Positions 1-42,901 of a DNA stretch of 42,901 bases are shown here, piece after piece. A program made the position numbers and the translations under genes. The stretch is taken from the IMG/VR virus record IMGVR_UViG_3300037506_000169, positions 1-42,901 of that record; one strand, given 5' to 3'. This stretch comes from a virus (taxonomy: Duplodnaviria > Caudoviricetes). Position 1 is the first letter of the stretch; every line of letters starts with the position of its first letter. The notes beneath the pieces were generated by a model that did not search any database, was not told the origin of the DNA, and saw only the letters and a list, made by a program, of their open reading frames with translations.

Positions 1-78
1 AGGCGGGCCAAGAAAGGCAGTGTGCCGGCGCCCGAGTGGACCAGCGAAGGGTTCAAGGAACTGCATCAGAACGGCTAG
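1..78 (+). CDS. 3' end of small virion-region protein (partial)
   Basis: Frame 1 reads RRAKKGSVPAPEWTSEGFKELHQNG to TAG at 76-78; probably the C-terminus of the ORF starting at 42783. Confidence 0.45.
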   Translation, partial: RRAKKGSVPAPEWTSEGFKELHQNG

Positions 79-139
79 ACCGAGGTGACCGCTGTGCGCC
101 GCGTCGGCGGTCAGCCTTCTCCGCGCGGCCCATCGGATC

Positions 140-2740
140 ATGCTAAAGCTCGCTGCGAACCTTTCCCCAGACTACGAGTACTACATTGGCTGGACTGGGC
201 AGAGTAACGCCCGTCCCTGGGGATCGAAAGCAGAGGGTCGTTCCTATTTCGATGACTTCGATGTCGAGTTGGTCGGCTACACGTTGCCAACCGACTCGCT
301 GATCTTTGGTGCCAATTCCCGCTCGGTCGGTTCGACCGAGGTTGTGACGGCCTCGCCGGCCGAATTGAACGCGGACCAGTGGATCGGGTGCAAGCTGCGA
401 TTGGCAGCAACCACTGCCGGCACCACCGCCCTGCTGACGAAGGGCTACGCCCAGGTCATCGAGAACTCGGCAGGCACAATCACGATCCGCTGGTTGGTGT
501 TGCCGGCGGTCGGATCTGGCGTAGCGTTCAACTCGGCCGGTTACTTCATCCGAGACGATTTCAAGTGGGCAACCTATCCGCAAGTGCGCGTGTTGGTGCC
601 TTACCAGCCGACTAGTGACGATATCAACAGCCGCATCATCCCATATCCGACGGCCAACGGCGTGTGGGACCCATTCGCCTTGGGTTCTGGCGTCCTGATC
701 CCGAAAGGACAGGGCCTGCAACTGCCAGCGCCTTACAGCGTGCCGGCAGGTGTCACGAGCTTCGAGGATCTCGGCCTGTTCCTTGACTTCACATTCGCCG
801 AGGGCATCGCCGGCTTCGGCATCAGCGAGTTGACCAGCTCGAACGGCAGTGGCACCCGCACGATGACCGCAACGACAGCGAGCAGCTTCACGTTGTCGAG
901 CAACACAGATGTCAACGCGGATGCATTTGTCGACGGCTGGGTGGTTCTGGACTGGGCTGACGATAGTGGTGGTGCTGGCACTGGTGTGATGAAGCGCAGT
1001 TGGGGCCGCATCCTGTCGAATACGGCTGCTGCGACACCAGTGTTCACGCTGACGAATGTTGGATGGCTTGGCGCTGGCACGCCGACCGGAACTCCTGCGT
1101 ACCGTCGGTTCACCGTGTGGGTGCCGCACTTCAACGACAACCCGCACAGTTACCTCGGCGACGGGTTCAACTACCCGAACAACGAAATGCAGCCAGGTGG
1201 CTTCCCGAACGGGAGTTTCGCCGGTGTTCCGATCATCCGTAACAAGCCGCGCGGTCTCTCAAACGAACAGTATGGTGACCGTTTCGGTGACATGTTGGTG
1301 GCAGCGTCGCGACTTTCTTCGGCCATCGGCAAGCGAATCAACGTTGTGTTGCTCGGCGTCAACTCGTCGTCGCTGGGACCAAACTCCGTACCAACCACCT
1401 ACGCGACCGACGCGATTGTCGGTTGGTACAACCGGCAGAACACGTCGACCTGGGATCCGGCCATCTCGACCTCGCTCTACCACCGCGTCATCCGCCTGAT
1501 CTCGATGGTGACGAATGCGTTGCTTGCCGAAGGTAGTACCAAGACCGCCAAGTGCCTCGGTTGGGTGCATCTGCAAGGCGAAGGTGATGCACTACTCGGC
1601 AGCGCCCGCCAGCACTATCTCCAGTCGGTGCGTGCGTTTGTCACCGGTATCCGCAACGCCATCGACGCCGCCGGGCACAACCCCTACAGCAACGGTGCCA
1701 AGATTCCGTTCGTGCAGCCACGCATCATGCACCTGCCTTACGAGATCCGGGGCACGGTCACCTACTACGGCGTACCGGTGACTGTCGACGGCGACTCGGA
1801 GGGCCGAATCAACTCGGCGATCATCGACCAAGGCCAGACCGACGGCTTTGGCGGCACCATCTACACCGATGACTTGCCACGCTTTCTGCCGGATTCCGGT
1901 CACTGCAACGGGGTGGGTGAAGCCGAGCGTGGTGCCCGTCTTGCTGATCGTCTTGGCAGTCTAATCGAGTTCGCGCTCCAGCACGGTCCGGCCAATGGCG
2001 TATTGGTTACGCCGCCGCCTCGTATCATCGAGATCTGTAATGTGGCGTTGCGTCTGATCGGACAGACCTCGAGCATCACGTCGCTTGACGATGGTAGCGC
2101 CGAGGCCATGCACTGCAAGGCGTTGCTGCCGCATGCCCGTGACGTATTGCTGCAGGTCAGACAGTGGGACTTCGCCACCAAGCGGGTGCGGCTCGACAAG
2201 ATCCGACGACCAGACCAGTTCAGCTACGTGCAGTTCACCTACTGCTACGTCAGGCCGTACGATGCGCTCAACGCCTTTGCCGTGCTGCCGCCAAAAGTCG
2301 AAGAGGATGATTTTGACTCCAATCGGGTGCTGGACAGCGGCTACTCGGCAACCTTCGCGGCCAACCGCGGACATGCCGATCCCGTGACCTTAACGGAGGA
2401 CACGTGGATTGCTGCAGTCGAGGAACAGCCACAACCCTACGCGGTCGAGGCTTCGCCCTGGGGTGGACGCTACATCTTCACGAACCAGCGCCAAGCCATC
2501 CTGCGCTATACTGCGCGAGTTCTCGATGCGGACGCCTGGTCCGATGCATTCGTTGCGGCCGTCGAGTTTCACATGGCTTCGCTGCTGGCCAGCGCCATCA
2601 TCAAGGGTGACGTTGGCGAGCAGGTGGCGGCTCGTATGCGCAAGCGGACGGCTGAGGCTCTCGGCTTGGCGGCCATCTCGGATGCGAACCAGCAGAAAAC
2701 TGTAGTGGCGCACATACCGGACTTCCTTGCGGACCGATGA
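140..2740 (+). CDS. SGNH/sialate O-acetylesterase-like domain fused to tail tubular protein A (head-tail adaptor)
   Basis: Esterase motifs GQSNA, HLQGEGDA and DSGH (DxxH). The C-terminal ~240 aa (IEICNVALRLIGQ...HARDVLLQVRQWDFATKR) resemble gp11-like adaptors. Overlaps the next gene (ATGA). Confidence 0.8.
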   Translation: MLKLAANLSPDYEYYIGWTGQSNARPWGSKAEGRSYFDDFDVELVGYTLPTDSLIFGANSRSVGSTEVVTASPAELNADQWIGCKLRLAATTAGTTALLTKGYAQVIENSAGTITIRWLVLPAVGSGVAFNSAGYFIRDDFKWATYPQVRVLVPYQPTSDDINSRIIPYPTANGVWDPFALGSGVLIPKGQGLQLPAPYSVPAGVTSFEDLGLFLDFTFAEGIAGFGISELTSSNGSGTRTMTATTASSFTLSSNTDVNADAFVDGWVVLDWADDSGGAGTGVMKRSWGRILSNTAAATPVFTLTNVGWLGAGTPTGTPAYRRFTVWVPHFNDNPHSYLGDGFNYPNNEMQPGGFPNGSFAGVPIIRNKPRGLSNEQYGDRFGDMLVAASRLSSAIGKRINVVLLGVNSSSLGPNSVPTTYATDAIVGWYNRQNTSTWDPAISTSLYHRVIRLISMVTNALLAEGSTKTAKCLGWVHLQGEGDALLGSARQHYLQSVRAFVTGIRNAIDAAGHNPYSNGAKIPFVQPRIMHLPYEIRGTVTYYGVPVTVDGDSEGRINSAIIDQGQTDGFGGTIYTDDLPRFLPDSGHCNGVGEAERGARLADRLGSLIEFALQHGPANGVLVTPPPRIIEICNVALRLIGQTSSITSLDDGSAEAMHCKALLPHARDVLLQVRQWDFATKRVRLDKIRRPDQFSYVQFTYCYVRPYDALNAFAVLPPKVEEDDFDSNRVLDSGYSATFAANRGHADPVTLTEDTWIAAVEEQPQPYAVEASPWGGRYIFTNQRQAILRYTARVLDADAWSDAFVAAVEFHMASLLASAIIKGDVGEQVAARMRKRTAEALGLAAISDANQQKTVVAHIPDFLADR

Positions 2741-5700
2741 GCCGGCATCCCAAGATCTTGAGCAGGTCGTTTGCTGGTGGCGTGATGTCGCCAGAGATGT
2801 TCAGCCGGTTCGACGACCTGCCGTTTCAGTTCGGTGCGGCCGAGATCACGAACATGATCTGCAAAGCGCACGGTCCGCTACTGCGTCGGCCCGGAAGCCA
2901 GCTCGTGCGCAAAGCCAAGAACAGCAGCAAGCGGGTGGCGTTGCTACCGTTCAAGTTCAGTGAGTCGCAAGCGATGGTGCTTGAGGCCGGGCGCCATACG
3001 GTCTCGCCGACGCCGTCGCACGGACCTACTGAGATCGGTTACTTCCGAATCCACGACGAAGGCGGCACCAGGCTTTACTCGACCGTACCAACCACTTACG
3101 TCACCGAGAAGACCGTTTCGGTGGTCTCGGTTGCAAATGACGAACTCGAGTTCAGTAGCAGCCATCTGTTCAACACTGGCGACCCGATCGTCATCCAGCC
3201 TGGTGTCGATTCTGGCGGCAACGTTACATTCTCGACTACGACACACTTGGTGTCTTTCGTCGGCAGTGCAGGTCACCTGTCGAATGGTGCGCAGGTCATC
3301 TTCTCTGGCGCTGGCCAGTTGCCATCCAACCTGCAAGAATATCGGCTCTACTACATCACCGAGTACACAGCCGGTAGTGCGTTTCGCATCTCGAACGAAG
3401 TCGGTGGCACGCCGATCAACTTTGCGACCGCGGGCGGCACCGCCAAGTGTGTGGTGATGCCGTTCTGTTCACATGCAAGCGGGACCAAAGGTCTGTTTGC
3501 CAACACGGTCTACTATGCAATCTCAACGTCATCGACCAAGTTGCGGGTCGCGTTGAGCCGCAACGATGCGATTGCGGGCACGCCAGTCTATTTCAACATC
3601 CTGACTGATGGCATGGGTGCGTCGGCTGGCCTGCCCGTACTGAAGGTGCACTACGCCTACCTGCCCGGTGACAAAACCAACTGGACCGGTGTAGGGTCCG
3701 GGTTCTTCTATTGTCTTCGCCCGCCTTACGGCGATCCTGGTTCGCAGTTTGTGTTCACGAACGACCACCTTGGACATCCGCCTCCGGATTGGGGACAGTA
3801 CTGGGTCAGGATCGCTGGCACATCCGCATCTGTGACCGTCAGCACGGTAACGCATTTCGTCGACTGGGGTGCGGCGCATGGCCTTAGCAACGGCGACCCG
3901 GTCATCTTCAGCGGTTCGGTCGCGCCGACGCCAGTTGTGTTCGGGCAGGTCTACTACGTCAGAGCCAAGACTACCAACACGTTTCGCGTGTCGGCCACGC
4001 CATCCGGACCGCTCATCACGTTCAGTGGGGCCGGTACTAGCGTGGTAGTGCTGGCCAACTCGTTCATCGAGGTGCCGCATTACTACGGTGAGGACGAGTT
4101 GTTCGAGCTGACGTATGCGCAGAGCAACGATGTGTTGTCGCTTGCCAGCAAGCGCCATCCGTTTGCCGAGTTCCGTCGGTATTCGGCCGAGACATTCACA
4201 CTTCAGGACACCTACTTCGTCGCGGGTGTGCAGCCGCCGGCCAACGTCATCACGTATACGCGCTTCGCCGGCGAGGGGTTCAACGTCACGGTCGCTGCTG
4301 CTGGGTCGGCGCCTGGTACCCCGGCCAGACTGACGACCCCGACCAAACATCAGCTTGCAAAGGGTGAACCGGTCTACATAACCGGCCTGTCGTCACAAGG
4401 CATCCCAGACAACTTTTACCTGATACACGACGACACGGTGTCAAGCACGGTCGACTTCTATCTTCGGTACATGGCATCCGGAGAAAACGTGGTTGCGAGC
4501 GGCACCGGCGGCGCCGGCGTGCTTAACAGTTCATCTACATCAGTCAACACGACCAACTACTATGTAGTGACCAGCATCGACAGCAACGGGGTCGAGTCCT
4601 ATCCGTCGAACGTTCTGACCATCACGAACAACTTGTACGTGTCGGGCTCATACAACACGATCACATGGGACAGTCGTGCCAACGCAGTTCGCTACCGCAT
4701 CTACAAGTCAGAATTCGCATTGTTCGGCTTAATAGGCGAGACCGATGGTCTCTACTGGAAAGATGACAACATCTCGCCGGATCTGGCCATCTCGCCACCG
4801 ATCATCGACGGGTCGCTGTTGCGTTCGGCCAGCGTCACGTTCGATACGACGTCTGATCGGGTGACCTGGATTGGTCACGGGCTCGAGGCTGGGGCCCCGA
4901 TCATCTTCTACTCGAACGGCGATCTGCCGAGTCCGTTAGTGGAGGGCACAACCTACTATGTGACGAATCCGAGCGCCGATGCGTTTGGTTTGTCCACGAC
5001 CGAGGACTTGCTGTCGCCGGTTGCGTTATCCGGCGGTTCCGGGCAACACAAAGCAAGCGCCGGCTACTTCCCTGGGGCGGTTGGTTACTTCGAGCAGCGT
5101 CGGGTGCTCGGCGGTTCGCTTTCTCGGGCGCAGGACATCTGGATGACAGCGAGCGGCACCGAGACCGACTTGAGCTACTCGTTGCCGGTCGTTGATAGCG
5201 ATCGGGTGCAGTTCCGCATCAGCTCGCGCGAGTTCAGCGCGGTCAAGCACGTGGTCTCGCTGTCGCACCTGGCCTTGCTCTCGTCCAGCGCCGAGTACCG
5301 GGTGACACCGATCAACACGGACGCGATCACCCCGACCTCCATCTCGGTACGGCCGCAGAGCTACGTCGGTGCCGCATCGGTCCAGCCAAGTGTCGTGAAC
5401 GCAAACGTGGTGTTCGCGGCAGCTCGAGGCGGACACGTGCGTGAACTCGGCTACAACGCAGACGTGTCGGGTTACCTGACCGGCGATTTGAGCTTGCGTG
5501 CCACGCATCTGTTCGACGACCAGACCATCGTGCAGCAGAGCTACCAGAAGGCGCCACATCCGGTCATTTGGTTCGTGTCGAGCACGGGCAACCTCTTAGG
5601 TCTAAGCTACGTTCCGGACGAAAAAGTCGGAGCATGGCACACGCACGAGACCGATGGCGTGTTCGAGTCGGTTTGCGTAATTCCGGAAGGTGACGAGGAC

Positions 5701-6288
5701 CGCGTATATGTAGTGGTCAAGCGCACGATCAACAGCCAGGAAGTCAGGTTTGTCGAACGTTTGTCGGTGCAGGCGGTCAGCCTGCTGGCCGATGCGGTAT
5801 ACATGGATTGTGCGCTCACTTACACCGGCGCTGCCACAACTACGCTGTCCGGGCTCGATCATTTGGAGGGCAAGACCGTTGTGATCTTGGCGGACGGCGT
5901 AGTACAGCCATCCAAGACCGTGGTGGGCGGTGCCATCACGCTCGCGACCGCAGCAAGCAAGGTCCATGTCGGGCTGGCGACGACCGCCAGGCTCAGAACC
6001 TTGCCCCTGTCCATGATGCAGGGGGTTGACGCCTACGGTAGCGGCAAGCAGAAGAACGTGAATGCAGCATGGGTTCGGGTGTTCGAGTCCGGCCGGTTCC
6101 GTATCGGTCCCACCAGCAATGCGCTGGTCTACTCGCCAGCACCGGCGGCTGGTCAGCTCATGACCGACATGGTTGCGGTCACGTTGTCACCGACTTGGGA
6201 TGATGATGGTCAGATCGTGGTTGAACAGACCGAGCCATTGCCACTTACCATCGTAGGGGTGACGCTTGAGGTCGCGGCCGGAGGCTAG
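2737..6288 (+). CDS. Tail tubular protein B / nozzle (T7 gp12-like) with inserted repeat domains
   Basis: N-terminal SFAGGVMSPEMFSRFD...GPLLRRPG, central YFPGAVGYFEQRRVLGG, C-terminal QTEPLPLTIVGV; located directly after tube A. Confidence 0.85.
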   Translation: MSRHPKILSRSFAGGVMSPEMFSRFDDLPFQFGAAEITNMICKAHGPLLRRPGSQLVRKAKNSSKRVALLPFKFSESQAMVLEAGRHTVSPTPSHGPTEIGYFRIHDEGGTRLYSTVPTTYVTEKTVSVVSVANDELEFSSSHLFNTGDPIVIQPGVDSGGNVTFSTTTHLVSFVGSAGHLSNGAQVIFSGAGQLPSNLQEYRLYYITEYTAGSAFRISNEVGGTPINFATAGGTAKCVVMPFCSHASGTKGLFANTVYYAISTSSTKLRVALSRNDAIAGTPVYFNILTDGMGASAGLPVLKVHYAYLPGDKTNWTGVGSGFFYCLRPPYGDPGSQFVFTNDHLGHPPPDWGQYWVRIAGTSASVTVSTVTHFVDWGAAHGLSNGDPVIFSGSVAPTPVVFGQVYYVRAKTTNTFRVSATPSGPLITFSGAGTSVVVLANSFIEVPHYYGEDELFELTYAQSNDVLSLASKRHPFAEFRRYSAETFTLQDTYFVAGVQPPANVITYTRFAGEGFNVTVAAAGSAPGTPARLTTPTKHQLAKGEPVYITGLSSQGIPDNFYLIHDDTVSSTVDFYLRYMASGENVVASGTGGAGVLNSSSTSVNTTNYYVVTSIDSNGVESYPSNVLTITNNLYVSGSYNTITWDSRANAVRYRIYKSEFALFGLIGETDGLYWKDDNISPDLAISPPIIDGSLLRSASVTFDTTSDRVTWIGHGLEAGAPIIFYSNGDLPSPLVEGTTYYVTNPSADAFGLSTTEDLLSPVALSGGSGQHKASAGYFPGAVGYFEQRRVLGGSLSRAQDIWMTASGTETDLSYSLPVVDSDRVQFRISSREFSAVKHVVSLSHLALLSSSAEYRVTPINTDAITPTSISVRPQSYVGAASVQPSVVNANVVFAAARGGHVRELGYNADVSGYLTGDLSLRATHLFDDQTIVQQSYQKAPHPVIWFVSSTGNLLGLSYVPDEKVGAWHTHETDGVFESVCVIPEGDEDRVYVVVKRTINSQEVRFVERLSVQAVSLLADAVYMDCALTYTGAATTTLSGLDHLEGKTVVILADGVVQPSKTVVGGAITLATAASKVHVGLATTARLRTLPLSMMQGVDAYGSGKQKNVNAAWVRVFESGRFRIGPTSNALVYSPAPAAGQLMTDMVAVTLSPTWDDDGQIVVEQTEPLPLTIVGVTLEVAAGG

Positions 6289-6290
6289 GC

Positions 6291-6923
6291 ATGGCGATAA
6301 CCGATACTGGTAGTGTGACATCTGGCGCAACCATTGGGGGAAGCGGACTCAGCGGACTCGGCTCGTTTGGCAACGTGATGGCGGTCGCTGGGCTGGCCAG
6401 CCAGGCCATCGGCACTTACTACCAGGTAAAAACTGCCGAGTATCAGGCCAAGTCAGCCGCGCTGGATCTGGAATTCGAGAGTACGATGGCAGCACTGAAT
6501 GCGCGGGCTGCCGAACAGGACGCGCAACTCGAGTTGCAGTCCTGGCACCGCGAGATGGGGCGGATGGGGCTGCAGTATCGGCAAGCGCTAAGCGCTCAAC
6601 GCACCACGACCGCAGCGGCAGGTATCCAGGCTGGGGTCGGATCGGCCGCTGAGGTCATGGCGTCCGGCAACCTCGCCAAGGAGATGGACCTCATCACGAT
6701 GAACAGCAACGCGATGCGTGCGGCAAACGCGGCACGCACCCGTGCGGTCAACTTCCGCAACCAGTCGCTGCTTACCAGCTTGAGTGCGAGAAACATTCGG
6801 AACAGCGCTGGTCTAATGAGTCCTTGGTTGTCAGCCGGTACGAGTCTGCTCGGCGGTGCTGGTCAGGTTGCGCAGCAGTGGGCCACGAGCGGTGTTCGGG
6901 ACCGGCGTTACGCCAGAGGATAG
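6291..6923 (+). CDS. Internal virion protein (gp14-like)
   Basis: 210 aa, Ala/Gly-rich helical protein with hydrophobic ends; syntenic position after the nozzle gene. Confidence 0.65.
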   Translation: MAITDTGSVTSGATIGGSGLSGLGSFGNVMAVAGLASQAIGTYYQVKTAEYQAKSAALDLEFESTMAALNARAAEQDAQLELQSWHREMGRMGLQYRQALSAQRTTTAAAGIQAGVGSAAEVMASGNLAKEMDLITMNSNAMRAANAARTRAVNFRNQSLLTSLSARNIRNSAGLMSPWLSAGTSLLGGAGQVAQQWATSGVRDRRYARG

Positions 6924-6926
6924 GTC

Positions 6927-8534
6927 ATGCCACAAGTTCCGTTGCCTGCTGTTGGGACCCAGGTCGGGGCCTCGGTGCCGTTCACTGCACCAGGCGTTAC
7001 GTCGGCGTTCGATGTGGCCGGCAAGCAGATCGAGCAACTCGGTGCGGCTGCGACCGAAACCGGTCTTCGCGTGAATCAGATCGCTGCAGTACTGCAGGAC
7101 GACATCGACGATGCTGCGACCAAGGAAGCGTATACCCGGTTCGCGGACTACGCGCAATCGGTGCTGCTGGCACCGGATTCAGGTTACCTGCATAAGATTG
7201 GCAAGGCCGCGGTCGGTGACTCGCGCGCACATGTTCTCGACGCGATCGAGAAAAAGCGTCAAGAGCTGGAGCGAAGCCTACTGAACGAGAACCAGCGCAA
7301 CCAATTCTCGTTGCGCTCGCGCGCGCACACACTCGATGTGCGAACCAAGGTATGGCTGCACGAAGGCGAGCAGATGCGTGTCTACAACCTTGGGCAAACC
7401 AAGGCGATGCGCTTGCAGTCAGTGCAGGACGCGGCCAACTCGTACCTGCTCGTGCCTCCCGATGCCGACCAGCAGGCCATGTTGGAGACTGCAGCTGCGG
7501 CCCAGAAGGTTGCGAGCACTGGCACGAGCGAGCGCGGCCTGACCGTGCCGCAGGATCCGCAACAGGCCCGCATCCAGGCTCTCGCCAACGCGGGACGTGC
7601 ATCGGCGACCGGGTTCTACCGCAAGACGGCGCTTGCGCAGGCCGATGAAGAAGCGCGGTTGCGCGGTTACGAATTGGGTTCTGCTTTGCACAAGCAGTTG
7701 CGACTCGACACGACGACCGCGATCCATGAGCAAGTCGTGAACGGGTTCTTGGCAAGTGGCCAAACCGAGCGTGCTGCCAAGTACCTGGCCGGTACCGAGC
7801 CGACCGAGATCGACCCGATCGTCCGAGCTAACCTGCAGCATGATGTCGAGCGCCAGACATTCACCGACCAAGCCGCTCGGGTTGCGATCGCAACGGTTGG
7901 TGAGGCCGAAGCGGCAGCACGTGACAAGGGTTACCCGCTGGAACGCATGCTGGTGGACACGCGTCAAATTCTCGAGGCCAAGTTCAAGAGAGGAGAGATC
8001 TCTTCCCGCGTGATGGACAAGGCATGGGACGATGTAAAGGAGGTATACTCGGCACGGCAGCAAGCCCGTGCCGGCGATGCCAAGGTAGCAATGGACCAGG
8101 CCAAGGCGTTCTGGTCACAGAATCCAGCGGCTGAGTTACCGGCTGCGCTCTACAACAAGCTTGATCGATTGGAGATGCTTGGCGTGTTGCCGGCGCTCCG
8201 TGCACAAGTCAGCCGTCCGCGCGCAATCGCGCTCGGCAAGATGATCTCGGAGACCGAGGAGTCGCTGAAACCTCTGGAGGATGAGATTAACCATACCAAG
8301 CGCATTCTCGGCCAGATCGAGCGCGGCAAATTCGCCGGTACGCGCGAAGCCGCCGAAGCCGTGAAGAAGCAGTTGCCGATCCTGCTCAAACAGCAGGCCC
8401 AGCTCAGGACCAACATCACGCTGTGGAAGGCCGAGCAGGTCAGGTTGCTCGGTGGGATGGCTGACGTCGACACCATGCAACCATCGAAGGACGCGATTGA
8501 CATGCTGCTCGACAAGATCGGTGGTGACCAGTGA
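6927..8534 (+). CDS. Internal virion protein (gp15-like position)
   Basis: 535-aa helical protein starting MPQVP; second gene of the ejection-protein cluster. Confidence 0.6.
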   Translation: MPQVPLPAVGTQVGASVPFTAPGVTSAFDVAGKQIEQLGAAATETGLRVNQIAAVLQDDIDDAATKEAYTRFADYAQSVLLAPDSGYLHKIGKAAVGDSRAHVLDAIEKKRQELERSLLNENQRNQFSLRSRAHTLDVRTKVWLHEGEQMRVYNLGQTKAMRLQSVQDAANSYLLVPPDADQQAMLETAAAAQKVASTGTSERGLTVPQDPQQARIQALANAGRASATGFYRKTALAQADEEARLRGYELGSALHKQLRLDTTTAIHEQVVNGFLASGQTERAAKYLAGTEPTEIDPIVRANLQHDVERQTFTDQAARVAIATVGEAEAAARDKGYPLERMLVDTRQILEAKFKRGEISSRVMDKAWDDVKEVYSARQQARAGDAKVAMDQAKAFWSQNPAAELPAALYNKLDRLEMLGVLPALRAQVSRPRAIALGKMISETEESLKPLEDEINHTKRILGQIERGKFAGTREAAEAVKKQLPILLKQQAQLRTNITLWKAEQVRLLGGMADVDTMQPSKDAIDMLLDKIGGDQ

Positions 8535-11500
8535 GCGCGAACGGCGCCCCGGTCCTGAGTTCTGACATCGATCCTGGTACGCCACGCGAGCGGCTTCTGC
8601 GGATGGCATCGCTACGTGCGGCGCATCTGCAGCGTCCAGCGCACAACTGGCCTGGGCTCGCTGAGGAAGAGGCGTACGCGGAAGCCATTCGGCAGATTGG
8701 TGTGAATCTTGACATTCCCTCACTCCGTGCGGATTTCGTCACGTACGTCAAGACTGGCGTACGCACGCCTGCCATCTACGACTTCACGAAAGAGCCGGAT
8801 CCGAGCGATCCGACCAACCCGGCCTACTACAAGAACCGGGACGAACACAGCTTGCTGCGTGATTGGCTTGTCGAACCGTTGCTGCGCATCCCGGCGGCTG
8901 GCGCACAGGGCATTGTGAATCTCGGTGCCGGCGTGGCCAACCTGTTCGGTGCCGACCTTACGCCACCCGAGATGGAATCGGCGTTCTACGCGGCCCTGCG
9001 CAAGTACGGTGGTGACACCGCGAGCATGCGGCAGTTGCGTGCCGAGGAAGCGGCCAGGCTGCAGGCGTACGAAGAGTCGCGCGGCGTCGGACAGCAGATC
9101 GTGCAGGGCTCCGGCACGGTGGTCGGAACGGTTGTCGGCTTCACGATGAACATGGCACTTCGCGTTGGCGCGACTGTCGGCGGCTGGGCTGTGAGGGCGG
9201 CGCTGAACATCGGCAAGAACCCGACACTCATGCAGAAGGTCGGATTGCTGGCTGGTCGCGGAGCGGGAGGATTCGGCACGCTCGAGGCGTTGCAGCAGCC
9301 GACCGGGACCGAGCCGTTGACGCTGGAGGAGCGGGCGCACAACGCCTTGATCGGTGCGGTGACCGGTCCTGCCTACGAGTTGACCGGCCAGGCCGGCAAG
9401 GCCGCGTTCTTCAAGCTGATGCGCAGTGCCGGTCGGGACGGCGAGGCTCTGAGCACGGCAGTTGCCAAGTGGGCACGCGAGAAGGGTATCGGACGTGCGA
9501 CCGAGGATGGTGAAACGAAGGAGCAGTTCTTCAAGCGGGCGATCGACGCTTGGGTAGCGGATGGGACGCCTGGGCTCGCTGGCACTGCGATCAACACGAA
9601 GAAGGCAGTGGCGCTGGCCGGCCAGGCGCTAGTCGAGGCTCTCGGGTTTTCGGCGATTGATGCCAAGTTCCGTGAAGATCTGACGGCCGCCTGGCTTGAC
9701 CAGGACCAGGAGGCGTGGGAACGGGTGGTTATTGGGTTTGCCGGCAACGCGCTCGGCATGTGGTTTCTGCACGCGGGCGGCAAGTTGAACGGGATTCCGC
9801 GGCTGCAACGCCAGTTCGAGACTGATGTGGACGGCCGCATCGTGCCAGTGTCGGTTCTGACAACCGGCGCGCGCAAGTCGACCACGCCTACCCGCGTGCT
9901 GGACCCAATCGCTGGGTTCGACGTGCAGGCGCTGCCGAACGAACCGCAGCAGGTCACCAGCATTCGTGAGTTGACCCGTTTGCCGGATCGGCCAACACCA
10001 CTCGATCCGGTCGAATTGCAGAGAGAAGCGCAGCGAAGTATTTTTCTGCGCAACCATTTGTGGAGATTCGGGTGGGCACCAGCAACGCCAGAGCAGAAGC
10101 ACCCTCAGGAACCTCCAGGCATCACTCCGCCAGGTGGCGTGCGGCCAACCGAGCCTCCGCGTGAGGATCCTGCGGTCCTGCGTAACCGGATGTTGGCAGA
10201 GATATTTCGTCAGACGCACTTTGCTCGGTGGGGTTGGGCTCCAGCCGAAGTGAAAGGGCCTCCGACCGGGACCGAACCGACGGCTGTTCCAAGTGAAACG
10301 CCGCCCCGTAAGCCGGAACCGATCGAGTCTGGTCAGGCCACCAGGTTCGAGTTGCCAGATTCCCCCTACGGGTTTGAGATCCGTGCCGGAGACGCGGTCC
10401 CGAACGAAGCGCTTAGGGAAGCCCTAGGAAGCCCTGTTCGGGTCCCTGTTGCGTTGTTTGCTGACTACCTGCACAAGGCCAGCCTGCTGTCCGCGCTGCA
10501 CAGTAAGACCCGTTTACCTGGCCAGGAGGTCTCGGTAGAAGGCGTCTACGGCGAGGGCGATCTGCTACGGACCATTCGCTACGGCGAATACCTGGAGCGT
10601 ACCGCCACGGTCGACTCGAGATGGCGACCTGCCGGCACCGTCCCGGAGCGCGGTCGGGACGAGTTGCAACCTAAGCAGCATGATCTTGTGCTCAACCTGC
10701 AGAACGCGGCGAAACGGCAGGATCTTGAACCTGCCGACCGGTCGCTGCTCGGTGGGGTAGTCGAGACCCTGCGGACCGTGGCGGCCGAGAAGGATCAGTC
10801 GGTTCAGGACACGCTCGCGATCCTGCCGGACCTGACCAGGCAGCTTCAGGACCCGAACCCACAGGTTGCTGCCGAAGCGGTCCGCACAATGGCCGAGAGC
10901 CTGACGACGACCGGTCCCGAAGTCCTGAAGGCACGAGAGGAAGCAAGGAAGGAAGCCGAGAAGGAAGCGGCTGAAGCCGCGAAGCGACCGCCGAACGACT
11001 TCTACGTACTCATCAAAAACCAGTCCGGCGAGACCGAGGGCGTGTTCACGACCGCCAAAACAGAAGCCGAGGCCATTACCGAAGCGCTCAGCAAGGTGCC
11101 TGGCGAGGTCGTGCTGGTCGAAGACTTGAGTACGGCGCCGCCGTCGCGACCGTCCGAAGCCTTCGGCGGGTTAGTGCCGCCTGAGATTGCTCGAGCCGTA
11201 ACGCAGGCTGTCGTCGGTGGCTCGAGTGGCGCGCGCGACGTCTTTAGCAAGCTACTCGATGCCTACGAACGGTCGTTGATTCGCCGGGTCGAGGACGCTG
11301 GCGCTCGGACTGCAGCCGCGATGGGCCGAGCGTCTGATCTGAAGACACGCGAGTTGCGTGCCGAAAACAAGCGCGAAGGGCAGAGACGCTACGAGGAGTT
11401 GACGCAACGGCCGAATCGCGAGTTGGAGCGCAAGCTCTACGACGGCAAAGGCGCGATCACGACCGTGCTGGAGGCCAAGCTCGACGAAAAGCTCGGCCAG

Positions 11501-13708
11501 CATTTCGGTGCGGACAAGATTCGGCTATCGAAGGAGGCGCAGGAGATCGTCGATCTCGCGCACAAACTGATCGTGCATCTTGCCAAGGTCGCAAATCGCG
11601 AGGGCATCGGCTTCCTGAATGCGGAAGGCGGACTGACCGGCGACCCGAACCTGTGGCGCAAGCCACGCCGGCTGACTCCCGAGGGCCGCGAGGCCATGCT
11701 GGACCCGAGGTCTGAGCCAAGGCGTGTAGTTGCCGAGTGGTTACAGAATGCACGTGGCATGGAGCCGCAGGAAGCCGAAGCACAACTCGCGATGTTCGAG
11801 TCGATCTCGCGGCACGACCCAGCCGAGTTCCGCCGGGTCATCGAGGTGCTGCCGAGCCGCTTCGAGCTACCGGACGGCAAGGAGTTCAGACTGCTAGAAG
11901 ACCTGCCGCGCAGCGTGAGCGGCATCTTGGACTCCGGCGCTTACACGCTCGGTGCACGCTCGGTGTTCCGCGACACGCCGATCGAGACCGAAGGTTTGAC
12001 GCCAGAGCAACGACAGGCGATCATCGAAATTCCTGACGGTGCACAGCGTGTGCTCGCCGAGGTGTCGAAGCAGTACGGCCGTGAAGCCATGCTCGCGACC
12101 AAGGACATGCTCAAGGCGCTGCACGGCCTGCCGCTGAGCGATGCGCCTGGCTTCACCAGACCAGGGACGCGGGCACACGACTTCATGCGCGTCGTGATGG
12201 CGTTACTGAACCTGAACAAGGCTGGTAAGCTGTCGCTTGCGTTCATCAACAACTCGCTGTCCGCGCCGCAACACTTGATGCACGTTGGCGTGACCAGGAT
12301 GGCGAAGGCGTGGTCTGACTTCGGTCGCGACTTCACCAACGGCAGGCTCGCCGATGAAGTCATGCGTCTGGAGAGCGATGGCTGGCTCGTGCGGCACACG
12401 GCTGAAAAGCGAGTGAAAGGCGAAACCCGCATTGAGACGTTCGAGAACGCGACTCGCCGGCTCGGTGAGATCCTGACCAAGCCGCTCGACGTAGCTCAAG
12501 GCGTACTCGAGGTTGTGTTGGCCAAAAGCGCGGAAAACGCACTGGCCGAGATGCAGCGCGGTAACGGTGGACAGGTCGACCGCAGCATGTTGTTCTCGAT
12601 GGGGTTCAGGCCAGATCAGATCGAGCGGATGGTCAACGGCAAGGGCACGGCCGAGGAGTACGCGCAGTACCGAACCAACGCGGTCAGCACGTTGGAGGCA
12701 GGCAGGGCACAGACCGCCGCTGACAAGCCTACCTCGGCGCACAGCAAGCTGTTTGACAACCTGGTGTGGTTCCAGAACTTTTTCCGCCACCGGGTCCGCA
12801 TTCTGCGCGGCTACGCCGATGAGATGGCTGCGGCCAAGACCCCCGCCGAGAAAGGCTTGGTGTCGGGCAAGATCGCGATATTTCTCGCCGCCAACTCACT
12901 GGGCGGCTTTGCGACGCAGATTGTAAAGAAGTGGCTCAAGGGCGAAAGCTTCGGTGACTGGCTGCGTGAAACACAGCAGAACCCGCTCGATGCGATGGGT
13001 ACCGTGCTCATCTCGGGTCTGTTCGGTGCAGGCGGCGGCATTTTCTACGAAGCCGGTCGAGGCATCTTCACCGGTCAAAACAAGGAAGAGTTCTTGGGCG
13101 GGTTGGCTGTGTTGCTCGGACCGTTCGGAGCTGCCTACGACGTCATCGCTGGCATCGCCGCGCTGGCAGGTGCAGACATGCCTGGCTACGAAGGCATGAC
13201 ACAACTGCAAAAGGTAGGGAAGTTTGTGCGTACCGAATTGCCGGCCGCGCAATCGTTTCACCGCGGGCTGTTCGGCATCGCAGCGCTCGCGCTATCTGAT
13301 CGGCCTCCAGAGCTACAGTCTGCGTTCGACGCGGTTCATCGGTGGGAGCGGAAGCGTGGAATCCCGAGGATCAGATCGGACCGCAGTGAGCCTGATCGTA
13401 GGGCGTGGCTCGACGCGATGCGTAAAGTAATGGCGAAGGTCGAAGCCGGCGGGCAGTGGGGCGAAGTTGAGTTGATGGACGCACTCGAGGAAGCCGACAT
13501 CTTCGGCGAGGACCAGCACTCGATCGCCAGATCACTGCGTGCGCGCAAGACCTTCAGCGGCGATCTCGACCCGACCTCCGAATCCTACAACGAGGAGAAG
13601 GGCGAAAGCTTGCGCGCCTACCTTGGCCCGGACCACACCGACACGTTGGAAGCGTTCGATGCGACGCTCGAATACCTGGCCGAACGTTGGGAGCGCGCGC
13701 ACAAGTAG
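8531..13708 (+). CDS. Large internal virion / ejection protein (gp16-like position)
   Basis: 1725-aa ORF with Gly-rich hydrophobic segments near both ends and a Pro-rich linker; last large gene of the structural operon. Confidence 0.65.
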   Translation: MSANGAPVLSSDIDPGTPRERLLRMASLRAAHLQRPAHNWPGLAEEEAYAEAIRQIGVNLDIPSLRADFVTYVKTGVRTPAIYDFTKEPDPSDPTNPAYYKNRDEHSLLRDWLVEPLLRIPAAGAQGIVNLGAGVANLFGADLTPPEMESAFYAALRKYGGDTASMRQLRAEEAARLQAYEESRGVGQQIVQGSGTVVGTVVGFTMNMALRVGATVGGWAVRAALNIGKNPTLMQKVGLLAGRGAGGFGTLEALQQPTGTEPLTLEERAHNALIGAVTGPAYELTGQAGKAAFFKLMRSAGRDGEALSTAVAKWAREKGIGRATEDGETKEQFFKRAIDAWVADGTPGLAGTAINTKKAVALAGQALVEALGFSAIDAKFREDLTAAWLDQDQEAWERVVIGFAGNALGMWFLHAGGKLNGIPRLQRQFETDVDGRIVPVSVLTTGARKSTTPTRVLDPIAGFDVQALPNEPQQVTSIRELTRLPDRPTPLDPVELQREAQRSIFLRNHLWRFGWAPATPEQKHPQEPPGITPPGGVRPTEPPREDPAVLRNRMLAEIFRQTHFARWGWAPAEVKGPPTGTEPTAVPSETPPRKPEPIESGQATRFELPDSPYGFEIRAGDAVPNEALREALGSPVRVPVALFADYLHKASLLSALHSKTRLPGQEVSVEGVYGEGDLLRTIRYGEYLERTATVDSRWRPAGTVPERGRDELQPKQHDLVLNLQNAAKRQDLEPADRSLLGGVVETLRTVAAEKDQSVQDTLAILPDLTRQLQDPNPQVAAEAVRTMAESLTTTGPEVLKAREEARKEAEKEAAEAAKRPPNDFYVLIKNQSGETEGVFTTAKTEAEAITEALSKVPGEVVLVEDLSTAPPSRPSEAFGGLVPPEIARAVTQAVVGGSSGARDVFSKLLDAYERSLIRRVEDAGARTAAAMGRASDLKTRELRAENKREGQRRYEELTQRPNRELERKLYDGKGAITTVLEAKLDEKLGQHFGADKIRLSKEAQEIVDLAHKLIVHLAKVANREGIGFLNAEGGLTGDPNLWRKPRRLTPEGREAMLDPRSEPRRVVAEWLQNARGMEPQEAEAQLAMFESISRHDPAEFRRVIEVLPSRFELPDGKEFRLLEDLPRSVSGILDSGAYTLGARSVFRDTPIETEGLTPEQRQAIIEIPDGAQRVLAEVSKQYGREAMLATKDMLKALHGLPLSDAPGFTRPGTRAHDFMRVVMALLNLNKAGKLSLAFINNSLSAPQHLMHVGVTRMAKAWSDFGRDFTNGRLADEVMRLESDGWLVRHTAEKRVKGETRIETFENATRRLGEILTKPLDVAQGVLEVVLAKSAENALAEMQRGNGGQVDRSMLFSMGFRPDQIERMVNGKGTAEEYAQYRTNAVSTLEAGRAQTAADKPTSAHSKLFDNLVWFQNFFRHRVRILRGYADEMAAAKTPAEKGLVSGKIAIFLAANSLGGFATQIVKKWLKGESFGDWLRETQQNPLDAMGTVLISGLFGAGGGIFYEAGRGIFTGQNKEEFLGGLAVLLGPFGAAYDVIAGIAALAGADMPGYEGMTQLQKVGKFVRTELPAAQSFHRGLFGIAALALSDRPPELQSAFDAVHRWERKRGIPRIRSDRSEPDRRAWLDAMRKVMAKVEAGGQWGEVELMDALEEADIFGEDQHSIARSLRARKTFSGDLDPTSESYNEEKGESLRAYLGPDHTDTLEAFDATLEYLAERWERAHK

Positions 13709-13753
13709 CAGGCTACTTGTAGCCTCGCCCGCCTGGCGCTAGGTTCCTGGCCC

Positions 13754-14107
13754 ATGGCCAGAGCAGCCGTGATGGTTGAGTACCATGGCGGATACCGCAA
13801 GCTGGTGGACGTGTGCCGCGACCATGGTATTGATCGACAGACCGTGCAGTCCAGGTTGAACAAGGGTTGGTCGCTGGACGCCGCGTTGACCAAGCGACCG
13901 CGACGTTACCCGCGCGATGTGCGCAGACGGCGACACCATGTAGCGCCGGCGGTTCCGGACCTACCACCACCGGTGGATGCGAACGCCGCAGATCTCCTGC
14001 GCCAGTGCTTGTTCTACATGAACAAGCTCGACTGGTCCGAGCGACTGAACGATTTGATACTTGCTTGCCGCCGGTGGCTGCGGCGCAATAGTCACACATG
14101 CGATTAG
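13754..14107 (+). CDS. Hypothetical small DNA-binding protein
   Basis: 117 aa; GIDRQTVQSRLNKGWSLDAALT resembles the helix-turn-helix-like module seen with phage HNH/homing proteins. Converges on rusA. Confidence 0.5.
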   Translation: MARAAVMVEYHGGYRKLVDVCRDHGIDRQTVQSRLNKGWSLDAALTKRPRRYPRDVRRRRHHVAPAVPDLPPPVDANAADLLRQCLFYMNKLDWSERLNDLILACRRWLRRNSHTCD

Positions 14108-14114
14108 GTAAAGG

Positions 14115-14537
14115 TCAACTGCCCATCACTTCGATCGTGGTGCGCGGGTTGCCGTCCATGTACGCTTTCTGCGCGAGGATCGATGTGATCTGAGCGTCGT
14201 CGCGGTAGACGATTCCGGTCATCGCATCCTCGACGGCGCGCACCAGCTTCGACAGGTCCGGCTTGCTGGTCATGTGCCACACCTTGTCTCTCAGTTCATG
14301 TGCATGCTTGCCGGTGCGGTAGTGTGACTTCGGATGCGGGAACCCGAACCGCACGGTTAGCGTGACGGCCTCGAACAGCATGGTTCGGCCCTGCATGGCA
14401 CGCTGCGCACAGGCCGCGACTTCCTGCCGCCACGGCATAGTGCGCGGGTTGGCTTCGCGCATCGCGCCCCAGCGGGTCTTGATCTTGCTGCCCTGCGGAG
14501 CCGCGATTCCAAGCACTTCGAACGTGATGGTCTGCAT
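14115..14537 (-). CDS. rusA: RusA family Holliday junction resolvase
   Basis: Motifs APQGSK, KPDLSKLVRAVEDAMTGIVYRDDAQI. Confidence 0.9.
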   Translation of the reverse strand: MQTITFEVLGIAAPQGSKIKTRWGAMREANPRTMPWRQEVAACAQRAMQGRTMLFEAVTLTVRFGFPHPKSHYRTGKHAHELRDKVWHMTSKPDLSKLVRAVEDAMTGIVYRDDAQITSILAQKAYMDGNPRTTIEVMGS

Positions 14538-14611
14538 GCGCAGTTGCTTCAGTCCGTCAACGGTTTACCGCGTATCGGGTGCCAGCGCATCTCCTATCGT
14601 GACTGGTTGCA

Positions 14612-15088
14612 TTCGCAGCGAACAAGCGGCTGCGCTCGCTCTGCTGGCGGCGAAATGGTCGTCGTGCCATCGCATCTGCAGGAAGCGATCGCGGTCGCGG
14701 TAACGAAGGGACCGCGCTCCCTCTGCTGGTCGATGAGCACGCGGCCCTGTGCCTCGTGGTCGCGGTAACGAAGGGACCGCGCTCCCTCTGCTGGGCATCC
14801 CGACGCCGTCGACGAACGCGGAGTCGATGCGGTCGCGGTAACGAAGGGACCGCGCTCCCTCTGCTGGCGCCTTCAGCCGCGGCGACGCGCGGGACACGGA
14901 GAAGGGTCGCGGTAACGAAGGGACCGCGCTACCTCTGCTGGCTGGCGCGCTGCGTCGAGCGGACGGTAGAGCGCGCCGTCGCGGTAACGAAGGGACCGCG
15001 CTACCTCTGCTGGACGGCGTGCGATGCCGCAGGAGCGTGACGAGTGCAATGCGTCGCGGTAACGAAGGGACCGCGCTACCTCTGCTGG
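14612..15088 (-). CRISPR. CRISPR array: 6 conserved 36-bp repeats plus 1 divergent terminal repeat, 6 spacers
   Basis: Repeat (- strand) CCAGCAGAGG(G/T)AGCGCGGTCCCTTCGTTACCGCGAC at 14694-14729, 14759-14794, 14832-14867, 14906-14941, 14978-15013 and 15053-15088. Unique spacers of 29, 37, 38, 36 and 39 nt. Divergent copy (26/36) at 14612-14647, separated by 46 nt. A 3' hairpin CGCGGT/ACCGCG followed by AC supports - strand orientation. Confidence 0.95.
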
Positions 15089-15094
15089 AGGCCA

Positions 15095-16916
15095 TCACGG
15101 CGCCCCCGATGCCATCGACGGTTCCGATGCGCTCTGCGAGCGGTCCATCCTGGCCACCTTCTCGCGCCGTCTCTCGCGCACCCTCGCCCAGCGCGAACCA
15201 CCGTTGTCGCCGTCGGTTCGAGCGGTCTCGGCACGTTGCCCACCGCGCCACCGTTTGATTCAGGTTCCGTGCTGCGTTCTCGTCCTGATCCCAATCGTGG
15301 CCGTTCGGACAGACGTTGCGCAGCATCGCGGCCGCGTCGAACGCTTCGACTACGCCGCAAACCGAGCACTCGCGGGTCGTGTTCTCGGCCGGCACCAGCA
15401 CGACTTCGCCGCTCCGCCAGCGGAACGCATTCTCCAGGCACAGGCGGAACTCTGACACGGCCGCACGCACCCGGTTGGTCCGCGCGGTCTCGTTCTCGGC
15501 CTCGCTCTCGAGCGGTGCGTGCCGCGCGACCGTCCGCAGATTGAACTTCTCGAGCACGAGCACGCGGTAGCGCTCGGCGAGCCGAGCGGCCTGCACGCGA
15601 AACCAATCCTTGCGCGCCCGCAGCGCGCCAGTGCGCTGGCTCGTCTCCCAGAGCCACAGGTGCTTGTCCTGCCGGCGCCACGCTTCGAGCGCAGCGAACG
15701 CAGACTCGTCGCCGTCGAACCTGGTGGCACGCCACCGGATTGCCAGCGCAGCGAGCCGGGCCTGCGACTTCCACTGCGGCAGTGTCTCGGTCGCTTCGCG
15801 CAGCCAGACCGGACAGTTCCTGTCACGCTTTCGAAGCCAGCTCCCCAGCTTGTCTCGGGCCGCATCGAAGTTCTGGTCGCGGACCCGCCGCAGCTCGTTT
15901 GGCTTCTGCAACCCGCTGACGATGCGTTCGGGGATGCGCAGCTCCTCGGTCACGCCCTGCTCGTCACAGGTCACACCGACGCGCAGGGTGTCGCCGCGCT
16001 GCCGCCAGCCCACATCGACCGCCACCGCGCCGCTGCCGCCGCCGACCTCGGGTCGACAGCGCACGACGAACTCGGCACACCATTCGGGTCGTGGCCCGAT
16101 GTGCCGCACCCGCACGGTCACGCGCTGAATCCGGCAGTTTGGTGGCAAGGGCCGGTGCAGCAGCAGCGGGAACTTGGCCCACACGGGGGCGCGCCCCTGG
16201 CTGCCGACCCGCAGCCAGAGCTGCAGTCGCTTGCGCAACTGGCTGCGGCGCGAGTTCGGGTCGCGCCGGTCGCGCGTCGGGAACTCGGGGTCGCTGAGGC
16301 AGACCTGCTGCGACGATCCGTCTTCCAGTTCTGCAACCGTCAAGCCACCGACGATCTGCACGCTGACGGCGCCTTCGCCGGTCCAGCGTGCGAACCGCGG
16401 ATCCTGCGGCTGGTCGCGGTCCCACAGCGGCATCTGTCCGGCCTGTGCCGCTGCGTCCTCGGCGAGTTGGTAGGTGCCCCAGTAGACGCCGCACGACGCA
16501 CGGGCCTTGCGCCGGTCGGCGAGGAACTGTTCATGCAGTCGCGCGCGCTCGTCGGCCTGGGCCGCGCGGGTCTCGCGCACCCGCTCGCGCCACGCCTTGA
16601 TTGCGTCGCGCAACGTCTGACGCGCCGCCCTGAGGCGGTCGCGCAGGTCGGCCGCCTCGGATCGCTTCCTGGTCCGCTGTCGCTCGCGTCGGATCTCGAC
16701 GATCAGGCCATCGACGGTCGCGCCGGCTGCCACGACGGCCCGATGCAGGCCCGGGTCGACCGCCGCGTCGAGGTCGCGCAAACGAGCGCGCCGCGCGCAC
16801 TCGATCTCGATCAAGCGGTTGCGGTAGATGTGGGCCGCGCGCATCTGCTCGGCGACGACGGTTGCGCCTTCGATCGGAGCGCGACAGCCGTAGCGTACGA
16901 CCTTCGTGCTGTTCAT
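15095..16916 (-). CDS. cas12m: Type V-U1/Cas12m-like CRISPR effector (TnpB-derived RuvC protein); apparent 1-nt frameshift near 15259 (uncorrected ORF 14565-16916)
   Basis: N-terminal coiled coil, then YWGTY, RWTGEGAVSVQI, LLHRPLP and QWKSQARLAAL, matching recalled Cas12m segments. RuvC-I AVAVDVGWR, RuvC-II VLVLEKF, Zn ribbon CSVC..CPNGH, RuvC-III DQDENAARNL. Adjacent to the array. Confidence 0.8.
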
Positions 16917-18046
16917 GGTTCGCCATGAATCTCACGCATAGAACGGGCGACCTCGGCGTTCGATTCGTCCTGGATTTTCTGCAGCGTGATTTGATCCTTG
17001 TGTTCGATGACCCAGGACGGCACGCGTACGCCGTGCCAGTGATATATGGCGAACCCGTCTGACCACAGATGAGATGGTCCGTCGGCGCAATGCGGGACGT
17101 AACGGCCATCGACGTTTTCGGTGAGCAGTCGGATCGGTTTTTCCGACACCAGACAGAAATCCTGGTGCACATAGCGGAACCCGCTGATTCGGGCCAGTTT
17201 GAGCCAGCAAGCCGCCTTGGCGTAGATGTGGGCGAGTTCTGGCCGGTGCTGCGGCATGACTCGCGACCAATAATCCGTGTATGCGGCCCAGGCTGCCCAC
17301 ATGTTGCCGCCCTGATAGTTGGCGGTCCATCGTGCGGCGCATCTGGCAGCTTGTGCATCGAAGCTGGCGACGTTCGTGGCAGCGAACACGGCATCGTCCG
17401 TGGCGGTGAGCACGGCATCGGTCGTGGCAGCACGCGTGGCCGTGAACGTGGCCGTGAACGTGGTAGCAAGTGTGGCACCGTTCGCGGCACCGTCAGTGGC
17501 AGAATCGACCATGGCAGTGAGCACGGCAGTGTCCATGGCAGAACGCGTAGCAAGGTTCGTGACGGCGAGCGTGGCAGCGTCCGTGGCAGCGGCCGTGGTA
17601 TCAATCGTAGCCGTGAATGTAGCACTTAACGTGGCATCGAGCGTGGCAACGTTCGTGGCAGCAAGCACGGCATCGTCTGTGGCAGAACGCGTAGCGACGT
17701 TCGTGGCACCAACCGTGGCAGAAACCGTAGTCACGTCAATGGTAGTATCGGTAGCAGCGAGCACGGCATCGGCTGTGGCATCTGGAGTGTGGTTGCGTTG
17801 ATACCACCACCACGCAGCTCGCCCACCAGCAAGCGCCATCACCAACGGTGATGGCACGATCACTACAGCCTTCGGTGGCTGCAGGCCCGCGACGTCGTAC
17901 AGTTCATGCACGGCAGCCCTCACGGTGTGGCGCTCGTGGTCGGTCATCCGACCAGTGCTGAGGGCAATCCCGATCCATTCGTCACGCACGGTGGCAAGCA
18001 ACTCGTTCTCAGCGTCAGTGAGGCTGGTGATTCGTTTGTCGGTCAT
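16913..18046 (-). CDS. DUF6745-like phage protein with internal ATxx repeats
   Basis: Likely start MTDKRITSLT (18046). C-terminus LVSEKPIRL...HCADGPSHLWSDGFAIYHWHGVRVP fits this family. The longer 596-aa call overlaps other genes. Confidence 0.75.
   Translation of the reverse strand: MTDKRITSLTDAENELLATVRDEWIGIALSTGRMTDHERHTVRAAVHELYDVAGLQPPKAVVIVPSPLVMALAGGRAAWWWYQRNHTPDATADAVLAATDTTIDVTTVSATVGATNVATRSATDDAVLAATNVATLDATLSATFTATIDTTAAATDAATLAVTNLATRSAMDTAVLTAMVDSATDGAANGATLATTFTATFTATRAATTDAVLTATDDAVFAATNVASFDAQAARCAARWTANYQGGNMWAAWAAYTDYWSRVMPQHRPELAHIYAKAACWLKLARISGFRYVHQDFCLVSEKPIRLLTENVDGRYVPHCADGPSHLWSDGFAIYHWHGVRVPSWVIEHKDQITLQKIQDESNAEVARSMREIHGEP
17360..17782 (-). repeat. Degenerate 12-bp (4-codon) intragenic tandem repeats encoding ATxx
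   Basis: Recurrent GTGGCA on the + strand; protein reads ATDDAVLAATNVATLDAT... Confidence 0.75.
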
Positions 18047-18438
18047 GGCGTCTCGCCTCCGGCCGCAGTGCGCGGTTCTGGGCCAAGCGGCAGCGGTTGC
18101 CAGTGGGTTGCGTCGTCGTCGCGACCGAATGCCGCACCGTCGTGAGCGTGCCACAGATCCCCACCCTGTGCGTAGACCAGCCAGATACTTTCGTCGCTGG
18201 TCCGGACCAGCACGTGCTCGCCGTGGCGTGGAATCGTCGCGATCGGCTGCCACCCGTTGTTGGCGGTGAGTCGCCTCAGTTCCTCGGTGAGGCGCCGAAC
18301 CTCGGCTTGCGCCACGTCCCGCTCGCGCATCACCTCCAGCGCGACCTCGTGACCTTTCTCGACCTCTTCGCCAAGGCGCTGAATCTCGGCTCTCAGGCGC
18401 TCGTTTTCCTTCTCCAGGAGCAATTGATCCCAGGTCAC
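18043..18438 (-). CDS. Hypothetical phage protein (coiled coil plus DUF551-like C-terminus)
   Basis: WQPIATIP...VLV...THWQPLP motif; translationally coupled on both sides. Confidence 0.7.
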   Translation of the reverse strand: MTWDQLLLEKENERLRAEIQRLGEEVEKGHEVALEVMRERDVAQAEVRRLTEELRRLTANNGWQPIATIPRHGEHVLVRTSDESIWLVYAQGGDLWHAHDGAAFGRDDDATHWQPLPLGPEPRTAAGGETP

Positions 18439-19106
18439 AGCGAGCCTCCGACCGCTGCGCGCGGCTCTGCGAACGGCAACATCTCCTGACCCATGCGCCG
18501 TGCTGCGAGTTCGCAGTATTTCTCCTCGATCTCGATCCCAATCGCCTTGCGACCCAGGTCCTTGGCGGCGCGCAGTGTGGTGCCAGAGCCCATGAACGGG
18601 TCGACGATGATCTCGTCAGGCGCGGACCACCACTGCACGATGAACGCAACGTGGCCGAGCTTGCGTGGACACGGGTGGCCAGGGAACGGACCGGTCGGCT
18701 CACTGTCGCGGCGCATCCCCGGGATCACGCGCGCGCCATCCCTTGATACGGGCGGCTCGCCGAAGAAGTAGGCACACTCCGCTCCGGCCAGCAAGCGGCC
18801 TTTGTAGTACGGGCGGCTCAAGTCGAGCCAGCACACGCGGAAGAACCGCCAGCACGGAGGTACCGCCATCAGGAAGCGTGAATCGCTGTCGCAGCCCAAG
18901 TGAATCGACAGCCGCTTGACGCTTGCCGGCGTCGTTGCGAGAGCGGATGCAAGCATGCCAGACGGATCATCATGACCGAACAGCGGCACGCTGGCGTTAG
19001 GCCACACAGGGTCGGTGTGTAGCGCATCGGCCTTGATCGAAGGCAGAATCTCCCGGCAATCGCCGTGATAGATCGTGATGCCAGCATGCTCGTAGTAGGG
19101 TTTCAC
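18435..19106 (-). CDS. Orphan DNA N4/N6 methyltransferase (beta class) with atypical motif IV
   Basis: Start GTG (VKPYYEHAGITIYHGDCREIL), TDPVW in the DPPY position, HPCPRK, DPFMGSGTT, AIGIEIEEKYCELA. Confidence 0.85.
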   Translation of the reverse strand: MKPYYEHAGITIYHGDCREILPSIKADALHTDPVWPNASVPLFGHDDPSGMLASALATTPASVKRLSIHLGCDSDSRFLMAVPPCWRFFRVCWLDLSRPYYKGRLLAGAECAYFFGEPPVSRDGARVIPGMRRDSEPTGPFPGHPCPRKLGHVAFIVQWWSAPDEIIVDPFMGSGTTLRAAKDLGRKAIGIEIEEKYCELAARRMGQEMLPFAEPRAAVGGSL

Positions 19107-19231
19107 AGCGCCACCAGTCCCACGATCGCGACCACCGCAATCAGCAGCATGATGAGCACCCATACGATGACACCTGAGCCGCATGACTCCTCCTCCGTGT
19201 CGAGCGGGAACATATCGTTGCATTGTTTCAT
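19103..19231 (-). CDS. Small single-pass membrane protein (42 aa)
   Basis: GAGGAGG RBS, then MKQCNDMFPLDTEEESCGSGVIVWVLIMLLIAVVAIVGLVAL; stop overlaps the MTase start. Not in the ORF track. Confidence 0.6.
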   Translation of the reverse strand: MKQCNDMFPLDTEEESCGSGVIVWVLIMLLIAVVAIVGLVAL

Positions 19232-19241
19232 CGCTTCCTCC

Positions 19242-19502
19242 TCACCCTACGTGAGTCGGCATGCCGTCCGGATCGAACAGCGCGACATTGGCGCCGCTGC
19301 CGCCGAGCCGCGTGCGTAGATTGCGTTGGTATAGGTAGATCGCCGCGGCCTCGGCCAGGTCGGTCGAACCGTCGAGCAGAGTCCAAGGTGCGCGTGTGTG
19401 CATCCGGACCATGACCGTCCAGCGCCCACGCGCCACCTCGATCGGCGGCGGTACGGCAGGCTGCTCGACCGGCCGCGCGAACCGCTCGCGCAGAAACCCC
19501 AT
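19242..19502 (-). CDS. Hypothetical protein
   Basis: MGFLRERFARP... is the protein-like part of the 189-aa ORF and lies in the operon direction. Confidence 0.5.
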   Translation of the reverse strand: MGFLRERFARPVEQPAVPPPIEVARGRWTVMVRMHTRAPWTLLDGSTDLAEAAAIYLYQRNLRTRLGGSGANVALFDPDGMPTHVG

Positions 19503-20130
19503 CGGGATGTCACGCTCGTTGCGGTAGCGACGAGACCCTCCGCCGGCGGACGCAGTACCCGCATCCGATGCTGCGACCGCCGGCGTCGAGCCCAGACGCC
19601 GAAAGGCTCGGTTGGCGTCCTGCCTTTGCACATTCTCACTTCTCTTATCGTTCACTCGCGGCACGCGCCCAGACGAGGGGCGCAATCTGGACCCCGATGC
19701 AGGAGTTGCACCTGCGGACTGGGTCGGGGAAGCGCCGTCTCTCCGGCTGTCACGTCCACCCGCCCACGGTTTGCCGGACTTCGATTCCGGGCCGCCAGCA
19801 GGTTTTGCCATACCCTGACGTTGGGTCCCCTGGTTCTCTGCTGCAGCAGCCAGGAGAGGCTCCCGTTGGGAATTAGACGCAGGCCCCGGGTGCTCCCCAG
19901 CAGCCCGCGAAACGCCCCCTCGTTTGTCGACGAGGGAGCTGACAGTCCATTGCTCTCGTCAGTCCGCGACGTGCGGTCACACGTCGTGACCTGGGCGGCC
20001 CCAGGCGGGCACGCGGGGGTTGGCCCCGCGAAGAAGGTGCTCGACCGGCAGCGCCCAGTAGGGTGACTGGCAGCACGGCAAAGAAGGAGAAGGCCGTGCG
20101 CGCGGGCACGCGGATCGAGCGATGTGCGGT

Positions 20131-20961
20131 TCATGCGCGCCCCTCCATCTTGAGCGCGGTTGGCTCAGGAGCCGGCGCGCCGAACTTGACGCGCGCCAGG
20201 GCGATCGCGGCGCGGTAGGCGAGGCCGTGCGGATTCGTCGCGTGCACTTGCTCGACCTTCACCGCAAACCGATCGAGCGTATCGTGGTAGCATCCGGTGA
20301 CCACCATTACGCCACAATCCTTGTGGCGGAAGATCGTGAGTGGTGCGCCACGCGACCCGATCGGTCCGACGCACAGGATGTCCGCGTCGCTGGCCAACCG
20401 CGCGGATTCAAACACCTGCGCGGAGCCAAACACATGCGCGGAGCCAAACACCCGCGCGTCGCCGAACACTCGCGCAGAGCCGAACACATGCGCGTCGCCG
20501 AACACCTGCGCGTCGCCGAACACCAGCGCGTCGCCGAACACCTGCGCATTGCCAAACACCTGCGCGAAGTCAAGCACCTGCGCTGAGCCGAACACCATCG
20601 CGTAGTTGGACACCTGCGCTTCGCCGAACACCCGCGTTGAGTCATACACCTGCGCTTTGCCGAACACCTGCGCGAAGCCAAACACCATCGCGGAACCAAA
20701 CACCTGCGCTTCGCCGAACACTCGCGCTGAGCCGAACACCTGCGCTTCGCCGAACACCCGCGCGGAGTCGGACACCCATGCATCGTCGTGCTGTGAGAGG
20801 TTCGCTTCCAGCTCGATCCAACCGCCCTTGTCACCGCTCCGTACACCGAACCGTTCGATGGCGCGCAGCGCGCGGATTCGATGCATGGTGCGACCGTGCT
20901 GGGTCGTGAAGTTCTCACCACTGACGAACTCGTACTTGGCGTTCATGCGCGCGTTGTCCAT
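20131..20961 (-). CDS. Hexapeptide-repeat (left-handed beta-helix) phage protein
   Basis: About 21 tandem A(Q/R)VFGx units between the N-terminal HRIRALR..GDKGGWIE and C-terminal GPIGSR..LTIFR..VTGCY domains. Confidence 0.85.
   Translation of the reverse strand: MDNARMNAKYEFVSGENFTTQHGRTMHRIRALRAIERFGVRSGDKGGWIELEANLSQHDDAWVSDSARVFGEAQVFGSARVFGEAQVFGSAMVFGFAQVFGKAQVYDSTRVFGEAQVSNYAMVFGSAQVLDFAQVFGNAQVFGDALVFGDAQVFGDAHVFGSARVFGDARVFGSAHVFGSAQVFESARLASDADILCVGPIGSRGAPLTIFRHKDCGVMVVTGCYHDTLDRFAVKVEQVHATNPHGLAYRAAIALARVKFGAPAPEPTALKMEGRA
20398..20775 (-). repeat. 18-bp tandem repeats encoding the hexapeptide array
   Basis: Recurrent CCGAACACCTGCGC-type units with an 18-bp period. Confidence 0.85.
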
Positions 20962-21017
20962 GGTGCCAGAAGCTTTATAGGTGCGGCATCACACCGTCAA
21001 GGACGGAACGCGGTTTT

Positions 21018-21632
21018 CTATCGGTAGGGTGTCGCGTGGTTGCGCTGGATCGCTGCCGCCATGCTGGGGTCGAGCGGCAGTTGGTTGCCCTTGCACGTCT
21101 TGCGAAACTCCTGGATCCGGCGGTTGTGCTCTTGCGGATCGGTGGTCTGCTTCTTCGCGCTCACCACGTCAGGCGTGACCAGTTCGGTCCAGCGCTCTAG
21201 CAGGATCGGGATGTCCTCGACCTCGCAGCCGATCTCCCACGCGGCCTGTGCGTGCGTCTTGCGATCCGCCACCACCAGCGCGTAGGCCATACGGCACGCC
21301 CGGATCTTATCGGTCTCTGGTCGCCGTTCCTGTGGCGCGGATCGCATCTGGGCTGCGCCAGGGTACGGATCGGCCTCACGTCCCTTCAGCAGGACCCGCT
21401 CGATCTTGTCCTTCGGTTCGCGCAGCAGGGCCGTGAGAGCAGCCGACGCCTCACGGTTGTTGCCAGATCCGTACTTGCAGATCCGCCAAGCCTTCGCAAT
21501 CCGCTCTGGCGTAAATCCCTCCGCCATCAGCTTGTCGGCGAGTTGATCCTGCTTGGTCGGGGCCAGCGCCAGTATCCCACAGTCGTTGAGGGTGTTGATT
21601 AGGCGATCACGGTCGACTGGTTGGTTCATCAT
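21018..21632 (-). CDS. Hypothetical protein downstream of the replication initiator
   Basis: 204-aa ORF coupled to the upstream gene; possible C-terminal helix-turn-helix (THAQAAWEIGCEVEDI). Confidence 0.6.
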   Translation of the reverse strand: MMNQPVDRDRLINTLNDCGILALAPTKQDQLADKLMAEGFTPERIAKAWRICKYGSGNNREASAALTALLREPKDKIERVLLKGREADPYPGAAQMRSAPQERRPETDKIRACRMAYALVVADRKTHAQAAWEIGCEVEDIPILLERWTELVTPDVVSAKKQTTDPQEHNRRIQEFRKTCKGNQLPLDPSMAAAIQRNHATPYR

Positions 21633-22153
21633 GGCTTCAACCTCCTGCTCAGCTTCCCTGTCAGTTTCTGGACTGCTTCTTGGAGAGGGCGACCACCGTC
21701 CTCATCTTCTTTATTCTCTGAGTATGTATCTGCATCTGCATGGGCTGATTCTGCTGACGTAAGCAAGGTCGTGCTTACGGTAAGCGACTTCTGTTTCTCA
21801 CGCCAACGTTTCTGCGCAAGTCGGTTCTGCTCACGGCGTTCGATCTCGTTCCGTAGCTTGTTGTACTTTGCCCACGTTGGCACGAAGTAGAGGAACTGGC
21901 CTTCCTGGATGAGTCGCCGCCCCTCGAAATCTGGTGTCCGGCTCCTGGGGTCAGGCTCGCAGAGCTTTCGCAGCGCGTCTTCCACCTCGGCCAGCGTGCA
22001 GCCGAAGATGGCTGACAACAGGATCGGATTCAGCTCGATGGTGCCAGGTGGCTTCGCGTTGGCGATGACGTAGGTCCAAAGTGCGAATACGTTTAGCCCC
22101 GACCCGACCATCGAGCCGGTGTAGAGTGATTCGAAAATCTTACCGTAGGCCAT
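21629..22153 (-). CDS. Putative phage replication initiator / replisome organiser-like protein
   Basis: YGKIFESLYTGSM...EPDPRSRTPDFEGRRL...WAKY followed by a basic RREQNRLAQKRWRE segment, as in initiator N-termini. Confidence 0.55.
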   Translation of the reverse strand: MAYGKIFESLYTGSMVGSGLNVFALWTYVIANAKPPGTIELNPILLSAIFGCTLAEVEDALRKLCEPDPRSRTPDFEGRRLIQEGQFLYFVPTWAKYNKLRNEIERREQNRLAQKRWREKQKSLTVSTTLLTSAESAHADADTYSENKEDEDGGRPLQEAVQKLTGKLSRRLKP

Positions 22154-22159
22154 CGCCGC

Positions 22160-22348
22160 TTACCGTAAGCGTTCCGTGATCGTCGCGCAAGCCTTCTGCA
22201 TCGGCTCGTTGCAGATTGGGCAGGTCCACGGTCCCTGGTCGCTCCAGATCACGCAGAGCGCGTGATGGTTCCGGCAGTAGACGGAGAAGCCGAGCCGCTC
22301 GTCACGATCCCAGCGGATCAGGCTCGCGTTGCTCGGCTTCTCCGTCAT
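22160..22348 (-). CDS. Small zinc-ribbon protein
   Basis: CRNH...CPIC; in operon orientation. Confidence 0.5.
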   Translation of the reverse strand: MTEKPSNASLIRWDRDERLGFSVYCRNHHALCVIWSDQGPWTCPICNEPMQKACATITERLR

Positions 22349-22352
22349 GCGC

Positions 22353-22865
22353 TCAGAACGGGATCTCGGCGTCCGCGATCGACGGCTGTTCGTTCTCGGG
22401 GATCATGTCGCGGTCGGCGACCGGATCCGGAAGGACCGGTTGCGCACCTCGAGCCTGGACCGCCCGGCCAGTACTCGAGTACGGAACGCGCAGCACGATC
22501 GCGTCGATCAGTTTGCCCTTGGCGTGCACCTGCGACAGCACCAGTTGCACCGGCCGGCCCTTCCACGATCCGCAGTCGTCGCCGTAGCTGGCGATCAGCG
22601 CCTTCCAGCCGGTCTGGTTGACACGGAACTCCTTCTTCTTGCCGACGAAGGTCAGCGTGCGCATGGTCTCGGGGCGACCCGAGAACTGCGAGACCACGCC
22701 GTCGCGGCGCAGCACCTTGTCGATCGTCACGGTCAGGAACTGACCGTAGGAGAGGCCGGCGTCCATCAGGTCACCAGCGTTCAGAAAGCGGCTGTTGCTC
22801 AGCGCCTTCGCCGATCCGGTGTACTCGACCGGTGGCGGCAGTTGGTCACGTTCGTTGTTGTTCAT
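22353..22865 (-). CDS. Putative single-stranded DNA-binding protein
   Basis: FLNAGDL...VTID...FVGKKKEFRVNQT...GSWKGRPVQL core and acidic-aromatic tail DAEIPF; next to the nuclease gene. Confidence 0.65.
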   Translation of the reverse strand: MNNNERDQLPPPVEYTGSAKALSNSRFLNAGDLMDAGLSYGQFLTVTIDKVLRRDGVVSQFSGRPETMRTLTFVGKKKEFRVNQTGWKALIASYGDDCGSWKGRPVQLVLSQVHAKGKLIDAIVLRVPYSSTGRAVQARGAQPVLPDPVADRDMIPENEQPSIADAEIPF

Positions 22866-23742
22866 GTTTTTCTCGTTTCGTTTCGTTGCGTTGCGTTGCG
22901 TCTACGGCTTGCCCCGCCGTGGGGGTTTCCTTGCAAGTCGGATCATAACCGGTGCGCAGCTTCCAGTGCGTCAACAGGCAATCGAACATGGCGAGCCCAC
23001 GGCACAAATCCACGGCGTCGACCGGCAGCACGACCGCCAGGTCATGAGTCCGGCTGACGTAGCCGATCGCGCAGCGGCAGTTCTCGAGCGGGGCGACCCG
23101 GTCGCCGAGCGCCCGGTGGCCGGCCGCTAGTTGTTTCCAGTGTGAATCGTAGACGTCGAGCGCGCCGTTGTTGAGGTCGGCCGGTCCGAAATCCTTGGTC
23201 TTCCAGTCGACGACCCAGGTCTGGCAGTGCAGGTCGACCTTGGTCGCGTAACCGAGCGGCGCGAACGCGATCTGCTCGGTGTGCCACTGCTGATGGCTGC
23301 CGCAGCATTGCTCTAGCGCGGCATGGGCTGCCCGGACCTTGCCGGCGTAGTACTCGTCGACCGTACCGGTCTCGTAGAAGCGCTGCAGGGCCGCGTGGAT
23401 GCGCGTACCCTCGTCGGCCGCCTTGTTAGCCTGCTCTTCGCCGTCACGAAACACGCGTGCCAAGAACACCTCGTCGGCCTCGTCGGGCTGGCGCGGCAGC
23501 GTTAGGGCGGCCAGCACGGCCTGTTTGATCTTCCAGCGCTCGAGCTGCGGTGCGCTCGCTTCACGCAGAATCGTGGTGACGCCAGGGTACCACCCGTGCT
23601 TGCGCGCATGGCGCAGGTCGGGGCGGACCGGCTCGCCCTTGCTGCCGATGATGGTCTCGACCTGCAGTCGCGCGACCGGGTCGTACCAGTGGCCGGCCTC
23701 GCTGCCGTGCTCCGCGTACTGGACCTTGGGATTCCTGGTCAT
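22846..23742 (-). CDS. PD-(D/E)XK exonuclease-like recombination protein
   Basis: HWY, YPGVTTIL, GTRIHAAL, GYATKVDL..VVDWKT, QLAA motifs; likely start MTRNPKVQ. Confidence 0.75.
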   Translation of the reverse strand: MTRNPKVQYAEHGSEAGHWYDPVARLQVETIIGSKGEPVRPDLRHARKHGWYPGVTTILREASAPQLERWKIKQAVLAALTLPRQPDEADEVFLARVFRDGEEQANKAADEGTRIHAALQRFYETGTVDEYYAGKVRAAHAALEQCCGSHQQWHTEQIAFAPLGYATKVDLHCQTWVVDWKTKDFGPADLNNGALDVYDSHWKQLAAGHRALGDRVAPLENCRCAIGYVSRTHDLAVVLPVDAVDLCRGLAMFDCLLTHWKLRTGYDPTCKETPTAGQAVDATQRNETKREKHEQQRT

Positions 23743-23749
23743 GGCGCGA

Positions 23750-23851
23750 TCAACAGCACAGGGCCAGCCATAGCAGGGCAGCGAACATCGCACCTACCCC
23801 GAGCACTTCAATCAGGTAGCGCAGACGGTGGCGGTGAAAATGCGTGCTCAC
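23750..23851 (-). CDS. Small membrane peptide
   Basis: GGAGG RBS then GTG: STHFHRHRLRYLIEVLGVGAMFAALLWLALCC; overlaps the upstream stop. Confidence 0.45.
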   Translation of the reverse strand: MSTHFHRHRLRYLIEVLGVGAMFAALLWLALCC

Positions 23852-24054
23852 AGTCGCACCTCCCGCGCGACGTGCGTCCTGGCGCGCCGCACCCGCTCGC
23901 GCTGTTGGTTGCGTTGTCGCTCCACGTAGGCGTAGTGCTCGCGCGCGACGTCGTCGGCGCACGGTTCGCAGTAGCGGTAGCCAGGCTCGATCTGGCAGCC
24001 GCAGCCGGCACACTCGCCGGGCACATCGAGAGAAAAGGGACTGGTTCGGCTCAT
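23848..24054 (-). CDS. Small zinc-finger protein, first gene of the leftward early operon
   Basis: MSRTSPF..CAGC..CEPC; lies downstream of the predicted promoter. Confidence 0.6.
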   Translation of the reverse strand: MSRTSPFSLDVPGECAGCGCQIEPGYRYCEPCADDVAREHYAYVERQRNQQRERVRRARTHVAREVRL

Positions 24055-24122
24055 GGGTTGGTTTCTTGTAGACTCGACGGCGGCATGGTATAGTCTGCTA
24101 CAGGTATAGTCAAGTAGGCTAC
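24055..24122. promoter_or_regulatory. Divergent promoter/operator region
   Basis: - strand TTGACT-N17-TACCAT (24113-24085); + strand TATAGT boxes; direct repeat GGTATAGTC at 24087-24095 and 24103-24111. Confidence 0.65.
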
Positions 24123-24359
24123 ATGGCAAATCCAAAAAAACTCGCTAGGGTGGTGGGCACAAATCTGCGGCTCTGGCGTACCCGCAGGGGTCTCTCCCAG
24201 CAGGCCGTGGCCAGGCACCTTGGACTGGCCGAGCATTCCGGCTACCAGTCGGTATGCCGGTGGGAAGCGGGCCAGCGCCTCCCAAGCGTGCTGCAGTTGG
24301 TCAGCGCGTGCGAACTGCTTGGTGTCCGACCGACGCAAGTGCTGGAGACCGAATCATGA
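24123..24359 (+). CDS. XRE-family HTH transcriptional regulator
   Basis: NLRLWRTRRGLSQQAVARHLG...SVCRWEAGQRLPS. Confidence 0.9.
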   Translation: MANPKKLARVVGTNLRLWRTRRGLSQQAVARHLGLAEHSGYQSVCRWEAGQRLPSVLQLVSACELLGVRPTQVLETES

Positions 24360-26278
24360 AACTCGTCCGCGTCACTTCTTACGCCACCGTCCCGTTTCGC
24401 GGGGTCGTCACGTGCGGGGTCAGTGACTGGCCCACCACCATGCAGGCCGGCACAGGTCCGGATGGCGTGCTGGTCACGTTCGGGCCGGTCTACGGCGATT
24501 TCCGCGAGTGCGACCTGCGGGTCGATCTGGCTGCCGGCGCATCCGTGGAAGTCGATCTGGACAAGCTGAGTCCGGTCGTGCCGCCGACCCCGACGCTGGG
24601 CCCCGACCTGGCGTTCTGGGGCCGTCCGGTCCTCGAGACGATCGGCACCGACGGGGTGGTGCTGCACCGCGTGCCGCTCAACCCGGTCGGTGGGGACGCG
24701 CGGGGCTTGCGCGTACGTGCTCACTTCGCCGGCCGCGTCACCGCCATGCTGTGGCACGATCTGTGGGTCGATCTCGATCCGGTGAGCCGGCTGGGCCGAT
24801 GGGAATCCTTGCTGACTTGCGCCAACCCTACTGTCGGCAGCCCGACCTTCACCGCGCCCTACACCTACCGGCTCTCCTGGGAGGCTCCGGACCACGTAAC
24901 CCTGCATCAGGCTGGCCCAAAACCGGCCATCCTGATGCGAGCCGGCGACCTGATCGCCCAGGGCCAGACTCGCTGCTGCTACGGCAGCATCGGATGGACC
25001 GGGAGTGACCTGGGCTCGTACCTGGTACTGGCGCAGTCGTCGGTTTGGGCGGCGGACCTCACGCTGAGGTCGCCAACGGGGCAAAAACGGCCGCAGATGG
25101 GCAATTCGTTCGCCCCCATCCCCTGGGCCAACCGGCTCTTCGCGCGAACCCTGGGGCTCCTGGACGGCTCCTACGAGGTCGATTACGAGATCGGCTGGGT
25201 GCCACAATCCGGTAGCACCGGTTCGGTTGAGGACATGGGCTACGCCAAAGGGGGGGAGTCGGTGGTCGAGCCTGGGGCGGTGGCACCGCGCTATCACACC
25301 GCCTTGCGGTGGGGCGCACGGCCATGCCACTGGCTTGAGGCAGACGGGAGCCTGCTGCGCCGCGACCAGCACCCGCAGCTCGTGCTCTACGCTGGCCAGC
25401 CTCACTGGCACCCAGGCGTAAGTCCTGACCGGCTCGGGCTTGAGCGCCTACCGTCCGGGCTGGACACACACGGCTGGAGCGGCCCAGACGCCTCGCACAG
25501 CTCGGCCAACAGCCTGTGGTATGCCGCTGCCGCGACTTGCTCGCCCCTGCTGCACCGGCTCGTCGAGCACCGCGCGCAGAACCTGTTGTTCTCTGAAACC
25601 CTTGACCCGGCCTGGTCAACCACGAGCCCAGGCGAGAGTCGAGCCCTCTACTGGAGCTGCCTCACCTACCTGAACTGCTTGCGGCTGCTACGCGACGAGG
25701 CGCTGAAGCGCCGGCTGCTCACCCATTTGCTGCAGCGTATCGAGCAGGTCTACCTGCCCTGGTACCAGGACACCGGCGGCATCCTCTACACCTACCCGAC
25801 CTCGGACCGCCGTGGTGGAATTAGCCTGGAATACCCCGAATGGATGAGTTGCTGGCAACAGGCCGGTGGTGCGTTCGGACTCTACCTGATTGCGACTTGC
25901 CGTGAGGTGCGGAACGCACGGCCTGACCTTGCGGACCGGCTGCTCGCGGTCGCGCGGCAAGCCGCGTTCTACAGTGTCGACCGTGGTATCACGGACGCTA
26001 CCGCCGACGTACCCGGTGCCACGCCCGGCGGATTCGTCGTGTGGGACACGATCGCGGTGCGCGCGGATCGACAGCCACTGACCGCGGCCGAGATGGTCGA
26101 GGGGCGGGGCGCGCACTACAGCGGGTTTTTCCGCGAAGCGTGGGTTCCGCTGGCCGTTTGGACTGCGGCGCGGGAAGGACACGATCGCGCGCGCCGCATC
26201 TACGGCGCGATGTACGCGGGCGCGGTCAACGGCGCGAAAGACCTGGCGTGGATGCCGGAGCTCACGTGGTCTGACTAG
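24356..26278 (+). CDS. Large hypothetical protein (640 aa)
   Basis: ATG at 24356 overlaps the XRE stop (ATGA). Beta-rich N-terminus and Trp-rich helical C-terminus. Confidence 0.7.
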   Translation: MKLVRVTSYATVPFRGVVTCGVSDWPTTMQAGTGPDGVLVTFGPVYGDFRECDLRVDLAAGASVEVDLDKLSPVVPPTPTLGPDLAFWGRPVLETIGTDGVVLHRVPLNPVGGDARGLRVRAHFAGRVTAMLWHDLWVDLDPVSRLGRWESLLTCANPTVGSPTFTAPYTYRLSWEAPDHVTLHQAGPKPAILMRAGDLIAQGQTRCCYGSIGWTGSDLGSYLVLAQSSVWAADLTLRSPTGQKRPQMGNSFAPIPWANRLFARTLGLLDGSYEVDYEIGWVPQSGSTGSVEDMGYAKGGESVVEPGAVAPRYHTALRWGARPCHWLEADGSLLRRDQHPQLVLYAGQPHWHPGVSPDRLGLERLPSGLDTHGWSGPDASHSSANSLWYAAAATCSPLLHRLVEHRAQNLLFSETLDPAWSTTSPGESRALYWSCLTYLNCLRLLRDEALKRRLLTHLLQRIEQVYLPWYQDTGGILYTYPTSDRRGGISLEYPEWMSCWQQAGGAFGLYLIATCREVRNARPDLADRLLAVARQAAFYSVDRGITDATADVPGATPGGFVVWDTIAVRADRQPLTAAEMVEGRGAHYSGFFREAWVPLAVWTAAREGHDRARRIYGAMYAGAVNGAKDLAWMPELTWSD

Positions 26279-26456
26279 GCGGGTGCGGCTGCCCTTCGAG
26301 TCGTGCGATTGCCAGCTTGATCGCAAGTCGCGCGTTCCGCAGGAACGTGCAGGCGCTCGCGGCCGCCATCCAGTCTTTGCCGCGCACTTGGCGCAGCTCC
26401 TGCTGCACGTCGTCGAGCAGGCGGTCGATTCGCTGCAATTGGTCGTGTGGGCTCAT
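26262..26456 (-). CDS. Hypothetical protein
   Basis: 64-aa helical ORF coupled to the upstream gene. Confidence 0.45.
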   Translation of the reverse strand: MSPHDQLQRIDRLLDDVQQELRQVRGKDWMAAASACTFLRNARLAIKLAIARLEGQPHPPSQTT

Positions 26457-26899
26457 GGTGTGGTGTGGTCAATCTCCGATCCACCCGCCGCCTCTTGCTC
26501 GTCCCGCTCCCACTGTGTTGCGTACGCGTCGGCTGCTCGTTCCTGCTCCAGCAACAGACGGCGCGCTGCGGATTCGGCCGAGGCGGGCGCGTGCTCGATG
26601 ATGTGACCGTCGTGGAATCGGGACGGCCCGTGCTGTTCGAGTTCGATTTGCGCTGCTACCCACTGGCGCGACGACGTGTCGTAGTCGACTACGAGCGCGT
26701 CATCGTCGAGCTCCAGGTCAGACTGCACGTCACGCAATGCGGTCAGTAGATCAAGCAGTGTGGCCCTCACTTCTGGGTCGGGCCAATGCGCGACCGTAGC
26801 GTGATGGGGGATGAAGTCACGGTGCAGATGGTGGATGGTGGCGATGCCGAGCTGGCAGAGTCGATCCGCAAGCGTGCCATGCAGGTGTTCTTTCCTCAT
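26453..26899 (-). CDS. Hypothetical protein
   Basis: 148-aa ORF in the leftward accessory cluster. Confidence 0.55.
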   Translation of the reverse strand: MRKEHLHGTLADRLCQLGIATIHHLHRDFIPHHATVAHWPDPEVRATLLDLLTALRDVQSDLELDDDALVVDYDTSSRQWVAAQIELEQHGPSRFHDGHIIEHAPASAESAARRLLLEQERAADAYATQWERDEQEAAGGSEIDHTTP

Positions 26900-27095
26900 T
26901 GGATTGAGAATCCTCTGAAGGGAGAAAAAGCACCCCGCCCGGGAAAAGACGATGAGCGCGCGGTCCTCCGGGCGGGGCGCAGAGGATGGGCCGCGCGCTG
27001 AAAGTCATCGATCGTACAGTCCTGAGCGATCACCTGTCAACAGTTCCGAGCATCCGCATAAAGGTGTGCGCACGCGGCGCAGTGGTTTCGGTTGT

Positions 27096-27128
27096 GTCAT
27101 CGTCCTTTACCTCCAAGTGAGAGAAAAG
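27096..27128. repeat. 33-bp direct repeat, copy 1 (contains stop, RBS and start)
   Basis: GTCATCGTCCTTTACCTCCAAGTGAGAGAAAAG, identical to 28669-28701. Confidence 0.9.
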
Positions 27129-27313
27129 GGCCACACGTCGACGAATGCGGTACGTCCGCGCAGGTCGTCGGGCAGGATGGCCACGCGACCAGTCGCGGCC
27201 GGCAGCCCGAGTGCTTCGAGAACGAGCCGCGCCCGGGCGCGGCCGCGCAGACTGAAGACAAGCGAATCCCACGCTGCCATCCGGCCGACGTGCGGACCGT
27301 CCGCGACGGTCAA
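27107..27313 (-). CDS. Hypothetical protein or fragment
   Basis: TTG-started 68-aa ORF (AWDSLVFS..LEALGL..PDDLRGR); may be frameshifted from the ATG at 27339. Confidence 0.35.
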   Translation of the reverse strand: MTVADGPHVGRMAAWDSLVFSLRGRARARLVLEALGLPAATGRVAILPDDLRGRTAFVDVWPFSLTWR

Positions 27314-27335
27314 CCGAAGGCGGGATAATCATGTG

Positions 27336-27650
27336 TCATCGTCGCAGAAACACGAACAAGTAGCCGCTGCCGTCATCCGGGCATGACAGGATGCGCACCG
27401 TAGCGCCTTCCTCGTCCGTGCCCCTGATGATGCGGGCGTGAAGTTCCATCGCGGCGGCTTCATGGCAATCGCTGCCACACAATTCGTACGGATAGCCGAT
27501 CGTGAGGCGGAACCCTGGCCGATTGCCATCGCCGACGGACCATGCCTTGATTCGTGCGCCTCTGGTGTTGGTGGGGCCGATGAATCTGGTCCGGATGATC
27601 CGGACCGGCGTAGCTACACTACAGAACTTGGTATCGGTTTTCGTCGTCAT
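27336..27650 (-). CDS. Hypothetical phage protein
   Basis: GAGG RBS; IRTRFIGPTNTRGARIKA motif recalled from phage hypothetical proteins. Confidence 0.65.
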   Translation of the reverse strand: MTTKTDTKFCSVATPVRIIRTRFIGPTNTRGARIKAWSVGDGNRPGFRLTIGYPYELCGSDCHEAAAMELHARIIRGTDEEGATVRILSCPDDGSGYLFVFLRR

Positions 27651-27744
27651 GTCATCCTCTTGCCCTCTTTTTTCGGTCGCACCATCGCGGCCGGCCCCTG
27701 GGCCAGGGGTAGTGTCCCTGATGCGCTCAGGGGGGCGGATCAGG

Positions 27745-28227
27745 TCAGGCTGGCGGGGTGTCCTGGATCGTGGAGCAGCCGCCGCCCGATTGTTCGTTCG
27801 GCTGCTCCGGTGCTGCCGCCTTTTTGGCTGGGCGTGTCGCCAGCCTGGCGCGCTCGAAGTCTTGGCCGGTGTCCAGCAGCAGCGCGATGGCCATAGCGCG
27901 ATCTTCGGAGATGGCGCCCTGCTTCAGGGTGCCGGTTTTGCCCGACCACCATACGATGATGTACTGCCGCTCGCCAGCGGCTTGGACCTCATAGAGTCCT
28001 GTCCCGACCTCTACACATTCGGTCCACGTGCCGCGCCCTCGCTGTCGCGCGCGGAACATCGCGGTCTTGTCTTCGGCCACTGCGGTCAAAAACGACCGAT
28101 CGTAGATGTACTCGGTGTCGGTGCCGGTGATCCTGGCGATGTAGCTATTCCCCGATCGTCGGCCGGAGTAGCCGACATGCTTTTCAACTCGCAGGGTGAT
28201 TGTCTTGTTTTCGTCCATCGTCTTCAT
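27745..28227 (-). CDS. Hypothetical protein
   Basis: 160 aa (YIARITG...GLYEV); coupled to the upstream gene. Confidence 0.6.
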   Translation of the reverse strand: MKTMDENKTITLRVEKHVGYSGRRSGNSYIARITGTDTEYIYDRSFLTAVAEDKTAMFRARQRGRGTWTECVEVGTGLYEVQAAGERQYIIVWWSGKTGTLKQGAISEDRAMAIALLLDTGQDFERARLATRPAKKAAAPEQPNEQSGGGCSTIQDTPPA

Positions 28228-28673
28228 CCTCTAGTTAAATCAATCTCCAGTACCCACCGACCAGTATCTGGATCGCGCGTGTATCGTATCAATCGCTGCG
28301 ATTCGCCGACCCAGTGTCGACCTTGCCTGCGGTCCGTATGCAGCACGTAGCTGTACCAGTCAGTACCGTGCTGATGGTCGGTACGGTAATCGCGGAGGCA
28401 CGCTACGTAGACTCGTGTATGCGGGTTGCGCCATTCGCGGCGCGCGGCCGTCAGCGCGCGCTCAAGCGTACGTCGCGCGCCCGGGCCGTGCATCCGGACA
28501 GTGTACCGTGGTAGCGGTACCGCATGCGCAGCGAGTCCGACGGCGGCGCACAGGTGCTCTGCCGCGCCAGGCAGGTCGAGGTGTACTGCGGCACGCGCGA
28601 TCAGCTCGTCGGCCAGGTGATCCTCTGACCCGTACCCGGCCGCATGCCGGATTTCGTAGTATGTCGTCGTCAT
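28224..28673 (-). CDS. Hypothetical protein
   Basis: 149 aa with a strong GGAGG RBS supplied by the 33-bp repeat. Confidence 0.6.
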   Translation of the reverse strand: MTTTYYEIRHAAGYGSEDHLADELIARAAVHLDLPGAAEHLCAAVGLAAHAVPLPRYTVRMHGPGARRTLERALTAARREWRNPHTRVYVACLRDYRTDHQHGTDWYSYVLHTDRRQGRHWVGESQRLIRYTRDPDTGRWVLEIDLTRG

Positions 28674-28701
28674 CGTCCTTTACCTCCAAGTGAGAGAAAA
28701 G
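28669..28701. repeat. 33-bp direct repeat, copy 2
   Basis: Identical to 27096-27128. Confidence 0.9.
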
Positions 28702-28967
28702 CACCCCGCGTCATGGATGGGTACGACCGTCATCGTGATAGCGCCCCGCTCATCGCCGAGGGTCACGATCTTTTGGTTGCTCATGTCTCTTGTCTCTAGC
28801 GCCGGAAGAACCGCCGGCTCGCGGTCGCACGCGCGATCCTGCGCGCGCGCACCTATTATAGCGGCGCGGACTACAGAGAGTGCAGCCAAAAATCGCAGAA
28901 AGTATAGCTGGCGATCACATATCGTTGTACGAGCGAGACTTGTGGATTTGTAACATCGCTCACCTGG

Positions 28968-29320
28968 CCGGACCCGGCCGTGACGCTCTCCCAGGTCCCG
29001 GTCCCGGACCCGGCCGTGACGCTCTCCCAGGTCCCGGTCCCGGACCCGGACGGGCCGTGACGCTACTACCGGTCCCGGACCCGGACGGGACGCTCCCCCA
29101 GGTGCCGGTCCCGGACCCGGACGGGCCGTGACGCTCCAGGTGCCGGACCGGCCGCCGGTCAGGACCCGGACCGTGATGCTCCTACCGGTGCCGGACAGGC
29201 CGGCCCAGGTCACGCTCCCGGACGTCACGCTCCCGGTCCCGGACGCTCCTCCCTGCGGCTATCCCCATCGATCGAGGTGCGCGGCGCAGCCGCCCACGCT
29301 ACCGGGCGTGACGCTCCCAG
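28968..29320. repeat. Non-coding tandem repeat region upstream of terS
   Basis: Two exact 36-bp units (28968-29003, 29004-29039), then degenerate CCGGTCCCGGACCCGG and GT(G/C)ACGCTC units. Confidence 0.85.
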
Positions 29321-29482
29321 AGTACAGTCCCAGTAGTGTAATTTCTGCGAAATCCGTCGCAACGCGACCACGCCATCGTGGCGCCTACTCACTGCGCCGG
29401 CTAGCCTCCGTGGTATCGGCTCACCGACCCGACACGATACGTCCACGGACACGACCCCGGACACGTACACTCACGTACCCAC

Positions 29483-30028
29483 ATGCGCCGACCACGAGGC
29501 CGACCGCGCACACCAGTCCCGGCCGATGAGTCCGATGCACTCCTCTCCTGGATCGCGGATGGCGGCACCCTCACCGAGTGGTGCCGCCTCCATGGCCGAG
29601 CACGATCCACTATTACTCTTTGGAAACAAAAGAGTTACGATTACCGCGAACGGTTCGCCCGCGCGCGGGAGCAGGCAGCCCACGCACTAGTCGACGAGGC
29701 CCAGGACATTGCCGATGCCGCGACGCCTGAAACCGTTGCGGTAGCTAGGCTTAGGTGCGAAATGCGTTGGAAACGCGCTGCGTGCTTTTGTCCGCGCGCG
29801 TACGGAGCCAAGGCGCTGGCCGGACTGCTACCGGACGCTCCCGAGATGCTGTCGATCAGCGAGGTCGATGCGGCTCGTCAGATCGACCTGATCCTAGCCG
29901 CAGCTGAGCTACGTCGGACGCAGACAGTACATCTGGCGGGTCTGGAGCGCGAGAGACCTCGCATTACGGTAGGTACAGAGGGTACTGGTACGGGTGCAGA
30001 GCAGGGCGCAGACCCGGCCGGAGCGTGA
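29483..30028 (+). CDS. terS: Terminase small subunit (Sf6 gp1-like)
   Basis: WIADGGTLTEWC..STITLW..FARAREQAAHALVDEAQDIAD..ARLR..RW...PRAYG; upstream of terL. Confidence 0.85.
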   Translation: MRRPRGRPRTPVPADESDALLSWIADGGTLTEWCRLHGRARSTITLWKQKSYDYRERFARAREQAAHALVDEAQDIADAATPETVAVARLRCEMRWKRAACFCPRAYGAKALAGLLPDAPEMLSISEVDAARQIDLILAAAELRRTQTVHLAGLERERPRITVGTEGTGTGAEQGADPAGA

Positions 30029-30059
30029 CGTCACCGGGCGCAGACCCGGCCGGAGCGTG
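30004..30059 (+). repeat. 24-bp direct repeat at the terS 3' end
   Basis: GGGCGCAGACCCGGCCGGAGCGTG at 30004-30027 and 30036-30059. Confidence 0.85.
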
Positions 30060-30265
30060 GCGGGAGGGGGGGGGCACCCCAAAACACGCGCGTAGTACGA
30101 ACGAAACCGCCCCCCCGTGTTTTGTGGTGATTTTGGGTTAAGGGTCTAGTCGATTTGGTGATAGGCGTGGAGTGGTGGGGTGGTTGTGGTGGATGCGGGC
30201 AGTTTTTTTAAAAAAAGCTGAGCGTATTGTGGCAGGTTGTAGTGGTAGGTTGTGGTGTACGAGGT

Positions 30266-31810
30266 GTGAGCAGACGAACGATATCGAGTGAGACGCTAGC
30301 CGGGTTGACGGCGGAGGAGCGGGCGCGGCTAGCGAAGTTAATTGAGGCAGCGAATCCGCCGGTATGGGTACCGTTAGCTGGGCCGCAGTTGCAGGCGTAT
30401 GAGAGTGAAGCGGACGTATTGGGTTTTGGCGGGGCAGCTGGAGGTGGGAAAACGGATTTAGCGGTTGGGCTTGCGCTGACGCGGCATCAGCGTGTGGGCA
30501 TATTTCGGCAGAACGGGACGGAGTTGGTGGGGATAGTGGATCGGATTGCGTCGATTTTAGGGACGCGGGAGGGTTATAACGGTCAGGAGCGGTTATGGCG
30601 TTGGCATAGGAAGCGTGACAACGTGGCGGTGCAGATTGAGTTGGGATCGTTTCCGGTACCGGATGACGAGCGGAAGTATCAGGGGCGGCCGCATGATTTG
30701 CTGGTGTTTGACGAAGCGAGCAACATGCGGGAGTCGAGTGTACGGTTTCTGCTGGGGTGGTTGAGGACGACGGATCCGCGGCAGCGTTGTCGAGCGTTGA
30801 TGACATTCAATCCGCCATCGGATGCTGAGGGGCGGTGGGTGGTGCGGTATTTTGCGCCGTGGTTGGACAAGAAGCATCCGCGGCCTGCGGCACCTGGGGA
30901 GTTGCGTTGGTTTGCGACGATAGATGGGCGTGATGAGGAGCGGGAGAACGGGCAGGAGTTTGAGTATCGTGGTGAGAAGATCAGGCCGATTTCGCGGACT
31001 TTCATTCCGAGCAAGATATCGGACAATCCGTATTTATTGGGGACTGGGTATATGGCGACGTTGCAAGCGTTGCCGGAGCCGTTGCGCAGTCAGATGTTGC
31101 ACGGTGATTTCGAGGCCGGGCTGCAGGACAGTGCGTTTCAGGTGATTCCTACTGCGTGGGTGGAGGCGGCGCAGGAGCGGTGGCGGCGGCCGCAGCGGCT
31201 TGGCGAGATGATGAGCATTGGGGTTGACGTAGCGATGGGTGGTAAGGATTTGACGGTGATTGCGCGGCGGCATGCGAGTCCTGAGGGGCCTTGGTTTGAC
31301 GAGCCGATTGTATATTCGGGTCAGCAGAGTGTGGACGGGCCGACTGTTGCGGGGTTCTGCATGGCAGCGAAGCGGGATGATGCGCCGATTCACTTGGACT
31401 TGTTCGGGGTCGGGGCGCAGCCGTACGGGCACTTGATGGCCATGCATCAGCACGTCATCGGGGTGAACGTGGGTGAGCCGGCTCGAGGGTTGACCAGTGA
31501 TGGGCGCGTAGGGTTTCGGAATCTGCGGTCGGAGTTGTGGTGGCGGATGCGCGAGGCGTTGGAGCCGGCCAAGAACACGGGGTTGGCGTTACCGCCGAGT
31601 CGTGAGCTGCTGGCGGATCTGTGTGCGCCATGGTGGAGCATGAAAGGCAATGTGCTGCAGGTAGCGAGTCGGGATGAGATCCGGGAAAAGACTGGGCGGA
31701 GTCCGGACTACGGCACGGCTTACGTGCTGGCCCTGATGGACACGCCCAAGCAGACCGGTTTGCCGATCGGTAGGTCCAATCGGGAATACGATCCATACGC
31801 TGGAATGTGA
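30266..31810 (+). CDS. terL: Terminase large subunit
   Basis: Walker A GGAAGGGKT, Walker B LLVFDEA, TFNP, nuclease IGVDVA..D and SPDYG. Start uncertain (30227 or 30266). Confidence 0.95.
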   Translation: MSRRTISSETLAGLTAEERARLAKLIEAANPPVWVPLAGPQLQAYESEADVLGFGGAAGGGKTDLAVGLALTRHQRVGIFRQNGTELVGIVDRIASILGTREGYNGQERLWRWHRKRDNVAVQIELGSFPVPDDERKYQGRPHDLLVFDEASNMRESSVRFLLGWLRTTDPRQRCRALMTFNPPSDAEGRWVVRYFAPWLDKKHPRPAAPGELRWFATIDGRDEERENGQEFEYRGEKIRPISRTFIPSKISDNPYLLGTGYMATLQALPEPLRSQMLHGDFEAGLQDSAFQVIPTAWVEAAQERWRRPQRLGEMMSIGVDVAMGGKDLTVIARRHASPEGPWFDEPIVYSGQQSVDGPTVAGFCMAAKRDDAPIHLDLFGVGAQPYGHLMAMHQHVIGVNVGEPARGLTSDGRVGFRNLRSELWWRMREALEPAKNTGLALPPSRELLADLCAPWWSMKGNVLQVASRDEIREKTGRSPDYGTAYVLALMDTPKQTGLPIGRSNREYDPYAGM

Positions 31811-31832
31811 GCCTAGGGGTAGGACCTGTGGC

Positions 31833-32294
31833 ATGCCCGAGGTGCGTGCGCAGATCCGGATTCTGCTGGACCAGGTCGATACTGTCAGGTCCAGGGCAGA
31901 CGAGTTGATGCGGCAGCATTGGGAGGAGATCGCGCTGAACAAGAAACTGATGCGGTTGGATCCGGACTGGCATCGTTACTACATGCTCGAGGAACAGGAA
32001 CTGCTCATGACGCATACGGTGTGGGCGAACGAGCAGTTGGTCGGCTACAGCTTGACCTTCGTGATGCCGCACCTGCACTACAAGCAGTTAATGTGTGCAC
32101 AGAACGACGTGATCTTCATCGCCAAGCCCTACCGTGGTATCGGTAAGGGTTTGATCGCGCGGGTCGAGCAGGATGCGCGTAACAAAGGCGCTCGGCTGAT
32201 GCTGTGGCACAGCAAGCCCGACACCGCCCTGAACGGACTCATGCCAAGGATGGGCTACCGTGTCCAGGACATCGTGCACAGCCGGGAGTTGTAA
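31833..32294 (+). CDS. GNAT-like acetyltransferase-fold protein
   Basis: DVIFIAKPYRGIGKGLIARVEQDARNKGA (motif A-like). Confidence 0.75.
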   Translation: MPEVRAQIRILLDQVDTVRSRADELMRQHWEEIALNKKLMRLDPDWHRYYMLEEQELLMTHTVWANEQLVGYSLTFVMPHLHYKQLMCAQNDVIFIAKPYRGIGKGLIARVEQDARNKGARLMLWHSKPDTALNGLMPRMGYRVQDIVHSREL

Positions 32295-32298
32295 ACAG

Positions 32299-32628
32299 AT
32301 GGGATTTGCTGCAGCAATCGTTGGTGGGGCGTTGATCGGAGGATCTGTTTACCAGGGTCAGCAGCAGGCCAAGATTCAGCGGCAGGCATTGCGCGCACAG
32401 GAGCAGATGCAACGCGAGGCTGCGGCACGAGCTGCCGCACAACAGCGCCGTGCCGAACAGGAACAGGCGAGGGTAAACCGTAAGCGGGTAGATCCGGGCA
32501 CGCTGCTCACGATCGAGCAAGAAGCCAGCAGGCGCGGCGTCGGCTCGACCATGCTGACTGGAAGCGCCGGTCTGCAGGGATCGGTCGGCAAGCTGGCAAG
32601 CATCTCGCTGCTTGGTGGAGGCGGATAA
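32299..32628 (+). CDS. Small virion protein preceding the portal
   Basis: MGFAAAIVGG, Q/A-rich, GSTMLTG..LLGG; typical pre-portal gene. Confidence 0.65.
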   Translation: MGFAAAIVGGALIGGSVYQGQQQAKIQRQALRAQEQMQREAAARAAAQQRRAEQEQARVNRKRVDPGTLLTIEQEASRRGVGSTMLTGSAGLQGSVGKLASISLLGGGG

Positions 32629-34375
32629 CTTGATCTACGATTTCCGCAACCCGCAGGACGTGCGCACTGCGCTGCTGCATCGGTATAGCGCGTTGAAAAC
32701 TGAGCGCAGCAGTTGGTACACGCATTGGCGTGACCTCACGCGTTACCTTTTGCCACGAAGCGGCCGGTTCTTCGTGACGGACCGGAACCGCAGCGATCGC
32801 AGCTTCTACAACGCGATCTACGACAACACCGGCACGAGAGCATTGCGCACGCTCGGTGCCGGCATGATGAGTGGGATCTCGAGTCAGGCACGTCCATGGT
32901 TCAGGCTCAGCACGCACGATCCGGACCTGGCCGAGTTCTGGCCGGTCAGAGTGTGGCTCGATGACGTTGCCGAACGCATGTACGGCGAGTTCGAGCGCGG
33001 CAACACCTACCGGGTGCTGCACAGCATGTACGAACAACTCGGCGTCTACGGCACGGCCGTCAGCATGGTGCTGCCCGATGCACGCTACACGCTACACCAC
33101 TACCCGATCGCTTGCGGCGAGTACTGCTTGCAGCAGGACTACCAGGGCCGCATCATCGCGATGTACCGCGAGTTCGAGAAGACGGTCGGCGAGGTGGTGA
33201 AGGAGTTTGCGATCAGGAGACCAGACGGCACGCGTGACTTGTCGAACCTGTCGGTCGCGGTACGGACCGCATGGGATCAGCGCCAGCTCGAAAATCCAGT
33301 CCAGATCCTGCACGTCATCGAGCCGCGCGCTGATCAGGATCGTAACTTGGACAGTCCGTTCGCGAAGGACATGCCATGGCGGAGCGTGTTCATCGAGCTG
33401 ACCAGCAACGACGAGAACAAACTGCTGCGCGATTCTGGGTTCAACAGGTTCCCGATACTGGCGCCGCGCTGGGTCGTAGACGGAGGCGACGTCTACGGCA
33501 CGAGTCCCGGCATGGAAGCGCTCGGTGATATCCGGCAGCTGCAGCAACAACAGCTCCGGAAGGGGCAGGCGATCGACTATCAAGTCAAGCCGCCATTGCA
33601 GGTGCCGAGTAGCCTGAAGAACCGGGATGTCGAGGGTTATCCCGGCGGTATCAGCTACTACGAGCCAGGCATGACCTTGCCGTTCGACCAGATCACGCCG
33701 AACGGTGGGATCCGGTCGGCGTTCGAGGTCACGCTGGATCTGAGCCATCTCCTCGTCGACATGCAGGACTGCCGGCAGCGCATCAACGCGGCCATGTACG
33801 TCGACCTGTTCCTGATGCTGGCCAACATCTCGGATACGACCATGCGGACCGCGGCCGAAATCGCTGTGCGGCACGAAGAGAAACTGACGATGCTCGGGCC
33901 GGTCATCTCGCGGTTGCACAACGAGGCATTGCAGCCGCTGATCGACATGATGTTCGACGAGATGTGGAACCAGGGCAAACTGCCGCCGCCACCGGATGAA
34001 CTGCTCGGCCAGGATCTCACGGTCGAGTTCGTCAGCATCCTGGCACAGGCGCAGCAGCAGATCGGTAGCACGAACATGGATCGGTTCATGGGCAACGTGA
34101 TGGCGGTCTCGCAGGTGCGGCCGGACGTGCTCGACAAGATCAACTTCGACAAGTGGGTGGACCGCTACAGCCGTCGACTTGGCGTCGATGCCGAACTCAT
34201 CCAACCAGACGAGCGGGTGCTTGCAGTCCGGCAGGCCAGGGCTGCTGCGCAGGCCGCGCAGGAGCAGGTACAACTCGGCAACACGCAAAGCCAGACCGCG
34301 AAGAATCTGGCGCAGTCCCCGATTTCTGGTGCCAATGCGCTGACCGCGCTGGCTGGTCAGGAGGTCAAAGCGTGA
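32612..34375 (+). CDS. Portal (head-to-tail connector) protein
   Basis: IYDNTGTRALRTLGAGMMSG, RPWF, PRW..GDVYGTSPGMEALGD, TAAEIAVRHEEKLTMLGPVISRL. Confidence 0.95.
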   Translation: MVEADNLIYDFRNPQDVRTALLHRYSALKTERSSWYTHWRDLTRYLLPRSGRFFVTDRNRSDRSFYNAIYDNTGTRALRTLGAGMMSGISSQARPWFRLSTHDPDLAEFWPVRVWLDDVAERMYGEFERGNTYRVLHSMYEQLGVYGTAVSMVLPDARYTLHHYPIACGEYCLQQDYQGRIIAMYREFEKTVGEVVKEFAIRRPDGTRDLSNLSVAVRTAWDQRQLENPVQILHVIEPRADQDRNLDSPFAKDMPWRSVFIELTSNDENKLLRDSGFNRFPILAPRWVVDGGDVYGTSPGMEALGDIRQLQQQQLRKGQAIDYQVKPPLQVPSSLKNRDVEGYPGGISYYEPGMTLPFDQITPNGGIRSAFEVTLDLSHLLVDMQDCRQRINAAMYVDLFLMLANISDTTMRTAAEIAVRHEEKLTMLGPVISRLHNEALQPLIDMMFDEMWNQGKLPPPPDELLGQDLTVEFVSILAQAQQQIGSTNMDRFMGNVMAVSQVRPDVLDKINFDKWVDRYSRRLGVDAELIQPDERVLAVRQARAAAQAAQEQVQLGNTQSQTAKNLAQSPISGANALTALAGQEVKA

Positions 34376-34614
34376 TCCGCAAAGGCAAACCGGATCTGTC
34401 GCGTTCCGGGACGATGCGCGATCGTCCGTTTAACGAACGTGAACGGTCCGAACGGACCTGGCGCGATAATTTGGTGACCGTGTCCACCCGCCGGTACATC
34501 CAGCAAGTTGTGCCAACAGTTACGGGAGGTGGAGGTGGCAGCGGCGAGATCATTGATCTCGGTGCCCGACTCGGTAGCGGCGGGGCGCAGGTCTGTCTCG
34601 GGGCCAGGGTCTAG
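34372..34614 (+). CDS. Hypothetical protein (80 aa)
   Basis: GAGG RBS and GTG overlapping the portal stop; ends 2 nt before the fibre gene. Confidence 0.5.
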   Translation: MIRKGKPDLSRSGTMRDRPFNERERSERTWRDNLVTVSTRRYIQQVVPTVTGGGGGSGEIIDLGARLGSGGAQVCLGARV

Positions 34615-34616
34615 CC

Positions 34617-36629
34617 ATGGGCTTGCTCAAGATCCCGACCATCGCGAGCACGGACCGCAGCAGTTCGACCTGGGCGGCGGCCGAACTGCTCTACGACAGC
34701 AACCAATCGCTGGTCTACTACGGCAACGGTGTCGCAGGCGGTGGCGTATCGTTGGCCACTGGGGGTGGTGGTGGCGGTGGCGTTGCGATCTCGGCCGCTG
34801 GCAACAGCGTCAGCAACAACACGGTCGTGTTCAGCAACAGCAACGGCATCTCGTTCGGGATGGCCGGCAGTACGGTCACGGCCCAGCACAACGCGCTCAC
34901 CTCGCAGAGCAACCAGGCGGTCAGCGGGACGAACGGCAGCTTCGCGTTTCAGACCATCACGTTCGGCAGCAGCAACGGGGCGCACTTCTACACTACCAAC
35001 GGCTCGTTGGTCGTGAGCTATACGGTACCATCTGGTGATGGGGGCGTTGCGATCTCGGCGGCCGGCAACAGCGTCAGCAACAACACGGTCGTATTCAGCA
35101 ACAGCAACGGCATCTCGTTCGGGATGGCCGGCAGCACCGTAACCGCCCAGCACAACGCCATCACGACGCAGAGCGGTCAGGCGGTCAGCGGCAGCAACGG
35201 TTCGTTCGCCTTCGAGACCGTGACGTTTGGCAACAGCAACGGGGCCAGCTTTTACACCACCAACGGTTCGATGGTGGTGAGCTACACGGTGCCAACGCAG
35301 TCGAACCAGACGATCGGCGGCTACGCGTTGACCAACACGACTGGCGAGTCGAGCAGTTCGACGCTCGATGCGCGTTCGCTGAGCATCGTCGGTGGCGGTC
35401 AGGTTTCGGTCGGATTCAGCGCGGGCCGGTTGCTGATCTCGACGCCGACGCCGGTGATCCCTGATTCGACGATGGGCATCTATGCGCTGAGCACGGCCAA
35501 CACGACTGGTCAGTCGAGCAGTTCGACCGCTGACTACCGTAGTCTGTCGATCTCGTTCGCCGGGATTGCCAGCGGTGGCTGGAGCAACGGCAGCCTGTTG
35601 ATCTCGGTGCCTGCCGGCGGTGGCGCTGGTTTCTCGGCCGGCATGTCGACCGACGGCAACACGGCTGGCAGCGAGGGCACGGTCAGTCAGCGCCTCGTGC
35701 TGGTCGGATCACAGGGCGTGAGCCTGTCGCAGTCGACCAACCTTGGCAGCGCCACCCTGACGATCTACGGGCCGGCCAAGGCGACCACGGTCACGCCGGT
35801 CAGCAGCGTCAACGCTTCCGGCACGGTATCGACCCGCTACGCGTTGGAGGATCACGCGCATGCCGGCCTCAACATCGTGTCGATCGTCGGCAACACGTCC
35901 GGCACCACTACGGCCGGTGCCGGCAGCATCGTGCTAGCGGGTGGACCGAACCTGACCATCAGTTGCTCGACAGCGGCTGGCGGCATGACCGCATCGTTCA
36001 GTGCGGCGGCAGCAGGTGGTGGTGCGACCCGCTCGTACTACGAACCGTATGCCAATCGGTTGAACGTTGTCGGACAGCAGGGGCAAGGCACCCTGCACTT
36101 CAATCCGATGCCGTTGGATGGCGCGATCCAGTTCGATCGGCTGGTGATGCTGATCCATAACACCAACTCCAGCAACAGCAGCGGGTCGCACACGTTGTCG
36201 TTCTGGGGCGGTATCTACACCAAGAATGCATCCTCCCTGTCGTTGCTGGCCAGCGCTTCTCAGTCCATGGCGCTCACCCACAGCGGTACGGTCGGTAGCT
36301 ATTCGCTCTACAGCGGCATCCGCATGTTCACGATCGGTCTCACCACGACCCTGACGGCTGGTGACTACTGGCTGGGCATCCTGTCGCGCACGACCAGCGG
36401 CGGTGCCAACGGTACCTACTCGCAGGTGCTGGCATCGGCGTTCTCCAGCACGGTGCTCGGACATTTCAGTAGCAGTCACAACACCACCATGCAGTTCCAT
36501 CTCGGGCGTGGCATCTATACCGCTACCACCAGCGCGATGCCGGGCTCGGTCGGGTTCAATCAGATCCGCGGGTCGGACGTGATTGCGATGCGTCCACCCA
36601 TCGTCTTCTTCGCCAGCAGCACGGTATGA
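34617..36629 (+). CDS. Ser/Thr/Gly-rich fibre/spike-like structural protein
   Basis: 670 aa of low-complexity beta-type repeats, including an 88-aa internal duplication. Confidence 0.65.
   Translation: MGLLKIPTIASTDRSSSTWAAAELLYDSNQSLVYYGNGVAGGGVSLATGGGGGGGVAISAAGNSVSNNTVVFSNSNGISFGMAGSTVTAQHNALTSQSNQAVSGTNGSFAFQTITFGSSNGAHFYTTNGSLVVSYTVPSGDGGVAISAAGNSVSNNTVVFSNSNGISFGMAGSTVTAQHNAITTQSGQAVSGSNGSFAFETVTFGNSNGASFYTTNGSMVVSYTVPTQSNQTIGGYALTNTTGESSSSTLDARSLSIVGGGQVSVGFSAGRLLISTPTPVIPDSTMGIYALSTANTTGQSSSSTADYRSLSISFAGIASGGWSNGSLLISVPAGGGAGFSAGMSTDGNTAGSEGTVSQRLVLVGSQGVSLSQSTNLGSATLTIYGPAKATTVTPVSSVNASGTVSTRYALEDHAHAGLNIVSIVGNTSGTTTAGAGSIVLAGGPNLTISCSTAAGGMTASFSAAAAGGGATRSYYEPYANRLNVVGQQGQGTLHFNPMPLDGAIQFDRLVMLIHNTNSSNSSGSHTLSFWGGIYTKNASSLSLLASASQSMALTHSGTVGSYSLYSGIRMFTIGLTTTLTAGDYWLGILSRTTSGGANGTYSQVLASAFSSTVLGHFSSSHNTTMQFHLGRGIYTATTSAMPGSVGFNQIRGSDVIAMRPPIVFFASSTV
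34779..35295 (+). repeat. Intragenic 264-bp tandem duplication
   Basis: Units start at 34779 and 35043 (GVAISAAGNSVSNNTVVFSNSNGISFGMAG...VSYTVP), with mostly synonymous differences. Confidence 0.9.
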
Positions 36630-37369
36630 CCGACATGCTCACGATGGACAAGGTGACCGACGCTGTGCAGGGGCTCGGTTTCGAGCGCATCGAGCACATC
36701 CCAGGCTCTACCTTCCGCGACAACTCCACGATCATCGTGATCCCGACGCGCGGGATGATCCATCACAAGGTGGTGCAGGCGTGGCAGAACCTGATGGCGC
36801 CGATGAACCAGAAGCGCGGCATCATGTTCGCTTCCGGGCACGAAGTTGGCCGGGCCTACGATGAACTGGTCGAACGGATCCTGGTCGATCCGGTGCTGAG
36901 CAAGTGGCAGTACATGCTGACGCTGGAAGACGACAACCTGCCGCTGCCGGACGCACACATCCGGTTGCTCGAGTCGATCGCGTGGGGTGACTTCGATGCG
37001 GTGTCCGGCCTCTACTGGACCAAGGGCGACTACAACATGCCGATGGCCTATGGTGATCCCGAGCACTACAACCGGACCGGCGAACTGGAGTTCAAGCCGC
37101 GGGACGTGCGGCAGGCGTTGACGCGCGGCACGGTCATGCCGGTGAATGGCATCGCGATGGGCTGTGCGCTGTGGAAACTCGACCTGTTCCGGCGCATTCC
37201 GAAGCCGTGGTTCCAGACGTTGTCGGACTGGACACCAGAGAAGGGCGGTGAGTGCGGCACGCAGGATCTGGTGTTCTGCGGCAAGGCCAAGCGGGCCGGT
37301 GCCAGGTTCGCGGTCGACATGCGAGTGAAAGTCGGGCATCTCGACATCAACACCGGAATAGTCTACTAG
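36626..37369 (+). CDS. GT-A fold glycosyltransferase-like protein
   Basis: IIVIPTRG, MLTLEDDN (DxD-like), AVSGLY, GIAMGCAL, TQDLVFC..KVGH. Confidence 0.75.
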   Translation: MTDMLTMDKVTDAVQGLGFERIEHIPGSTFRDNSTIIVIPTRGMIHHKVVQAWQNLMAPMNQKRGIMFASGHEVGRAYDELVERILVDPVLSKWQYMLTLEDDNLPLPDAHIRLLESIAWGDFDAVSGLYWTKGDYNMPMAYGDPEHYNRTGELEFKPRDVRQALTRGTVMPVNGIAMGCALWKLDLFRRIPKPWFQTLSDWTPEKGGECGTQDLVFCGKAKRAGARFAVDMRVKVGHLDINTGIVY

Positions 37370-37373
37370 TCAC

Positions 37374-37991
37374 ATGACGCAACTTGCAGTCGCATCATCG
37401 ACCGACAAGGTCAAGCTCGACCTTGCGTGTGGGCAACGGCCGAAGGAAGGGTTCAAGGGTGTGGATCTGTACGCGCCCGACACCGAACACGTCGACTTGT
37501 TGAAGTTCCCGTGGCCGTGGCCGGACAGCAGCGTGGATGAGCTGTACTGTTCGCACTTCCTGGAGCACATCGACGCACGTCGGTTCGAGGACCGAGACCT
37601 TGCGCAGCCTGGCGCTATCGATTTGCTGGCCAGATTCAGCGGCAGGGACCTGCTCTGCTGCTTCATGGACGAGGCATGGCGCGTGCTCAAGCACGACGGC
37701 GTGTTCAACATCGTGGTGCCGAACGCGCGCAACAACCGAGCGTTTCAGGATCCGACGCACCGCCGGTTCTTCGTGGCCGAGTCCTTTCTCTACTTCAACC
37801 AGGAGTGGCGCAAAGCCAACCAGCTCGAGCACTACCTCGGCAACTGTGATTTCGGCGTCGAGGTCAACCACACGATGCTGGCGGAGCTCGGTACGCTGCA
37901 TCCGGAAGCACAGGCGCGGCGGTTCAACGAGTCGTGGAACGTGATCTACGACTGGTGTGCGAGGCTGGTCTGCAAGAAACCGAGTGGCTAG
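37374..37991 (+). CDS. SAM-dependent methyltransferase (type 11-like)
   Basis: KLDLACG, PWPDSSVDELYCSHFLEHI, EAWRVLK..G, DPTH. Confidence 0.85.
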   Translation: MTQLAVASSTDKVKLDLACGQRPKEGFKGVDLYAPDTEHVDLLKFPWPWPDSSVDELYCSHFLEHIDARRFEDRDLAQPGAIDLLARFSGRDLLCCFMDEAWRVLKHDGVFNIVVPNARNNRAFQDPTHRRFFVAESFLYFNQEWRKANQLEHYLGNCDFGVEVNHTMLAELGTLHPEAQARRFNESWNVIYDWCARLVCKKPSG

Positions 37992-37995
37992 CAAC

Positions 37996-38298
37996 ATGCC
38001 GACCATCGACGAGAAGACCACCTTGCGGATCCGGCTCGGCATCCTGCTGACGTTGCTCGGTACGGTGGTTGGCGTGACCTTGCAGTTCGCAGCGGTCCGT
38101 AACTCTGTCGTGATGATGGAGACCAGGCTGGCATCGCTCGATGCCAAAGCGACCGAGCACGGCAAGCAGATCGGCGAGGTCATCAACCAACTGAACGGTT
38201 TCAACCGGGCGCAGGCGATTCTCGAGACCGTGGTCACGTCGCACGGCCGCAAGCTCGAAACACTGGAGGCCGAGTTGCGCACGCTGCGCGGGCGCTAA
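37996..38298 (+). CDS. Membrane-anchored coiled-coil protein (possible lysis function)
   Basis: MPTIDEKTT start, one transmembrane segment, then coiled coil. Confidence 0.6.
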   Translation: MPTIDEKTTLRIRLGILLTLLGTVVGVTLQFAAVRNSVVMMETRLASLDAKATEHGKQIGEVINQLNGFNRAQAILETVVTSHGRKLETLEAELRTLRGR

Positions 38299-38320
38299 GC
38301 ATCCGGAGTACCCATGATGA

Positions 38321-38602
38321 ATGTCGGAACGCACCCTGGCTTGGCTAACCTTGCTGTGCTGCCTGCTGCTGCTGGCGGTGATGGCGTGGGGAGCCTTGCA
38401 GGTGCGGGATCTGGCAGGAGAATGGCAACGGCGAAACGAACTACGGAGTACCGAACACATGAGCATCACGACCCGCGACGTCGAGAATTTGTCCGGCACC
38501 AAGGCCGACATCACCACCACCAAGCTGAGTTCCGAGACGATGGACGAATGGCTCAGCCGGCATCTCGAGGCAGTGGTGAAGTGGCGCAACACGACTGGCT
38601 GA
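38321..38602 (+). CDS. N-terminally anchored membrane protein
   Basis: TLAWLTLLCCLLLLAVMAWGAL hydrophobic segment. Confidence 0.6.
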   Translation: MSERTLAWLTLLCCLLLLAVMAWGALQVRDLAGEWQRRNELRSTEHMSITTRDVENLSGTKADITTTKLSSETMDEWLSRHLEAVVKWRNTTG

Positions 38603-38621
38603 CCAGCACGAGGACCTGACC

Positions 38622-38933
38622 ATGAAACTGTTGACCTACCTGTGTTGTTTCCTGATCGCGGTGCTGCCGGCTTGCGGCGTGCTCACGGCCGAGCAGAAGG
38701 CGAGTGTGCGGCAGACCGTGCAATCCGAGTACGAGGCCGGCACGATCACGGCCGCGCAGCGTGATGCTGCGCTCGAGGCGCTGGCAAGCGACCAGCCGTT
38801 CGACTGGACGACGCTTGGCGTGATTGGCGCGAACATCGCGTTGGCGCTGATCGGCGGGCCGGCGATCGTCCGGTTGCAGCGTGGACGGCCGACGCAGAAG
38901 GTCGGTCTGCCGGCCAGCAAGGTCTTGTCGTGA
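38622..38933 (+). CDS. Putative lipoprotein with C-terminal hydrophobic segment
   Basis: Signal peptide with lipobox-like VLPA-C; C-terminal TLGVIGANIALALIGG; GAGG RBS. Confidence 0.6.
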   Translation: MKLLTYLCCFLIAVLPACGVLTAEQKASVRQTVQSEYEAGTITAAQRDAALEALASDQPFDWTTLGVIGANIALALIGGPAIVRLQRGRPTQKVGLPASKVLS

Positions 38934-39081
38934 GCTTGTCCTGCTGGCTGCTGATACTGCTACTCGGCAGTGCCGTGCTGGTGCAGTGTTACGTTTGGTG
39001 GCGCGATGCGCGCCGGTAGGCATGAATCTGGAAAGAGCGGACCGCAAAGCGGAATACGTAGTCTACCGTATGGTCCGGACC

Positions 39082-39432
39082 GTGAGCGATCACGATCCCT
39101 ACGACCTGGACAGCGCGAGTCAGCGGCAGGAAGAGCAAGTCCTTCGCTGCCATCTCGAGCTGACTCTGGCAGAGCGCGATCTGGTCTGGCTCATGTCGGG
39201 ACCGAGGGGTCGGCGGATTGTCCGCCGTATTCTGCGTGATGCCAGACTGGACGAGAGTTCCTACCATCCCAACGCGATGGAGATGTCGCGTCAGGAGGGT
39301 CGCAAGGAGATCGCCCGTGGCCTGCGCCAGATGATCGACCGCCTCTGTCCCGAACTCTACGTCAAGATGCAGCAGGAAACCGATGACAGCAATGCAGATC
39401 GGGCAGCAACCCGAAGCCATCAAACAGCCTGA
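39082..39432 (+). CDS. Bbp19-like phage protein
   Basis: DLVWLMSGPRGRRIVRRIL...MSRQEGRK..CPELYVKM; precedes the scaffold. Start uncertain. Confidence 0.75.
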   Translation: MSDHDPYDLDSASQRQEEQVLRCHLELTLAERDLVWLMSGPRGRRIVRRILRDARLDESSYHPNAMEMSRQEGRKEIARGLRQMIDRLCPELYVKMQQETDDSNADRAATRSHQTA

Positions 39433-39988
39433 GGTAGCGTCGCCCAAGCAGGAGCCGACTCCTGCCGTCCAGCAGAGCGAACCGCAGAAGCCGGAGGCTC
39501 CGAAAGCGCCTGCCGAGATCGTCTACGATCTCAAGACGCCGAAGGAGATGCCGGAGGGGTACCAGATCGACAGCAAAGTCCTCGAAGTCTATCGCGACAC
39601 CGTCAAGGAATTGAAGCTGTCGAACGAGCACGCCCAGAAGGTGCTCGACAAGGTCATGCCCGTGATTGCACGGCAGGCCGAGGATCTGCAGCAGAAGCAG
39701 CGAGCCGAGTGGGCCGAGTTGGCGCAACGCGATCAGGAATACGGAGGCACGTCCTTCGATCAGAACCTGAGGGCAGCGCAGACAGCGGTCAAGCGGTTCG
39801 GGTCCGACAAGTTGATCGAAATGCTGGACAAGACCGGCCTTGGCAATCACCCGGAGTGGATCCGCGCGTGGTACCGGGTTGGGAAGCTGATGCAGGAAGA
39901 TCGGTTTGTAGCAGCCGACAAGGCTGCGCCGCTCGACCTGAATGACGACGCCAGCATGGCGAAGAGGCTCTACGGTAACAACAAGTAG
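39383..39988 (+). CDS. Capsid scaffolding protein
   Basis: Pro/Glu-rich N-terminus, KELKLSNEHAQK, TGLGNHPEWIR..GKLMQED; precedes the capsid gene. Confidence 0.85.
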   Translation: MTAMQIGQQPEAIKQPEVASPKQEPTPAVQQSEPQKPEAPKAPAEIVYDLKTPKEMPEGYQIDSKVLEVYRDTVKELKLSNEHAQKVLDKVMPVIARQAEDLQQKQRAEWAELAQRDQEYGGTSFDQNLRAAQTAVKRFGSDKLIEMLDKTGLGNHPEWIRAWYRVGKLMQEDRFVAADKAAPLDLNDDASMAKRLYGNNK

Positions 39989-40011
39989 AGCGCGCTACCT
40001 CAGAGGCCAAC

Positions 40012-41067
40012 ATGCCAAACCTGACCCTTCTTGATTGGGCCAAGCGCGTGGATCCGGACGGCAGTGTCCCGGTCATCGCGAACCTCTTGTCCCAGACCAA
40101 CGAGATCCTGCAAGATGCAACCTACGTGCAGGCCAATGGCCCGACTAGTCACCGAGTGACGGTTGCGACCGGTCTGCCAACCATCTACTACCGTGCGCTG
40201 AACGTCGGTATCCCGACGTCGAAGGCCACGACCGCACAGGTCGACGAGGGCATCTCGATTCTCGAGGCCATCAGCGAGGTCGACATCGACCTGGCCAACC
40301 TGAACGGCAACACAGGTGAGTTCCGTCTGTCCGAAGCCCGTCTGTTCATCGAGGCGATGAACCAGGCGAAGGCTACGGGTGACATCTACGGCAACCCGTC
40401 GACCAATTCGAATCAGTACCTTGGTCTGGCTCCGCGTTACAGTTCGCTGGCTGCCGGCAACTCTCAGAACATCCTGGATGGTGGTGGCGCGTCCGGTGCG
40501 ACCAACACGTCCGTGTGGCTGATCTGCTGGTCGGATCAGACCGTGTTCTGCACGTTCCCGAAGGGCAGCAAGGCCGGACTCGTGCAGGAAGACCTTGGCC
40601 CGCAGACCGCCTATCAGTCGGCCACGACTGATACGTTTGCGAGCGGTACGAGCCCGACTTTGCGCCTGCGTGTCCTGCAGGAGCGGTTCCAGTGGAAGAC
40701 CGGGCTGGTGGTCAAAGACTGGCGCTACGCCGTGCGTATCGCCAACCTCGAAGTCACAAGTAGCGGTACCAACTCGCTGCTGGCTCTGACCGGCACGATG
40801 GCCCCGACCGCTACGAGTAACCTGCTCCACCTGATGGGCAAAGCGGTGGCGCGCATTCCGAACCCGCGCATGGGTCGGTGTGCATTCTACATGAACGCGA
40901 CTGCATTCAGTGCGCTGATGCGGCTTGGCCTGGAGAAAAGCAACGCGGCACTCAGCGTCAACAATGCTTTCGGCCAGTTCGGTACGCCCAGCGCCATGCT
41001 GAGCTTCATGGGTTACCCGATCCGTCAGTGCGACGCGATCCTCAACACCGAAACCAAGGTGACGTGA
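40012..41067 (+). CDS. Major capsid protein (Bbp17-like)
   Basis: TLLDWAKR..LSQTNEILQD..TGLP..RALN, GLAPRY, GLVVKDWRYAVRIAN, PIRQCDAILNTE. Confidence 0.95.
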   Translation: MPNLTLLDWAKRVDPDGSVPVIANLLSQTNEILQDATYVQANGPTSHRVTVATGLPTIYYRALNVGIPTSKATTAQVDEGISILEAISEVDIDLANLNGNTGEFRLSEARLFIEAMNQAKATGDIYGNPSTNSNQYLGLAPRYSSLAAGNSQNILDGGGASGATNTSVWLICWSDQTVFCTFPKGSKAGLVQEDLGPQTAYQSATTDTFASGTSPTLRLRVLQERFQWKTGLVVKDWRYAVRIANLEVTSSGTNSLLALTGTMAPTATSNLLHLMGKAVARIPNPRMGRCAFYMNATAFSALMRLGLEKSNAALSVNNAFGQFGTPSAMLSFMGYPIRQCDAILNTETKVT

Positions 41068-41095
41068 TCCCAGGATCCACCAAGGAGACCAACCA

Positions 41096-42139
41096 ATGAC
41101 CATTACCGACACCCTGGTCAAGCTCGATCCCGGCACGGGCGAGACGTTGACGCAGACTCGTTTCGGGTCGACCAAGATCGATCTGCCTACCGAGTATGCC
41201 GGACTCGACATCGCGGCTGGCGAACCGGTGACCGTGCATGCTGCCGTCAAGACTGCGGTAACTGGTGCCACGGCGTCTGCGACCGTCGAGATTCAGGCCG
41301 TTACCACGCATCTTGCGGTGCCGGCCAGCACGACCGCAACCGTGACGATTGCGGTCACGACCGGTATCGTGACGCACACGGCACACGGGTATCCGACCGG
41401 AATGCCGGTCGTGTTTTCGGGTGGTGGCGGCGCGACCGAAATCGTCCGTGGCACCACCTACTACGTCATCAAGATCAACGCTGACACTTACAACGTGGCG
41501 TTGTCGCTTGCCAACGCTCTGGCCGGAACCGCGATCGGGACGGCTGCAGCCAGCACCGGCACGGTTACGGTTGTGTCTGTGCCAACTGGTGAGACCGCAT
41601 TGATTACGGCTGCGACCGATGACAAGATCACGTTGGCCGGGCACGGATTGGCAACCGGAACGCCAGTGCAGATCAACATCGGTGGCGCAACGTTGACTGG
41701 CGTAACCACAAACCTGATCTACTACGTGGCCAGGATTCAGGACAACGACAATGCGTTCTACCTGACGACCACGCCAGCCAACGCGGTGTTGACCGCGTAC
41801 GACCCAACCTCAAATCCTCCGGTCGACATCACGGCGGTGACCGACACAAACGGTGTGTTGACGTTGCACGTGCCGGCCAATGTGGTTGGCACGAGTGGGC
41901 CGCTTTACCGTGACATGCTTGCGGCCGGCAGCATCGTGACGTTTCCCATGTTCCAGCGGATGGAGATGTCGTGTTCCAGCGGCTCGCCGATCGTCATTCC
42001 GAGACCGGCTGGACGCAGTCTGTGGTGCCGGTTTGTACCGTCGACCGCGGTTACCGCCGGCAAATTCCAAGTCGAACTGACCACCGGTTACCACGGTGGA
42101 CGCCACGACCATTACCAAACCGGCAGGATCGTGCGCTAA
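41096..42139 (+). CDS. Capsid cement/decoration-like protein with two inserted repeat domains
   Basis: Follows the capsid gene; termini MTITD..IDL..GEP and TAGKF resemble Bbp16-type cement; two HG..G..V...YYV inserts. Confidence 0.6.
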   Translation: MTITDTLVKLDPGTGETLTQTRFGSTKIDLPTEYAGLDIAAGEPVTVHAAVKTAVTGATASATVEIQAVTTHLAVPASTTATVTIAVTTGIVTHTAHGYPTGMPVVFSGGGGATEIVRGTTYYVIKINADTYNVALSLANALAGTAIGTAAASTGTVTVVSVPTGETALITAATDDKITLAGHGLATGTPVQINIGGATLTGVTTNLIYYVARIQDNDNAFYLTTTPANAVLTAYDPTSNPPVDITAVTDTNGVLTLHVPANVVGTSGPLYRDMLAAGSIVTFPMFQRMEMSCSSGSPIVIPRPAGRSLWCRFVPSTAVTAGKFQVELTTGYHGGRHDHYQTGRIVR

Positions 42140-42183
42140 CCCTAAGGGCCGCCGCCAGGCGGCCCGCAACAGGAGAACACGAC

Positions 42184-42774
42184 ATGATTCTCGACAGCAT
42201 AGGAATCCTGACCGCGTCGGTGCCGCCGCAAGGATTTCCGTTCGCGGTTTCTGCGAATGGTGCGGTGGATCTTTGGCCGCAGGGCAGTGAACACATCAGT
42301 GGTGGCGTTCTTGCACCGTTCAAGGGCAAGCCGCCGTTGATTGGCGATGGCGAGCAACTGTATGTTCAATTCCGCATTGAGTCAGCGTTCATCGTCGGTG
42401 GCGGTAGTCCGATCGCTCAGTTCATTGTCGCCCAATCGCTCACTGCTGACGGAACTGCTGGCAACGATACGGTCATCATCGGAACGGCAACCGGACCGTT
42501 GCAGCCCAACCTCATGCTTGGTTTCTCTGGGCTTACTGGCGCTACCATTGGTCAGATCGTCGAGGTGCCGATTGGGGCTCCGCACATTCTGAACAACGTG
42601 ACGGCAAACCCGGACTTTAGTCTGTTCCGGTACCTTCTGATCGCGATCTATGTGCCGAATGAGCAGTCTGGTACCAATTGGTTTTCGAGTGGCTCGATCT
42701 CGGCCAAGATTCTGCTCGGTTCGCAACGTAGCGCGCGCACCCGAATCTACCCGGCAGCCTTCAACATCAAGTAG
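42184..42774 (+). CDS. Second cement/decoration-like protein
   Basis: AGGAG RBS; MILDS..IGDGEQLYV..RYL..GSISAKI..YP pattern. Confidence 0.6.
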   Translation: MILDSIGILTASVPPQGFPFAVSANGAVDLWPQGSEHISGGVLAPFKGKPPLIGDGEQLYVQFRIESAFIVGGGSPIAQFIVAQSLTADGTAGNDTVIIGTATGPLQPNLMLGFSGLTGATIGQIVEVPIGAPHILNNVTANPDFSLFRYLLIAIYVPNEQSGTNWFSSGSISAKILLGSQRSARTRIYPAAFNIK

Positions 42775-42782
42775 GAGACGAC

Positions 42783-42901
42783 ATGGTTCTAGTTCGAGCG
42801 AAAGAGCGGTGTTTCATCGACGTGCAGTTGCGCGAGCCAGGTGATGTGTTCGACTACAACGGCACCATCACGGCCAACGGCCCGCTGGTGCTGGCCAGCG
42901 A
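42783..42901 (+). CDS. Small virion-region protein (5' part, runs off the window)
   Basis: AGGAG RBS; MVLVRAKERCFIDVQLREPGDVFDY. Confidence 0.65.
   Translation, partial: MVLVRAKERCFIDVQLREPGDVFDYNGTITANGPLVLAS

Follow-up and report, generated by a model that had tools for sequence, protein, structure and literature searches.

Eight Cas12m proteins, four of them with a D-E-D triad, are reported to use tracrRNA-free guides processed by the effector, to recognize T- or C-rich PAMs and to lack dsDNA cleavage (Bigelyte et al., PMC11013384). A TTN PAM and a 17-bp duplex are described for Cas12m2 (Omura et al., PMC10442227), and a gradual inactivation of RuvC within type V-M has been noted (PMC10691335). 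PmCas12m is reported to lose activity with mismatches up to 12 nt from the PAM and to tolerate a short C-terminal deletion (10.64898/2026.03.26.714355). The occurrence of type V-M systems on plasmids and in some prophages is mentioned in a review (PMC11656645), and a Cas12m encoded by a phage, MvCas12m of myxophage MV-1, has already been presented in a preprint (bioRxiv 10.64898/2026.09.14.751636). A phage-borne Cas12m system is a known kind of element, and its relatives are common in viral contigs.

The locus described here is located in a viral record of 42,901 bp (hereafter the window, the whole stretch of DNA that was analyzed), which represents a whole virus genome, linear and 100% complete by CheckV, in line with the first-pass annotation that had called it almost complete. 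The rightward genes encode a terminase, a head-tail adaptor, a protease, a GP7-type major capsid protein, and tail and internal virion proteins; the leftward genes include an exonuclease, a weak match to a replication initiator, a methyltransferase, a DUF6745 gene and rusA. The cassette, consisting of cas12m and its array, occupies the far end of the leftward block, and this position, taken alone, suggests that it is expressed early. As annotated, it is flanked upstream by the DUF6745 gene (16913-18046, - strand), which meets cas12m in an ATGA overlap, and downstream by rusA (14115-14537, - strand), encoding a Holliday-junction resolvase and lying 74 nt past the last repeat. Genes for adaptation (cas1, cas2, cas4) had been described as missing, and none of the three was found anywhere in the 42,901-bp record, while positive controls were detected. 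A scan of the window for sigma-70 promoters returned 3 sites against 2.0 expected, none of them near the cassette. Two repetitive stretches nearby are protein-coding: degenerate 12-nt repeats (17355-17780) within the DUF6745 gene encode an Ala/Thr-rich stretch, and an 18-nt tandem array (20347-20830) in a 276-aa gene encodes a beta-solenoid (PF18836).

Judged by homology, the effector is a Cas12m (type V-M) and not an IS200/IS605 TnpB, and its descent is not in doubt. Codons 1-552 (15261-16916, - strand) cover the REC/WED region, the RuvC triad D301/E456/D545 (D-E-D), the crRNA-binding residues H254/R255 and the zinc site C517/C520/C536/H540. In a PDB sequence search, residues 7-552 matched 23VW (E 5e-70), and five of the six matching sequences were Cas12m (23VW, 8HIO/8HHL, 8PM4, 23VU), the sixth being a kinesin at E 0.06. 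A TnpB passenger beside an unrelated array would account for the weak TnpB and "transposase" profile matches, which fall in the C-terminal part of the protein, and the RuvC and zinc-ribbon C-terminal half is indeed common to this effector and TnpB. However, the effector reached 29 bits with the NCBIfam guided_TnpB model, below the family cut-off of 100, its homology to Cas12m structures extends over the full length, and it carries the coiled-coil N-terminal extension typical of Cas12m. Unlike an IS200/IS605 TnpB, it comes with a CRISPR array and not with a single guide RNA, its family is array-linked in most loci, and no Y1 transposase (TnpA) was matched in the record, where the control was detected in 6 of 14 genomes. 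In a FastTree phylogeny of 121 sequences (midpoint-rooted, with no TnpB outgroup and with fragments shorter than 480 aa excluded), the effector fell within a 26-member clade composed only of D-E-D proteins (support 0.977). The proposed Cas12m identity, for which profile and phylogenetic comparisons had been suggested as checks, is right.

A chimeric contig was also considered. One contig of a metagenome run spans the effector and its upstream genes, and another extends from rusA to repeat 7 (12443-14647), so that each outer junction of the cassette is bridged by a single contig; this independent support covers the outer junctions and not the inner order of the array. Among the matches listed (8 of 69), contig pieces cover spacers 1, 2, 3 and 5, and none covers spacers 4 or 6. 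Given the homology to Cas12m, the lack of TnpA and the bridged junctions, a TnpB passenger or a chimeric contig has a negligible probability in our view.

The effector shares with the type V-M Cas12m proteins available for comparison (23VW, MmCas12m2 8HHL/8HIO, GoCas12m 8PM4, UnCas12m4a 23VU and PmCas12m) full-length sequence homology, a 36-nt pseudoknot repeat with a G.A cap and a GAC end, a zinc finger inside RuvC, and the lack of adaptation genes. Unlike these characterized proteins, it has a D-E-D triad instead of H-D-D or N-D-D, its clade possesses a longer basic C-terminal tail, and it is encoded on a small phage by a frameshifted gene. The equivalents of D301/E456/D545 are kept in all 26 clade members and in 87 of 120 relatives, and a possible nuclease activity is suggested by the authors of the MV-1 preprint (10.64898/2026.09.14.751636); both points would fit an active nuclease that cuts rival DNA and does not only bind it. 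This contrasts with the four D-E-D Cas12m proteins reported without cleavage (PMC11013384) and with Cas12m2, in which restoring D-E-D was reported to give no return of cutting (PMC10442227), and we regard an active nuclease as improbable.

The initial description of a protein of about 600 aa with RuvC and zinc-ribbon features, directly followed by a co-oriented array, was correct for the array, its strand and the RuvC and zinc features, but not for the length. The ORF starting at 16916 is 783 aa long, its first in-frame stop being reached only at 14567, past the array, and a protein of about 606 aa is obtained only when one base at about 15260 is skipped. The lesion is an extra base at 15260 (- strand), one of a pair of A; it lies seven codons beyond the last RuvC residue and changes the frame after L552. 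A conserved basic C-terminal tail of 54 aa and its TGA stop are found out of frame (15095-15259, - strand), the stop (15097-15095) being located 6 nt ahead of repeat 1, and the frame read after the shift (14565-15260, - strand) continues for 231 unrelated codons across the whole array to a TAG. The tail was recognized from homologs: out of 110, 56 had the end-of-RuvC motif and 45 of those had tails of at least 25 aa, and these tails aligned best to the one-base-shifted frame in 38 of 45 cases, the other frames accounting for 4 and 3. The shifted-frame tail is 51% identical to that of P0007 (E 5e-11). Among 113 relatives whose loci reach RuvC-III and a stop, reading past the end of RuvC-III yields at most 72 aa, against 231 aa here. 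Programmed frameshifting was considered and rejected, there being no homopolymer run or recognizable slippery signal at about 15260. These comparisons indicate that this copy of Cas12m is likely impaired by the one-base frameshift, which the first-pass annotation had overlooked; its description as a self-contained RNA-guided effector is doubtful for this copy.

Two other readings of the extra base were weighed. It could have arisen as an error in sequencing or assembly, or be a minority allele, the circulating phage carrying an ordinary Cas12m of about 606 aa; the lesion is single, the tail is still 51% identical to that of a relative, and only one run contains the sequence, possibly the source itself. 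Against an error, a second short-read assembly has the same letters, without a gap or break at the site: a 5091-nt contig (15060-20150, depth 9) from this freshwater metagenome run shows no letter or gap differing from the record, with the reservation that this run is possibly the source sample and that rare alleles are lost from contigs. Moreover, the site is outside any long homopolymer, and the other genes tested are free of frameshifts: none was observed when about 17 kb of structural genes were set against relatives, the two listed frame changes being antisense and crossing a gene border. An artefact or minority allele is accordingly rated as distinctly improbable.

The second reading is that the 783-aa protein still functions, with everything up to RuvC-III intact, the tail dispensable and the cassette active as it stands. 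The triad, the zinc ligands and H254/R255 are all encoded upstream of the shift, and no second lesion was found in cas12m. Loss of the tail need not kill the protein, because 23 of the 113 relatives have tails of no more than 20 aa, stopping within that distance of the shift point, and because PmCas12m tolerates a short C-terminal deletion, being reported as active without residues 594-601 (10.64898/2026.03.26.714355). In contrast, a tail of 37-71 aa bearing a conserved basic motif is retained by each of the 20 relatives that are at least 44% identical, readthrough of the array is seen in no relative, and translation across the array would be expected to compete with guide processing. We therefore see a functional 783-aa form as a possibility, but an unlikely one. 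For the preferred reading, an impaired gene, general considerations would predict that ribosomes translate through the array after the shift and that cutting of the repeats leaves the effector message without a stop codon. Little full protein would then be expected, with a junk tail of 231 aa. Since it is probably damaged, this copy is a poor candidate for tool development, and a frame-restored version or an intact relative (P0002-P0008, 54-59% identical) would be a better choice.

The array comprises seven 36-nt repeats on the - strand, the same strand as the effector, as had been noted. Six of the repeats (15088-14694) are identical except at position 11, and spacers 1-6 measure 39, 36, 38, 37, 29 and 46 nt. 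Repeats 1-3, together with spacers 1-2 (14906-15088, - strand), carry a T at position 11 and have lost the 11:20 pair, which is kept in 47 of 49 repeats of related loci; repeats 4-6, with spacers 4 and 5 (14694-14867, - strand), carry a G and have all nine pairs intact. In the same 49 related repeats, pairing of positions 9-11 with 20-22 is found in 45-47 and of 14-18 with 30-34 in 47-49, and G.A at 13/35 in 44. When 29 repeats were aligned to examine covariation (3 of the window's and 26 chosen from related loci), 96.6% of alignment cells were paired for 9-11/20-22 and 14-19/29-34, compared to 35-48% for slid controls, and two-sided changes occurred in eight of the nine base pairs. By covariation, the repeat is a stem plus pseudoknot of two helices, a scaffold described for Cas12m2 (PMC10442227) and PmCas12m (10.64898/2026.03.26.714355). 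Single-hairpin folds of the repeat are at odds with the covariation; the GAC end of the 3' hairpin originally proposed stands, but the single hairpin gives way to the two-helix pseudoknot.

Repeat 7 (14612-14647, - strand) differs from repeats 4-6 at 10 positions and keeps all nine pairs, those at 10:21, 17:31 and 19:29 by compensatory changes. It is a structure-preserving variant and not a decayed repeat, and 30 of its 36 positions are identical to one repeat of the related phage-like contig L201. No anti-repeat that might serve as a tracrRNA candidate was detected within 12 mismatches anywhere in the window, nor was there an Rfam match, and no exact match to the repeat was found in 185,579 species genomes or in metagenome contigs. 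The start of one run contig coincides with that of repeat 7 (14647), and in the population two different spacers may lead into this repeat.

Among the spacers, spacer 4 (14795-14831, - strand) was the informative one. It is identical in 27 of 37 nt to the phage's own positions 42373-42409, a stretch that is preceded by TTC (42370-42409, + strand) and that lies in frame in a 196-aa gene (42184-42774) downstream of the capsid genes. An equally good match to the genome was obtained with 6 of 2000 codon shuffles, and with none of the 2000 behind TTN; none of 189 real foreign spacers of related systems matched as well over 34 nt, though 31 of the 189 did when only the first 20 nt were compared and no PAM was required. 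Since six spacers were examined, the corrected chance of the match does not exceed a few per cent. Six of the ten mismatches fall at third codon positions, and three are at guide positions 6, 9 and 12. At the protein-profile level the match was not significant (150 of 246 foreign spacers scored as high). The closest relative of the gene (81% identical) has E and G in place of the D and V of the spacer, and differs from the spacer at the same residues as the phage's gene, bar one. No self-like spacer with TTN exceeded the null among 8 spacers of L201 and 7 of the related phage contig L202. Spacer 4 was likely taken from a sibling phage. Its target would be the sibling's copy of this virion-module gene. 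The phage itself would be spared: judging by PmCas12m, the mismatches at guide positions 6, 9 and 12 should let it escape.

Wider searches with the array gave no assignable targets: blastn returned chance-level matches only, both in 50,697 phage records (best E 0.04) and in 72,556 plasmid records (best E 0.1), exact or codon-degenerate patterns of spacers 1, 3, 4 and 6 matched no stretch in IMG/VR, and spacer 4 with 3 mismatches allowed was found in none of 35 related phage records. The likeness between spacer 6 and a tail-protein motif (25 of 46 nt) was put down to chance. Use against rival elements or against host genes had both been suggested, and for the former there is now one suggestive spacer, while nothing supports the latter. 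An array aimed at host genes, for instance defence genes repressed during infection, would be compatible with the reported repression of transcription by binding-only effectors (PMC11013384; 10.64898/2026.03.26.714355) and with the five of six spacers that have no assigned target; the sole informative spacer nevertheless points to a phage gene, and host targeting appears rather improbable to us. If the match is true, spacer 4 with its TTC PAM is the first target clue for a phage Cas12m. Viral CRISPR mini-arrays with a role in inter-virus competition (PMC11656645) are likewise short virus-encoded arrays in which a spacer resembles a gene of a related virus. As described in that review, mini-arrays borrow the host repeat and Cas proteins, whereas the present cassette has its own effector and a repeat lacking an exact counterpart in the species genomes searched.

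This phage carries a V-M cassette, made up of the effector and seven-repeat array without adaptation genes; we consider it fairly probable that its intact form bound and silenced genes of competing phages by means of self-processed guides, and that the frameshift impairs this gene. By analogy with characterized Cas12m, the guides would be cut by the effector from the same leftward transcript, a T-rich PAM would be recognized, and DNA would be bound without cleavage. Given the eight Cas12m proteins without dsDNA cleavage, the TTN PAM and the PmCas12m data, an intact cassette is expected to silence DNA by binding.

Relatives of the effector were identified in 39 IMG/VR loci, 25 of them with an array detected. 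The effector is missing from all 25 capsid relatives of the phage, 13 of which are at least 90% complete, with the phage's own record serving as the positive control. A further gene in common with the window was seen in only 2 of 125 effector loci, and close effectors occur in unrelated phage contigs, including phages of about 41-44 kb. The cassette appears to be mobile, because it is missing from the capsid relatives and its close effectors are found in unrelated phages. L201 (43.8 kb) carries a terminase on its contig, with RusA immediately after the array, a lambda-like terminase is encoded on L202 (40.7 kb), and L122 is also phage-like. The L202 protein (610 aa, 69.0 kDa, D305/E463/D555), with its array of eight spacers, has the values given for MvCas12m in the preprint, and the present effector is 48% identical to it over 566 columns. 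MvCas12m and the present cassette belong to the same clade and share the D-E-D triad and an array directly behind the gene; both phages are of about 41-43 kb, lack cas1, cas2 and cas4 and have no confident protospacer (10.64898/2026.09.14.751636, for MV-1). MV-1 has an intact gene and nine identical repeats, in contrast to the frameshift, three repeat variants and one self-resembling spacer observed here, and MV-1 has a lambda-like terminase and tail, whereas this phage has a GP7-type capsid, a head-tail adaptor and internal virion proteins. Elsewhere, a homolog with 33% identity on L001 (3956-7372; KX853510, Virus Rctr197k) is annotated only as "similar to transposase", beside an annotated CRISPR.

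Repeat variants are not confined to this array. At least one compensatory repeat variant was detected in about 22 of 56 related arrays, an approximate count, since detection is biased towards paired repeats and, where arrays are most variable, may link spurious ones. The L201 array has six variants among ten detected repeats, and an extra last repeat that begins like repeats 4-6 of the window, after the same five bases. Block-wise switching of repeats suggests exchange between cassettes, although stepwise drift under selection is an alternative that would also produce variants. Recombination between cassettes, if true, would account for repeats switching in blocks with compensatory pairs and for the occurrence of the same variants in unrelated phages. 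More broadly, the D-E-D Cas12m clade could be a mobile cassette of unrelated phages of about 40-60 kb, aimed at the virion genes of sibling phages, with arrays renewed without Cas1-Cas2 by recombining repeat-spacer blocks between cassettes; we offer this as a tentative and, at present, doubtful proposal. Structure-preserving repeat mosaics make spacer gain without cas1/cas2 testable by comparing cassettes between phages. No publication on compensatory repeat variants in Cas12m arrays was found by title or the start of the abstract, which is not proof of absence.

Several related loci showed further features. L201 (2843-3586) is a phage-like contig binned in a bacterial MAG, with about 11 repeats and at least six structure-preserving variants, two of which resemble repeat 7 and repeats 4-6 of the window. 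Block-wise or scattered repeat variants with pairing kept were also seen in L124 (7883-8855), L168 (3706-4228) and L122 (7846-8244). In the Cas12m array of L022 (7913-8167) all three spacers are identical, one spacer is duplicated in L202, and one Cas12m-array locus is present three times (L182, L183 and L185) on the same contig of 274 kb.

Outside the cassette, a 44-nt element occurs twice in the window (27096-27139 and 28669-28712, 91% identical) with a terminator-like site beside each copy, the pair being near a sigma-70-like promoter at 27040. Strong GC skew (0.38, 0.28) was observed in the region of the terminase large subunit (30001-32000). Finally, clustered 36-nt GC-rich direct repeats (28962-29230) are located where the leftward genes give way to the rightward ones, and this cluster is a possible origin or packaging region.
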